Assembly: GCF_024223415.1 (NCBI RefSeq)
Contig: NZ_CP100510.1
Source: Escherichia coli
GTDB taxonomy: Bacteria > Pseudomonadota > Gammaproteobacteria > Enterobacterales > Enterobacteriaceae
Reading direction: 5' to 3' (one strand)
Length of the DNA: 1,565 nucleotides
In this document: positions 1 to 1,565 of the stretch, piece by piece
Layout: the number at the start of each line of letters is the position of its first letter
How positions within the stretch are numbered: position 1 is the stretch's first letter
Notes under the pieces: model-generated
What the model was told of the DNA's origin: nothing
What the model saw: the letters and a program-made list of their open reading frames with translations, nothing else
The model's database searches: none
Program-made: the position numbers and the translations under genes

Positions 1-49
1 ATGTGCAAATGTAATACCGTCACCCGCGACGATATTCCGTTTGCCATCT

Positions 50-74
50 GGTCAGGGCTTCGCCCCGACACCCC
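50..74. repeat. 25-bp perfect inverted copy of the oriT hairpin segment (exact reverse complement of 1386-1410)
   Basis: GGTCAGGGCTTCGCCCCGACACCCC at 50-74 is the exact reverse complement of GGGGTGTCGGGGCGAAGCCCTGACC at 1386-1410. The asymmetric flanks (1 nt one side, 5 nt the other) also match, so this is a true inverted duplication and not just the hairpin's own near-palindromy. Identity stops exactly at both ends. Confidence 0.9.
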
Positions 75-110
75 GCATCAGTGCGTACGTGCTCAATGTG
101 GTTTCCGGTT

Positions 111-171
111 CTCTTCCGCTTCCTCGCCCACTCGCTCACTAACGTTCGGTCGCTGGGGCTGCGGCGAGCGG
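111..171. other. Conserved ColE1/pMB1 origin-proximal block (candidate primosome-assembly / single-strand-initiation site)
   Basis: CTCTTCCGCTTCCTCGC (111-127) and GGCTGCGGCGAGCGG (157-171) are identical to the flanks of the block CTCTTCCGCTTCCTCGCTCACTGACTCGCTGCGCTCGGTCGTTCGGCTGCGGCGAGCGG that I recall lying about 45-125 bp downstream of the replication start in pBR322/pUC (similar in p15A); the middle is diverged. Same orientation as the oriT match. Function as a pas/ssi site is inferred. Confidence 0.55.
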
Positions 172-476
172 TGCCACCTCTCGCATGTTGTCGGTGATTC
201 CGCTGTTGTTCTTTCGGGGATAAGTCGTCAGATAGCCCTTCAAACGCGCTCAGAAGCTCTCAGACGCACGAAACGGGGTTTAAATGCCCGTCAGGGCATG
301 GAAGGCGCGAAAAACGCTTACAGAGCGTTTCAGGAGGTCAGGCGCGCCGATACCCCTAGCCAGGGGCTTTCAGGTCGCCAGGAACCGCGCCAGCCCCCTG
401 CAAAGCCCATTTGCACGGTACAGGCAGCCACTCGGTTGGTAGGTGGTCGTAGACCGTCGGTGTTACAGCGATGGGG

Positions 477-559
477 GTCTGGGGTTCTCCCCAGACGGTT
501 TCCGGTTGCGCTCAAGGCGCTGCCGGAACCGTGGCGGCTCGATCGTTCTGGAGATCGGG
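477..559. ncRNA. Cluster of three consecutive GC-rich stem-loops; candidate RNA I / RNA II-like antisense-control region (strand, ends and function undetermined)
   Basis: SL1 477-496: perfect 8-bp stem GTCTGGGG/CCCCAGAC, loop TTCT. SL2 497-530: GGTTTCCGG...CCGGAACC outer stem (one bulged T) plus inner GCGC/GCGC stem, loop TCAAG. SL3 538-559: CGATC/GATCG core stem, 8-nt loop GTTCTGGA. Three hairpins in about 85 nt is the RNA I architecture. Weak convergent promoter candidates flank it (see findings). No canonical terminator found. Confidence 0.3.
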
Positions 560-622
560 GAGCAAAAACACGCAAGGGATTTTGAGGCGGCAAAAGAGCA
601 ATGCAGGATAGACAACCCGATG

Positions 623-640
623 TCAAATGTTAACATTTGA
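623..640. repeat. 18-bp perfect palindrome TCAAATGTTAACATTTGA in the AT-rich spacer between the gene's 3' end and the stem-loop cluster
   Basis: Exact self-complementarity across 18 bp, seen directly. Lies in a locally AT-rich island at about 600-670; function unknown (protein-binding site, unwinding element or promoter element). Confidence 0.9.
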
Positions 641-686
641 ATCAGATTGTCCAAAAACGGGGTTTTTGCCTGTGCCTGCCGCTGGC

Positions 687-1166
687 TCAATTTGAAAACA
701 TGGCCATGATTCGGCGCTGAATATCACCGTCTTTGTTGACCAGTGTTTTAGTGACAAACGCCGCGTAGTTTTTAGATGTGTTGTATCCCTTCCAGACTTC
801 ATGTGGATCGAGTGCATACGCACAAACCTTACCAGCAACAGGAATTCTGACTAACGCGTTTTTTGATTCTAAGTAGTTGAGCCAGCGCTTAATTGTGCTT
901 CGGCTAACACCCAATTTATCTGCTAAAAACTGCTGATCGGCAACAACAGCACCGCATGAGGGATCTATGTGCTCAGCTAAAAACGAGTAAAGCGGTATTG
1001 CTACAACTCCCTGCTTGTCCTTCGACAGTTCTCGGATCCTTTCCCAGCCCTTCTGATAAACCTGGGTGAATGGGCCGTTATTTTTCGGATCTGATTCCGA
1101 TTCTTTGTTTAATTTTTCCAGTTCTTTTAGACGCTTTTTTCGCTGCTCTTCAGTCCCGATATACAT
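687..1166 (-). CDS. 159-aa winged-helix (HTH) DNA-binding protein; best guess a small-plasmid replication initiator or autoregulatory maintenance protein (RepA of tiny pKL1-type plasmids, or RepL-like). Family assignment is from memory and unverified; a cargo transcriptional regulator is the alternative.
   Basis: Only long ORF with coding-like composition. ATG is the reverse complement of 1164-1166, preceded by a GGAG Shine-Dalgarno (rc of 1174-1177) with a 7-nt spacer; stop TGA is rc of 687-689. Helix-turn-helix at about residues 77-98 (DQQFLADKLGVSRSTIKRWLNY, encoded about 873-938) followed by a wing-like segment (ALVRIPVAGKVCAYALDP). N-terminal 30 residues are K/E-rich. Upstream region is dense in operator-like repeats. 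Confidence 0.8.
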   Translation of the reverse strand: MYIGTEEQRKKRLKELEKLNKESESDPKNNGPFTQVYQKGWERIRELSKDKQGVVAIPLYSFLAEHIDPSCGAVVADQQFLADKLGVSRSTIKRWLNYLESKNALVRIPVAGKVCAYALDPHEVWKGYNTSKNYAAFVTKTLVNKDGDIQRRIMAMFSN

Positions 1167-1185
1167 GGTAAATCTCCACGGTCTA

Positions 1186-1225
1186 ATGATGGCTCAAATA
1201 TAAGCCATCATAGCTCAAACGTAAA
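1186..1225 (-). promoter_or_regulatory. Candidate sigma70 promoter of the 159-aa gene overlapping a 9-bp perfect inverted repeat (candidate autoregulatory operator)
   Basis: On the minus strand: -35 TTTACG (rc of 1220-1225), 17-bp spacer, -10 TATATT (rc of 1197-1202), predicted start about 25-30 nt upstream of the ATG. Inverted repeat ATGATGGCT (1186-1194) / AGCCATCAT (1203-1211) has the -10 hexamer in its 8-nt spacer. GCTCAAA recurs at 1192-1198 and 1213-1219, 21 bp apart. Promoter assignment is by consensus match only. Confidence 0.5.
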
Positions 1226-1246
1226 CCATGATAGGTCGACCTAGCT

Positions 1247-1292
1247 CACACATGCGTGAGCTAACCTTAGACCACACATGCGTGAGCTAACC
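1247..1292. repeat. Two tandem 20-bp perfect direct repeats CACACATGCGTGAGCTAACC (1247-1266 and 1273-1292, period 26 bp); iteron- or operator-like
   Basis: Exact 20/20 identity seen directly. Each copy has internal dyad symmetry (CTCAC-ACATGC-GTGAG); the first copy extends to an 8-bp stem TAGCTCAC/GTGAGCTA. They lie 22-70 bp upstream of the predicted -35 of the gene. Related AGCTCA/TGAGCT half-sites recur at 1212-1217 and 1304-1309. Confidence 0.85.
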
Positions 1293-1355
1293 CATAATGC
1301 AAGTAGCTAAAAAATCAATAACTTACAAAATCGCCCTTAAATATCTTTTCTGCTG

Positions 1356-1385
1356 AAAGTGTTGCGCAAAGCGGAACACTTTTTT
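1356..1385 (+). terminator. Terminator-like hairpin followed by a T-run on the plus strand, directly abutting the oriT hairpin
   Basis: AAAGTGTT (1356-1363) pairs with AACACTTT (1375-1382), plus an inner CGC/GCG stem around an AAA triloop, followed by TTT (1383-1385) and then GGGG. The T-run follows the hairpin only on the plus strand. No convincing upstream plus-strand promoter was found, so the role is uncertain. Confidence 0.3.
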
Positions 1386-1446
1386 GGGGTGTCGGGGCGA
1401 AGCCCTGACCCAGTCACGTAGCGATAGCGGAGTGTATACTGGCTTA
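1386..1446 (+). other. ColE1/pMB1-type origin of transfer (bom/oriT): recognition hairpin plus conserved nic region; predicted nic CTGG|CTTA between 1442 and 1443
   Basis: GGGGTGTCGGGGCGAAGCCCTGACCCAGTCACGTAGCGATAGCGGAGTGTATACTGGCTTA matches my recollection of the pBR322 bom region (GGGTGTCGGGGCGCAGCCATGACCCAGTCACGTAGCGATAGCGGAGTGTATACTGGCTTA) with about 2 substitutions; the 36 bp ending at CTGGCTTA are identical. Imperfect hairpin GTCGGGGC-GAA-GCCCTGAC at 1391-1409. Which strand is nicked is assumed from the motif orientation. Confidence 0.8.
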
Positions 1447-1565
1447 CTCCTCTGCAAGCCTTACCAGCTGTGATTTTTGCCAGATTTCACGCTCTCAACG
1501 TTCAACAGCTCCATCATGGTTTTGCCGTCCGTTCACCGCTAAAACGCCTCAGAAATCGGGACAGG

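Follow-up and report, generated by a model that had tools for sequence, protein, structure and literature searches.

The locus examined here, a 1,565-bp stretch of Escherichia coli DNA (the window, meaning that whole stretch), raises the question of whether it is a complete miniature plasmid, and by what means such a molecule would be replicated and passed between cells. A preliminary description, made from the sequence alone, had proposed a circle linearized between a ColE1-type origin of transfer (oriT, or bom) and a ColE1-like block, comparable with pBR322. The window is the whole of a circular E. coli plasmid belonging to the pKL1 / Col(MG828) family. Its replicon is of the pKL1 RepA type and is not ColE1-like, although the order of its bom and ssiA-like modules is. 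The region around the junction of the record ends is not neutral spacer and contains a second, inverted oriT, which the preliminary description had missed.

Identity and circularity

In PLSDB, megablast finds 12 or more records that are exactly 1,565 bp long, are all annotated as circular and match positions 1–1565 with 100% identity; the hosts of these identical plasmids are E. coli or Klebsiella. The record NZ_CP027128 has exactly the sequence of the window, rotated by an offset of 528, and an 80-mer spanning the junction from 1565 to 1 is internal to it; these records bear out the proposed complete circle. The plasmid pABU of E. coli ABU 83972 is 99.8% identical overall, and the window is a cryptic plasmid of this pABU-like, high-copy type. 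Complete E. coli genomes contain approximately 27 full-length copies at 98.8% identity or above, these 1.5-kb plasmids occur in approximately 3% of such genomes, and the 1,565-bp and 1,552-bp types were found together in one strain. The plasmid is thus ordinary, common and already present in public databases, and the pKL1 family has long been known. A 1,197-bp record, NZ_CP027139, was considered as a minimal replicon devoid of both oriTs and was rejected, as it is linear and incomplete, with ends near the repeat arms. Tiny contigs that represent family members also occur in the assemblies of unrelated taxa, and the family is therefore worth flagging as a likely contaminant.

One chromosomal full-length copy, the only one found, lies between two IS26 copies in E. 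coli L26. Together with the tiny contigs in unrelated assemblies, it could suggest that the window is either an artefact of assembly or an excerpt from something larger, carried in a chromosome or a large plasmid as an IS26-flanked passenger. However, the L26 copy is an IS26 cointegrate that was opened at window positions 1255–1262, with an 8-bp duplication, and the window ends are not its breakpoint. Dozens of independent circular records of 1,565 bp exist, most of which begin at exactly window position 1 and some of which are rotated differently, and the excerpt or artefact reading is barely credible. The proposal of a self-contained circle stands, the window having been found embedded in a larger replicon only in this copy, opened elsewhere.

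The shared start of most records is probably due to a spurious open reading frame (ORF; 1–585, plus strand), annotated as a hypothetical protein in some of them, that overlaps the oriT and ssi modules. The ORF was rejected as a gene: its substitutions are distributed 12/23/21 by codon position, relatives carry 1-nt indels, and neither this nor the other small ORFs of the window gave a family match.

The replicon

The repA gene (687–1166, minus strand) encodes a 159-residue winged-helix initiator of the pKL1 RepA / RepL-like family, with 78% identity to pKL1 RepA over the full length (E = 3 × 10−94). HTH_36 is the only family that passes the cut-off. The 697 homologues detected are almost all located on contigs of 0.5–4 kb, and a RepA-like winged-helix gene is present in every backbone variant. 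To judge from its sequence, repA is under purifying selection, with substitutions distributed 13/7/46 by codon position and no frameshifts. The core of the AF2 model adopts the winged-helix fold, with structural matches only to wHTH regulators, and a sequence search of the PDB with Rep returned no match.

The rep promoter, operator and oriV occupy positions 1167–1355 (minus strand) in a layout that agrees with that of pKL1, in which Rep-binding inverted repeats (IRs) and an IHF box are located upstream of rep (PMC3832669). The region comprises a sigma70-like promoter (1225 to 1197, minus strand), two palindromic units of 25–26 bp (1242–1266 and 1268–1292; AGCTCAC-N6-GTGAGCT) and a single IHF consensus site (1313–1325) in an AT-rich stretch; its predicted fold has a z-score of −4.5, and a search for DnaA boxes found none. 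The repeats are in the same position as those of pKL1 and differ from them in sequence. A terminator-like hairpin with 12-nt arms followed by a T-run (1356–1385, plus strand) lies between oriV and bom. On the basis of the pKL1 literature and this layout, we infer that replication is RepA-dependent and autoregulated. RepA would bind the palindromic repeats just upstream of repA, and the bound protein would both repress its own promoter and open the neighbouring oriV, which is AT-rich and would be bent by IHF. The remaining steps would fall to host enzymes, probably aided by the ColE1 ssiA-like priming module.

Two other modes of replication were weighed against the RepA-dependent one. The first is a rolling-circle mechanism, as for pBuzz and the Firmicute RepL plasmids (pSN2-type), with the structured GC-rich backbone acting as a single-strand origin. 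RepA does give a weak match to RepL (PF05732; E = 0.005), and a pMG828-1 protein with 47–51% identity to RepA is named RepL by PGAP; twin-oriT plasmids of similar size are described as rolling-circle, and the backbone is cassette-like with strongly conserved hairpins. However, the RepL match of 16.8 bits is under the Pfam cut-off of 20.3, and rolling-circle initiators are HUH or Rep_trans proteins with catalytic tyrosines (PMC5714925), whereas RepA has only the winged-helix core, with no nuclease-fold match for the AF2 model and no HUH motif in the sequence. The pKL1 literature, with its oriV bearing an IHF box and Rep-binding IRs, also argues against rolling-circle replication, which we consider unlikely.

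The second is a small replicon of the ColE1 type (RNAII/RNAI, Pol I-dependent), arisen naturally by deletion as a pBR322-like bom+ mob− derivative, in which the GC-rich positions 173–640 encode a divergent primer RNA. The ColE1-like bom and ssiA in ColE1 order would fit this, as would the 'Col' name in PlasmidFinder-style typing (PLSDB assigns the replicon type Col(MG828) to pKL1 and to the records that match the window exactly), a backbone from 1383 to 620 common to plasmids with different rep modules, and stable hairpins at 477–592 loosely reminiscent of the RNAI stem-loops. Against it, a search with Rfam detected no RNAI in the window even at E ≤ 1, while scoring 73.8 bits in the ColE1 control, and the window has no similarity to ColE1 outside bom and ssiA, whether in the ori/RNAII region or at cer/Xer. 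A RepA gene under purifying selection downstream of a pKL1-like oriV, and the RepA-like gene in every backbone variant, further disfavour a ColE1 replicon, which was rejected as very improbable.

bom and the noncoding backbone

The ColE1-type oriT is located at 1381–1446 (plus strand) and is identical to that of ColE1 (NC_001371) at 64 of 67 positions. It contains a hairpin arm shared with the second oriT (1386–1410) and the nic region CTGG/CTTA (1439–1446), in which the nick is predicted between 1442 and 1443, after the position reported by Varsaki et al. 2003. The bom sequence matches 4,392 small mobilizable plasmids.

Positions 111–331 form a noncoding module that, on homology, is a candidate single-strand priming signal. 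The first 62 nt (111–172) are approximately 79% identical to a block of ColE1 that lies 3′ of bom on the same strand, 110–170 nt downstream of the ColE1 ori, which is the ssiA / n′-pas position. Positions 114–331 as a whole are shared, at approximately 83%, with noncoding DNA that precedes the initiator gene in IncX4 plasmids. The window has no ColE1 ori adjacent to the ssiA-like block, which forms no significant hairpin and folds not significantly better than shuffled sequence. The order and orientation of bom and the ssiA-like block agree with ColE1 far beyond chance, and the alignment with ColE1 places the linearization between them, both as the preliminary description had stated. The 94-nt spacer of ColE1 is replaced in the window by 229 nt that contain the inverted R64-type oriT. 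At the left end, CCGCATCAG is present at 73–81. The motif GCATCAGTGCG (75–85) matches the copy located 12 nt after the ColE1 nic, and not necessarily the pBR322 copy by the conserved block to which the preliminary description had referred.

Beyond this module, a GC-rich conserved noncoding backbone extends over 332–592. Within it, positions 431–473 are near-invariant even in a distant Klebsiella plasmid, and two hairpins (477–496 and 500–528) are very stable (z = −4.6 and −3.4) and invariant in 13 sequence variants. Owing to this invariance, no covariation signal was obtained for 477–528 in a contig scan with an invariant 17-mer, which yielded 15 family members and otherwise mostly chance matches. 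A bidirectional terminator-like module (593–688), composed of an imperfect 42-bp palindrome (611–651) and an A5-N-T5 hairpin, adjoins the rep stop codon and is approximately 95% identical to a segment downstream of the IncX4 rep operon; the 1,549-bp and 1,552-bp types retain the outer arms of the palindrome around a different interior. The stretch from 1383 through the junction to 620 is a conserved backbone shared by plasmids whose rep modules differ.

An R64-type oriT across the junction

The second oriT, of the IncI1/R64 type, is on the minus strand, with its main part at 1–76 and its continuation at 1538–1565. The main part comprises the hairpin arm of an 8-bp IR (74 to 50), the distal half of a 17-bp-type IR (45 to 30), the nick-proximal repeat CGGTATTACATTTGCAC (19 to 3) and the start of the nick core (5 to 1); the continuation contributes the rest of the core and approximately 20 nt of leading-side similarity. 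The record boundary splits the nick core, GCACAT-CCTGTCCCG, of which CCTGTCCCG corresponds to 1565 to 1557 on the minus strand, and the alignment with the IncI1 oriT is continuous through the junction of 1 and 1565. Since the records are cut through this core and start at the spurious ORF, the second oriT is hidden from scanners of linear records. From the IncP/IncI nick motif, with the R64 position taken from secondary sources, the nick is predicted to follow the G of ATCCTG, between 1562 and 1561 (minus strand).

This oriT is 92% identical over 75 nt (six mismatches) to a site in the IncI1/B/O plasmid NZ_CP020511, located 14 bp upstream of nikA-nikB; the matched sites in IncI1/B/O plasmids lie 14–16 bp upstream of nikA/nikB-type genes. 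From the hairpin to the nick core the alignment is ungapped with equal spacing, the 8-bp IR and the nick core are identical, and the nick-proximal repeat has one mismatch, whereas the distal repeat is degenerate and pairs at only 12 of 15 positions. The IncI1 plasmid and family members with three different repeat variants all share one nick core, CACATCCTGTCCCG. As single-stranded DNA, the region folds into the two expected hairpins (z = −3.8), and the layout matches the anatomy of the minimal R64 oriT, with its 8-bp IR, 17-bp IR/NikA site and nick region (PMC3817090). Among the conjugative plasmids in the matches listed, none has an identical site, the best being this 92% over 75 nt. The window contains no nikA or nikB gene beside the oriT, which is therefore classed as an R64-like orphan and not as an I-complex transfer region.

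The same 8-bp-IR hairpin is native to the two oriT types, and this accounts for a long-range inverted repeat of 25–34 nt in the plasmid (34 nt in the window, 50–83 and 1377–1410). Every family member examined retains the two oriTs. That of the ColE1 type does not vary, and the NikA-recognition repeat of the other has three variants; among conjugative plasmids, the nearest counterparts of these variants are those of IncI1/B/O, IncK2/Z and IncI-gamma/K1. A repeat that tracks the specificity for helpers would be expected to give this pattern (PMC3817090). The spacer between the oriTs (1447–1537; 119 nt from predicted nick to predicted nick) is conserved in family members and has no counterpart in ColE1 or IncI1; it would be the first DNA to enter the recipient, whichever oriT were used.

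Probable mobilization in trans

The window encodes no relaxase, as the preliminary description had held, and no RHH or accessory transfer protein, rep being its only real gene. The plasmid is therefore oriT-only, and transfer would be possible only in trans. With two oriT homologues, no relaxase and no mating-pair genes, it has the features by which Ares-Arroyo et al. define pOriT, or relaxase-in-trans, plasmids, a common class. The analogy drawn earlier with pBR322 holds as far as bom+ mob− is concerned and covers only one of two likely routes of mobilization, because the junction bisects the second oriT.

The two orphan oriTs face each other across 119 nt, one per strand. The plus-strand bom would be nicked by an MbeA-type relaxosome from a co-resident ColE1-like mob plasmid, with the pore supplied by a conjugative plasmid. 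At the minus-strand R64-type oriT, an I-complex conjugative plasmid would act directly, its NikA recognizing the site and its NikB nicking it. The two types of helper would send opposite strands. Nicking and transfer at either site are deduced from homology, and the plasmid can probably be mobilized in trans, whether by an I-complex conjugative plasmid or by a ColE1-type mob plasmid acting alongside a conjugative one. Potential helpers are frequent: genes of the nikB type are present in 24% of complete E. coli genomes and those of the mbeA type in 9%. A pKL1-type RepA replicon equipped with two orphan oriTs of different families for dual-helper transfer in trans is the reading that we favour with good confidence. 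A search of the accessible literature found no experiment on this plasmid and none on the mobilization of pKL1. In ABU 83972 the plasmid presumably persists with no other plasmid in the strain, and hence transfer would not be needed for maintenance.

Alternatively, the oriTs might be inactive relics of recombination with ColE1-like and I-complex plasmids, with spread occurring only vertically or by transformation, transduction or cointegration. The lack of an identical oriT among the conjugative plasmids listed and the degenerate distal repeat would accord with this, IS26 cointegration does occur, and the MOB-suite labels for identical sequences are inconsistent (mobilizable or non-mobilizable). 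Yet both nick cores and hairpins are intact and conserved in every family member while the neighbouring sequence and rep module diverge, the variants of the NikA-side repeat are coherent palindromes and not products of decay, and orphan oriTs of this kind are reported to work in pBuzz. Relic status consequently seems improbable, and dual-helper mobilization remains the preferred reading.

More tentatively, and with doubt outweighing confidence, the approximately 800-bp backbone may constitute a dual-helper cassette. In such a cassette, two convergent orphan oriTs of the ColE1/MbeA and I-complex/NikB types would be built round one shared hairpin, a NikA-recognition repeat with at least three coherent variants would track I1/B/O, K2/Z and I-gamma/K1 helpers, and ssi-type priming modules, also found at IncX4 origins, would let either entering strand become duplex. 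No description of this arrangement for the pKL1 family was found in the searchable literature; the pBuzz paper may cover it.

The value of these observations is for annotation and epidemiology more than for discovery. Plasmids of 1.5 kb of the pKL1 type are usually labelled cryptic or non-mobilizable; given the two intact orphan oriTs in the sequence, the relaxase-in-trans class fits them. IS26 can moreover capture the plasmid into resistance islands, bringing two oriTs along. Were experiments to confirm the dual-helper reading, the plasmid would offer a compact model of how minimal replicons track several helper plasmids.

Comparison with known systems

The nearest described relatives include pKL1 (NC_002145, 1,549 bp, from E. 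coli KL4; Burian et al. 1997–2003) and deposited plasmids identical to the window or nearly so, such as pABU. With pKL1 the window shares the Col(MG828) type, gene order, position of oriV, the approximately 800-bp backbone with both oriTs, and a RepA of 78% identity. The window and pKL1 differ in the sequence of the oriV/operator repeats, in a divergent RepA N-terminus, in the interior of the terminator palindrome and in the NikA-side repeat, which is IncI1/B/O-like in the window and IncK2/Z-like in pKL1.

In comparison with pBR322 and ColE1, the bom, the ssiA-like block and their order and strand are common, as is the bom+ mob− state with pBR322, whereas the window has no similarity to the RNAII/RNAI ori, rop or cer. 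The R64 / IncI1 oriT (Furuya & Komano) has in common with the window the 8-bp IR hairpin, the spacing of the 17-bp-type IR and the nick core; that of the window differs in being an orphan, in six mismatches over 75 nt and in its degenerate distal repeat.

Precedents for plasmids with orphan or twin oriTs are pBuzz, pCERC7 and pEC156. The inverse twin oriT concept itself is already published for pBuzz, which Moran & Hall 2019 describe as a 1,982-bp cryptic plasmid with two inverse oriTs, mobilized by a B/O plasmid with the relaxase in trans. By this description, pBuzz resembles the window in its tiny size, in having rep as its only gene, with neither relaxase nor accessory genes, and in its pair of inverse orphan oriTs, of which one or both are of the I-complex type; it differs in being described as rolling-circle; a search for it among relatives through the pMG828-1 rep module found no 1,982-bp record. 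The plasmids pEC156 and pSe-Kan are likewise small enterobacterial plasmids with oriTs of two families and a broader helper range, but they are ColE1 replicons of 4–7 kb that carry cargo genes, and their oriTs pair an F-like site with an R64-like or ColE-like one. The two oriTs of the window belong to the ColE1/MbeA and R64/NikB families.

Identity and circularity

The window corresponds to an ordinary, already known plasmid, the sequence of which has been deposited many times. A megablast search against 72,556 plasmid records returned at least 12 records of exactly 1,565 bp with 100% identity over the full length, all annotated as circular; they belong to E. coli of human, animal, river and wastewater origin and to Klebsiella. 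NZ_CP027128 equals the window rotated by an offset of 528, so that an 80-mer spanning 1565->1 is internal to it. The ends are therefore contiguous in a circle, which, together with the identical records, bears out the preliminary description of a complete miniature plasmid. The window-identical records and pKL1 itself are typed as Col(MG828), a family on record since pKL1 (1997–2003), and pABU of E. coli ABU 83972 is 99.8% identical to the window. A full-length copy with at least 98.8% identity is present in about 27 of the 5,426 complete E. coli genomes, and a family member with coverage of at least 80% in 160.

The alternative that the window is embedded in a larger replicon was assessed from the one chromosomal copy found, in E. 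coli L26 (NZ_CP146250.1 1218136-1219708), where the whole plasmid lies between two direct copies of IS26 and adjoins an IS903B/blaCTX-M-65 region. This copy is an IS26 replicative cointegrate, opened at window positions 1255-1262 within the first palindrome of oriV (upstream of rep) with an 8-bp duplication, CGTGAGCT, and brings two oriTs into a resistance island. Its breakpoint does not match the window ends, which lie where most plasmid records begin; the window thus represents the free plasmid.

Family members 75–99% identical to the window also turn up, on very small contigs, in assemblies assigned to Streptococcus, Streptomyces, Macrococcus, Flagellimonas, Clostridium, Ursidibacter, Micromonospora, Aurantibacter, Bradyrhizobium, Corynebacterium, Rhizobium and Mycobacterium, most likely because a small enterobacterial plasmid of high copy number was carried over or contaminated them. 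Related copies appear in PLSDB under S. aureus and Serratia as well.

RepA replicon

The replicon is not of the ColE1 type. Rfam detected no RNAI or other plasmid RNA in the window, even at E<=1, whereas the identical search scored ColE1 RNAI at 73.8 bits, and comparison with ColE1 (NC_001371) revealed no resemblance in the window outside bom, the ColE1-type oriT, and an ssiA-like block.

The sole real gene, rep (687-1166, minus strand), encodes a 159-residue protein that passes Pfam HTH_36 and shares 78% identity (E=3e-94) with RepA of pKL1 (NC_002145, 1,549 bp). Substitutions relative to relatives number 13/7/46 at codon positions 1/2/3, with no frameshifts, and nearly all of the 697 homologues lie on contigs of 0.5–4 kb. 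The pMG828-1 homologue is 47–51% identical to RepA, and a pHKP0067.8 protein 24%. Rolling-circle replication is what the RepL-like naming of relatives' proteins (RepL being the PGAP name in pMG828-1) and precedents of the type of pBuzz, a cryptic plasmid with two inverse oriTs, would favour. It is disfavoured here because the initiators of rolling-circle plasmids are nucleases of the HUH or Rep_trans families (PMC5714925), whereas the predicted RepA structure appears to comprise a winged helix only: the AlphaFold model is confident solely at residues ~37–120, which form this fold, and its Foldseek matches are exclusively ArsR/MarR/CodY-type winged-helix regulators, with no nuclease fold among them.

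Upstream of rep are a sigma70-like promoter (1225->1197, minus strand), two palindromic units of 25–26 bp (1242-1292; fold z=-4.5) and, in an AT-rich stretch, the only IHF consensus site of the window (1313-1325); no DnaA box was found in this region. The pKL1 oriV is reported to have this layout: it lies upstream of rep and combines an IHF box with Rep-binding sites and a perfect inverted repeat (PMC3832669). The repeats occupy the same position as in pKL1 but differ in sequence (AGCTCAC-N6-GTGAGCT in the window, GTTGTCGCATCC/TGGATGCGACAAC in pKL1). By analogy with pKL1, RepA would bind the palindromes, autoregulate and open the adjoining AT-rich/IHF region. Strain MIN14 (O7:H4) contains both the 1,565-bp and a 1,552-bp type (NZ_CP069654.1, NZ_CP069655.1), which have a common backbone and differ in the oriV/operator repeats and the RepA N-terminus, suggesting compatibility through differing Rep-site specificity.

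Two inverse oriTs

At the right end, where a bom had been proposed, window 1381-1446 matches the bom of ColE1 at 64 of 67 positions, CTGG/CTTA included. The nick is presumably between 1442 and 1443 on the plus strand, the ColE1-type position reportedly given by Varsaki et al. 2003. The motif and conserved block described at the left end are likewise present: CCGCATCAG sits at 73-81, and 111-172 shows ~79% identity to a block that in ColE1 lies 3' of bom, on the same strand. ColE1 RNAI maps to 645-749 (minus strand), placing ori near 1200 and therefore the matching block 110–170 nt downstream of ori, at the site of ColE1 ssiA, the n' primosome assembly signal.

A repeat finder revealed a 34-nt inverted repeat (50-83 versus 1377-1410), and a second, inverted oriT spans the junction. 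The minus strand from 76 to 1 and onwards from 1565 to 1538 is 92% identical, gap-free, to a site in one IncI1/B/O conjugative plasmid that precedes nikA-nikB by 14 bp, which is where the R64-type minimal oriT lies. The 8-bp-IR hairpin and the nick core, CACATCCTGTCCCG, are identical to that site, the nick-proximal half of the 17-bp-type inverted repeat has one mismatch, and the strand folds as the two expected hairpins (z=-3.8). The R64-type oriT has this same anatomy of hairpin, 17-bp repeat and nick region, and its NikA site, formed by the 17-bp repeat, varies among I-complex plasmids (PMC3817090). The ColE1 order read across the junction stands and the earlier interpretation is supported, with two amendments: the replicon is not of ColE1 type, and the junction holds an oriT that had been missed.

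The record boundary cuts the nick core, with GCACAT before it and CCTGTCCCG after it. The window and most records start at the ATG of an ORF (1-585), so that linearisation falls inside the core and hides the oriT from linear scans. PLSDB labels identical 1,565-bp sequences inconsistently as 'mobilizable' or 'non-mobilizable' (for example, NZ_CP027128 against NZ_CP120556), probably through this effect on oriT detection. The ORF itself (plus strand, 194 residues; 'hypothetical protein' WP_032495510.1 in some records) was rejected as a gene, with substitutions of 12/23/21 by codon position, 1-nt indels in relatives and no family match.

By analogy with the IncP/IncI motif ATCCTG/N, the R64-type nick is predicted to fall on the minus strand, between 1562 and 1561. 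The predicted nicks of the two oriTs face each other, 119 nt apart, with the hairpins outermost, as required for each hairpin to transfer last. One and the same hairpin is native to ColE1 bom and to I-complex oriTs, hence the long inverted repeat. The common arm, GGGGTGTCGGGG (50-74, 1386-1410), resembles the CloDF13 nick sequence GGGTG/GTCGGG (PMC5935869), so the arms could in principle be a substrate for a third type of relaxase. In two records the long repeat seems to have disturbed assembly or caused rearrangement: NZ_CP027139.1 (linear, 1,197 bp) covers only window 182-1378, ending near the two arms, and NZ_CP138471.1 (Klebsiella, 2,967 bp) contains window 1-1446 with extra partial arm/ssi copies, some inverted.

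Conservation and backbone modules

The inverse arrangement is kept in pMG828-1, pKL1 and relatives of 1,552, 1,459 and 1,436 bp. The ColE1-type oriT is constant among the members compared, and for the I-type nick-proximal repeat three or more coherent palindromic variants exist. The nearest conjugative counterpart is IncI1/B/O for the window (92%), IncK2/Z for pKL1 (91.8%) and IncI-gamma/K1 for pMG828-1 (85.9%), each site being followed, after ~15 bp, by a nikA-like gene and a relaxase. The ~800-bp backbone (1383->1565->1->~620) is 92–98% conserved despite strongly differing rep modules.

Three noncoding modules of the backbone have counterparts elsewhere. Window 114-331, which opens with the ssiA-like block, shares ~83% identity with noncoding DNA located upstream of the initiator gene in IncX4 plasmids. 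For 284-473 the counterpart, at ~80% identity, is noncoding DNA adjoining RepA of a 24-kb MOBC Klebsiella plasmid. Window 593-688, which directly adjoins the rep stop codon, has the look of a bidirectional terminator and is ~95% identical to the DNA that follows the rep operon of IncX4 plasmids. These sequence similarities suggest origin-associated or terminator cassettes exchangeable across unrelated replicons. Only 471-610 folds significantly better than shuffles within the backbone (z=-4.6 and -3.4). The GC-rich hairpins at 477-496 and 500-528 are very stable and invariant in 13 sequence variants, and so give no covariation signal; candidate roles include that of a signal for priming, of an RNA element or of a protein site.

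Probable mobilization and comparison with known plasmids

The window contains two intact oriT homologues and no relaxase or ribbon-helix-helix accessory gene, in agreement with the earlier view of an oriT without relaxase, and we infer mobilization in trans by two routes. At bom, a ColE1-type mob plasmid would work together with a conjugative plasmid, the classical situation of pBR322. At the minus-strand oriT, an I-complex conjugative plasmid would suffice on its own through NikA/NikB, a route that pBuzz has been shown to take with a B/O plasmid. As base rates, candidate helpers of nikB type are found in 24% and of mbeA type in 9% of complete E. coli genomes.

The searchable literature yielded no explicit description of pKL1-family plasmids in which a ColE1-type and an R64-type oriT stand back to back and repeat variants track helpers; this reading, judged somewhat less likely than not, is what may remain new. 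Orphan-oriT plasmids are a recognised class (PMC10123127), oriTs of two families on one plasmid have been published for pEC156 and pSe-Kan, and pBuzz is a published case of a tiny plasmid with twin inverse oriTs.

Follow-up and report, generated by a model that had tools for sequence, protein, structure and literature searches.

The closest described relatives of the locus analysed here are the pKL1 or 'Col(MG828)' plasmids, a group of cryptic plasmids of about 1.5 kb from Escherichia coli. pKL1 was reportedly studied by Burian et al. in 1997, 1999 and 2003, and pMG828-1, pO26-S1 and pABU are said to be further members of the group. Passages of one source describe pKL1 replication as RepA- and oriV-based (PMC3832669). 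For ColE1, sections of two papers place the ssiA signal downstream of the replication origin (PMC3167613, PMC3640518). Plasmids termed pOriT, which carry an oriT and no relaxase, are mobilised by a relaxase acting in trans. The same dependence holds for pBuzz (Moran and Hall 2019), a very small cryptic plasmid whose single rep gene is accompanied by two oriTs in inverse orientation (PMC9282650, PMC11389934, PMC10123127). Descriptions of pBuzz give it rolling-circle replication and two copies of oriT.

The window, by which we mean the whole 1,565-nt stretch of DNA that was analysed, is a complete circular plasmid with 100% identity to many 1565-bp E. coli plasmid records. Sequence comparison identifies it as a cryptic, previously sequenced member of the pKL1/'Col(MG828)' group. 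Size and layout are those of the group. Its winged helix-turn-helix (wHTH) Rep is homologous, with 78% identity to the common 158-aa RepA (WP_000469298-type) found in Col(MG828) plasmids of 1549-1552 bp; upstream of rep there are, as in the group, presumed Rep-binding repeats and an IHF box, and the GC-rich cassette and oriTs are likewise the same. What sets the window apart is 885-1381, where the Rep N-terminus, promoter region and iterons differ from those of the group and gave no megablast alignment, together with a junction palindrome that is IncX4-like and carries a 21-bp insertion. According to both the open reading frame (ORF) list and annotated records, rep is the only gene on the plasmid.

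Base composition varies markedly around the circle. GC content is 59.7% over 1-600 (60.6% over 61-420), 43.3% over 601-1350 (44.0% in the rep gene, 687-1166) and 52.6% over 1351-1565, with 50.9% for the whole window. Two-state segmentation of the circle returned a GC-rich segment at 17-563 (61.6%) and a best change-point at 563, with a log-likelihood ratio of 19.6, where 100 shuffles averaged 5.2 and peaked at 10.6. A second boundary, where GC content returns upward, lies near 1385. The step near 600 to which the first-pass annotation drew attention is therefore real, far beyond chance and located where it had been placed. As also claimed, the drop coincides in 60-bp blocks (70% GC at 481-540, 52% at 541-600, 38% at 601-660) with an AT-rich island and palindrome at 611-651. 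Its size is about 16 points (60 versus 44%) and not 25-30, an overstatement that arose because the sampled rep blocks (841-900, 40%; 1081-1140, 30%) are the lowest in a gene whose other blocks reach 52%. The dinucleotide signature did not separate the GC-rich from the AT-richer part (delta* of 0.116 between parts versus 0.133 and 0.168 within them). The difference is one of base composition only; the signature gave no sign of foreign ancestry and is uninformative at such length. Every relative repeats the design of a GC-rich cassette (58-63% GC) joined to an AT-rich rep-bearing remainder (36-49%). Thus, the GC contrast probably reflects function (hairpins versus origin and coding DNA) as much as ancestry.

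Consistent with the first-pass proposal of a Rep module, the AT-richer part is a Rep-iteron replicon. Its rep gene (687-1166, minus strand) encodes an initiator of 159 aa with a winged HTH, a member of the pKL1 RepA family, recognised by Pfam (HTH_36, E=1.7e-6, with a weak RepL match) and by its homologues, hundreds of which reside on 1-4-kb contigs and one of which is named RepA by one source. A promoter scan placed a promoter-like site on the same strand at 1186-1225 (-35 at 1225-1220, -10 at 1202-1197). Overlapping it is the palindrome ATGATGGCT-N8-AGCCATCAT (1186-1211), which is kept in L001, a 1552-bp plasmid of the pKL1 type, amid divergent surrounding DNA and is probably the Rep operator. 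Two 25-bp iterons detected by repeat search (1242-1292), each an inverted repeat (GCTCAC-N6-GTGAGC), occur in identical form in 1304-bp plasmids whose Rep is 77% identical. The AT-rich stretch adjoining the iterons contains an IHF consensus site, AATCAATAACTTA (1313-1325, plus strand), the only match to WATCAANNNNTTR in the window. A search of the window for DnaA boxes returned no match to TTWTNCACA or to a relaxed pattern. Iterons and an IHF consensus upstream of rep reproduce the layout of repeats plus IHF box given for pKL1 oriV in the same passages of PMC3832669, and Rep is predicted to bind there.

The GC-rich part is built around a noncoding cassette core (83-539, 61% GC), the portion common to all relatives. 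This core is 84-100% identical in plasmids with different Rep modules and was detected in 750 of 5426 complete E. coli genomes, nearly always plasmid-borne. Indels of 1 and 2 bp in close relatives indicate that the cassette is noncoding. Its right edge lies at 533-635, varying with the relative, and pieces of the cassette are also found adjacent to origins in IncX4, IncX-like and MOBC plasmids. When folded as ssDNA, 76-600 gave z = -2.4 on both strands versus +0.6 for rep. Three consecutive stable hairpins were predicted at 477-557, where the 470-560 fold reaches -26.8 kcal/mol on the plus strand (z = -5.2) and -24.5 kcal/mol on the minus strand (z = -5.5), and none of 200 shuffles folded as well. 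Sequences of the triple hairpin are too conserved for covariation. Across the whole cassette, on both strands, covariation analysis yielded scattered single-sequence events only, outside the ssiA-like hairpin described below, with none usable in blocks covering 331-600.

A G4-type ssi is a triple hairpin recognised by primase. It comprises three adjacent stable ssDNA hairpins, and the three predicted at 477-557 may, by fold, make that block a candidate. The single-strand origins (sso) of rolling-circle plasmids and the ssi signals of enterobacterial plasmids are noncoding stretches of a few hundred nt, rich in hairpins, that pass as cassettes from one Rep module to another. By analogy, the cassette resembles these signals in being noncoding, hairpin-rich and exchanged as a unit, and the Reps associated with it are weakly RepL-like. 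Rfam searches of four relatives (L009, L005, L006 and L017) returned nothing. Matches in a phage collection were either small contigs of plasmid-like character that had been filed as phages or fragments of vector-like ori flank, and real phage homology was rejected on that basis.

One hairpin of the cassette has a counterpart beside the ColE1 origin. Positions 73-185 match ColE1 1405-1295 (71%, E=1e-11). From the position of ColE1 RNAI given by Rfam (645-749), ori should be near 1195, and the matching segment is then 100-210 bp beyond it in the downstream direction. Another ColE1-type plasmid has its copy at a distance of 45-135 bp from where ori is predicted. Homology and covariation together define an imperfect hairpin at 116-171 (minus strand) as a homologue of the ColE1 origin flank (ssiA/n'-pas zone), with a core kept in ColE1, IncX4 and other plasmids. 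Its 16 pairs are 97% paired and four show compensatory change, whereas shuffled and slid controls scored far lower, with 0-3 of 500 shuffles attaining the observed values. By itself the hairpin is not unusually stable (z = +0.45). A G-T wobble in five of nine sequences, confined to a single column, weakly favours the minus strand. If ColE1 polarity applies, the active hairpin would be on the minus strand and would serve a fork that had passed through rep, some 1.1 kb away from the iterons.

The left part had been described in the first-pass annotation as a ColE1-like oriT/ori-flank module. The ori-flank is present at 73-185 with oriTs flanking it, but the ColE1-type oriT is located elsewhere, at 1381-1446, and 1-75 is of IncI1 type. 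The ColE1-type oriT (bom; plus strand), with an inverted repeat at 1387-1408 and the nick region ...TATACTGG|CTTA, is 95.5% identical over 67 nt to ColE1 1528-1462, and the region matches about 1900 plasmids, most of them mobilizable. In the alignment, the repeat through ...TATACTGGCTTA is invariant, and we take the nick to be at 1442/1443, the position it has in ColE1. The IncI1 (R64)-type oriT (minus strand) occupies 1-75 and runs over the circular junction into 1553-1565. Positions 1-75 are 92% identical over 75 nt to DNA directly upstream of nikA in the IncI1 plasmid pESBL-12, and the IncI1-type nick-region motif GCACAT|CCTGTCCCG straddles the end and start of the window. Judging by the RP4/R64 nick region, the nick presumably falls within CATCCTGTC. 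Alignment shows the left arm of the 17-bp repeat to be more degenerate in the window than in the IncI1 plasmid.

A repeat search joined the two oriTs in a long inverted repeat with arms at 50-83 and 1377-1410 (34 nt, 88% complementary), whose core GGTGTCGGGGCGAAGCCCTGACC occurs in ColE1 oriT and IncI1 oriT alike. Directly before the ColE1-type oriT is a conserved hairpin followed by a T-run (1356-1382, plus strand; z = -5.1 for the fold of 1350-1412), and its pairing is kept in L001 through AA..TT to GG..CC changes. The ssiA-zone and bom elements are neighbours in ColE1 too; in the window, however, they are rearranged around the shared inverted repeat, so that the ssiA-like hairpin is fused to the IncI1-type oriT and not to the ColE1 nick region. 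Neither a cognate relaxase nor mob genes were found on the plasmid, where rep stands alone, and any transfer would therefore need a relaxase in trans. Compared with pBuzz, the oriTs of the window are of different types (ColE1 and IncI1) with only the inverted repeat in common, and mobilisation is here a prediction.

Alignment indicates that the DNA at the boundary (about 598-688) forms a third, separate element shared with IncX4 plasmids, which match 593-698 at 92-95% identity and have two copies each. The flanks of this junction element (598-688) are invariant, and its centre (611-651) is hypervariable yet palindromic in every case; a small A/T hairpin comes next (653-673). Each of the five variants of the centre forms a hairpin of about 20 bp when folded (z = -3.2 to -6.2).

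Separate searches of the two sides of the step retrieved different best plasmid sets. Positions 1-600 are at least 80% covered in 478 plasmid records and contain pieces of IncI1, ColE1 and IncX4 plasmids, whereas 601-1350 is covered to that degree in just 26 records, all of the 1565-bp type. Between the window and L001, 1-615 differs by six mismatches while dS in rep is about 0.70. At least five divergent Rep lineages (78%, 60%, 46%, 25% and undetectable identity) are found attached to the cassette core, as is one ColE1-type (RNAI/Rop) replicon. Exchange is seen most directly in plasmid L014 (1572 bp), which shows no difference from the window between 1382 and, across the circular junction, 884, and within 885-1381 follows L001 instead. 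The segment concerned (885-1381) comprises the Rep N-terminal 94 codons, promoter/operator, iterons and AT-rich stretch, an exchangeable specificity segment whose version in the window was limited to some 26 records, those of the 1565-bp type. Plasmid L022 has another GC-rich block, which it combines with both oriTs, unchanged iterons and a Rep related to that of the window. These data support the first-pass claim of two modules of different origin. The halves do not always co-occur, so the outcome that the first-pass annotation named as refuting its claim, a shared boundary in all relatives, was not seen. A single recent join near 600 does not describe the data, however, since exchange is clearest at 884/885 within rep and at about 1381-1386. 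The high conservation of the cassette could be due partly to selection rather than recent exchange.

We consider it likely that the GC step of this complete pKL1/'Col(MG828)' plasmid, at about 563-615, is the edge of two separately inherited functional modules. The sequence comparisons themselves establish the layout, the homologies, the absence of coding in the first module and the separate histories of both. The first module, which extends from about 1386 over the circular junction to about 600 (core 83-539), consists of noncoding, GC-rich, hairpin-forming signals that act in cis. Among these are two convergent oriTs, one of ColE1 type (plus strand) and one of IncI1 type (minus strand), for a relaxase from another plasmid, and the homologue of the ColE1 ssiA/n'-pas-zone hairpin with hairpin blocks that also lie beside replication genes of IncX-type and other plasmids. 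The second module (about 616-1385) is the AT-richer Rep-iteron replicon, in which the 159-aa wHTH Rep is predicted to bind the operator and two iterons and replication presumably starts at the IHF site and AT-rich stretch beside them. The cassette may give ssi/sso-like ssDNA priming signals for lagging-strand synthesis or, alternatively, for complementary-strand synthesis following conjugative entry, and its GC richness may stem from a need for stable ssDNA hairpins. A role as a lagging-strand or establishment signal is plausible, and the cassette would thus probably serve both priming on single strands and mobilisation in trans.

An alternative is that the GC step is purely functional and separates the hairpin-rich noncoding half from the AT-rich gene and origin half of one old, co-inherited plasmid. 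The two parts have similar dinucleotide signatures, and the GC-rich/AT-rich design is found in every relative, even with a different GC-rich sequence (L022). We nevertheless think this improbable given a roughly 50-fold difference in divergence between 1-615 and rep synonymous sites, the clean segment swap in L014, and the joining of the cassette to many Rep lineages and to a ColE1-type replicon. It is less probable still that the cassette is itself the origin, either a ColE1-kind RNA-primed origin upstream of the ssiA-like hairpin or a regulatory RNA, with the small HTH proteins serving as accessory regulators. A Rep gene of its own or an RNAI replicon was present in each of the complete cassette-bearing plasmids that were examined, and pKL1 replication, in the passages of PMC3832669 noted above, is RepA/oriV-based. 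RNAI was detected by Rfam in ColE1 and L024, but neither RNAI nor another family was found in the window even at E<=1, where proV and Xist matched at chance level only; the RNAI/RNAII, rop and mob genes of ColE1 are likewise absent. In favour of a cassette origin, plasmids sharing only the cassette are typed 'Col(MG828)', making the cassette and not rep apparently the typed replicon, and the ssiA-zone homologue lies within it. A weak promoter-like site (633-605, minus strand) also points into the cassette, but this site is outside the cassette in L005, L006, L017 and L024, and no promoter-like site occurs inside 76-600.

Two further readings of the left part were rejected. A 194-aa ORF spans 1-585, and a few records annotate pieces of it as 'hypothetical protein'. 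That it encodes a protein is scarcely credible: relatives 92-96% identical have frameshifting 1-bp and 2-bp indels inside it, the translation has no Pfam match and is arginine-rich, as is typical of chance ORFs in GC-rich DNA, and the start codon falls within an oriT. High-copy plasmids without partition systems usually need a multimer resolution site, and the cassette is noncoding and of a size comparable to a cer-like site for host XerCD. Such a site is also highly improbable, since the best match to XerC-spacer-XerD (arms with a 6-8-nt spacer) had 11 of 18 specified bases, below the mean best of shuffled sequences (12.2, maximum 14).

The main practical value of these data is in plasmid typing. 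The sequence typed as Col(MG828) appears to be the shared noncoding cassette and not the replication gene; consequently, one 'replicon type' lumps compatible plasmids with different initiators. Mobility predictions are also inconsistent, with the 1565-bp type called non-mobilizable despite two oriT sequences. More speculatively, and with doubt outweighing confidence, we propose that the 'Col(MG828) replicon' marker is no replicon but a portable noncoding priming/establishment cassette of about 0.46 kb, carried by about 14% of complete E. coli genomes. Its carriers would be unrelated replicons between which it moves, namely several RepL-like Rep lineages, an RNA replicon of ColE1 type and IncX-type origin flanks, and it would act as a recombination hub for rep-iteron swaps among the compatible sisters that share it. 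Two modules with separate evolutionary histories are ordinary plasmid modularity, and current understanding of plasmid biology is unchanged by these findings; the window shows in compact form how plasmids of very small size are put together from cis-acting cassettes open to exchange. The diverged Rep N-terminus and iterons may allow sister plasmids sharing the cassette to coexist, and recombination through the cassette might afterwards exchange rep modules between such sisters. The 1565-bp type and the 1549-bp pKL1 type occur together in E. coli strain LR-62-2.

The window is a complete circular plasmid of 1565 bases, and position 1565 runs on into position 1 because the sequence is circular. 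Megablast returned many E. coli plasmid records and one Klebsiella plasmid record of 1563-1566 bp that match it over full length at 99.8-100% identity, among them the plasmid of strain ABU 83972. A single gene is annotated in each matching record, under the name 'helix-turn-helix domain-containing protein'. The databases already contain this plasmid, and every element type in it is of a known kind.

The first-pass annotation had placed a compositional boundary near position 600 and read it as the join between two modules. The GC step is real. Circular two-state segmentation delimited a GC-rich segment at 17-563 with a log-likelihood ratio of 19.6; the highest value among 100 shuffles was 10.6. 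GC content is 59.7% in 1-600 (60.6% in 61-420), 43.3% in 601-1350, 44.0% in the gene at 687-1166 and 52.6% in 1351-1565, with a second change, upward, near 1385. The drop from 70 to 38% GC across 481-660 falls at the same place as the palindrome at 611-651, a coincidence the annotation had also noted. Its GC values for gene blocks were correct (40% in 841-900 and 30% in 1081-1140) but came from the lowest blocks, and the true contrast is roughly 16 points. The between-part difference in dinucleotide signature was not above the within-part difference. GC richness may reflect a need for stable hairpins, and AT richness the demands of origin melting and of a Lys/Glu/Asn-rich protein; rep, the gene at 687-1166, has a GC2 of 36% and encodes a protein of that composition.

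The modules have separate histories. Relative to L001, a 1552-bp pKL1-type plasmid, the window shows 6 base differences in 1-615, an unalignable stretch at 616-673, identity at 674-758, approximately 87% identity at 759-993, high divergence across 994-1385 and identity again at 1386-1460. Inheritance as one plasmid, with no module exchange, is contradicted by synonymous divergence of 0.70 in the last 103 rep codons versus 1% in the noncoding left part. It is also contradicted by the 1572-bp relative L014 (NZ_AP027611.1), the cleanest exchange event, which equals the window everywhere outside 885-1381 and follows the pKL1 type inside that segment. The swapped segment comprises the Rep N-terminus, promoter and iterons, with one breakpoint inside the HTH-coding region. 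The core of the GC-rich cassette (83-539) occurs at 84-100% identity beside Reps that are 78%, 60%, 46%, 25% and undetectably similar to that of the window, all weakly RepL/wHTH-like, and also in one RNAI/Rop-replicon plasmid. Its right edge varies by relative (533, 539, 568, 615 or 635), spanning the GC change-point. Cassette GC is 58-63% versus 36-49% for the remainder of each host plasmid; the corresponding figures in the type reference pMG828-1 are 56-59% for cassette windows and 23-41% elsewhere. The 1304-bp relative L022 (NZ_CP100677.1) shares the iterons and both transfer origins and encodes a Rep of 77% identity, with a different GC-rich, hairpin-rich noncoding block in the cassette's place. 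Salmonella and E. coli plasmids of 1304-1316 bp resemble L022 in all these features. The two-module interpretation is essentially right, but one junction at 600 oversimplifies the picture, and the layout is an old one that recurs among plasmids instead of a recent one-off fusion.

A third element, beside the two modules, occupies the boundary zone. This junction element (~598-688) has invariant flanks, CAATGCAGGATAGACAAT ... GATTGTCC ... GCCTGCCGCWGGCTC, around a centre that is hypervariable among plasmids and always palindromic, and all five centre variants form hairpins of about 20 bp. The window's version is 92-95% identical to an IncX4 segment present in two copies per IncX4 plasmid, and has a 21-bp insertion that the pKL1 type lacks. 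The element also lies at 2493-2596 of record L003 and 1742-1846 of record L008, and is relocated in record L005. Possible roles are those of terminator, protein-binding site or single-strand signal, and the unexplained palindrome is one of two mildly new points.

The GC-rich part is noncoding. A protein-coding left half would lie in the 194-aa ORF at 1-585, but 1- and 2-bp indels disrupt this frame in 92-96% identical relatives, and it has no protein family match. Also contradicted are proposals that the cassette holds an RNA-primed origin or regulatory RNA, or that a cer-like site is present. Window 73-185 matches ColE1 1405-1295. ColE1 RNAI at 645-749 puts the ColE1 origin near 1195, and the matching segment therefore begins 100 bp and ends 210 bp downstream of that origin (100-210 bp). 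In this zone the ssiA/n'-pas primosome assembly site becomes exposed (PMC3167613, PMC3640518). In a second ColE1-type plasmid the same element is 45-135 bp from the predicted origin, and its core is kept in ColE1, IncX4 and other plasmids. The 16-pair hairpin at 116-171 shows 97% pairing and compensatory change at four pairs, and shuffled and slid controls scored far lower. Segments 114-331, 82-412 and 340-473 recur adjoining replication genes of IncX4, IncX-like and MOBC plasmids, and a triple hairpin at 477-557 consists of three strong neighbouring hairpins (z about -5). As single-stranded DNA, either strand of 76-600 forms a more stable fold than its shuffles do (z = -2.4); the rep gene does not (z = +0.6). 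The cassette would supply hairpin signals acting in single-stranded DNA, which would serve to load primosome or primase for the lagging strand or, alternatively, for the complementary strand following conjugative entry.

The sole credible gene in the AT-richer part is rep (687-1166, minus strand), whose 159-aa product contains an HTH_36 domain and matches RepL weakly. The product has 78% identity with the 158-aa RepA that the common 1549-1552-bp plasmids encode; homologues number in the hundreds, located on 1-4-kb contigs, and RepA is the name given to one by one source. Upstream of rep are a promoter-like site with an overlapping palindrome (1186-1225) that is kept in the pKL1-type relative, two 25-bp iterons (1242-1292), the plasmid's only IHF consensus (1313-1325) and an AT-rich stretch. 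These agree with the layout reported for pKL1, where an oriV accompanied by Rep sites and an IHF box lies upstream of rep (PMC3832669). Replication would be started by Rep, iterons, IHF and AT-rich DNA. Three copies of the motif TGGCTCAA/TTGAGCCA are present, at the rep stop codon (683-690), inverted inside rep (877-884) and in the probable operator palindrome 1186-1211 (1190-1197), and these copies may be additional Rep-binding sites.

Two oriTs of different types converge about 120 bp apart. The IncI1-type oriT (minus strand, 1-75 and on into 1553-1565) is 92% identical to the sequence that directly precedes nikA in an IncI1 plasmid, nick-region motif included; the ColE1-type oriT (plus strand, 1381-1446) is 95.5% identical to ColE1 bom. 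The long inverted repeat with arms 50-83 and 1377-1410 arises because both oriTs contain the inverted repeat GGTGTCGGGGCGAAGCCCTGACC, at 1387-1408 and 51-72. The start point of the database record falls within the IncI1-type nick region. A hairpin followed by a T-run (1356-1382) directly precedes the ColE1-type oriT; relative to its L001 equivalent, pairing is kept via compensatory AA..TT to GG..CC changes. The plasmid has no relaxase gene, and the oriTs would let the relaxase of a co-resident plasmid, ColE1-type or IncI1, carry out its transfer. Such in-trans transfer has been shown experimentally for pBuzz, an unrelated tiny relaxase-less plasmid with two inversely oriented oriTs (PMC9282650, PMC11389934, PMC10123127), whereas for the window it is predicted.

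Of 5426 complete E. coli genomes, 750 carry the cassette, with nearly all copies on plasmids; one genome has 22 matching places, and chromosomal places total 8. 'Col(MG828)' is the type assigned to relatives of 1.45-2.3 kb. Its marker appears to be the shared noncoding cassette and not a replicon, the other mildly new point. Typing fields give Col(MG828) for L005, L006, L010, L024 (RNAI-bearing, ColE1-type) and L026, and cassette-only sharers receive the same type. Mobility calls differ: the 1565-bp type is called non-mobilizable despite two oriTs, and its 1549-bp sibling mobilizable. E. coli strain LR-62-2 has both the 1565-bp type and the 1549-bp pKL1 type (L026, L027), both typed Col(MG828); the two are therefore compatible and able to recombine through the common cassette. 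Strain Z1323CEC0004 has 1552-bp and 1506-bp cassette plasmids together. Cassette-bearing contigs of 1.4-1.9 kb filed as 'Escherichia phage' (OX638291.1, OR844749.1, OR844798.1) probably represent small plasmids that were carried along when phage was purified.

Follow-up and report, generated by a model that had tools for sequence, protein, structure and literature searches.

The window, i.e. the whole stretch of DNA that was analysed (1565 bp), is a complete circular plasmid of Escherichia coli belonging to the Col(MG828)/pKL1 family, in agreement with the original prediction, which had considered a small circle. To judge from its sequence, it is very probably a relaxase-less mobilisable plasmid ('pOriT') carrying two head-to-head oriTs of different specificity, and the hairpin common to both oriTs would explain its 25-bp inverted repeat. 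This repeat is neither a within-plasmid duplication nor a paired structural element. This 1.5-kb plasmid is very common in E. coli and has no transfer genes of its own, and the two oriTs would explain how one of the commonest tiny plasmids of this species spreads without any of them. Two helper routes could be used, one provided by IncI-complex conjugative plasmids, the other by ColE1-type Mob plasmids when a conjugative helper is present as well.

The plasmid and its inverted repeat

Sequence comparison confirms the exact 25-bp inverted repeat that had been noticed: positions 50-74 (copy A, GGTCAGGGCTTCGCCCCGACACCCC) are the exact reverse complement of positions 1386-1410 (copy B, GGGGTGTCGGGGCGAAGCCCTGACC), whereas about 1e-9 such pairs would be expected by chance per 1565 random bases. 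A repeat search extends the inverted repeat to 34 nt at 88% identity, an extension that looks fortuitous. The distance of 1.3 kb between the copies holds on the linear map; it is an effect of linearisation, as the arms are only 204 bp apart across the circle junction, with both nick sites in between. Both copies and the 204-bp spacing are also found in five relatives (L001-L005), whose whole-plasmid matches to the window have about 80% coverage and 91-96% identity. PLSDB contains the whole plasmid, 100% identical, from at least 12 independent assemblies, its relatives are assigned the replicon type Col(MG828), and the full two-oriT module is found in 330 of 5,426 complete genomes. Some members of the family bear the MOB-suite label 'non-mobilizable'.

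The two oriT regions and their surroundings

Copy B belongs, as originally predicted, to a ColE1-type oriT (bom), which extends over positions 1386-1446 on the plus strand. Copy B (1386-1410, plus) is the distal hairpin of this oriT, an exact repeat with stem GTCGGGGC/GCCCTGAC and loop GAA, which forms an 8-bp stem when folded as single-stranded DNA. From the hairpin through the nic, positions 1387-1446 are identical to ColE1 positions 1521-1462 at 59 of 60 nucleotides (98.3%). The ColE1 counterpart of the 25-mer differs from copy B by two mismatches and is the single copy of the hairpin found in ColE1, consistent with the claim that ColE1 has no second, inverted copy. The ColE1-type oriT of the window is 100% identical to that of many small mobilisable plasmids, and in plasmids whose only oriT is of the ColE1 type (H69), the match to the initial 61 nt of the query, with the 25-mer at their start, reaches up to 100%. 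Within the plasmid family, mean identity is 98.8% for copy B (over 13 relatives) and conservation reaches 99.4% for the core (1411-1446). The nic, CTGG|CTTA, is presumably located at 1442/1443 on the plus strand, the position reportedly given by Varsaki et al. (2003).

No mbe genes were found within the window, using the ORF list and the family search. The mobilisation in trans of plasmids that are bom+ and mob-, such as pBR322, is established. For the ColE1-type oriT of the window, the MbeA-type relaxase that cuts it would come in trans, from a ColE1-like Mob+ plasmid in the same cell.

Copy A belongs to a different oriT, of the IncI1/R64 type, located on the minus strand. Its nick-distal part occupies positions 1553-1565 and its remainder positions 1-74, the nick region thus crossing the coordinate origin of the window. 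The remainder is composed of what is left of the nick region (1-4), repeat A (5-21), repeat B (28-44) and copy A (50-74, minus), which is the distal 8-bp-stem hairpin of this oriT. When positions 1553-1565 and 1-74 are aligned with positions 66947-67033 of R64 (NC_005014), 80 of 87 nucleotides are identical without any gap, and a BLAST of the copy A region against IncI oriTs gives E = 2e-29. Copy A is itself identical to R64 at 25/25 nt, the identity covering the 25-mer and the following 9 nt, and three IncI plasmids (R64, L006 and L011) each have the exact 25-mer once, at their oriT. At the nick region, GCACATCCTGTCCCG, all 15 positions agree with R64, and other IncI plasmids have the same sequence. 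By homology, we take the nick to lie at 1562/1561 on the minus strand, within the IncP/IncI-type sequence ACATCCTG|TCCCG. Repeat A, the predicted NikA-binding arm, reads GACGGTATTACATTTGC compared to GACGGTATTACAATTGC in R64 (16/17), and its 8-nt spacing to the nick is unchanged. In IncI plasmids, the segment homologous to the R64-type oriT lies directly upstream of nikA, and in one relative (L008) nikA directly follows the same module.

The original prediction of a second, inverted oriT next to copy A is therefore borne out as to presence and orientation, but this oriT is of the R64 type, rather than a degenerate nic core like that of ColE1: the reverse complement of about 10-49, which had been read as such a core, is the R64-type repeat region including the NikA-binding repeat A. 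Among the roles that had been proposed, a second relaxase-binding site comes closest, although the relaxase system would be a different one, NikA/NikB.

The single-stranded 1-74 region folds into two hairpins, with the same shape as the R64 oriT. Repeat B is degenerate, with 13/17 positions identical to R64 and 14/17 complementary to the window's own repeat A, and the predicted repeat A/repeat B stem is weaker (-19.5 kcal/mol) than that of R64 (-26.7 kcal/mol). According to Furuya & Komano (1997), as cited in PMC4743918, the NikA-binding repeat must be precisely located, and according to Furuya & Komano (2000), as reported in PMC5863519, the two sets of R64 inverted repeats are required for transfer termination. 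As termination in R64 uses the repeat A/repeat B pair, the degeneracy of repeat B could lower its efficiency in the window.

Each oriT would thus have, on its own transferred strand, the hairpin, the protein-binding site and the nick in canonical order, the R64-type one (hairpin 74-50, repeat B 44-28, repeat A 21-5, minus strand) being a candidate substrate of the NikA/NikB proteins of I-complex conjugative plasmids. With this order the hairpin would be the last to enter the recipient. In R64, the hairpin presumably refolds in single-stranded DNA for the termination step. The inverted duplication would then result from the same conserved distal hairpin being present in both oriT families, and from the two origins facing each other.

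The two nick sites converge and are 119 bp apart. The variable spacer between them (1447-1552) contains indels, has a mean identity of 86% and is confined to the family of approximately 1.5-kb plasmids (511 PLSDB records, 82-100% identity). In the family alignment, the oriT elements appear as conserved islands (94-99%) compared to the spacer (86%) and the upstream flank (56%). On the other side of copy A, positions 111-172 (plus) form a ColE1-like segment, with 82-84% identity to ColE1 positions 1367-1308 and to a ColE1-like plasmid, and 75% to CloDF13. Its ColE1 counterpart sits between the oriT and the replication region, and this segment is probably a single-strand initiation or primosome assembly site.

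The only conserved gene of the plasmid is rep (687-1166, minus strand), which encodes a 159-aa helix-turn-helix protein (Pfam HTH_36 at 4e-6) whose annotation in relatives is RepA or HTH protein. Upstream of rep, a repeat search detects a pair of 25-bp direct repeats with a palindrome inside each (1242-1292, plus), which are putative Rep-binding iterons or an operator. The ORFs of the window and the family search revealed no relaxase, accessory protein, T4CP or T4SS genes, and an Rfam scan of the window gave nothing meaningful, RNAI/RNAII being absent. ORF 1-585 (194 aa), which overlaps copy A and is annotated as 'rep protein' in some records, was rejected as a gene, with no family match and a reading frame that is frameshifted or truncated in 7/13 relatives; coding constraint is consequently not the source of the conservation of copy A and its oriT.

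Variation of the copies and alternative explanations

The two copies vary independently. Of 32 distinct metagenomic modules, which were picked solely via their nick cores, 8 have two identical copies and 24 have copies with 1-4 differences, and the polymorphisms of each copy track its own oriT family. The copies also differ in 6/14 PLSDB relatives, a seventh being left unscored on account of an alignment gap, and the orientation is the same in all 14 aligned relatives. Mean identity of copy A in the plasmid family is 96.9%, and its variants in two other plasmids (L014 and L007) preserve the stem. A loop variant common to both copies is found in a few modules (L021 and 2/32 of the metagenomic ones).

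All these results have to be considered in the light of other possible origins of the repeat. One is base pairing between the two 25-mers within the single strand being transferred, which would join its 5' and 3' ends in a panhandle that aids termination or recircularisation, close to the long-range stem of the original prediction. The intact single-stranded module does fold into a 25-bp stem (-59.5 kcal/mol, z = -6.5) that is far more stable than the local hairpins (-6.6 and -4.5 kcal/mol), but such a stem is automatic for any perfect inverted repeat. Since 24 of the 32 modules carry 1-4 mismatches between the copies, and the copies of six PLSDB relatives differ as well, perfect complementarity is not maintained. 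Furthermore, this pairing would abolish the local hairpins, which are structurally conserved per oriT family (L014, L007), and the same hairpin works as a single copy in R64 and ColE1, all of which makes pairing of the copies very improbable. The repeat could alternatively be a recombination substrate, with the 25-mers or oriTs causing the 204-bp segment to invert, or leading to gene conversion or to core swapping between plasmids, as an evolutionary side effect. In favour of this, a 1395-bp Salmonella plasmid (L023) has an inverted ColE1 core abutting the hairpin and flank that lie beside the R64-type core in the window, another record (L024) is a cointegrate of window-type and L023-type plasmids joined at their ColE1-type oriTs, and the modules with one loop variant in both copies point the same way. 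However, a search for inversion junctions detected no isomer of the window plasmid in 2155 matching records, of which three have at least 80% coverage (L023, L024 as the cointegrate, and one record flagged as an artefact), and the single orientation of the aligned relatives speaks against inversion. In addition, a 25-bp repeat is of marginal length for RecA-dependent recombination, and oriTs of different types are not joinable by one relaxase. This explanation, like the oriT-oriT recombination envisaged originally, is thus distinctly unlikely.

Still less can be said for a MITE-like mobile cassette carrying oriT with the 25-mers as its terminal inverted repeats. A 254-bp unit with perfect 25-bp inverted repeats at both ends does fit this description, but target-site duplication is absent, with TTTTTT and GCATCA as its flanks, each of its halves, 'terminal repeat' included, is homologous to a separate oriT family in which the hairpin is internal and single-copy, and the whole unit is found only in the window plasmid family and its derivatives; we regard a cassette as extremely improbable. 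A degenerate second ColE1-type oriT at copy A, as first proposed, has a vanishingly small probability: the loose resemblance of the reverse complement of 10-49 to the ColE1 nic core is outweighed by its far better alignment to repeats A and B of R64, by the intact R64-type nick sequence and by the absence of the CTGG|CTTA motif. Hardly any weight can be given, finally, to an assembly artefact or a mis-joined circle, or to the absence of the repeat from relatives, which had been named as reasons to dismiss it. Nothing points to such an error except that the repeat spans the linearisation point, and the same architecture is found in the identical independent assemblies, in many diverged relatives, L001-L005 with both copies among them, and in 51 metagenomic contigs.

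Comparison with known plasmids

The reading as two oriTs of different specificity can be set against known systems. On its nicked strand, the R64 oriT (NikA/NikB, MOB_P) has the same order as the window, an 8-bp-stem hairpin, a 17-bp inverted repeat, 8 nt and the nick. In contrast to R64, the window has no nikA or nikB in cis, its 17-bp inverted repeat has a degenerate outer arm (13/17), and its R64-type oriT is located on a 1.5-kb, rep-only plasmid where it faces another oriT. The ColE1/pMB1 bom (MOB_HEN/MOB_P5, MbeA-D) resembles the window over the 60 nt from hairpin to nic (98% identity), and in both a single-strand-initiation-like segment is found further on from the oriT. The window differs from ColE1 in having neither mbe genes nor an RNAI/RNAII replicon, and in the extra 135 bp or so, containing the R64-type oriT, that separate the nic from the ColE1-like segment.

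Relaxase-less plasmids with two oriTs have been described. pEC156, a ColE1-type plasmid, lacks mob genes and has two functional oriTs, an F-type one and a 93-bp R64-type one (84% identity to R64). R64drd11 mobilises it, and removing both oriT loci together abolishes mobilisation (PMC4743918). It is like the window in lacking a relaxase, in having two oriTs of different specificity and in the R64-type one being without nikA, whereas its partner oriT is F-type instead of ColE1-type and its replicon is another one. The oriTs of pEC156 have no common element and, as a result, no inverted repeat is found there. On the other hand, pKPN2 has an R64-like oriT, yet is reported as not mobilised by R64drd11 (PMC4743918), so that sequence similarity is no guarantee of function. 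The small cryptic plasmid pBuzz is described by Moran & Hall (2019) as having two inversely oriented oriTs and as mobilised by a B/O plasmid. On this description it is, like the window, tiny and rep-only, with two inverse oriTs related to I-complex oriTs. An 'oriT_pKL1' is listed as experimentally validated in the R64 family (10.1101/2024.01.30.577996), and may correspond to the segment of the window. In the open-access literature, no paper was found tying Col(MG828) plasmids to an oriT architecture. The two oriTs of pBuzz are reportedly both of the same I-complex type, on a plasmid with rolling-circle replication, whereas those of the window are of different families. Both kinds of oriT, and the pattern of relaxase-less oriT plasmids, were already known; the window provides a clear worked example and no new principle.

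The hairpin appears from these alignments to be a conserved element common to IncI, ColE1-type and, more distantly, CloDF13 plasmids, the oriT of the latter containing a homologous hairpin, GGGTGGTCGGGCGTGAGCCTGAC. One further possibility is that the 25-nt hairpin is a universal, interchangeable oriT module. It could serve as a recombination joint at which small plasmids exchange their nick cores (ColE1-type, several I-complex types), and could also be the nick site of CloDF13-like relaxases. L023 and the window do have the hairpin and its downstream flank in common, with different nick cores. The reported cleavage site of the CloDF13 relaxase is GGGTG/GTCGGG, located at the hairpin's own 5' foot (cited in PMC5935869); this sequence is not present at the hairpin feet of the window, where both strands read GGGTGTCGGG, with one base fewer. 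Such a module is unlikely; if the hairpin were also a CloDF13-like nick site, it would offer the 1.5-kb plasmid a third or fourth route of mobilisation. The ColE1, R64 and CloDF13 oriTs have one common hairpin at varied distances from different nick sites, which may interest specialists.

Two convergent origins on one small circle

The 25-bp inverted repeat is real, as the reverse complement of 1386-1410 (copy B, plus strand) matches 50-74 (copy A, minus strand) exactly over 25 nt, whereas random sequence of 1565 bases would contain about 1e-9 such pairs. The window constitutes an entire circular plasmid, on which the two arms of the repeat lie 204 bp apart, and not 1.3 kb as on the linear map of the original prediction. 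At least 12 PLSDB records, each of 1565 bp and from sources including humans, animals and water, match it at 100%, and identity is 99.8% for the plasmid of 1564 bp carried by E. coli ABU 83972; all the matching 1565/1564-bp records are of replicon type Col(MG828). Both copies are also present, at the same 204-bp spacing, in diverged relatives whose whole-plasmid matches have about 80% coverage and 91-96% identity. Together with the identical independent records, these relatives exclude an assembly artefact.

Copy B belongs to a segment (1387-1446, plus strand) that has 98.3% identity with ColE1 1521-1462, recurs at 100% identity in many small mobilisable plasmids and is, by its sequence, a ColE1-type oriT (bom). 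It corresponds to the distal hairpin of bom, folding as single-stranded DNA into a stem GTCGGGGC/GCCCTGAC with a GAA loop (-6.6 kcal/mol); ColE1 itself has one copy of this hairpin. The bom nic, reported as CTGG|CTTA (Varsaki et al. 2003), would fall at 1442|1443.

When the 254-bp module bounded by both copies, across the coordinate origin, was used as the query, the database search divided it into three parts by match range: its first ~64 nt recur in thousands of ColE1-type plasmids, its middle matches only the window's own plasmid family, and its last ~87 nt (window 1553-1565 + 1-74) find their matches, at 88-92%, in large IncI conjugative plasmids. In IncI plasmids, the homologous ~87-nt segment is found directly upstream of nikA-nikB, the R64 counterpart (66947-67033) adjoining nikA at 67048. 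On the minus strand, 80/87 positions are identical to R64, without any difference over the 25-mer and the following 9 nt. Repeat A, the NikA-binding arm by homology, is conserved at 16/17 positions and lies at R64's 8-nt spacing from the nick; its partner, the outer arm of the 17-bp inverted repeat, is degenerate, with 13/17 matches. The nick region GCACATCCTGTCCCG is the same as in R64. Repeat A, this spacing and the nick position are defined here as reported by Furuya & Komano (1991, 1997), in agreement with the core of 'nick region and repeat A' that PMC4743918 cites. The R64-type nick would thus lie on the minus strand, at 1562|1561, and the single-stranded fold of the region has the two-hairpin shape of R64 oriT. 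The alignment, the nick region, repeat A and the shared fold all identify copy A as the distal hairpin of a second, IncI1/R64-type oriT. The suspected second inverted oriT beside copy A is therefore present but of another type: a degenerate ColE1 site is ruled out, as the region aligns to R64 oriT.

On the circle, hairpin B, the ColE1 core with its nic, a 106-bp variable spacer, the opposite-strand R64-type nick and core, and hairpin A follow one another, so arranged that the origins converge with their putative nicks 119 bp apart. Since each origin is canonically ordered on its own transferred strand, its own hairpin would enter last. Among 13 relatives, with the window as the reference, mean identity is 98.8% for hairpin B, 99.4% for the ColE1 core, 94.1% for the R64-type nick region and repeat A, and 96.9% for hairpin A; it is 86.4% for the spacer, which contains indels, and 55.7% for the upstream flank. 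Both origins are conserved islands in variable surroundings; three relatives carry other, swapped-in I-complex-type repeat variants.

Origin of the match between the hairpins

The exact 25-mer is single-copy in three IncI plasmids, R64 among them; in plasmids without an R64-type site, ColE1-type oriTs reach up to 100% identity (H69) over the leading 61 nt of the module query, which begin with the 25-mer; and CloDF13 has a more distant homologue. Its presence at these single-type origins makes the 25-mer a conserved component common to the IncI, ColE1-type and CloDF13 oriT families. Two facing origins that both carry the consensus hairpin automatically form a perfect inverted repeat. CloDF13 nic, reported as GGGTG/GTCGGG (cited in PMC5935869), lies at the foot of the homologous hairpin (9752-9775); at this place both copies in the window (1386-1396, 64-74) read GGGTGTCGGG, with one base fewer.

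The special roles that were proposed for the repeat find no support. The copies differ in 6 of the 14 PLSDB members (a seventh is unscorable because of an alignment gap). In a metagenome scan anchored on the two nick cores alone (51 contigs, 32 distinct modules), they are identical in 8/32 modules and differ at 1-4 positions in 24/32. Across both sets, only 3 modules have the same variant in both copies. Each copy follows the polymorphisms of its own family (loop A/C and a pMB1-like variant for copy B, C13T for copy A). Such variation speaks against selection for pairing of the copies; the stem that forms when the intact module is folded is a consequence of the repeat, for all its length, and no evidence of function. 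As the hairpin variants of two comparison plasmids (L014 and L007) retain the local stem, the conserved unit appears to be the local hairpin.

Inversion by recombination between the hairpins is likewise not supported, as no inversion isomer of the window plasmid turned up when the junction that inversion would create was used as the query. At a coverage of at least 80%, this search returned three records: a 2967-bp cointegrate, a record flagged elsewhere as an artefact, and L023, a Salmonella plasmid whose ColE1 core adjoins the hairpin and downstream flank seen in the window. L023 hints that cores have been shuffled in evolution at the shared hairpin, but its arrangement shows no programmed function. 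A MITE-like cassette bounded by the 25-bp repeats is rejected, because target duplication is absent and each half is a member of a separate oriT family.

Related arrangements

L023 (CP066327.1, 1395 bp), without annotated gene or replicon type, contains two convergent oriTs with this hairpin in common (673-1054): a variant P-type core with a nick-like GTATCTTG|TCCCG on one strand, and a ColE1-type core beside the window's downstream flank on the other. The cointegrate (NZ_CP138471.1, K. pneumoniae) joins a window-type and an L023-type 1395-bp plasmid, with the ColE1-type oriT (~65 bp) at both junctions, an arrangement compatible with recombination at oriT, whether oriT-specific or homologous, or with an assembly artefact. 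In the E. coli L26 chromosome (NZ_CP146250.1, 1216324-1222577), a window-like plasmid segment with the oriT module and rep is flanked by two IS26 copies, the arrangement that IS26 cointegrate formation would leave. The ColE1-like L007 (NZ_CP024434.1, 4715 bp) has both oriT types back to back (1013-1455), with hairpins pointing inward and rop between them; the pairing thus recurs in other replicons in another geometry. The Col(MG828)-type CP070405.1 (5160 bp) has the double-oriT module directly followed by nikA (1420-2020) and, elsewhere, another copy of the hairpin as well as a second I-type oriT; it could represent an intermediate or cointegrate between the window's family and nikA-bearing small plasmids. 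NZ_CP027139.1 (1197 bp) corresponds to window 182-1378 and lacks a 368-bp segment holding both oriTs and the ColE1-like segment, being either a natural oriT-less deletion derivative or an assembly artefact.

Mobilisation and other elements of the plasmid

Genes for a relaxase, an accessory protein or a coupling protein are lacking from the window, whose sole conserved gene encodes a 159-aa helix-turn-helix Rep. From its sequence, it is best read as a relaxase-less plasmid mobilisable via two independent helper systems, each 25-mer of which would serve its own origin. These elements and this strategy are already known. pEC156, without mob genes, carries a 93-bp R64-type oriT (84% to R64) and an F-type oriT, and is mobilised by R64drd11 and F, mobilisation being lost on joint removal of both loci (PMC4743918). 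Moran & Hall (2019) describe pBuzz as having 'two inversely oriented oriTs', and a curated collection of oriTs with experimental validation lists 'oriT_pKL1' in the R64 family (10.1101/2024.01.30.577996). pKL1, a natural 1549-bp plasmid, is taken to be the prototype of the window's family, which includes a 1549-bp member (L012). In R64, the inner repeat arm is reported to be enough for initiation, whereas the inverted repeats are required for termination (Furuya & Komano 2000, as summarised in PMC5863519). pKPN2 has an R64-like oriT, yet R64drd11 reportedly failed to mobilise it (PMC4743918), so that sequence alone does not guarantee oriT function.

A 194-aa ORF from position 1, overlapping copy A, is spurious, as it is frameshifted or truncated in 7/13 relatives. 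Directly upstream of hairpin B lies a terminator-like hairpin (1356-1385, AAAGTGTTGCGC AAA GCGGAACACTTT then TTTTTT), which was not among the hits of a consensus terminator scan. Most relatives have another sequence there, with a 12-13-bp stem retained by compensatory changes (e.g., GGGTGTTGCG...CGCAACACCC), and the hairpin is missing from three lineages (L013, L017 and L018). Upstream of rep lie two 25-bp direct repeats (1242-1292, with starts 26 bp apart) that each include the palindrome TAGCTCACACATGCGTGAGCTA; they are probably an operator or iterons bound by Rep. Finally, 111-172 resembles, at 82-84% identity, the stretch that separates oriT from the replication origin in ColE1; it is probably a primosome-assembly or single-strand initiation site, and would reach the recipient early if transfer begins at the ColE1-type nic.

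Follow-up and report, generated by a model that had tools for sequence, protein, structure and literature searches.

Known relatives of the plasmid

The closest described relative of the DNA analyzed here (the window, a stretch of 1,565 nucleotides from Escherichia coli) is pKL1 of E. coli KL4 (NC_002145, 1549 bp), a Col(MG828)-type plasmid with the same size and one-gene layout, to which the window is 75–91% identical. According to published descriptions, the oriV of pKL1 is located upstream of rep and comprises an IHF box and binding sites for Rep (PMC3832669); the plasmid is cited as a Rep-only replicon whose replication is under autoregulatory control by Rep (PMC12361487). Compared by description, pHW126, pIGRK and pIGMS31 share a layout of ssi, origin repeats and an autoregulated winged-helix rep gene with the window plasmid, and their Rep proteins possibly belong with the window RepA to a common RepL-like superfamily (PMC2831885); unlike it, they have larger Reps, their own relaxase and a sequence that is A+T-rich throughout. 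The oriT-only hitch-hikers pBuzz and pCERC7 are likewise tiny and relaxase-less, with acquired oriTs of other plasmids, and pBuzz is described with two inversely oriented oriTs (PMID 30468749; PMC11389934). The window plasmid has oriTs for two unrelated helpers, ColE1-type and IncX4-type, and a pKL1-type replicon in place of the rolling-circle type named for pBuzz. It shares with ColE1 and pMB1 a homologous oriT/nic block and a hairpin at the ssiA position, in the same relative order and orientation, but their RNA I, RNA II, origin, rop, cer and mob genes are missing from it.

Organization of the plasmid

The 1565-bp window is an entire circular plasmid. Many E. coli plasmids on deposit have the identical sequence, and it occurs at a coverage of at least 80% in 160 of 5426 complete E. 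coli genomes. The original prediction treated it as a fragment next to a Rep-like gene, but records of this length are circular, and the oriT, the origin-proximal block and the gene therefore adjoin across the coordinate origin. We consider it highly probable that the window represents a plasmid of the pKL1 family (Col(MG828) type) in its entirety, made up of a replicon unit and a cassette unit. The first unit (about 687–1355) would be the replicon, with repA, its promoter, the RepA repeats, an IHF site and an A+T-rich stretch; the second (about 1359–1565 plus 1–618, extended by 593–698) would be a non-coding cassette that contains no replicon. The cassette has a G+C content of 56–63% versus 30–46% in the rep module, and the hairpin at their junction is kept in pKL1 and in pMTY1886_NA7 with altered loop and stem bases. 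The cassette is also present in pKL1 (window 38–506 is 91% identical), as is the order oriT, A+T-rich/IHF region, paired repeats, repA, but the rep modules are only about 75% identical at the DNA level and the N-terminal 25 residues of RepA differ. Features are collected in Table 1.

Table 1. Features of the 1,565-bp window plasmid (strand "." where none is assigned)
Feature	Position	Strand	Basis and remarks
Inverted partial copy of the oriT hairpin, no adjoining nic region	48..74	-	inverted repeat and ColE1 alignment
Homologue of ColE1 ssiA / n'-pas, putative primosome-assembly-type single-strand initiation hairpin	114..171	-	alignment, covariation
Conserved non-coding segment	187..416	.	invariant across the family
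Cluster of three stable hairpins	468..560	.	folding versus shuffles
Predicted IncX4-type oriT	593..698	-	match to IncX4 pPF52; end overlaps the repA 3' end
repA, 159-aa initiator (N-terminal helix and single winged helix)	687..1166	-	homology, Pfam, structure model
RepA-specific repeats and repA promoter	1186..1292	-	repeat and promoter scans
70% A+T stretch, likely origin unwinding region	1293..1355	.	base composition and IHF consensus scan
Junction hairpin, 12-bp arms (AAAGTGTTGCGC / GCGGAACACTTT)	1356..1382	.	inverted repeat search; between rep module and cassette
ColE1-type oriT (bom/nic): hairpin GGTGTCGGGGCGAAGCCCTGACC, then ...GTGTATACTGGCTTA	1387..1446	+	ColE1 alignment

The rep module

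repA is the sole conserved open reading frame of the plasmid and its product is 81% identical to pKL1 RepA, which speaks against the earlier suggestion that this protein is a cargo regulator. Nearly all of its homologues (n = 697) are from contigs of 0.5–7 kb. RepA matches the Pfam family HTH_36 at 4e-6 and RepL (PF05732) at 0.011, the latter below significance; relatives at 51% identity match RepL at 2e-4 and are annotated as RepL. The structure model shows a winged-helix fold only (core pLDDT 72–91, overall a moderate 68), and a structure search with it gave only generic winged-helix regulators. Neither Pfam nor the fold of this model (pLDDT 68) revealed an HUH or catalytic tyrosine nuclease domain in RepA, and the same two approaches found no catalytic or helicase-loading domain. 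The two-domain Rep3 layout (Rep3_N plus Rep3_C) of pi, RepE and the RepA of pPS10 is likewise not seen, RepA having one winged helix; a true Rep3 protein of a relative (L004) scores 3.6e-33 with the same tool. As part of an explanation that we hold very probable as a whole, RepA would be a small winged-helix initiator of the RepL/phage-O-like kind. Because the RepL match is sub-significant and no catalytic or helicase-loading domain is evident, we infer how it starts synthesis: from the pKL1 literature and the anatomy of the region, RepA would bind its own repeats and autoregulate its own promoter, and would open or mark the adjacent A+T-rich DNA, where host enzymes would begin DNA synthesis.

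The iteron-like repeats that had been noticed earlier are indeed present upstream of the 159-aa gene and lie outside 73–600, the region first singled out. They consist of three ~21-bp tandem units at 1186–1248 and two 25-bp direct repeats at 1242–1292, each of the latter with the palindrome TAGCTCACACATGCGTGAGCTA; a promoter-like site for repA is found at 1225..1197 on the minus strand. The repeat sequence is specific to each RepA lineage and its position is the same, with TAGCTCAC..GTGAGCTA in the window plasmid versus TGTCGCATCC.GGATGCGACA in pKL1; judged from these sequences, the two probably represent separate specificity types and perhaps incompatibility types. The A+T-rich stretch, which goes with the rep module and not with the cassette, includes an exact match to the IHF consensus at 1313–1325. 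The IHF box, paired palindromic repeats (1242–1292) and A+T-rich stretch listed for pKL1-family origins upstream of repA (PMC3832669) are all present. The likely origin of the plasmid is on the rep side, outside 73–600. RepA, together with its own repeats and the IHF site and A+T-rich stretch at 1186–1355, almost certainly makes up the functional replicon.

Sequences related to ColE1

Three short blocks match ColE1. The oriT is 98.3% identical over 60 nt to ColE1 1521–1462 (blastn, E 5e-25), is presumably the nic region familiar from the bom of ColE1 and pBR322, and is kept in every cassette-bearing relative. A 24-bp copy of its hairpin (50–73) is 95.8% identical to ColE1 1498–1521 and is also present in pKL1 and other relatives; the inverted repeat that this creates has arms 50–83 and 1377–1410 that are 88% complementary. 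The origin-proximal block at 111–172 is 82.3% identical over 62 nt to ColE1 1367–1308 (E 2e-10), a segment at +110 to +170 from the ColE1 origin motif at 1186–1201; ColE1 1308–1367 is what we take to be ssiA, a PriA-dependent priming site. The original prediction was right that oriT and this block keep the ColE1/pBR322 order and orientation; it placed ColE1-type landmarks within 73–600, where the block lies but the oriT does not. The oriT and the pas-like hairpin are 229 bp apart, with the inverted hairpin copy in between, versus 95 bp in ColE1.

This order and orientation would put a ColE1 origin at about 283, and it is an argument for an alternative in which ~200–620 is a shortened ColE1-like, RNA-primed, Pol I-dependent origin, with a ~300-nt minus-strand transcript that starts near 598 and is processed near 300, and the 159-aa protein is a cargo regulator. 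A promoter-like site (633..605) and a hairpin followed by a T-run (331–305), both on the minus strand, fit such a transcript, and 284–317 is loosely, not significantly, similar to the ColE1 origin core. An Rfam scan of the whole window in permissive E-value mode, however, found no RNA I (RF00106), nor did Rfam find it in pKL1 and three other relatives, and the same tool detects ColE1 RNA I at 73.8 bits. By blastn there are no ColE1 matches beyond the three blocks, and Smith-Waterman alignment of window 173–640 with ColE1 630–1307 scored 20 and 21 on the two strands with a shuffle mean of 20 (158/300 and 121/300 shuffles did as well or better). The origin-like motif has the opposite orientation to oriT and pas, the "-10" TATCCT is more readily explained as the nick core of an IncX4-type oriT (92–96% identity with IncX4; see below), the 159-aa protein is a close homologue of pKL1 RepA, relatives replicate without the region, and no plasmid was seen that has the region but lacks an initiator-like gene. 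With no RNA I, RNA II or origin signal of any length, this reading is very improbable.

The same searches bear out the earlier statement that no confident ColE1 origin can be found, and a full-length alignment to a ColE1-type RNA II/ori was looked for and is absent. A minus-strand origin expected near 200–330 agrees with the geometry, but ColE1-origin homology is lacking there. Of two short ColE1 matches reported previously, GATAAGTCGT (given as 220–229) sits at 219–228 and does not occur in ColE1; ATGGAA..AAAAACGC, already regarded as a chance-level match of conflicting orientation, is inverted relative to the other blocks. The ColE1-like pieces were, as far as the alignments can tell, most likely borrowed as a transfer origin and a hairpin for DNA priming, and they include no ColE1 replication origin. 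Of the readings first offered, a Rep-dependent replicon retaining ColE1-derived modules is the one that is supported, the modules being a transfer origin and a single-strand priming hairpin on an exchangeable cassette, and "mosaic" amounts to the same answer. A mosaic, Rep-dependent, oriT-only hitch-hiker is in itself a largely ordinary finding.

The pas-like hairpin

In the origin-proximal block the invariant flanks TTCCGCTTCCTCG ... CTGCGGCGAGCGG enclose a variable hairpin (114–171), of which 35 distinct versions were collected from genome contigs and 31 sequences were used for structure analysis. Among the 31, 99.1% of cells are paired and 29 are double-change cells versus 7.6±2.2 in shuffles (0/500 had as many), and slid pairing partners score far lower. 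Sixteen G.T cells are allowed on the minus strand only, which makes this the folding strand. The thermodynamic z-score of the region by itself is unremarkable, so that the support comes from covariation only. The hairpin is predicted to be active on the minus strand, the repA sense strand, as a putative PriA site; it would start second-strand synthesis once exposed by a fork or displaced strand that moves in the repA direction, and would do the same in a recipient that receives the minus strand from the IncX4-type nick. Upstream of the pir iterons of IncX4 plasmids, pPF52 is 75% identical in the pas region (window 114–185) and pHNAH212872-3 matches window 114–331 at 80%. Since the pas-like element also occurs beside Rep-type origins, it cannot define the ColE1 family by itself.

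The predicted IncX4-type oriT

The mcr-1 IncX4 plasmid pPF52 has two inverted copies of positions 593–698, at 92–96% identity, of which one is situated 15 bp upstream from taxA/taxC and the other just after pir and the following ORF; IncX plasmids are described with two oriTs (PMC5955891, PMC3097218). An 18-bp palindrome, TCAAATGTTAACATTTGA (620–637), is followed on the minus strand by TTGTCTATCCTG|CATTG. The nick consensus for such MOBP-type oriTs is YATCCTG|Y, and TATCCTGC, 10 nt past the palindrome on the minus strand, fits this core; YATCCTGY has one occurrence versus 0.2 expected, and the predicted minus-strand nick falls between 604 and 603. Only cis-acting sites are shared with IncX4, the window plasmid having no pir, iterons, tax or type IV secretion genes. 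Because it encodes no relaxase, its oriTs would allow mobilization in trans, and the helpers would be the relaxases of co-resident ColE1-like or IncX4 plasmids, acting on the ColE1-type and IncX4-type oriT, respectively.

Other non-coding sequences

The invariant core (284–345) of the conserved segment 187–416 contains two hairpins, ATGCCCGTCAGGGCAT at 284–299 and AAACGCTTACAGAGCGTTT around 312–330, and 278–336 has folding z-scores of -3.7 and -4.3. This segment recurs close to the initiator genes of other plasmids, namely a Rep3 plasmid, IncX4, a RepA-family plasmid of 24 kb and one of Arsenophonus. The hairpin cluster reported earlier is confirmed, as 468–560 folds on either strand with z = -5.3, a value that none of 200 shuffles reached; it is seen only in small plasmids, and the relatives are too alike there for covariation to be read. 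The circular plasmid pBone2_3 (1393 bp), whose initiator is the pKL1 RepA, has no counterpart of 372–529, so the first two hairpins of the cluster are dispensable in a natural variant. A cer-like Xer site was considered as the function of 187–600 and rejected, the best score for an XerC-spacer-XerD core, 13/22, being below the typical shuffle best of 14–15 (ColE1 cer scores 22/22).

Some records annotate a 194-aa plus-strand ORF, 1..585, as "rep protein" or "hypothetical protein". It is uninterrupted from its ATG and overlapped by CDS annotations in several records, but close relatives have stops at codons 72–110 and net indels of lengths not divisible by three, the substitution counts for the codon positions (47/69/71) show no third-position excess, and the G+C-rich region favors long chance ORFs. 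We reject a coding role on account of the stops, indels and substitution pattern, and that 1–585 encodes a protein is extremely improbable.

Exchange of the cassette

The cassette, known from about 530 records, is 88–98% identical beside at least four different small winged-helix initiator modules and is conserved far better than the rep genes. All cassette-bearing plasmids examined encode an initiator-like protein. A carrier without a rep gene would have spoken for an autonomous origin; pAP17_1, rep-less according to its annotation, contains an unannotated wrap-around RepL-like ORF and was discarded as an exception. Conversely, RepA-family plasmids of 1240–1488 bp and 2953 bp (L008, L009, L010, L011, L013, L017) lack 73–600 entirely; linear, and hence incomplete, records of 1197, 1467 and 1603 bp were left out of this deletion evidence.

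It is conceivable, and we propose it tentatively as somewhat less than an even prospect, that the cassette (~825 bp) is a self-standing exchangeable "hitch-hiking and priming" backbone with oriTs for two unrelated helper systems (ColE1-type Mob and IncX4 Tax) and a PriA site, onto which at least four unrelated initiators have been swapped. As parts of that proposal, the oriTs and PriA site would all be on the strand that enters the recipient from the IncX4-type nick, and the hairpins at 468–560 and 284–331 would serve as additional signals for single-stranded DNA in this leading region, be it as priming sites, single-strand promoters or extra oriTs. If this is true, the "Col(MG828) replicon" of typing schemes would mark the backbone and not a replicon.

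We note that the cassette is very highly conserved across different rep modules and that its 82–416 part is regularly placed and oriented near unrelated rep genes, which suggests that it may contribute to replication in cis to a greater extent than an accessory element.

Start site and mode of replication

The position of 82–416 bears on where synthesis begins. It lies within 250–740 bp of unrelated initiator genes (Rep3, IncX4 Pir, RepA family, "initiator protein A" and several RepL-like), its strand agrees with the rep sense strand in 11/11 further contexts, and in IncX4 the pas is just outside the A+T-rich/DnaA-box/iteron block. Together with the high conservation of the cassette relative to the rep genes, this would fit a RepA-dependent plasmid in which synthesis starts inside the cassette: RepA would open 1293–1355, unwinding would spread ~400 bp across oriT, and the first primer would be laid at the pas and/or the 284–331 hairpins, making 73–416 a part of the working origin that is insufficient alone. 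The G-site downstream of oriR in R1 and the distant alpha and beta origins of R6K would be analogues. Many of these contexts share ancestry, however, so the matching orientations cannot be counted as independent of one another, and the closed circles without any part of 73–600 mean that the module is not required by the RepA initiator family. In the related pIGRK, moreover, ssi is dispensable, its loss leading to multimerization with replication kept (PMC6854812). A start within the cassette is unlikely.

The strand on which the pas folds is also the one that would be displaced if synthesis follows the rep direction, and a rolling-circle or strand-displacement mode like that reported for the pHW126/pIGRK group, with the minus strand displaced and the pas, perhaps with other hairpins, as single-strand origin, deserves consideration, doubtful as we judge it to be. 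Matches to RepL are weak to moderate for RepA and its relatives; for the pHW126-type Rep proteins a link to the pSN2-like (RepL) group was made by PSI-BLAST, and a two-origin assay showed rolling-circle behavior of pHW126 (PMC2831885). The pIGRK layout of ssi, conserved region, iterons and rep (PMC6854812) fits the minus-strand order here, which is pas, oriT, A+T-rich stretch, repeats and repA. On the other hand, RepA has no HUH or other nuclease motif or fold and the origin shows no recognizable nick site; the pIGRK authors call the mode of their own plasmid unsettled (PMC6854812), and reviews put pKL1 among Rep-autoregulated replicons, with no mention of a rolling-circle mode (PMC12361487).

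Implications

The window plasmid should not be handled as a ColE1 replicon, and the Col(MG828) typing label appears to follow the cassette shared by several initiators, which would conflate different replicons. The ssiA-type hairpin is a module reused widely beside many kinds of origin, and the strand-specific covariation that it shows illustrates cleanly how selection can act on the structure of single-stranded DNA. Positions 593–698 are a candidate IncX4 oriT that oriT-finding software currently misses. The plasmid, 1.5 kb long and without a relaxase, is found in about 3% of complete E. coli genomes and appears to carry both oriTs; access to ColE1-type as well as IncX4 helpers would be part of the reason why it has spread together with mcr-1-type IncX4 plasmids.

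A plasmid of the pKL1 kind

By megablast the window is a complete circular plasmid of 1565 bases, matched end to end (99.8-100%) by many 1565-bp E. coli records and one Klebsiella record, so the oriT block, the ColE1-like block and the gene adjoin across position 1. Of 5426 complete E. coli genomes, 160 have a copy with coverage of 80% or more. It is ~91% identical over shared parts to 1552-bp plasmids typed Col(MG828) and annotated "RepA plasmid replication protein"; relative to pKL1 (NC_002145, 1549 bp), 38-506 is 91% and 509-1565 75% identical, and the plasmid is a further member of this already known kind. We note that the E. coli L26 chromosome (NZ_CP146250.1, 1218136-1219708) contains a full-length, 100% identical copy in two pieces, either an integration or an assembly artefact.

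Features of the plasmid (window coordinates)
Feature	Position	Strand	Remarks
oriT block	1387-1446		ColE1 1521-1462, 98.3%, E 5e-25
ColE1-like block	111-172		ColE1 1367-1308, 82.3%, E 2e-10
Inverted copy, oriT hairpin only	50-73		ColE1 1498-1521, 95.8%
repA	687-1166	minus	sole conserved ORF
Promoter-like site	1225..1197		upstream of repA
Three ~21-bp tandem units	1186-1248		upstream of repA
Two 25-bp direct repeats	1242-1292		upstream of repA; palindrome TAGCTCACACATGCGTGAGCTA in each
70% A+T stretch	1293-1355		upstream of repA
IHF site	1313-1325		exact consensus match, within the A+T stretch
Hairpin	1356-1382		upstream of repA
Hairpin cluster	468-560		three hairpins; z = -5.3 on both strands
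Probable IncX4-type oriT	593-698	minus	nick predicted between 604 and 603

Resemblance to ColE1

The original prediction pointed to ColE1 landmarks beside a Rep-like gene; the landmarks are real, but do not signify a ColE1 replicon. The nucleotide search it proposed gave, besides the pKL1 match, exactly three ColE1 blocks (local blastn against NC_001371). Since ColE1 RNA I lies at 645-749 on the ColE1 minus strand (Rfam) and the origin motif CCTATGGAAAAACGCC at ColE1 1186-1201, the 62-nt block corresponds to ColE1 +110 to +170, which we take to be the location of the n'-pas/ssiA primosome assembly site in ColE1-type plasmids. Block order and orientation are those of ColE1 and place the expected origin near 283 on the minus strand, within the predicted ~200-330. 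As also anticipated, no RNA II or origin is recognisable: no RNA of the ColE1 kind turns up in a permissive Rfam scan of the window, relatives likewise have none by Rfam, and Smith-Waterman comparison of 173-640 in either orientation with ColE1 630-1307 scores 20 and 21, where shuffles average 20. The 10-nt sequence GATAAGTCGT noted earlier sits at 219-228 rather than 220-229, and is absent from ColE1. The sequence at 284-317, ATGCCCGTCAGGGCATGGAAGGCGCGAAAAACGC, is similar to the core of the ColE1 origin, ATGCTCGTCAGGGGGGCGGAGCCTATGGAAAAACGCC (12/13 + ATGGAA + AAAACGC), and lies at the ColE1 distance from pas (112 nt), yet its orientation is opposite to that of pas and oriT, and the likeness has no significance against shuffles. 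With no ColE1 RNA or origin found, an RNA-primed replicon of the ColE1 type is very unlikely despite the shared block order.

RepA and its probable origin region

The repA product is 81% identical to pKL1 RepA and matches Pfam HTH_36 (4e-6) and, weakly, RepL (0.011). Its 697 homologues come nearly all from contigs of 0.5-7 kb, and by tblastn 589 plasmid records contain relatives, some of which, at 51% identity, carry RepL annotation. The AlphaFold model (pLDDT 68 overall, core 72-91) combines an N-terminal helix with a single winged helix; the only Foldseek matches are generic winged helices (MarR/ArsR/CodY/TubR-type), and by model and search both a nuclease fold and a two-domain Rep3 fold are absent. 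The region upstream of repA has the anatomy reported for pKL1 oriV, where an IHF box, Rep-binding sites and a perfect inverted repeat all lie upstream of rep (PMC3832669); pKL1 is a cited example of an autoregulated, Rep-only replicon (PMC12361487). Aligned across RepA lineages, the repeats keep their position but have a lineage-specific sequence, as would be expected of an initiator with cognate sites.

Natural deletions and exchanged initiators

Natural deletions were mapped as a module matrix of closed-circle plasmids with RepA relatives. Entirely without 73-600 are a 1240-bp Klebsiella plasmid (oriT and repA), pSYM4 (1304 bp), which has oriT, repeats and repA, and two with no more than repA and a 24-bp match, pKPHS6 (1308 bp) and a 1306-bp plasmid of E. 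coli. A 1488-bp Citrobacter and a 2953-bp Pseudomonas plasmid also lack it. pBone2_3 (1393 bp), whose RepA is identical to that of pKL1, lacks 372-529, which contains hairpins 1 and 2 of the three. That synthesis in fact begins in the cassette (the GC-rich non-coding unit, ~1359-1565 + 1-618, extended by 593-698) after RepA-driven opening is a weaker rival, to be weighed beside these circles, and is unlikely.

Window 1383-1565 + 1-~555/635 is 88-98% identical even in plasmids with quite different initiators: a 177-aa RepL-like protein with 51% identity to RepA (in pSCU-175-7 and a plasmid of 1902 bp), a winged-helix protein of 143-146 aa whose DNA does not resemble repA (1506-, 1459- and 1433-bp circles) and, in Actinobacillus pAP17_1 (NZ_CP031857.1), a 165-aa RepL-like ORF (2082-2310 + 1-269, plus strand; Pfam RepL 2e-4) that spans the start of the circular record and is unannotated, mobA being the only gene listed. 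Among the plasmids examined, none has the region without an initiator-like gene. G+C is 56-63% in the cassette versus 30-46% in the rep module, a composition that agrees with a two-part mosaic.

The PLSDB "replicon" label Col(MG828) is found on cassette-sharing plasmids with differing initiators (L006, which is pAP17_1, L015 and L016) and is absent from RepA-family plasmids without the cassette (L008, L010, L013, L017); by this distribution the typing marker seems to lie in the cassette (~83-539) rather than in the rep gene.

In pKPHS6-type plasmids the 3' end of repA includes a 24-nt stretch (L011 819-842, L010 974-997) that matches 284-307 (hairpin ATGCCCGTCAGGGCAT + GGAAGGCG) at 100% and there encodes ...ARQGMEG.... 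Nothing else in these plasmids resembles the cassette, and the stretch may be a site in common or a junction left by recombination. Exact 11-nt direct repeats, GGTTTCCGGTT (100-110 / 497-507) and AAACGGGGTTT (271-281 / 655-665), connect far-apart parts of the cassette and could be chance or recombination footprints.

Hairpins of the cassette

The general role of the n'-pas/ssiA site has been described (PMC3167613, PMC2831885). The ColE1-like block has invariant flanks, TTCCGCTTCCTCG ... CTGCGGCGAGCGG, and scanning genome contigs with them gave 107 stretches in 35 distinct versions, some with a wholly different central hairpin whose pairing is retained. For 31 sequences in minus-strand orientation, the consensus structure shows pairing in 99.1% of cells (500 shuffles, 92.8+-0.6), 29 double-change cells (7.6+-2.2) and a covariation score of 0.249 (versus 0.123, and much lower with partners slid), each 0/500 in shuffles; the outer helix could not vary, since the search pattern fixed it, and it is the inner helices that give the signal. 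Sixteen G.T cells on the minus strand, C.A mismatches on the opposite one, indicate that the minus strand folds; in ColE1 it corresponds to the strand that leading-strand synthesis displaces, and here it is the repA sense strand. Judged by this covariation, the block is a single-strand hairpin element.

Extended to ~82-416, the element lies 250-740 bp from initiator genes in IncX4, in a Rep3 and an Arsenophonus plasmid and in a RepA-family plasmid of 24 kb, the rep sense strand being the same strand of the element in each. In the mcr-1 IncX4 plasmid pPF52, the ssiA-like hairpin (32497-32567) lies just outside a block, in the 700 bp that follow, made up of an A+T-rich region, a DnaA box (TTATCCACA) and six 22-bp iterons, all upstream of pir, whose sense strand is the hairpin's folding strand.

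The predicted hairpin cluster is borne out and, with an invariant core at 284-345, marks 187-592. This segment has no known RNA family in a permissive Rfam scan, and a cer search and coding analysis ruled out a cer site and a coding function. A 194-aa ATG ORF (1-585, plus strand) is called "rep protein" or "hypothetical protein" in some records; it is rejected as a gene, relatives carrying stops at codons 72-110 and substitutions showing no third-position excess.

A ColE1-type transfer origin and a probable second one

The ColE1-type oriT hairpin occurs twice, inverted (48-74 and 1386-1412, separated by 200 bp across position 1), an arrangement kept in pKL1 and most relatives; the nic region adjoins only the 1387-1446 copy and is absent beside the other.

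Window 593-698 matches mcr-1 IncX4 plasmids at 92-96%. pPF52 has this element twice, inverted, one copy 15 bp upstream of taxA/taxC and the second just beyond pir and its following ORF. All copies share a perfect 18-bp palindrome, TCAAATGTTAACATTTGA, then TTGTCTATCCTG|CATTG, and the two IncX4 copies diverge from 5 nt after the nick-like motif. Nick sites of the IncP/MOBP type follow the consensus YATCCTG|Y, so the "promoter -10" at 610-605 is better read as a nick core, with the predicted nick at TATCCTG|C. The element is probably an IncX4-type oriT, which would give the plasmid two different oriTs. The strand transferred from this nick would be the minus strand, on which pas folds, with the hairpin cluster and the 284-331 hairpins presumably entering first. 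IncX plasmids have been described with two oriTs (PMC5955891, PMC3097218), and the IncX4 oriT is missed by oriTfinder (PMC10604428).

Mode of replication

Most likely the replicon is RepA plus 1186-1355, and the cassette would supply mobilisation in trans through its two oriTs (the plasmid encodes no relaxase) and PriA-dependent priming of the second strand. Replication may be theta or rolling-circle/strand-displacement: the minus-strand order pas - oriT - A+T-rich - repeats - repA parallels the ssi - CR - iterons - rep layout of pIGRK/pHW126, a group in which ssi is dispensable and pHW126 shows rolling-circle behaviour (PMC6854812, PMC2831885); RepA is without nuclease features. The ColE1-replicon reading of this plasmid is wrong, and the mosaic, Rep-dependent reading, to which the relation to pKL1 RepA, the swapped initiators and the composition split all speak, is right.

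Follow-up and report, generated by a model that had tools for sequence, protein, structure and literature searches.

A recurring 11-mer, a shared 8-mer and a conserved hairpin in a 1,565-bp Escherichia coli plasmid: probable coincidences beside a candidate single-strand initiation signal

Introduction

Do the short GC-rich words that recur in the non-coding region of a very small Escherichia coli plasmid belong to shared protein-recognition or RNA-structure modules, or are they products of chance? An earlier note on this DNA had drawn attention to an 11-mer that occurs twice, to an 8-mer common to a hairpin and to an inverted copy of oriT sequence, and to a likeness between that hairpin and the region upstream of bom in pBR322. 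As set out below, chance is the better reading for the 11-mer, one copy of which varies among relatives, and for the 8-mer, whose sites have different roles, while the hairpin is a conserved structural element.

The stretch analysed here (1,565 nt, referred to as the window) is a complete circular E. coli plasmid of the Col(MG828)/pKL1 type, and many 1565-bp records typed as replicon Col(MG828) are 100% identical to it.

The plasmid and its landmarks

The following features frame the non-coding region.

687-1166, minus strand: repA, the sole gene, an ORF of 159 aa (Pfam HTH_36, pKL1 type; from record annotations)
about 1170-1380: oriV, upstream of repA
1242-1292: two operator-like repeats of 25 nt, upstream of repA
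1385-1450, plus strand: ColE1-type oriT (bom), with 97-98% identity to pBR322 and ColE1 over 60 nt
1391-1409, plus strand: oriT repeat GTCGGGGC-GAA-GCCCTGAC
50-83, plus strand: inverted copy of the oriT inverted repeat (I1), 34 nt, 88% complementary to 1377-1410
111-180, minus strand as the presumed functional strand: ColE1-type primosome assembly site (ssiA, n'-pas-like), with 81-82% identity to pBR322/ColE1

By comparison with ColE1, the nic site is presumed to lie between 1442 and 1443 (CTGG|CTTA). AAAGTGTTGCGCAAAGCGGAACACTTT stands upstream of the window's bom repeat. Block 111-180 is the counterpart of the ColE1/pBR322 primosome assembly block CTCTTCCGCTTCCTCGC...GCGGCGAGCGG (81-82% identical; nhmmer E = 3.9e-07). 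A plasmid of 1549 bp, pHUSEC2011-3, is presumably a relative of the one studied here. It is reported to bear a 66-bp phiX174-type primosome assembly site (PMC6668396). In the related plasmid pKL1, oriV is reported to be located upstream of rep and to contain an IHF box and Rep-binding sites (PMC3832669), so positions 1-620 of the window should not be the Rep-dependent origin itself.

Several other candidates were considered and set aside. Coding by an ORF at 284-442 (with the hairpin as start codon) or by an ORF at 1-585 was rejected, as indels in relatives break both frames. A Xer (cer-like) site at 78-108, a Tus/Ter site at 183-196 and a DnaA box at 217-229, all proposed by eye, had too few consensus positions or were unconserved. 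A search of a phage collection returned mislabelled small plasmids and vectors only, with no link to the G4 or phiX174 origins. As a separate observation, the hairpin together with GCTTAC was considered as a second nic-like site, and what it has in common with the oriT nic region is a 6-mer only.

The two copies of the 11-mer

The recurrence of the 11-mer is exact, as had been claimed, with both copies of GGTTTCCGGTT on the plus strand. The structures concerned are the following.

100-110, plus strand: GGTTTCCGGTT, copy 1, in a spacer that varies, flanked by the conserved blocks GTGCGTACGTGCTCAAT and CTCTTCCGCTTCCTC
497-507, plus strand: GGTTTCCGGTT, copy 2, in the 5' arm of SL2 (497-530), pairing with CCGGAACC at 523-530
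477-530, plus strand: hairpins SL1 (477-496) and SL2 (497-530), which hold copy 2

How unusual such a repeat is depends on how the question is put. The expected number of 0.00 for GGTTTCCGGTT refers to one word chosen in advance and ignores the look-elsewhere effect. In 1000 dinucleotide shuffles of the window, exact direct repeats of at least 11 nt occurred with a mean of 0.27 per shuffle, and at least one was present in 23% of the shuffles. The window itself has three of them: the repA operator repeat, GGTTTCCGGTT and AAACGGGGTTT (271-281 and 655-665). Two non-operator repeats where 0.27 are expected represent a mild excess (P about 0.03 by our own Poisson estimate), and in both the GGTTTCCGGTT and the AAACGGGGTTT pair one partner is unconserved in relatives.

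Close relatives are 97-100% identical over 1-620 and consequently uninformative on the 11-mer, so distant relatives were used. In these, the flanks of copy 1 are kept (CTCAAT on the left, CTCTTCCG on the right) and the segment between them takes at least 10 different forms, including GGTTTCCAGTT, AACTACCGGTT, AGCTTCCGGTT, AACTTCTGGTT, GGCTTCCGGTT, AACTTCCGGTT, CAATACCTGCT and GGCTATCAATT; an IncX1 plasmid lacks it, and pBR322 retains GCG only (a sequence verified by database match). By contrast with this variation, positions 1-9 of copy 2 are invariant in all relatives but one, and positions 10-11 vary (TT, TA, TC, CA). Copy 2 is fixed because its first 9 nt pair within the conserved hairpin SL2. 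Copy 1 lies in a fast-changing spacer just before the ColE1-type primosome assembly site, and it came to match at 11/11 in this lineage alone, by successive point changes (AAC > AGC > GGC > GGT) added to a TTCCGGTT core of older date.

These observations bear on the proposal that the recurring motifs form one recognition module, with a common binder for the 11-mer copies and a factor shared by the hairpin and oriT through the 8-mer GTCAGGGC. The exact 11/11 identity of the copies and the mild excess of the two non-operator 11-mer repeats over shuffles speak for it. However, the copies stand 397 nt apart in unlike structural contexts and, unlike iteron-like or otherwise repeated protein-binding sites, of which all copies are conserved in relatives, copy 1 varies where its flanks are conserved, which largely refutes the proposal. 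As the copies are under different constraint and their identity is lineage-specific, the match is best read as a coincidence of composition, and chance is the better reading. The caveat that had accompanied the original observation, namely that chance was plausible, is therefore borne out for the 11-mer, which is unconserved in relatives and has a chance-like frequency.

The 8-mer

The two plus-strand sites reported earlier for GTCAGGGC, at 51-58 and 290-297, were confirmed, and a third, absent from that report, lies on the minus strand at 1402-1409. Considered as a specific word, GTCAGGGC has three sites where 0.04 are expected, and this is the remaining argument for a single module. Against it, two of the three sites belong together, as the two arms of one long inverted repeat that the oriT repeat forms with its inverted copy. 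Moreover, the word is a whole arm in both the oriT repeat and the inverted copy (at 51-58, the 5' arm in GTCAGGGC-TTC-GCCCCGAC), while in the hairpin at 284-299 it comprises the loop and the 3' arm, and the pBR322 bom repeat has GCCATGAC instead of GCCCTGAC. Taking both words together, we regard a single recognition module as highly improbable.

For an 8-mer that a 16-nt hairpin has in common with the remainder of the window, about 0.4 occurrences are expected (our own estimate, with equal base frequencies), a frequency that agrees with the chance origin allowed for at the outset. Because the structural roles differ between its sites, GTCAGGGC looks like a coincidence, a word shared by two different GC-rich hairpins with no common module, for which chance is the better reading.

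The hairpin and its conservation

The third element behaves differently. It is defined by the following features.

284-299: hairpin H1, ATGCCC GTCA GGGCAT (ATGCCCGTCAGGGCAT), with a perfect 6-bp stem and a 4-nt loop
282-325: conserved core (Block B), H1 followed by GGAAGGCGCG and AAAAACGCTTACAGAG, from alignments

The perfect 6-bp stem is as had been described, and its coordinates, previously given as 283-298, are shifted by one. A perfect 6-bp hairpin is in itself unremarkable, since one is present in 83% of shuffles, and the window as a whole is rich in hairpins (6 observed, 1.8 expected, P = 0.008). The argument for H1 comes from relatives. Its stem is kept in IncX1, IncX4, IncI2 (two copies), Arsenophonus and Sodalis (two copies) plasmids, and an IncN plasmid has the 24-mer ATGCCCGTCAGGGCATGGAAGGCG (284-307) without a mismatch in each of its five CUP repeats. 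The loop is variable (GTCA, GCCA, CTCA, ATCA, GTAA, ATAA, GACA), with its last A constant. In two further plasmids of 24 and 29 kb (L013 and L120), the hairpin reads ATGCCGC-(G/T)TTA-GCGGCAT, with a stem lengthened to 7 bp by a G-C pair inserted on both arms; this compensated stem rests on one lineage. The two changes in a single arm, seen in IncX4 and IncX1, both produce G.T on the minus strand and an A.C mismatch on the plus strand. In IncF copies the 5' arm has decayed, and these look like relics.

As single-stranded DNA, positions 270-355 are predicted to fold with z = -4.06 on the minus and -3.38 on the plus strand, and 0 of 200 shuffles fold as well. Relatives do not preserve the inner helix 312-318/324-330. 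GAAAAACGCTTACAGAG, by contrast, is conserved as sequence, a sign that specific bases, and not structure only, may be recognised. The flanking GGAAGG is likewise conserved as sequence.

The surroundings of H1 (185-620) were found in 825 plasmid records and the core (262-345) in 1629. The element is present in 598 of the 5426 complete E. coli genomes (11%), is on plasmids in 732 of the 736 places where it occurs in them, and, among the matches listed from these genomes, has no annotation beyond an occasional "hypothetical protein". A contig scan with a pattern anchored 3' of H1 was less productive: about three quarters of its matches were due to chance, among them a protein-coding gene of Melainabacteria, and the true matches were near-identical small contigs that added loop variants only. 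A full-text search of the literature for the H1 motif found vector sequences only and no paper on the motif.

On these grounds, H1 is a real, deeply conserved, unannotated structural element of plasmids, as judged from alignments and predicted folding. The possibility raised earlier, that the hairpin might also be unconserved and chance-like, is thus contradicted, and the earlier note undersold H1.

Relation to the sequence upstream of bom

The likeness to pBR322 is borne out. The pBR322 bom/pas sequence used here (301 nt) is 100% identical to several database plasmids; the motif is indeed there, as GCCCGTCAGGGC at positions 30-41 of the 301 nt, and the oriT of the window matches from position 60. 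By our own start-to-start count, GCCCGTCAGGGC starts 34 nt before the bom inverted repeat in pBR322. It is exact (12/12) in the pBR322-type sequence and in ColE1 (1540-1551), on the same strand relative to nic as H1.

The label "bom-upstream-like" is therefore apt for the 12-mer identity and the strand, but not for the position, and the flanks are unrelated. H1 lies about 406 nt 3' of the presumed nic site, beyond the ssiA-like block, whereas the pBR322/ColE1 motif lies about 20-35 nt 5' of the bom repeat. For the 12-mer alone, BLAST gives E values of 0.07-1.6. There is a further resemblance on the minus strand of the window, where TCTGTAAGCG-N17-GCCC..GGGC mirrors the TCTGTAAGCG-N18-GCCC..GGGC of pBR322.

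These data might also be read to mean that the ColE1 sequence just upstream of bom was displaced and survives as H1, a relic kept by descent only and functionless here. The exact 12-mer on the same strand relative to nic, the mirrored N17/N18 arrangement and the presence in the plasmid of other ColE1-derived blocks (oriT and ssiA) would all fit such an origin. However, the motif is not syntenic, its surroundings and E values are as given above, and a relic without function would not have persisted in plasmids as different as IncX, IncN, IncI2, Arsenophonus and Sodalis ones, one stem variant among them being compensated. We consequently hold this origin to be very unlikely.

A functional likeness is another matter. 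We take the ColE1/pBR322 segment just upstream of bom to overlap a second factor-Y/PriA site (pas-BL; rriB/ssiB). Like H1, the primosome sites of ColE1 and pBR322 (n'-pas; ssiA/rriA and ssiB/rriB; PriA-dependent) are GC-rich hairpins in non-coding DNA near oriT and ori. The differences are that H1 is on the other side of ssiA and that its stem has 6 bp (ATGCCC/GGGCAT) instead of the 4 bp (GCCC/GGGC) of ColE1. H1 is no member of the bom-upstream context, yet judging from these similarities it may work like that site.

Folded strand or duplex operator

In the conjugative plasmids, the element has a different setting. The H1 core in IncN and IncI2 plasmids is present in 2-5 copies, about 35-65 nt upstream of the promoters of leading-region genes. 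In IncN plasmids it belongs to the CUP repeats (leading region of pKM101/R46), units of about 400 nt, each with a strong promoter some 35 nt away from H1, that recur before leading-region genes. The likeness to the window consists of the identical ATGCCCGTCAGGGCATGGAAGGCG followed by a CGCGCC-like stretch. By contrast, the window has one copy, no promoter and no further likeness to the rest of the CUP unit, and it does not qualify as such a unit: BLAST matches 24 nt (284-307), and the CGCGCC stretch at 343-351 was aligned by eye. A folded promoter of the Frpo type was also considered for the IncN CUP and IncI2 elements and rejected, as no inverted repeat pairs with the promoter.

This setting raises the possibility that H1 is a palindromic operator in double-stranded DNA, the binding site of a dimeric regulator, from the host or a plasmid, that controls neighbouring promoters or replication. 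In its favour, the half-sites ATGCCC/GGGCAT stay constant around a varying spacer, the flanks GGAAGG and GAAAAACGCTTACAGAG are conserved as sequence, and the promoters downstream of H1 in the IncN CUP and IncI2 elements are sigma-70-like. In addition, CUP elements have been reported to be binding sites for the regulator ArdK (PMC6289460), which is in line with an operator. However, ArdK is IncN-specific and the 1.5-kb plasmid encodes RepA only; no promoter-like site was found near H1 in the window; and the element is also found where no gene follows. Furthermore, the half-sites of L013 and L120 are 2 bp further apart and the pairing is still perfect. This compensated stem fits a folded strand and, because the insertion moves the half-sites 2 bp apart, would poorly fit a duplex site for a dimer. 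We consider an operator unlikely as the explanation of H1.

A scan for intrinsic terminators does not list H1 either; instead of the T-run of a terminator, what follows the hairpin is GGAAGG on the plus and TTAAAC on the minus strand.

The structured region downstream

Beyond the core, the region that includes SL1 and SL2 is also predicted to fold strongly (z = -3.5 on the plus and -4.2 on the minus strand). One-sided changes in SL2 (G-C to G.T and T.G to T-A) keep the pairing on the plus strand, and in one relative (L029) the apex of SL2 is inverted with the stem and hairpin kept. The strand signals conflict: the wobbles in H1 point to the minus strand, whereas those in SL2 and in the invariant hairpin 441-457, together with the covarying long-range pair 389/459, favour the plus strand.

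These data could suggest that 276-570 encodes a structured plus-strand RNA (e.g., a regulatory or antisense RNA) of which H1 and SL2 are hairpins. The strong predicted structure, the one-sided changes of the G.U type and the long-range C-G/U-A covariation on the plus strand are all consistent with it. So is the picture of SL1-3 in the earlier note, which resembles RNA I of the ColE1 RNA I/RNA II antisense control: the three stem-loops are consecutive, start at ACAG and have the strand and side of RNA I relative to ssiA. On the other hand, SL1-3 differ from ColE1 RNA I in having no Rfam match, nhmmer similarity, promoter or terminator, and the plasmid replicates with RepA. Specifically, a search against all Rfam families at E <= 1 gave two spurious matches elsewhere only; nhmmer with window 100-700 against ColE1 returned only 106-186 (the ssiA block), with E = 7.9 for the H1 region; and neither a promoter upstream of the SL region nor a terminator after SL3 was found on either strand. 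As the wobbles of H1 moreover favour the other strand, we judge an encoded RNA to be distinctly unlikely.

Two related ideas were rejected with the same search. Positions 185-620 are not a diverged ColE1 origin, as nhmmer homology to ColE1 is confined to the ssiA block, and the 11-mer GCCAGGAACCG, noticed by eye as common to the window and the pBR322 sequence, is taken to be due to chance, as nhmmer detects no similarity there.

A possible single-strand initiation module

H1 does not travel by itself. In many enterobacterial plasmids it is part of a non-coding module, which starts with the pas-like block 111-180, continues with the H1 core and includes the structured region 340-540. The replication genes that stand about 200-700 nt or less from this module are unrelated to one another, namely pKL1 repA, RepL, pir (IncX4), a RepA-family gene and, in Arsenophonus, a "replication initiator protein A". 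In all five of these replicon types the rep gene and the plus orientation of the module are on opposite strands; a phiX174-type site would be expected on the lagging-strand template downstream of the origin. An IncX1 plasmid has a collinear, partly condensed copy of window 1-603.

We lean, at slightly better than even odds, to an explanation in which the 11-mer and the 8-mer are coincidental and H1 is real and part of a portable module for priming or establishment on single-stranded DNA (ssi). The most likely role for H1, in the light of its conservation, its folding, its linkage to rep genes and its near restriction to plasmids, would be that of a portable single-strand priming or establishment signal; the priming function and the active strand, like the fork direction, are what we infer from these. 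H1 is the best-conserved part of a roughly 45-nt core (282-325) within the portable module. When the DNA of the module becomes single-stranded, either in the wake of a fork that runs from oriV through repA or on the strand that is passed on in mobilisation, H1 and its neighbours would fold into hairpins, and host replication proteins might use these to start synthesis of the complementary strand. H1 would in that case be part of an ssi signal that acts with the adjacent PriA-type site. Since oriV is elsewhere, an accessory single-strand signal is the simplest reading.

Comparable elements are known. The ssi-like palindromes of small theta and rolling-circle plasmids (the set of Nomura et al. 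1991; pHW126, pIGRK, pIGMS31) are likewise non-essential hairpins by the rep module of small enterobacterial plasmids. In pIGMS31 and its relatives, loss of the ssi hairpin raises copy number and multimer formation (bioRxiv 10.1101/2022.12.05.519187). The function of the ssi in pHW126, pIGRK and pIGMS31 is known by deletion; that of H1 is predicted from sequence.

A bolder version would extend the single-strand signal to the conjugative plasmids. The core of ~24-30 nt (ATGCCC-NNNA-GGGCAT plus GGAAGG(C/G)G) might be a portable, host-recognised signal on the transferred strand of numerous enterobacterial plasmids, both mobilisable and conjugative, acting early in the recipient, and would represent a class of establishment signals distinct from the Frpo/ssi promoters of F and ColIb-P9. 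It could either prime the complementary strand or mark single-stranded DNA upstream of leading-region operons (anti-restriction, establishment). The placement on the transferred strand is our own polarity assignment, made for ColE1, Col(MG828) and the five IncN CUP repeats; IncI2 (two copies) and IncX share the core. This version strikes us as clearly improbable.

Implications

A practical lesson from the 11-mer is that, in a GC-rich sequence of 1.5 kb, exact 11-mers should be checked in relatives before they are called motifs. As for H1, hundreds of records already contain the sequences concerned, the proposed mechanism is familiar, and current understanding is not overturned. What emerges is a hairpin core common to IncX, IncN, IncI2 and small Col-type plasmids that is unannotated in the records we examined. 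Should it prove to be a priming or establishment signal, it would merit addition to plasmid annotation pipelines and would help to explain how gene-poor plasmids of 1.5 kb, with a single rep gene, manage lagging-strand replication and survive mobilisation.

The non-coding module in conjugative plasmids

A collinear homolog of the non-coding module of this plasmid, which comprises the pas-like block (111-180), the H1 core (the conserved block at 282-325 that contains hairpin H1) and the structured region (340-540), is found in IncX conjugative plasmids. In IncX1 (L006:2849-3450), the homolog covers window positions 1-603, with the inverted copy of the oriT repeat present and the nic region absent. 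In IncX4 (L005:2924-3138), it is located approximately 650 nt upstream of pir; additionally, window 593-698 is present in IncX4 at a second site, on the opposite strand.

The H1 core is also observed in IncN and IncI2 plasmids, within the elements that recur upstream of leading-region genes (CUP, the conserved upstream repeats, in IncN), at the following positions:

3471, 7335, 8729, 12119 and 39828: H1 core in the IncN plasmid CP088481.1 (L117)
2001 and 3999: H1 core in the IncI2 plasmid (L121)

Sigma-70-like promoters lie some 35-65 nt past the H1 core in both the CUP and the IncI2 elements, and CCCTGCAAAGCC is retained in IncI2 too, at a similar spacing (119 nt vs 112 nt).

Conservation is also seen in GCATCAGTGCGTACGTGCTCAAT (window 71-97), which is shared with IncX1, Arsenophonus and Sodalis plasmids, and the first part of which matches ColE1 shortly after nic (GCGGCATCAGTGCGG). 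Compared with ColE1, the window carries an insertion of approximately 190 nt (1447-1565 plus 1-49) between nic and this block, with the inverted oriT repeat at its border.

Structured elements and the 1-585 reading frame

Nowhere in the non-coding region is the sequence more invariant than in GGTGGTCGTAGACCGTCG (440-460), which forms a hairpin with G.T pairs only on the + strand. Covariation between positions 389 and 459 (C-G in three sequences, T-A in four) points to a long-range + strand helix. In one relative (L029:1516-1626, aligned to window 497-530), the apex of the SL2 hairpin is inverted while the stem is retained (CAGCGCCTTGAGCGCTA vs TTGCGCTCAAGGCGCTG), a flip of the type that template switching at a hairpin or cruciform should produce.

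A long + strand ORF (1-585), annotated as a "hypothetical protein" in some records, is disrupted in one relative (L004) by a 28-nt tandem duplication of GCATGTTGTCGGTGATTCCGCTGTTGTT, aligned to window 183-210.

Near-identical contigs in other assemblies

Contigs of 0.4-1.7 kb that are near-identical to the plasmid occur in Streptomyces, Mycobacterium, Flagellimonas, Streptococcus, Micromonospora, Rhizobium and other assemblies:

L025, L027, L029, L038, L044, L051, L052, L057, L080, L087, L093, L094 and others: near-identical small contigs

The small contigs in such assemblies most likely represent laboratory or reagent contamination and not true hosts.

Sequences around repA and the mosaic family

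Two features lie just beyond repA:

611-651: palindrome a short way downstream of the repA stop
653-673: 21-nt insertion, missing in the 1552-bp relatives

The outer arms of the palindrome (GACAA..TTGTC) are conserved among relatives; its inner part has at least three unrelated allelic forms, palindromic in every one, and each strand carries promoter-like hexamers that overlap the palindrome. The insertion folds as CAAAAAC-GGG-GTTTTTG and contains the second copy of the exact 11-mer AAACGGGGTTT, the first being at 271-281.

The 5′ half of repA and the operator region (870-1385) are approximately 70% identical among relatives, whereas the remainder (1-870 and 1385-1565) is 97-100% identical. 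The N-terminal half of RepA and the operator palindromes change jointly among relatives. The plasmid family is a mosaic, and one relative, L003, appears to be recombinant, its breakpoint lying near 880.

Follow-up and report, generated by a model that had tools for sequence, protein, structure and literature searches.

The primary papers on plasmid pKL1 are those of Burian et al. (1997, Plasmid 37:2; 1999, J Mol Biol 294:49; 2003, Biochemistry 42:10282), and its RepA protein reportedly hexamerises, going by the title of the last of these. In PLSDB, pKL1 (NC_002145, 1549 bp) has a single CDS, whose product is UniProt O07102. One account describes pKL1 as a "selfish" plasmid with repA as its only gene (PMC3526173), and another attributes its copy control to Rep autoregulation that operates without iterons or antisense RNA (PMC12361487, citing Burian 1999). 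A study of plasmid pAES1 reports that pKL1 has an IHF box (PMC3832669). The Rep protein of pAES1 is 46% identical to pKL1 RepA, and all the shuttle plasmids made by placing the pAES1 REP region in a ColE1-ori vector replicated in Alphaproteobacteria only (PMC3832669). At a greater distance stand the RepL proteins of staphylococcal plasmids, for which a recent preprint proposes a "single winged-helix" (sWH) supergroup of initiators that also includes RepA_N and others (10.1101/2024.09.03.610885).

Here we analysed a stretch of E. coli DNA of 1565 bp, the window, and compared the protein that it encodes, and the region upstream of the gene, with these systems.

Results

The plasmid and its gene

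The window is a complete circular E. coli plasmid of replicon type Col(MG828). A megablast search of PLSDB returned a dozen records of exactly 1565 bp and 100% identity, mostly from E. coli isolated from human, animal, food and water sources; pABU (1564 bp), from the asymptomatic-bacteriuria strain ABU 83972, is 99.8% identical to the 1565-bp plasmid. In the matching records a single CDS is annotated, on the minus strand at 687-1166, and its product WP_000275450.1 is named "helix-turn-helix domain-containing protein". Of 5426 complete E. coli genomes, 33 contain the module that is specific to this variant (1075-1306). A locus search with an alignment of closer relatives gave one locus in the viral collection and 27 loci in the genome collection, mostly copies of pKL1 or of the 1565-bp plasmid.

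The annotated CDS, which we call repA, runs on the minus strand from an ATG at 1166 to a stop at 687 and encodes a predicted single winged-helix protein of 159 aa. Its computed mass of 18.17 kDa (pI 9.4) agrees with the figure of about 18 kDa in the original prediction, which had been made from the letters of the window. By reading the sequence, we located a Shine-Dalgarno GGAG at 1174-1177 on the same strand, 7 nt 5' of the ATG. Comparison of RepA residues 32-159 with pKL1 gave a dN of 0.08, a dS of 0.94 and a dN/dS of 0.09; repA is under strong purifying selection.

A second long ORF of 194 aa (1-585, plus strand) is called "rep protein" in some RefSeq records, and its ATG is the start point of many records. 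It has no match in Pfam. We rejected it as a second gene: substitutions relative to five relatives are spread evenly across codon positions, and 1-2-nt indels and extra stops interrupt the frame in pKL1, pABU and L008. The repA ORF is the sole credible gene of the 1565-bp plasmid.

An Rfam search of the window gave no credible match, and ColE1 RNAI/RNAII were absent from it even at E <= 1; the same search readily detected RNAI in a ColE1-type control plasmid. Because the window holds no ColE1 RNAI/RNAII, the plasmid needs its own initiator.

Several stretches outside repA resemble sequences of other plasmids, and no relaxase gene is present on the 1565-bp plasmid. Positions 1-75, in a match that runs over the record junction (1545-75), are 88-92% identical to the IncI1 stretch directly 5' of nikA, which is the IncI1 oriT. 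Positions 1381-1446 are 92-100% identical to the stretch just past rop in ColE1-type Mbe/MobC plasmids, which is bom. The stretch at 114-173 matches part of the interval that separates rop from RNAI on a ColE1-type plasmid, presumably at about the position of the primosome assembly site (pas) of pBR322. Plasmids whose Rep proteins share only 51-63% identity have 92-96% identity across the GC-rich, hairpin-rich region at approximately 190-640.

Relationship to pKL1

BLASTP aligned RepA with the pKL1 protein over the full length of both (159/158 aa) at 78% identity (E 3e-94), and nearly all of the divergence falls within the first 31 residues. Collinearity of the two plasmids extends across practically the entire sequence, at ~80-85% nucleotide identity, and pKL1 is likewise typed Col(MG828). 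In each case the gene is the only one on a plasmid of ~1.55 kb and is preceded by the same series of elements, namely an IHF box, two tandem palindromic repeats and then a promoter with related half-sites. In contrast to this shared layout, the first 31 residues and ~140 bp of upstream DNA have diverged, the repeats are unrelated (TAGCTCAC... in the 1565-bp plasmid and TGTCGCATCC... in pKL1), and the recognition helix shows a single difference, K93 in the 1565-bp plasmid versus I93 in pKL1. Judging from these sequences, the two plasmids probably belong to different Rep/site specificity groups.

Family and predicted fold of RepA

The original prediction named a profile-HMM search with RepL and Rep_3 models as a check. 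In Pfam, RepA matched HTH_36 (PF13730) with 28.2 bits over residues 59-102, above the gathering cut-off of 25 bits, and RepL (PF05732) with 16.8 bits (E 0.005) over residues 57-134, under the gathering cut-off of 20.3 bits. No Pfam match was found to Rep_3 at E <= 10, nor to Rep_1, Rep_2 or Rep_trans, and NCBIfam gave sub-threshold HTH matches only. The best PHROG matches carried the annotations "replication initiation protein" and "DnaD-like helicase loader".

HMMER, run exhaustively against 1.84 billion cluster representatives, yielded 353 relatives at E <= 0.001. Among 73 diverse full-length relatives, 65 matched HTH_36 and 49 matched RepL (E <= 0.01; best 3.7e-10), which bears out the RepL-like layout of a small initiator that had been proposed for this protein. 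Two relatives, L005 Rep (22.5 bits) and P0137 (22.7 bits), exceed the RepL cut-off. Relatives of this kind, such as the protein with 51% identity on Shigella/E. coli plasmids of 1.8 kb (22.5 bits), carry the PGAP name RepL. On these profile scores RepA ranks as a peripheral relative of RepL and not as a formal member. The names within its 90% clusters are mostly "HTH domain-containing protein"; some sources use "RepA plasmid replication protein", and a few name an XRE or YdaS regulator.

An AlphaFold2 model of RepA, built on the 73 diverse relatives, had a mean pLDDT of 89.7. The N-terminal part is modelled as a helix (6-24) that a linker of lower confidence connects to a short strand (35-36), followed by two helices (38-48 and 51-65). 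A winged HTH follows, with a strand at 73-77, helices at 78-85 and 89-101, the latter being the recognition helix, and a beta-hairpin wing at 105-119; the C-terminal part consists of short helices. The model thus contains one winged-helix domain and not a WH1-WH2 architecture, and RepA fits the single-winged-helix supergroup of initiators. To our knowledge, no structure exists of the RepL-like single-winged-helix initiators of RepA's group.

The region upstream of repA

A sigma-70-like repA promoter with a putative operator occupies 1186-1225 on the minus strand, with a -35 element TTTACG at 1225-1220 and a -10 element TATATT at 1202-1197. The -10 element lies in the loop of an operator inverted repeat, ATGATGGCT/AGCCATCAT (1186-1194/1203-1211). 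Two operator half-sites, TGAGCCA at 1190-1196 and TGAGCTA at 1211-1217, lie within 21-bp direct repeats (1186-1206/1207-1227). The promoter had earlier been described as looking autoregulatory, and the overlap of its elements with the inverted repeat and the TGAGCYA half-sites upholds that description.

Beyond the promoter lie two tandem 25-bp repeats, TAGCTCACACATGCGTGAGCTAACC, at 1242-1266 and 1268-1292, which have a spacing of 26 bp and a dyad core each; they are putative RepA sites within the origin. The half-site TGAGCYA is present in 7 copies in the plasmid versus 0.4 expected, and 200 shuffles never gave as many. Of these copies, 5 fall within 1190-1289. An 11-nt perfect inverted repeat at 680-690/877-887 also contains the half-site. 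We considered it as a distal RepA site and judged it to be a chance occurrence, since one arm is constrained by coding and in pKL1 the two arms mismatch at two positions.

A match to the IHF-box consensus, AATCAATAACTTA, is found at 1313-1325 on the plus strand, inside the part of the plasmid that is richest in A/T (about 1296-1355). It is the single match in the plasmid, versus 0.06 expected, and a related box, TAAGTTATTGWTTTT, occupies the equivalent position in most of the family plasmids read. A short hairpin, AAAGTGTTGCGC / GCGGAACACTTT (1356-1382), separates this A/T-rich stretch from bom; pKL1 has a comparable inverted repeat at this position.

Co-variation of the upstream 7-mer and the recognition helix

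The upstream region of the 1565-bp plasmid was compared with those of 11 other family plasmids, pKL1 included. The remaining ten are plasmids of Klebsiella, Enterobacter, E. albertii, Shigella and Aeromonas, one IMG/VR contig, and contigs labelled Tatumella, Vibrio, Nocardia and Jeotgalicoccus. All of the family plasmids read have a plasmid-specific repeated motif and a promoter directly 5' of rep, and in most of them an A/T box and a tandem pair of repeats of about 25-26 bp are present as well. In 12/12 plasmids a plasmid-specific 7-mer was present in 3-6 copies within the 200 nt 5' of rep and in 0-1 copies elsewhere.

The 7-mer co-varies with the recognition helix. The 1565-bp plasmid and the Tatumella contig L024 share both the helix SRSTIKRW and the 7-mer TGAGCTA; L008 (TTRTVRNW) and L028 (TTRTIRSW) both have the 7-mer ATAGGAA; and L009 and L012 share the helix SVRTIQRW and have an ACGACA core in common. 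The members of each pair have different N-termini. L027 and L028 present the opposite case, being identical over their first 43 residues and different in both helix and 7-mer. This co-variation is the strongest internal evidence from the sequences that RepA may bind the repeats adjoining its own gene via the winged HTH.

There are, however, two exceptions. The helix of pKL1 (SRSTIIRW) differs from that of the 1565-bp plasmid at K93I only, and the repeats of the two are unrelated; pKL1 and L035 share TGTCGCA though their helices differ. The code that links helix to 7-mer is not a simple one.

The charged N-terminal segment

RepA residues 1-30 include 6 K, 6 E, 2 R and 1 D, a K/E-rich composition for which the original prediction offered no explanation. 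Such a segment proved to be a feature of the family: in 69 of the 73 members at least 10 residues precede a conserved KNxxFTQVY motif, which lies at residues 28-36 in RepA, and the segment has a median length of 34 residues and a median charged fraction of 0.43. In RepA, residues 6-24 are predicted to form a helix (pLDDT 84-93). The pattern R-[LI]-[KR]-x-x-[ED]-[LI] is kept in the segment, which is much shorter in the E. albertii member.

Because the first 31 residues have diverged from pKL1 together with the repeats, we considered them as a determinant of DNA specificity. This was rejected, as L027 and L028 combine the same N-terminus with different repeats and the 1565-bp plasmid and L024 show the reverse. 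The charged N-terminal helix is thus not the determinant of DNA specificity. As it shows no tie to specificity, we suggest that it may act in oligomerisation or contact a host replication factor; the segment is in this way partly accounted for, as a family-wide charged helix.

Discussion

We are highly confident that the 159-aa protein is RepA, an initiator and a repressor of its own promoter, and the orthologue of pKL1 RepA. The original prediction had favoured the RepA of a pKL1-type 1.5-kb plasmid, and the full-length identity of 78%, the collinearity of the two plasmids and their common Col(MG828) type bear this out. Homology, fold, site anatomy and the co-variation of site and protein come from the present analysis. 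For Rep function, the location of the origin upstream of rep, self-regulation and hexamerisation we rely on published work on pKL1 and pAES1.

The arrangement of these elements suggests how the plasmid may replicate. RepA would bind the two tandem palindromic 25-bp repeats (1242-1292) by its HTH and wing, probably as dimers. The repeats adjoin the IHF box and the A/T-rich stretch at 1296-1355, where bending and melting may open the origin for the host replisome, and the ColE1-type pas-like stretch at 114-173 may serve in lagging-strand priming. RepA would also bind the TGAGCYA half-sites that overlap the -35/-10 elements of its own promoter (1186-1225), and we propose that through this binding the concentration of RepA restrains repA expression and determines the copy number. 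Copy control of this kind would be of the "Rep-only" type, without an antisense RNA. The N-terminal helix at 6-24 would most likely act in oligomerisation, as the hexamerisation reported for pKL1 RepA suggests, or in contact with a host factor.

Other functions of RepA have to be weighed against this reading. It is unlikely that RepA is a rolling-circle initiator, as traditionally assumed for pSN2-family RepL plasmids, which nicks at or near the palindromic repeats and uses the GC-rich hairpin region as a single-strand origin. The relatives of RepA do match Pfam RepL, a review files the RepL/pSN2 plasmids, with their dso and ssoA, as rolling-circle (PMC5703833), the region at 190-640 folds into many hairpins (z -3.0 and -3.2 for the two strands), and Y117 is nearly invariant across the family. 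However, RepA lacks an HUH (H-x-H) motif and has two histidines only, and the model places Y117 in a beta-strand of the wing. The layout of the IHF box, the A/T-rich stretch and the repeats by the promoter is that of an origin melted by Rep, and the preprint cited above (10.1101/2024.09.03.610885) puts RepL among the single-winged-helix initiators.

A role as a transcriptional regulator only, in which RepA would be a cargo or housekeeping repressor and another element would replicate the plasmid, is very unlikely. It could draw on weak Pfam matches to the GntR, MarR, DeoR and Crp HTH families and on the XRE/YdaS-type regulator name that some sources use, but the matches to regulator families are all sub-cut-off and limited to the HTH of ~30 residues, and RepA is orthologous to a protein described as RepA. 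The plasmid has no cargo to regulate and no other gene or RNA primer system for replication, so that the cargo regulator entertained by the original prediction finds no place on it. The same prediction had allowed for an oriT-binding accessory of the relaxosome, MobC/MbeC-like, which would serve the ColE1-type or IncI1-type oriT copies, and it was correct that repA lies on the rop/mob-gene side of bom and is transcribed away from it. That position, which is also the one held by rop and mbeC/mobC in ColE1-type plasmids, and the presence of two oriT-like stretches speak for such a function, which we nevertheless regard as extremely improbable. Searches of Pfam and NCBIfam gave no match to MobC/MbeC or any other mobilisation family; the fold of RepA is a winged helix in the model, and ColE1 MbeC is filed as ribbon-helix-helix, according to the title of a paper. 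No relationship in sequence or fold connects RepA to Rop or to MbeC/MobC, and the plasmid has neither RNAI/RNAII for Rop nor a relaxase for an accessory protein. The motif that co-varies with RepA adjoins its own promoter and not the oriT stretches, and bom is ~86-93% identical among plasmids whose Rep proteins are only 51-63% identical and whose repeats differ. Homologues accompany a MobV relaxase in Aeromonas and on pAES1 (PMC3832669). On plasmids with this other transfer system and on those with different backbones, each homologue invariably keeps its own cognate repeats immediately 5' of the gene. The slot on the rop/mbeC side of bom is filled by a replication origin and not by a mob gene.

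As an initiator that represses its own promoter, RepA can be compared with several described groups. It shares with the RepL proteins of the staphylococcal pSN2 plasmids a size of ~18 kDa, a central HTH and an occurrence on very small plasmids, and the variation at residues 85-95 of pSN2-family RepL, which is thought to set specificity (PMC5703833), parallels the variable helix at residues 88-95 of RepA. Unlike these proteins, RepA scores below the RepL cut-off (16.8 versus 20.3 bits), has hosts among the Proteobacteria and possesses the charged N-terminal helix and the KNxxFTQVY motif. The RepA_N proteins of pSK41 and pTZ2162, whose structures have been solved, resemble RepA in having one winged-helix DNA-binding domain; there is no significant sequence similarity, however, and they carry a separate C-terminal host-interaction domain where RepA has only short helices. 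In the model, the structural match of RepA to RepA_N is no better than to unrelated repressors. With the Rep_3 initiators (F RepE, R6K pi and pPS10 RepA) RepA has in common repeats by an A/T-rich stretch and, as proposed, self-repression via related sites. These initiators, in contrast, combine WH1 and WH2 and use four or more direct iterons, whereas RepA has one winged helix and two palindromic repeats.

Read jointly, the family data allow a wider suggestion, which we put forward tentatively and hold at slightly less than an even balance. The type Col(MG828) may hide several Rep/site specificity groups, probably incompatibility groups, and a cassette of repeats, promoter and rep may be exchanged on a more conserved backbone of oriT, pas and GC-rich hairpins. 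Specificity would then come from very few residues of the winged-helix core, and the charged helix at the N-terminus would serve oligomerisation or host contact as a module without influence on specificity. The co-variation of 7-mer and helix offers a natural data set on how small single-winged-helix (RepL-like) initiators read DNA.

The finding on RepA is in itself an ordinary one, as the protein is of a known "Rep-only" initiator type and its sequence has database entries already, although under poor labels. The biology is little changed by the identification of such an initiator on one of the smallest natural plasmids. RepA is present on at least 1000 contigs under the label "helix-turn-helix domain-containing protein" or XRE/YdaS, and the non-coding ORF at 1-585 is called "rep protein". 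Both labels mislead annotation and plasmid typing. The plasmid also has no relaxase gene yet carries two oriT copies, an observation that bears on the spread of such "non-mobilizable" plasmids.

Exchange of the origin/rep cassette between plasmid backbones

The plasmid pLR-71-1_12 (NZ_AP027611.1, 1,572 bp), designated L010 among the loci carrying rep homologues, combines parts of two related plasmids. Its repeats, promoter and most of its repA are of the pKL1 type, while its backbone and the 3′ end of its repA are close to those of the window plasmid, with 94% identity from repA codon 33 onwards and complete identity to window positions 1–585. Judged from these identities, L010 is a natural chimera, which shows that the origin/rep cassette has been swapped between backbones.

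Mobility-related and ColE1-type sequences of the backbone

The backbone carries two oriT-like sites. The region at 1–75 shows 88–92% identity to DNA that, in many conjugative plasmids (approximately 80–240 kb), directly precedes nikA/nikB; the one of these plasmids that was checked is IncI1. By sequence identity, this minus-strand stretch, which continues across the circular junction to about 1545–1565, is assigned as a copy of an IncI1/R64-type oriT. The second site, a ColE1-type bom/oriT stretch at 1381–1446, was recognized from its 92–100% identity to the DNA just 3′ of rop in Mbe/MobC colicin plasmids. A 34-nt inverted repeat (50–83 and 1377–1410, 88% complementary) joins the ColE1-type bom to the IncI1-type oriT; the two oriT-like sites therefore lie in inverse orientation on the plasmid. 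No relaxase gene was found on the 1,565-bp plasmid, and some of its copies are classed as non-mobilizable by MOB-suite.

Further ColE1-type DNA is present at 114–173, which is 96–98% identical to the DNA between rop and RNAI in ColE1-type plasmids. Neither RNAI nor RNAII is present in the window itself. The counterpart of this stretch in ColE1-type plasmids is located roughly 100 bp past the predicted ori, where ColE1 has its primosome assembly site.

The GC-rich region and the open reading frame at 1–585

The non-coding region at about 190–640 is GC-rich and contains many short hairpins, with folding z-scores of −3.0 and −3.2. It is better conserved than the rep gene, since it shows 92–96% identity among plasmids whose Rep proteins are only 51–63% identical. 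This region possibly represents single-strand initiation signals or the Col(MG828) typing target.

Some RefSeq records annotate a 194-aa ORF on the plus strand (1–585), whose ATG is the start point of many database records, as encoding a “rep protein” (WP_173002421.1). This candidate was rejected, as the frame is broken in relatives by frameshifting indels and extra stops, substitutions show no codon-position bias, and the product has no Pfam match. The annotation is probably spurious.

An inverted repeat overlapping repA

A perfect 11-nt inverted repeat, CGCTGGCTCAA (680–690) and TTGAGCCAGCG (877–887), includes the TGAGCCA half-site, a form of the putative RepA site. The stop codon of repA falls within one arm, and the second arm is part of the sequence coding for the recognition helix. 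Because the repeat has two mismatches in pKL1, it probably arose by chance.

Occurrence in other records

In the genome contig scan, the window plasmid, pKL1 and other family plasmids were found on small contigs (loci L013–L023, L026, L028 and L035) of assemblies labelled Bradyrhizobium, Rhizobium, Flagellimonas, Streptococcus, Micromonospora, Clostridium, Corynebacterium, Nocardia and Jeotgalicoccus. Their presence in these assemblies appears to reflect contamination from the laboratory or from reagents and not the range of hosts. Part of the repA module of the window plasmid is also held by an E. coli chromosome record (NZ_CP146250.1, 1218136–1218323), which could reflect integration or misassembly. 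A 33.7-kb IMG/VR contig classed as viral (IMGVR_UViG_3300030498_000002, L012) carries a 66%-identical homologue together with its own repeats.

Follow-up and report, generated by a model that had tools for sequence, protein, structure and literature searches.

The DNA analysed here (the window) is a complete circular plasmid of 1565 bp from Escherichia coli. It belongs to the pKL1 family, a group of 1.2-1.9-kb plasmids that count among the smallest autonomous replicons and are common in Enterobacteriaceae from clinical and environmental sources. Its sole annotated gene is repA (687-1166, minus strand; ORF list and CDS WP_000275450.1), which encodes a protein of 159 amino acids and is preceded by a Shine-Dalgarno sequence, GGAG, read at 1174-1177 on the minus strand, 7 nt upstream of the ATG. 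The window is matched at 99.8-100% over its full length by more than 20 E. coli entries of 1565 bp in PLSDB and by one from Klebsiella. One of these, pEc45_4 (NZ_CP059129), is typed by MOB-suite/PLSDB as replicon Col(MG828) and as non-mobilizable, and it carries a single annotated CDS at 687-1166 on the minus strand, named 'helix-turn-helix domain-containing protein'; by both the ORF list and this annotated record, the RepA homologue is the only replication gene of the plasmid. The studied prototype of the same replicon type is pKL1 of E. coli KL4 (1549 bp, NC_002145; Burian et al. 1997, 1999, 2003), which is also typed as Col(MG828). A single blastn alignment with pKL1 spans window positions 38-1565 at 80% identity, colinearity extends over the entire length of both plasmids, and their RepA proteins are 78% identical (E = 3e-94). 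By tblastn, relatives of RepA are encoded in 580 PLSDB plasmids. Two records in this collection were considered as natural variants and rejected: NZ_CP027139 (1197 bp), which as a mini-replicon would have bounded the origin to 182-1378, is a linear record and therefore an incomplete assembly, and Klebsiella NZ_CP138471 (2967 bp), considered as a heterodimer with two co-resident specificity types, consists of the window plasmid interrupted after position 1446 by approx. 1.3 kb of unrelated sequence.

RepA appears to be a single winged-helix replication initiator and a probable autorepressor. In a Pfam scan, its match to HTH_36 lies just over the threshold (28.2 bits against a cutoff of 25), and MarR, GntR and other HTH families match below threshold; no match to Rep_3 (PF01051) was found at E ≤ 1, nor was there a Pfam match to Rep_1, Rep_2, Rep_trans or an HUH nuclease domain. 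An NCBIfam search returned sub-threshold HTH matches only, and a sequence search of the PDB gave no match at E ≤ 1. That the gene encodes a winged helix-turn-helix protein, as the original prediction held, is nevertheless borne out by the AlphaFold2 model, in which an N-terminal helix and a low-confidence linker precede a single winged-helix core (residues 38-127, pLDDT 80-94) made of three helices and a β-hairpin wing, with a predicted recognition helix at residues 89-101. When this model was submitted to Foldseek, only winged-helix proteins of the MarR/ArsR/CodY/TubR type (generic repressors and TubR) were retrieved, none at E ≤ 0.001. A distant relationship between RepA and RepL is possible: the RepL profile (PF05732) scores below threshold (16.8 bits against a cutoff of 20.3, E = 0.005), and relatives that are approx. 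51% identical to RepA by tblastn carry the PGAP annotation RepL.

Upstream of repA, a promoter scan predicts a -10 element, TATATT, at 1197-1202 and a -35 element, TTTACG, at 1220-1225, both on the minus strand and separated by a 17-bp spacer; this is the sole promoter-like site upstream of the gene, and 9 of its 12 positions fit the consensus. The -10 element is enclosed by a perfect 9-bp inverted repeat, ATGATGGCT (1186-1194) and AGCCATCAT (1203-1211), whose 8-bp spacer carries AATATA at 1197-1202, that is, TATATT on the gene strand. The original prediction had described exactly this arrangement, and the coordinates and the promoter scan agree with it. This promoter-proximal dyad (ATGATGGCT-N8-AGCCATCAT, 1186-1211), a putative operator, also covers the inferred transcription start at approx. 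1190. By itself, a 9-bp inverted repeat is not statistically unusual, as a perfect inverted repeat of at least 9 bp occurred somewhere in the sequence in 40 of 500 dinucleotide-preserving shuffles; its significance derives only from its position and from its conservation in relatives (see below).

The promoter dyad is part of a denser array of related motifs. Two phased units of 21 bp, 1186-1206 and 1207-1227, form a direct repeat of 21 nt with 76% identity, each unit containing T(G/A)GCTCAAA, with GCTCAAA starting at 1192 and 1213 and hence at a spacing of 21 bp. The half-sites TGGCTCA (1190-1196) and TAGCTCA (1211-1217) within these units resemble the arms of the dyads that lie farther upstream, and the TGGCTCA/TAAGCCA arms of the inverted repeat at 1186-1211 are likewise related to the dyad arm TAGCTCA. 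All four AGCTCA/TGAGCT hexamers of the plasmid (at 1212, 1243, 1257 and 1283) fall within 77 bp, while approx. 0.8 would be expected per 1565 bp; both these scattered half-sites and the 21-bp spacing of GCTCAAA had been predicted and were recovered at these positions. A terminator-like call at 1234-1205 on the minus strand was judged to be a by-product of ATGAT/ATCAT repeats and was rejected, as it has 3 GC pairs only and lies inside the promoter.

Farther upstream, the plasmid has two copies, and no more, of CACACATGCGTGAGCTAACC (1247-1266 and 1273-1292; spacing 26 bp), and this 20-bp repeat extends to 25 nt (1242-1266 and 1268-1292) with identity at 23 of 25 positions. In the proximal unit (1242-1266), the 22 bp at 1242-1263 (TAGCTCACACA followed by TGCGTGAGCTA) are a 10/11 palindrome with the core TAGCTCAC-N6-GTGAGCTA; the unit is a putative iteron-like, high-affinity RepA site. 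The distal unit (1268-1292), 26 bp away, reads TAGACCAC-N6-GTGAGCTA at 1268-1289. Its left arm, TAGACCAC, is degenerate, and therefore, of the claim that two identical 20-bp repeats spaced 26 bp apart are each an internal palindrome, identity and spacing stand, whereas the palindrome is fully present in the proximal unit only. The tandem repeat is clearly non-random, since the longest direct repeat found at a spacing of 10-60 bp in 500 dinucleotide-preserving shuffles averaged 7.9 nt with a maximum of 12 nt, and none of the 500 reached 20. Together, the two units also form an inverted repeat of 23 nt with 83% complementarity. The AGCT cores are 12 bp apart in these upstream dyads versus 8 bp in the promoter dyad, and one rigid dimer thus cannot read both classes of sites alike.

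Beyond the tandem dyads lies an AT-rich stretch (1293-1355, approx. 30% GC), a candidate DNA-unwinding region; in the composition profile, GC content is 0.30 for 1300-1359, whereas the remaining 60-nt windows between 1000 and 1539 range from 0.35 to 0.58. Where the region is richest in AT, an IHF consensus box, AATCAATAACTTA (WATCAANNNNTTR), lies at 1313-1325 on the plus strand; the plasmid has no other perfect match, and 0.06 would be expected by chance. The stretch is bounded by a hairpin at 1356-1382 with a 12-bp stem, followed by T6 on the plus strand. Thus, the functional region probably reaches past 1186-1292, the segment singled out by the original prediction, to include the IHF box and the AT-rich stretch. 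A search of the whole plasmid for the DnaA box TTWTNCACA with at most 1 mismatch gave 2 matches, both far from this region, against 2.65 expected by chance. An Rfam scan (E ≤ 1) gave only two sub-threshold chance matches, both outside the region, and no known antisense or control RNA.

The arrangement resembles that of pKL1. Burian and colleagues reportedly found that pKL1 RepA autoregulates and switches between a dimer and a hexamer. The two plasmids share the order of their elements: a hairpin, an IHF-like box, an AT- or T-rich stretch, two tandem palindromic repeats, the promoter and rep. In pKL1, the IHF-like box is TAAGTGGTTGTTT, followed by a T-rich stretch, and the palindromic repeats, TGTCGCATCCAGGATG and TGTCGCATCCTGGATGCGACA, are 25 bp apart, compared with 26 bp in the window; the hairpin lies at the same place as that at 1356-1382 but differs in sequence. 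According to the passage on pKL1 in PMC3832669, which cites Burian et al., the pKL1 oriV lies upstream of rep and combines a perfect inverted repeat of 16 bp with an IHF box and several sites for Rep binding; RepA hexamers are named in the title of Burian 2003. The published 16-bp inverted repeat appears to correspond to the two tandem dyads of pKL1, although the mapping of the published Rep sites is indirect. The dyad motifs themselves differ: TAGCTCAC..GTGAGCTA in the window versus TGTCGCATCC.GGATGCGACA in pKL1, which also has a third dyad, GCAACAAGGTGTTGC, over the -35 element. Around the -10 element, both plasmids carry the box ATGATGGCTTAnATTTGA, and the inverted repeat pairs at 9 of 9 positions in the window but at 6 of 9 in pKL1, where the right arm has decayed.

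Identity between the two plasmids is spread very unevenly along the sequence. The backbone is 92% identical to pKL1 at 1386-1565 and 85% at 1-686, and codons 63-159 of repA are 88% identical; identity then falls to 65% in codons 43-62, 53% in codons 1-42, 52% in the promoter/operator (1167-1241), 47% in the tandem dyads (1242-1292) and 54% in the AT-rich stretch and hairpin (1293-1385). Taken together, the binding sites and the beginning of repA (the first approx. 60 codons; window approx. 980-1385) are therefore one divergent cassette, with approx. 50% identity versus 85-92% elsewhere, whose outer edge is formed by the hairpin. Inside this cassette, the promoter dyad at 1186-1211 is a conserved island with 84.6% identity to pKL1. 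In the recognition helix, residue 93 is a lysine in the window RepA and an isoleucine in pKL1 RepA. Judged by these comparisons, the window plasmid is apparently a specificity variant of the known pKL1 system.

To extend the comparison, fourteen family plasmids (L003-L016) were taken across the range of RepA identity; with the window and pKL1 (L002), they represent twelve sequence types and, as L004 and L005 are near-duplicates, eleven independent lineages, with RepA proteins 47-100% identical. In 11 of 11 lineages, the 330 bp examined upstream of rep contain a pair of tandem repeats spaced by 24-26 bp, located at approx. -170 to -60 from the start codon. The spacing is 26 bp in 3 of the 12 sequence types, 25 bp in 8 (both L004 and L005 included) and 24 bp in 1. 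Comparison of repeat count and spacing in related plasmids had been put forward as a check of the original prediction; its outcome, two copies at 24-26 bp across the eleven lineages, agrees with what was seen in the window. An internal palindrome is visible in each repeat unit in at least 10 of the 11 lineages; the most divergent lineage, L011, has a weak repeat (14/20) and a less clear palindrome. While number and spacing hold, the sequence of the arms differs by lineage: TAGCTCAC / GTGAGCTA in the window and in L003, TGTCGCA in pKL1 and L008, TGTTGCAC in L013, GGACAC in L004 and L005, TTGAGACA in L006, ATACGACAC in L007, TTGTAAAC in L009 and TAGGAAACAC in L010. Nine of the 12 plasmids scanned have a match to the IHF consensus (0-1 mismatch) at 17-25 bp upstream of the first dyad, and two others have one in the reverse orientation. 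The variant with the GAGCTA-type motif is represented by 26 PLSDB records in which the region is invariant and by a further 10 records of the L003 type from Salmonella, E. coli and Enterobacter.

This upstream layout, in which an AT-rich stretch and mostly an IHF-like box precede two palindromic repeats and the rep promoter, is the only one of the non-coding features examined that all lineages share, and this is consistent with an origin of replication. It also bears on an alternative that we regard as unlikely, namely that the whole region is a transcriptional operator only, bound by RepA or a host factor, and that replication starts elsewhere, e.g., in a conserved ColE1-like backbone comprising 1383-1565 and 1-690. 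Such a role would suit a protein that resembles ordinary winged-helix repressors in its MarR-, ArsR- and GntR-type matches, it would suit the outcome of the DnaA box search, which was no better than chance, and the backbone segment 1383-1446 is indeed common to most family members. Outside rep, however, L006, L007 and L008 have no DNA in common with the window, and yet they keep the same layout, with the IHF box, the AT-rich stretch and the tandem dyads; the window plasmid is without another gene that could supply an initiator; and, in the passage of PMC3832669 already mentioned, the oriV of pKL1 is placed upstream of rep. An origin in the region upstream of repA is thus the better account of the family-wide pattern.

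Not only the layout but also the relation between the two classes of sites is maintained. In every plasmid, copies of its own dyad arm reappear across the promoter as half-sites that stand alone or in pairs. A matrix of k-mer sharing between plasmids is noisy because the motifs of different lineages are related, and a permutation test was used instead: dyad 6-mers occur 69 times in the promoter-proximal region of their own plasmid versus 26.5 ± 9.0 under permuted plasmid pairing, and dyad 7-mers occur 36 times versus 11.0 ± 5.4, values reached in each case by 2 of 20,000 permutations. The covariation is weak for some lineages, the own-iteron rank in the sharing matrix being only 4 for pKL1 and L004.

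The Salmonella plasmid L003 shares with the window both the recognition helix SRSTIKRW and the GAGCTA dyad motif. On the gene strand, the window promoter reads TTTACG-TTTGAGCTATGATGGCT-TATATT-TGAGCCATCAT and the aligned L003 promoter TTTACT-TTTGAGCTAAGGTAGCT-TATTTT-TGAGCTACCAA, so that TTTAC of the -35 element is kept. Around the -10 element, L003 has a 7-bp inverted repeat (GGTAGCT/AGCTACC) that is kept via two compensatory double substitutions, and three copies of TTTGAGCTA at 21-bp spacing occupy the same place as the 21-bp units of the window. Moreover, the dyad pair of L003 is inverted relative to the gene, which a symmetric protein-binding site would tolerate.

The recognition-helix region of RepA varies across the family at positions 88-90, 93-94 and 97-98, whereas no variation is seen at T91, L99 and E100 and almost none at I92. 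pKL1 and L013 combine SRSTIIRW or NRSTIIRW with TGTCGCA or TGTTGCA motifs, and four positions (I44V, S48L, I57L and K93I) separate the RepA proteins of the window and L003 from those of pKL1 and L013. There is, however, no simple code from helix to motif, since in L008 a motif like that of pKL1 goes with a different recognition helix.

These results suggest that 1186-1355 is the combined oriV and repA promoter/operator of a miniplasmid of the pKL1 family (Col(MG828)), a reading to which we assign a probability of roughly 0.78. A dual role is proposed because RepA is homologous to pKL1 RepA and has a winged-helix model, and because lineage-specific dyads recur in the promoter region. The original prediction had offered a choice between an autoregulatory operator alone and iterons of a Rep-dependent origin; the comparisons appear to favour both roles together, whereas iterons in the classical sense are disfavoured, the units being two and dyad-symmetric and RepA not being a Rep_3 protein.

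According to the mechanism that we propose, RepA would recognise the half-sites T(A/G)GCTCA / TGAGCTA, and the pair of 22-bp dyads at 1242-1263 and 1268-1289, with a centre-to-centre distance of 26 bp, would serve as initiator sites for RepA dimers. IHF would bend the DNA at 1313-1325 and, together with the occupied dyads, would promote opening of the AT-rich DNA at 1293-1355, which in turn would allow host replication proteins to load. As the level of RepA rises, the protein would fill the weaker, 21-bp-phased half-sites TGGCTCA (1190-1196), TAAGCCA (1201-1207) and TAGCTCA (1211-1217). The chief promoter site would be the 18-26-bp dyad at 1186-1211, which wraps the -10 element and the inferred start; because it covers both, its occupancy is proposed to block RNA polymerase and would shut off repA transcription, thus controlling copy number by autorepression. 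We infer the division of the sites into those for initiation and those for repression, the site of melting and the order of occupancy. The two spacings of the AGCT cores fit, without proving it, the idea that pKL1 RepA acts as a dimer and as a hexamer.

The roles of the two classes of sites could also be reversed or merged, with the tandem dyads serving as the autoregulatory operator (e.g., for a RepA hexamer) and initiation proceeding via the promoter-proximal 21-bp sites and the AT-rich/IHF region. The 21-bp phasing of the promoter-proximal units is closer to iteron phasing than is the 26-bp spacing of the dyads, and the hexamers named in the title of Burian 2003 make two binding modes plausible; nevertheless, the promoter-proximal sites overlap the -10 and -35 elements and the inferred start, the classical position for repression, and it is the dyads that adjoin AT-rich DNA in every lineage and an IHF-like box in nearly all of the plasmids scanned, which makes this arrangement improbable. 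Least probable is that the palindromes are not protein-binding sites but structural signals (cruciforms or hairpins, either in a rolling-circle double-strand origin or for priming on single strands), as might be suggested by the palindromic nature of each unit, by the 23-nt, 83% complementary inverted repeat that both units form and by the annotation of distant relatives as RepL, which is known from small plasmids of Firmicutes, given that RepA, a 159-amino-acid winged-helix protein in the AlphaFold2 model, has no HUH, Rep_1, Rep_2 or Rep_trans domain by Pfam and only a sub-threshold RepL match, and that arms varying with the recognition helix and recurring as promoter half-sites are not predicted by a purely structural role. 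None of these three alternatives fits the family data as well as a combined oriV and operator.

A combined origin and operator has parallels in better-known replicons. In the iteron plasmids with Rep_3 initiators (pSC101, R6K, F, P1 and pPS10), the initiator binds repeats beside an AT-rich region and an IHF site, and it represses its own promoter via an inverted repeat. The same logic is proposed for the window, where an inverted repeat related to the dyads overlaps the rep promoter. The components nonetheless differ in several respects: Rep_3 initiators have two winged-helix domains, whereas the RepA model has one and no Rep_3 match; classical iterons are at least three asymmetric direct repeats of 17-22 bp with a phase of approx. 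22 bp, as opposed to two palindromic units at 26 bp; and classical iteron origins carry a DnaA box, for which the search of the window plasmid found nothing beyond chance. In ColE2-type plasmids, the Rep specificity region and the cognate origin reportedly vary together, an observation attributed to Hiraga et al. in 1994. ColE2 Rep is a primase of approx. 300 amino acids that acts on a single 32-bp origin. Thus, as in the window and pKL1, related ColE2-type backbones differ in a matched initiator segment and binding site, although the fold of the protein and the anatomy of the origin are unrelated to those of the window plasmid. A further comparison is with pAES1 of Paracoccus, whose Rep has an HTH_36 domain and is 46% identical to pKL1 RepA (PMC3832669). 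Inverted repeats containing direct repeats are placed analogously upstream of its rep, and the origin regions of pAES1 and pKL1 show no nucleotide similarity (PMC3832669). pAES1 differs from the window plasmid in being larger and in carrying a MOBV relaxase.

The system as such is already known from pKL1, and the interpretation given in the original prediction matches pKL1. To our knowledge, the GAGCTA-type specificity variant, the cassette-like divergence from pKL1 and the family-wide occurrence of two dyads at 24-26 bp have not been described. A tentative joint reading, which we consider possible but rather less than probable, is that the binding sites and the specificity part of RepA are exchanged as a cassette (approx. 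980-1385) between near-identical backbones. Under this reading, I44, S48, I57 and K93 (the last in the recognition helix) would be candidate specificity residues, the window plasmid would have a new initiator-site specificity and probably represent a new incompatibility group, and the AGCT sites spaced by 12 and 8 bp would be read by different oligomeric states of RepA.

The results add comparative support to an old model that was based on a single plasmid, pKL1, and overturn nothing. Treating 1186-1355 together with repA as a whole replication and control module would be useful for annotation, as the region lacks annotation in every record examined, for incompatibility typing, as Col(MG828) lumps several apparent specificities, and for the design of compatible mini-vectors. 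If the exchange of cassettes proves true, these plasmids would be a minimal natural system in which to see how an initiator with a single winged helix acquires new targets and how it switches between initiation and repression.

The plasmid has a mosaic relationship to the studied prototype pKL1. Identity between the two falls to approx. 50% in window 980-1385, the cassette that carries the repA 5' end and the operator, whereas it reaches 85-92% elsewhere; therefore, exchange by recombination is implied, in which the 5' end of rep would have moved together with the origin and operator. A repeat search placed a hairpin with a 12-bp stem, followed by T6 on the + strand, at window 1356-1382. As judged from its sequence, this element is terminator-like and would serve transcription heading away from repA. 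pKL1 has a hairpin in the same place, although its sequence is different, and in several lineages a hairpin lies directly upstream of the region containing the predicted IHF box.

The adjoining segment (window 1383-1446, GGGGTGTCGGGGCGAAGCCCTGACCCAGTCACGTAGCGATAGCGGAGTGTATACTGGCTTA) exhibits 86-100% identity in most family plasmids upon sequence comparison, including members whose backbones are otherwise unrelated. A PLSDB search with the window returned 4013 partial matches, many of which are probably explained by this shared segment. It resembles the bom (oriT) region of ColE1/pBR322, including the nick site. In plasmid typing, pKL1 is classified as 'mobilizable', whereas the window plasmid is classified as 'non-mobilizable'. 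The Klebsiella plasmid NZ_CP138471 (2967 bp) consists of the window plasmid and approx. 1.3 kb of unrelated DNA (its positions 1447-2787), which sequence comparison shows to be joined exactly after ...CTGGCTTA at window 1446. Because this insertion point is located at the putative oriT nick region, oriT-mediated recombination is suggested.

The bom-like segment is also overlapped by one arm of a 34-nt inverted repeat (GGTCAGGGCTTCGCCCCGACACCCC..., 88% complementary) found by repeat search at window 50-83 and 1377-1410, the arms of which flank a segment crossing the record start. Further copies of its 25-nt core were detected in relatives by sequence comparison. Window 104-177 (TTCCGCTTCCTCGCCCACTCGCTCACTAACGTTCGGTCGCTGGGGCTGCGGCGAGCGG) resembles the part of pBR322/ColE1 that follows directly downstream of the ColE1 origin and contains sites for primosome assembly; this stretch might have a role in lagging-strand priming. 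Window 1-585 is GC-rich, shares 85% identity with pKL1, and appears in the ORF list as a putative + strand ORF of 194 amino acids whose ATG start is at base 1 of the record. An extra 'hypothetical protein' is annotated in two of the records identical to the window plasmid (H4 and H16 of the PLSDB matches).

Among the Col(MG828) plasmids, the more distant ones, 1.8-1.9 kb in size, contain a second small gene behind rep, annotated at 811-1098 in the record of NZ_CP140634; sequence comparison revealed no counterpart of this gene in the window plasmid. According to work cited in PMC8148099, the pKST21 family requires two rep genes. The plasmids listed in that paper include two Col(MG828) plasmids from one E. 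coli strain, which hints that members of the family may co-reside.

Follow-up and report, generated by a model that had tools for sequence, protein, structure and literature searches.

The window, as we call the whole 1,565-nt stretch of Escherichia coli DNA analysed here, is a complete circular plasmid (1565 bp) of the Col(MG828)/pKL1 family with a single gene, repA. MOB-suite assigns it the replicon type Col(MG828). Over their full length, more than 20 PLSDB records (1563-1566 bp; E. coli and Klebsiella) match the window at 99.7-100% identity, and this pKL1-type Rep family is encoded in about 580 PLSDB records. The 1564-bp plasmid NC_017629.1 of E. coli ABU 83972 is 99.8% identical. Compared with pKL1 RepA, the RepA of the window is about 86% identical over aligned residues 26-159. 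The features on which the analysis draws are listed below.

1553-1565, minus strand: IncI-type oriT, part 1, with nick region GCACATCCTG/TCCCG, continuing over the circle junction (alignments)
1-75, minus strand: IncI-type oriT, part 2, a degenerate 17-bp inverted repeat and a second, inverted copy of the GGGGTGTCGGGGCGAAGCCCTGACC hairpin at 50-75 (alignments, PMC3817090)
609-636, plus strand: top plus-strand promoter-like site, TAGACA-16-TGnTAACAT, running antisense through repA towards the hairpin
687-1166, minus strand: repA, the sole annotated gene, encoding a helix-turn-helix protein (159 aa, HTH_36)
1186-1248, no strand: three iteron-like 21-bp direct repeats that overlap the repA promoter (repeat search)
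1197-1225, minus strand: repA promoter-like site, TTTACG-17-TATATT, score 12.0, the top of the whole plasmid
1242-1289, no strand: two tandem palindromic Rep operators, TAGCTCACACATGCGTGAGCTA and a 92% copy (repeat search)
1313-1325, plus strand: perfect IHF consensus AATCAATAACTTA (WATCAANNNNTTR), inside the A-rich stretch 1293-1355
1356-1382, plus strand: the stem-loop under study, 11-13 pairs with one GxG mismatch and loop AAA (folding, covariation)
1380-1385, plus strand: T6 run, of which 1380-1382 are stem bases and 1383-1385 belong to the oriT module (sequence, covariation)
1387-1446, plus strand: ColE1-type oriT core, with an inverted repeat at 1388-1411 and nick region GTATACTGG/CTTA at 1434-1446 (alignments)

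Read along the plus strand, the repA promoter and iterons are followed by the Rep operators, the IHF box in its A-rich stretch, the hairpin and the ColE1-type oriT, the hairpin starting 30 nt past the IHF box. This position, upstream of repA with Rep-binding repeats and an IHF box, fits a pKL1-type oriV. For pKL1, an oriV with Rep sites and an IHF box has been reported on the upstream side of rep (PMC3832669).

Transfer origins and other non-coding features

The plasmid encodes no relaxase and has two head-to-head oriTs, ColE1-type and IncI-type, nicked on opposite strands. For the ColE1-type oriT, we take both the nick position and the nicked strand (plus) to be as in the ColE1 literature. 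The IncI-type oriT is nearly always 84-89% identical to the sequence directly upstream of nikA, as found in more than 1,200 conjugative plasmids. In an IncI-gamma/K1 plasmid (one record opened), the match spans the nick region, the 17-bp repeat and the same GGTCAGGGCTTCGCCCCGACACC hairpin (cf. PMC3817090). One relative, L016 (1822 bp), lacks the IncI-type oriT block of ~88 nt.

The GGGGTGTCGGGGCGAAGCCCTGACC hairpin is a component of both ColE1-type and IncI-type oriTs and precedes nikA in IncI plasmids. Because both oriT types contain this same hairpin, the window carries inverted copies of it at 50-83 and 1377-1410 (88% over 34 nt, 25 nt identical), separated by about 204 nt when measured through the circle junction. 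In addition, the CloDF13 nick sequence GGGTG/GTCGGG (PMC5935869) corresponds to GGGTGTCGGGG at 1387-1397, in the left arm of the oriT repeat, so that a third relaxase type might act here. In CloDF13 itself (L064), a small hairpin, GGTGC-GTCCA-GCACC, and TTTTT lie just 5' of the nick sequence at 9752-9762.

Elsewhere in the plasmid, some records list a "hypothetical protein" of 194 aa at window positions 1-585 on the plus strand. This ORF crosses the IncI-type oriT and a ColE1-like non-coding block, and is probably spurious. The sequence TCTCTTCCGCTTCCTCGC... at ~100-235 resembles what we take to be the ColE1/pBR322 bom-ori stretch with its primosome assembly sites. A G+C-rich backbone at 235-620 is conserved family-wide with neither a gene nor an Rfam match, and contains a perfect hairpin, GTCTGGGG-TTCT-CCCCAGAC, for example at 477-496. 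Just past the repA stop, at 623-640, stands a perfect 18-bp palindrome, TCAAATGTTAACATTTGA, overlapped by promoter-like sites on both strands (plus 609-636; minus 653-620).

Within the A-rich stretch, all lineages, Aeromonas included, have a TATCT(T/A) or TATTCT motif 12-22 nt past the IHF box (window 1337-1350; L002-L015). In L013 and L014, the motif reads TTATCTAAA, which resembles a DnaA box. Upstream of the hairpin in the window, inspection by eye for DnaA boxes found nothing above the weak TATCT-type motif.

The stem-loop and the question of a transcript

Two types of plasmid need to be distinguished. Type A is the window variant, with 26 near-identical PLSDB plasmids. Type B, with about 380 plasmids, comprises most family members, pKL1 included, and has another Rep N-terminal half, other operators (TGTCGCATCCAGGATGCGACA in place of the TAGCTCACACATGCGTGAGCTA-type Rep operators) and AAGGG(T/C)GTTGCG-loop-CGCAACGCCCTT at the place of the stem-loop. 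In type B, other sequence stands in for part of the palindrome at 623-640, and the 21 nt at 655-675 are missing.

The first-pass annotation had described a terminator-like hairpin and T-run at 1356-1385, specific to the plus strand and adjoining the oriT with no transcript in sight, and these exist as described. Positions 1356-1382 read AAAGTGTT-G-CGC-AAA-GCG-G-AACACTTT (a stem of 8 bp and 3 bp around one GxG mismatch, with a 3-nt loop), followed by TTT and, from 1386, by the GGGG of the oriT repeat; the repeat search returned 12-nt arms (92%) 3 nt apart. Folded as RNA, 1350-1392 reaches -16.3 kcal/mol (z -3.56), a value equalled by 0 of 200 shuffles. With DNA parameters, the plus strand gives -10.9 (z -3.9) and the minus strand -8.3 kcal/mol. 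The T-run stands 3' of the stem on the plus strand only: the minus strand has A6 before the stem and CAGCAG after it, and a minus-strand terminator was ruled out because no T-run follows the stem there.

As in Rho-independent terminators, six T come directly after the stem-loop, and on one of the two strands only. A genuine plus-strand terminator or insulator at this place would stop RNA running antisense through repA and oriV, whether it comes from the 609-636 site or from pervasive read-through, as on a circle of 1.5 kb, and would so keep it out of both oriTs. A scan of both strands of the whole plasmid for T5+ runs preceded by a folded 30-mer ranked the site first (-13.0 vs -8.0 for the runner-up), and when the whole plasmid was dinucleotide-shuffled 300 times, 4% of the shuffles held an equally good one. 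The standard terminator scan of the plasmid missed the hairpin, presumably because its rule wants an uninterrupted stem whose loop does not exceed 8. Rfam 15 (E<=1) gave nothing near 1356-1385 and two chance-level matches elsewhere in the plasmid.

Promoter scans bear directly on this explanation. As previously annotated, there is no convincing plus-strand promoter at 1290-1355, where the best PWM match, TAGACC-19-CATAAT, scores 6.1 vs 12.0 for the repA promoter. Nor was anything convincing found between repA and the hairpin in types A and B. The plus strand has no gene and no promoter within 190 nt upstream of the hairpin, and the hairpin is not at the end of any plus-strand transcription unit. 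The sole decent site lies 720 nt upstream, at 609-636; it is the best on the plus strand (10.9 vs 12.0 for the repA promoter) and points at the hairpin, which favours a terminator, but in type B it loses its -10 (which becomes TAACAC). The suggestion that the hairpin ends a short RNA from the repeat region therefore finds no promoter to support it in the PWM scan. A short primer-like RNA from a CTTACA...TATCTT promoter was also ruled out, the spacer being 14 nt here, 13-15 nt in other lineages and 17 nt only in type B.

ColE1-like plasmids offer a further comparison, since their rop runs toward the same oriT. In three such sequences, no T-run-type terminator was evident by eye in the interval between rop and oriT. 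Shielding a ColE1-type oriT from transcription therefore seems to be no general requirement, a point that weighs against a terminator.

Conservation of the stem and composition of the T-run

A blastn search with the 103-nt sequence 1290-1392 returned only the 26 near-identical plasmids and missed the 75%-identical type-B homologues, which were recovered via whole-plasmid and RepA searches. A pattern search of contigs with AACAAYAACWTACA-N-TATCT was too loose, with chance matches in A+T-rich genomes and nothing usable. The plasmid pIGWZ12, which we had taken for a relative, was ruled out as a Rep_3 plasmid.

To assess covariation, we aligned 11 distinct variants taken from PLSDB plasmids and 43 metagenome contigs. 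In a common register of 13 pairs, 95% of cells are paired, compared with 35-64% when the 3' partners are slid. Two adjacent stem pairs switch from A-T to G-C between variants, a third is found as U.G, U-A and C-G, and the GxG mismatch of the window is a G-C pair in type B. Within type B, there are three stem substitutions, all of which keep or improve pairing; the remaining changes lie in the loop, apart from one insertion in a single contig. The stem-loop of pKL1 is of this type (AAGGGTGTTGCGTGCAACGCAACGCCCTT).

The T-run has a different history. It is 6 nt long in type A only, and 3-4 nt in type B, pKL1 included, where C's at the covarying basal positions leave only TTT(T/G) before GGGG. In the window, T1380-1382 pair with A1356-1358 at the stem base, and the oriT module begins with 1383-1385 (TTTGGGGTG); the TTTGGGGTG junction also occurs in the ColE1-like L061 and in L016. 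Since the basal T's covary and TTT starts the ColE1-like oriT block, the T6 run is composed of three stem bases and three oriT bases, and the first T's of the supposed U-tract would have been selected as stem bases. To judge from the aligned variants, it is the stem that is under selection, and the T-run as such has not been conserved. The hairpin exists and has been preserved in evolution; that it looks like a terminator is for the most part a coincidence of the 1565-bp variant.

These observations reduce the case for a terminator without removing it. At least 3 T follow the stem in every variant, and the U.G pair of most type-B copies fits plus-strand RNA only. However, the roughly 380 type-B plasmids, with a U-tract of just 3-4, do not pass the simple terminator rule, the two strands differ little in folding energy, and, compared with Rho-independent terminators in general, the internal mismatch and the A-U-rich base are also departures. 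Taken together, we regard a genuine terminator or insulator as somewhat unlikely, though a serious contender. The earlier idea that the hairpin insulates the oriT fares accordingly: it is possible for the type-A variant, and weakened by the short T-run of the far commoner type B and by T's that covary as stem bases.

It could also be argued that the hairpin is a neutral palindrome, without function, at a recombination junction between modules. It stands exactly on the boundary of the oriV and oriT modules, and the p of 0.04 from the shuffles is hardly compelling. Against this view stand the compensatory changes, seen in two independent lineages (the second is described below), and we give it scarcely any credence.

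The stem-loop follows the Rep module and lies outside the oriT

A 91-nt junction query matched 4,779 plasmids, with nearly all alignments starting at 1387 and ending near 1446 and a few starting at 1382-1383. The hairpin lies outside the oriT block conserved among these plasmids. For example, one ColE1-like mob+ plasmid is unrelated to the window as far as ...GACC, after which TTTGGGGTGTCGGGG is identical, and three ColE1-like plasmids have other sequence between rop and the oriT repeat. L015 and L016 have the same oriV-oriT junction without the hairpin (L016 by eye). The hairpin differs between types A and B while the adjoining oriT is 100% identical.

What the hairpin does follow is the Rep type. 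In all 41 metagenome contigs with both features typed, hairpin type equals Rep-operator type (A-A and B-B only). The recombinant L002 (NZ_AP027611.1) has the backbone and oriT of the window, to which it is equal over 1-880 and from 1383 on, but the rep 5' half, operators and hairpin of type B; its breakpoints lie near 880 and 1383. As an observation on the family as a whole, L002 represents a module exchange of the Rep specificity block and shows the pKL1 family to be mosaic. A role for the hairpin as a Rep operator was ruled out, its 5' arm GTGTTGCG being common to types A and B despite wholly different operators.

An oriT function was therefore weighed against this pattern: the hairpin might be an accessory or alternative oriT element, such as a recognition repeat for a relaxase or accessory protein, or an aid to transfer termination on the ColE1-type T-strand. 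It directly adjoins the oriT, on what is presumably the nicked strand of the ColE1 type, and lies 3-5 nt from the GGGGTGTCGGGGCGAAGCCCTGACC hairpin that the oriTs of both ColE1 (bom) and IncI1 R64 use. It also stands 9 nt 5' of GGGTG/TCGGGG, the equivalent of the nick reported for CloDF13 in GGGTG/GTCGGG (PMC5935869), where a small hairpin, a T5 run and a repeat are arranged in a similar manner. However, the CloDF13 hairpin is unrelated, its spacing is 17 nt vs 9 nt, one base of the nick motif differs, and the window encodes no MOBC relaxase. The hairpin is likewise absent from both the ColE1 and the R64 prototype contexts, from the 4,779 plasmids with the same core, and from ColE1-like mob+ plasmids. 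The proposal of a second structural element of oriT is not supported by these comparisons, and we consider such a function very improbable.

In a second Rep lineage (L013, L014, L187, L188; Col(KPHS6)-like), the stem-loop is an unrelated one, AAGATCCCG...CGGGATCTT, placed at the same offset from the IHF box (+23..+51 vs +30..+58 in the window). It covaries as well, with two both-sided compensatory changes and 90% pairing vs 28-44% when slid. It has no T-run, which is a further point against a terminator, and in L014, the only member checked for this, the nearest oriT repeat is about 190 nt past the hairpin.

Other lineages have no hairpin at that place (L008, L009, L010, L015 and, by eye, L016) or a weak one (L007); L012 was left out of this survey because the scan found no IHF box in it. 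The hairpin is thus recurrent but not universal in pKL1-type origins, and such sporadic occurrence would be natural for an accessory terminator. Beyond the origin, about +60 to +140 past the IHF box, L007, L008, L009, L010 and L014 have a long inverted repeat, GGGCATTTTTG(G/A)GGGTCAAGG ... CCTTGA(C/T)GCTCAAAAATGCCC, preceded in L008 by a canonical-looking CCCGCC-TTTC-GGCGGG stem.

On the strength of these sequence comparisons, the better-supported assignment of the hairpin is to the replication-origin module of the pKL1-type plasmid, and not to the oriT. The oriV of pKL1 (Burian et al.; NC_002145.1; 1549-bp plasmid) belongs to the same family and has the same order of Rep sites, IHF box, stem-loop and ColE1-type oriT, but differs in its Rep N-terminal half and operators, in a G-C rather than A-T stem base, and in a T-run of 3 rather than 6. 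In the literature covered on pKL1/MG828 plasmids, to which the original pKL1 papers do not belong, no account of the stem-loop was found.

A possible role at the origin

Our tentative reading, which we hold with less than even confidence, is that the stem-loop serves the pKL1-type oriV as a structural palindrome on its outer edge. From its place there, we infer a part in replication initiation that might proceed as follows. RepA and IHF would open the A+T-rich stretch, and the adjoining palindrome would fold back on the displaced strand, the plus strand folding slightly better. The folded palindrome could then delimit or stabilise the bubble or, alternatively, offer a structured single-strand entry for the host priming or helicase-loading machinery. 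In the 1565-bp variant, the A-T basal pairs would happen to abut the TTT of the oriT module, giving the T6 run and the terminator look, and any termination at the hairpin would be a secondary or accidental property.

Known origins have a similar anatomy. The lambda ori has iterons, an A+T-rich region and a 28-bp palindrome, and the RSF1010 oriV has iterons, an A+T-rich region and an inverted repeat that holds ssiA/ssiB. The likeness, of initiator repeats, an A+T-rich or IHF region and an outer-edge palindrome, is one of anatomy alone: neither origin has sequence similarity to the pKL1-type hairpin, and the window encodes no plasmid primase.

Several observations count against an origin palindrome. 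The hairpin is missing in several family members, there is a small strand asymmetry in folding energy, and the terminator features of the window variant are objectively good. In addition, a double-stranded cruciform is disfavoured by the imperfect pairing of the palindrome (GxG in the window, T.G in most of type B).

A related possibility is that, once the plasmid has entered a recipient by conjugation, the hairpin acts as a single-strand initiation signal from which the complementary strand is made. On the ColE1-type T-strand it falls close to the 3' end, on the IncI-type T-strand inside the first ~200 nt, and it is predicted to fold as single-stranded DNA on both strands. At 27 nt, however, it is far below the sizes that we take G4-type, phiX-type or Frpo-type signals to have; the plasmid already has a putative ColE1-like primosome-site region at about 100-180, and the second-lineage hairpin occurs in plasmids that MOB-suite types as non-mobilizable. 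Such a post-transfer signal is, in our judgement, decidedly improbable. A broader version strikes us as a long shot: the pKL1-type origin would have in the stem-loop a dedicated signal for single-strand entry or priming, used also when the plasmid arrives by conjugation. If it held, a relaxase-less 1.5-kb plasmid would pack a replication start, complementary-strand priming and two hijacked oriTs into about 300 bp.

In summary, the two leading readings, an origin palindrome and a terminator, are both known kinds of feature, in a well-known cryptic plasmid family, and the wider significance of one small cis element in a cryptic plasmid is modest. Nevertheless, few replicons are found more often in E. 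coli assemblies than the 1.5-kb pKL1-type plasmids, and only repA is annotated in them. Placing the stem-loop in the origin module, and not in the oriT, would correct the annotation of the non-coding two thirds of the plasmid.
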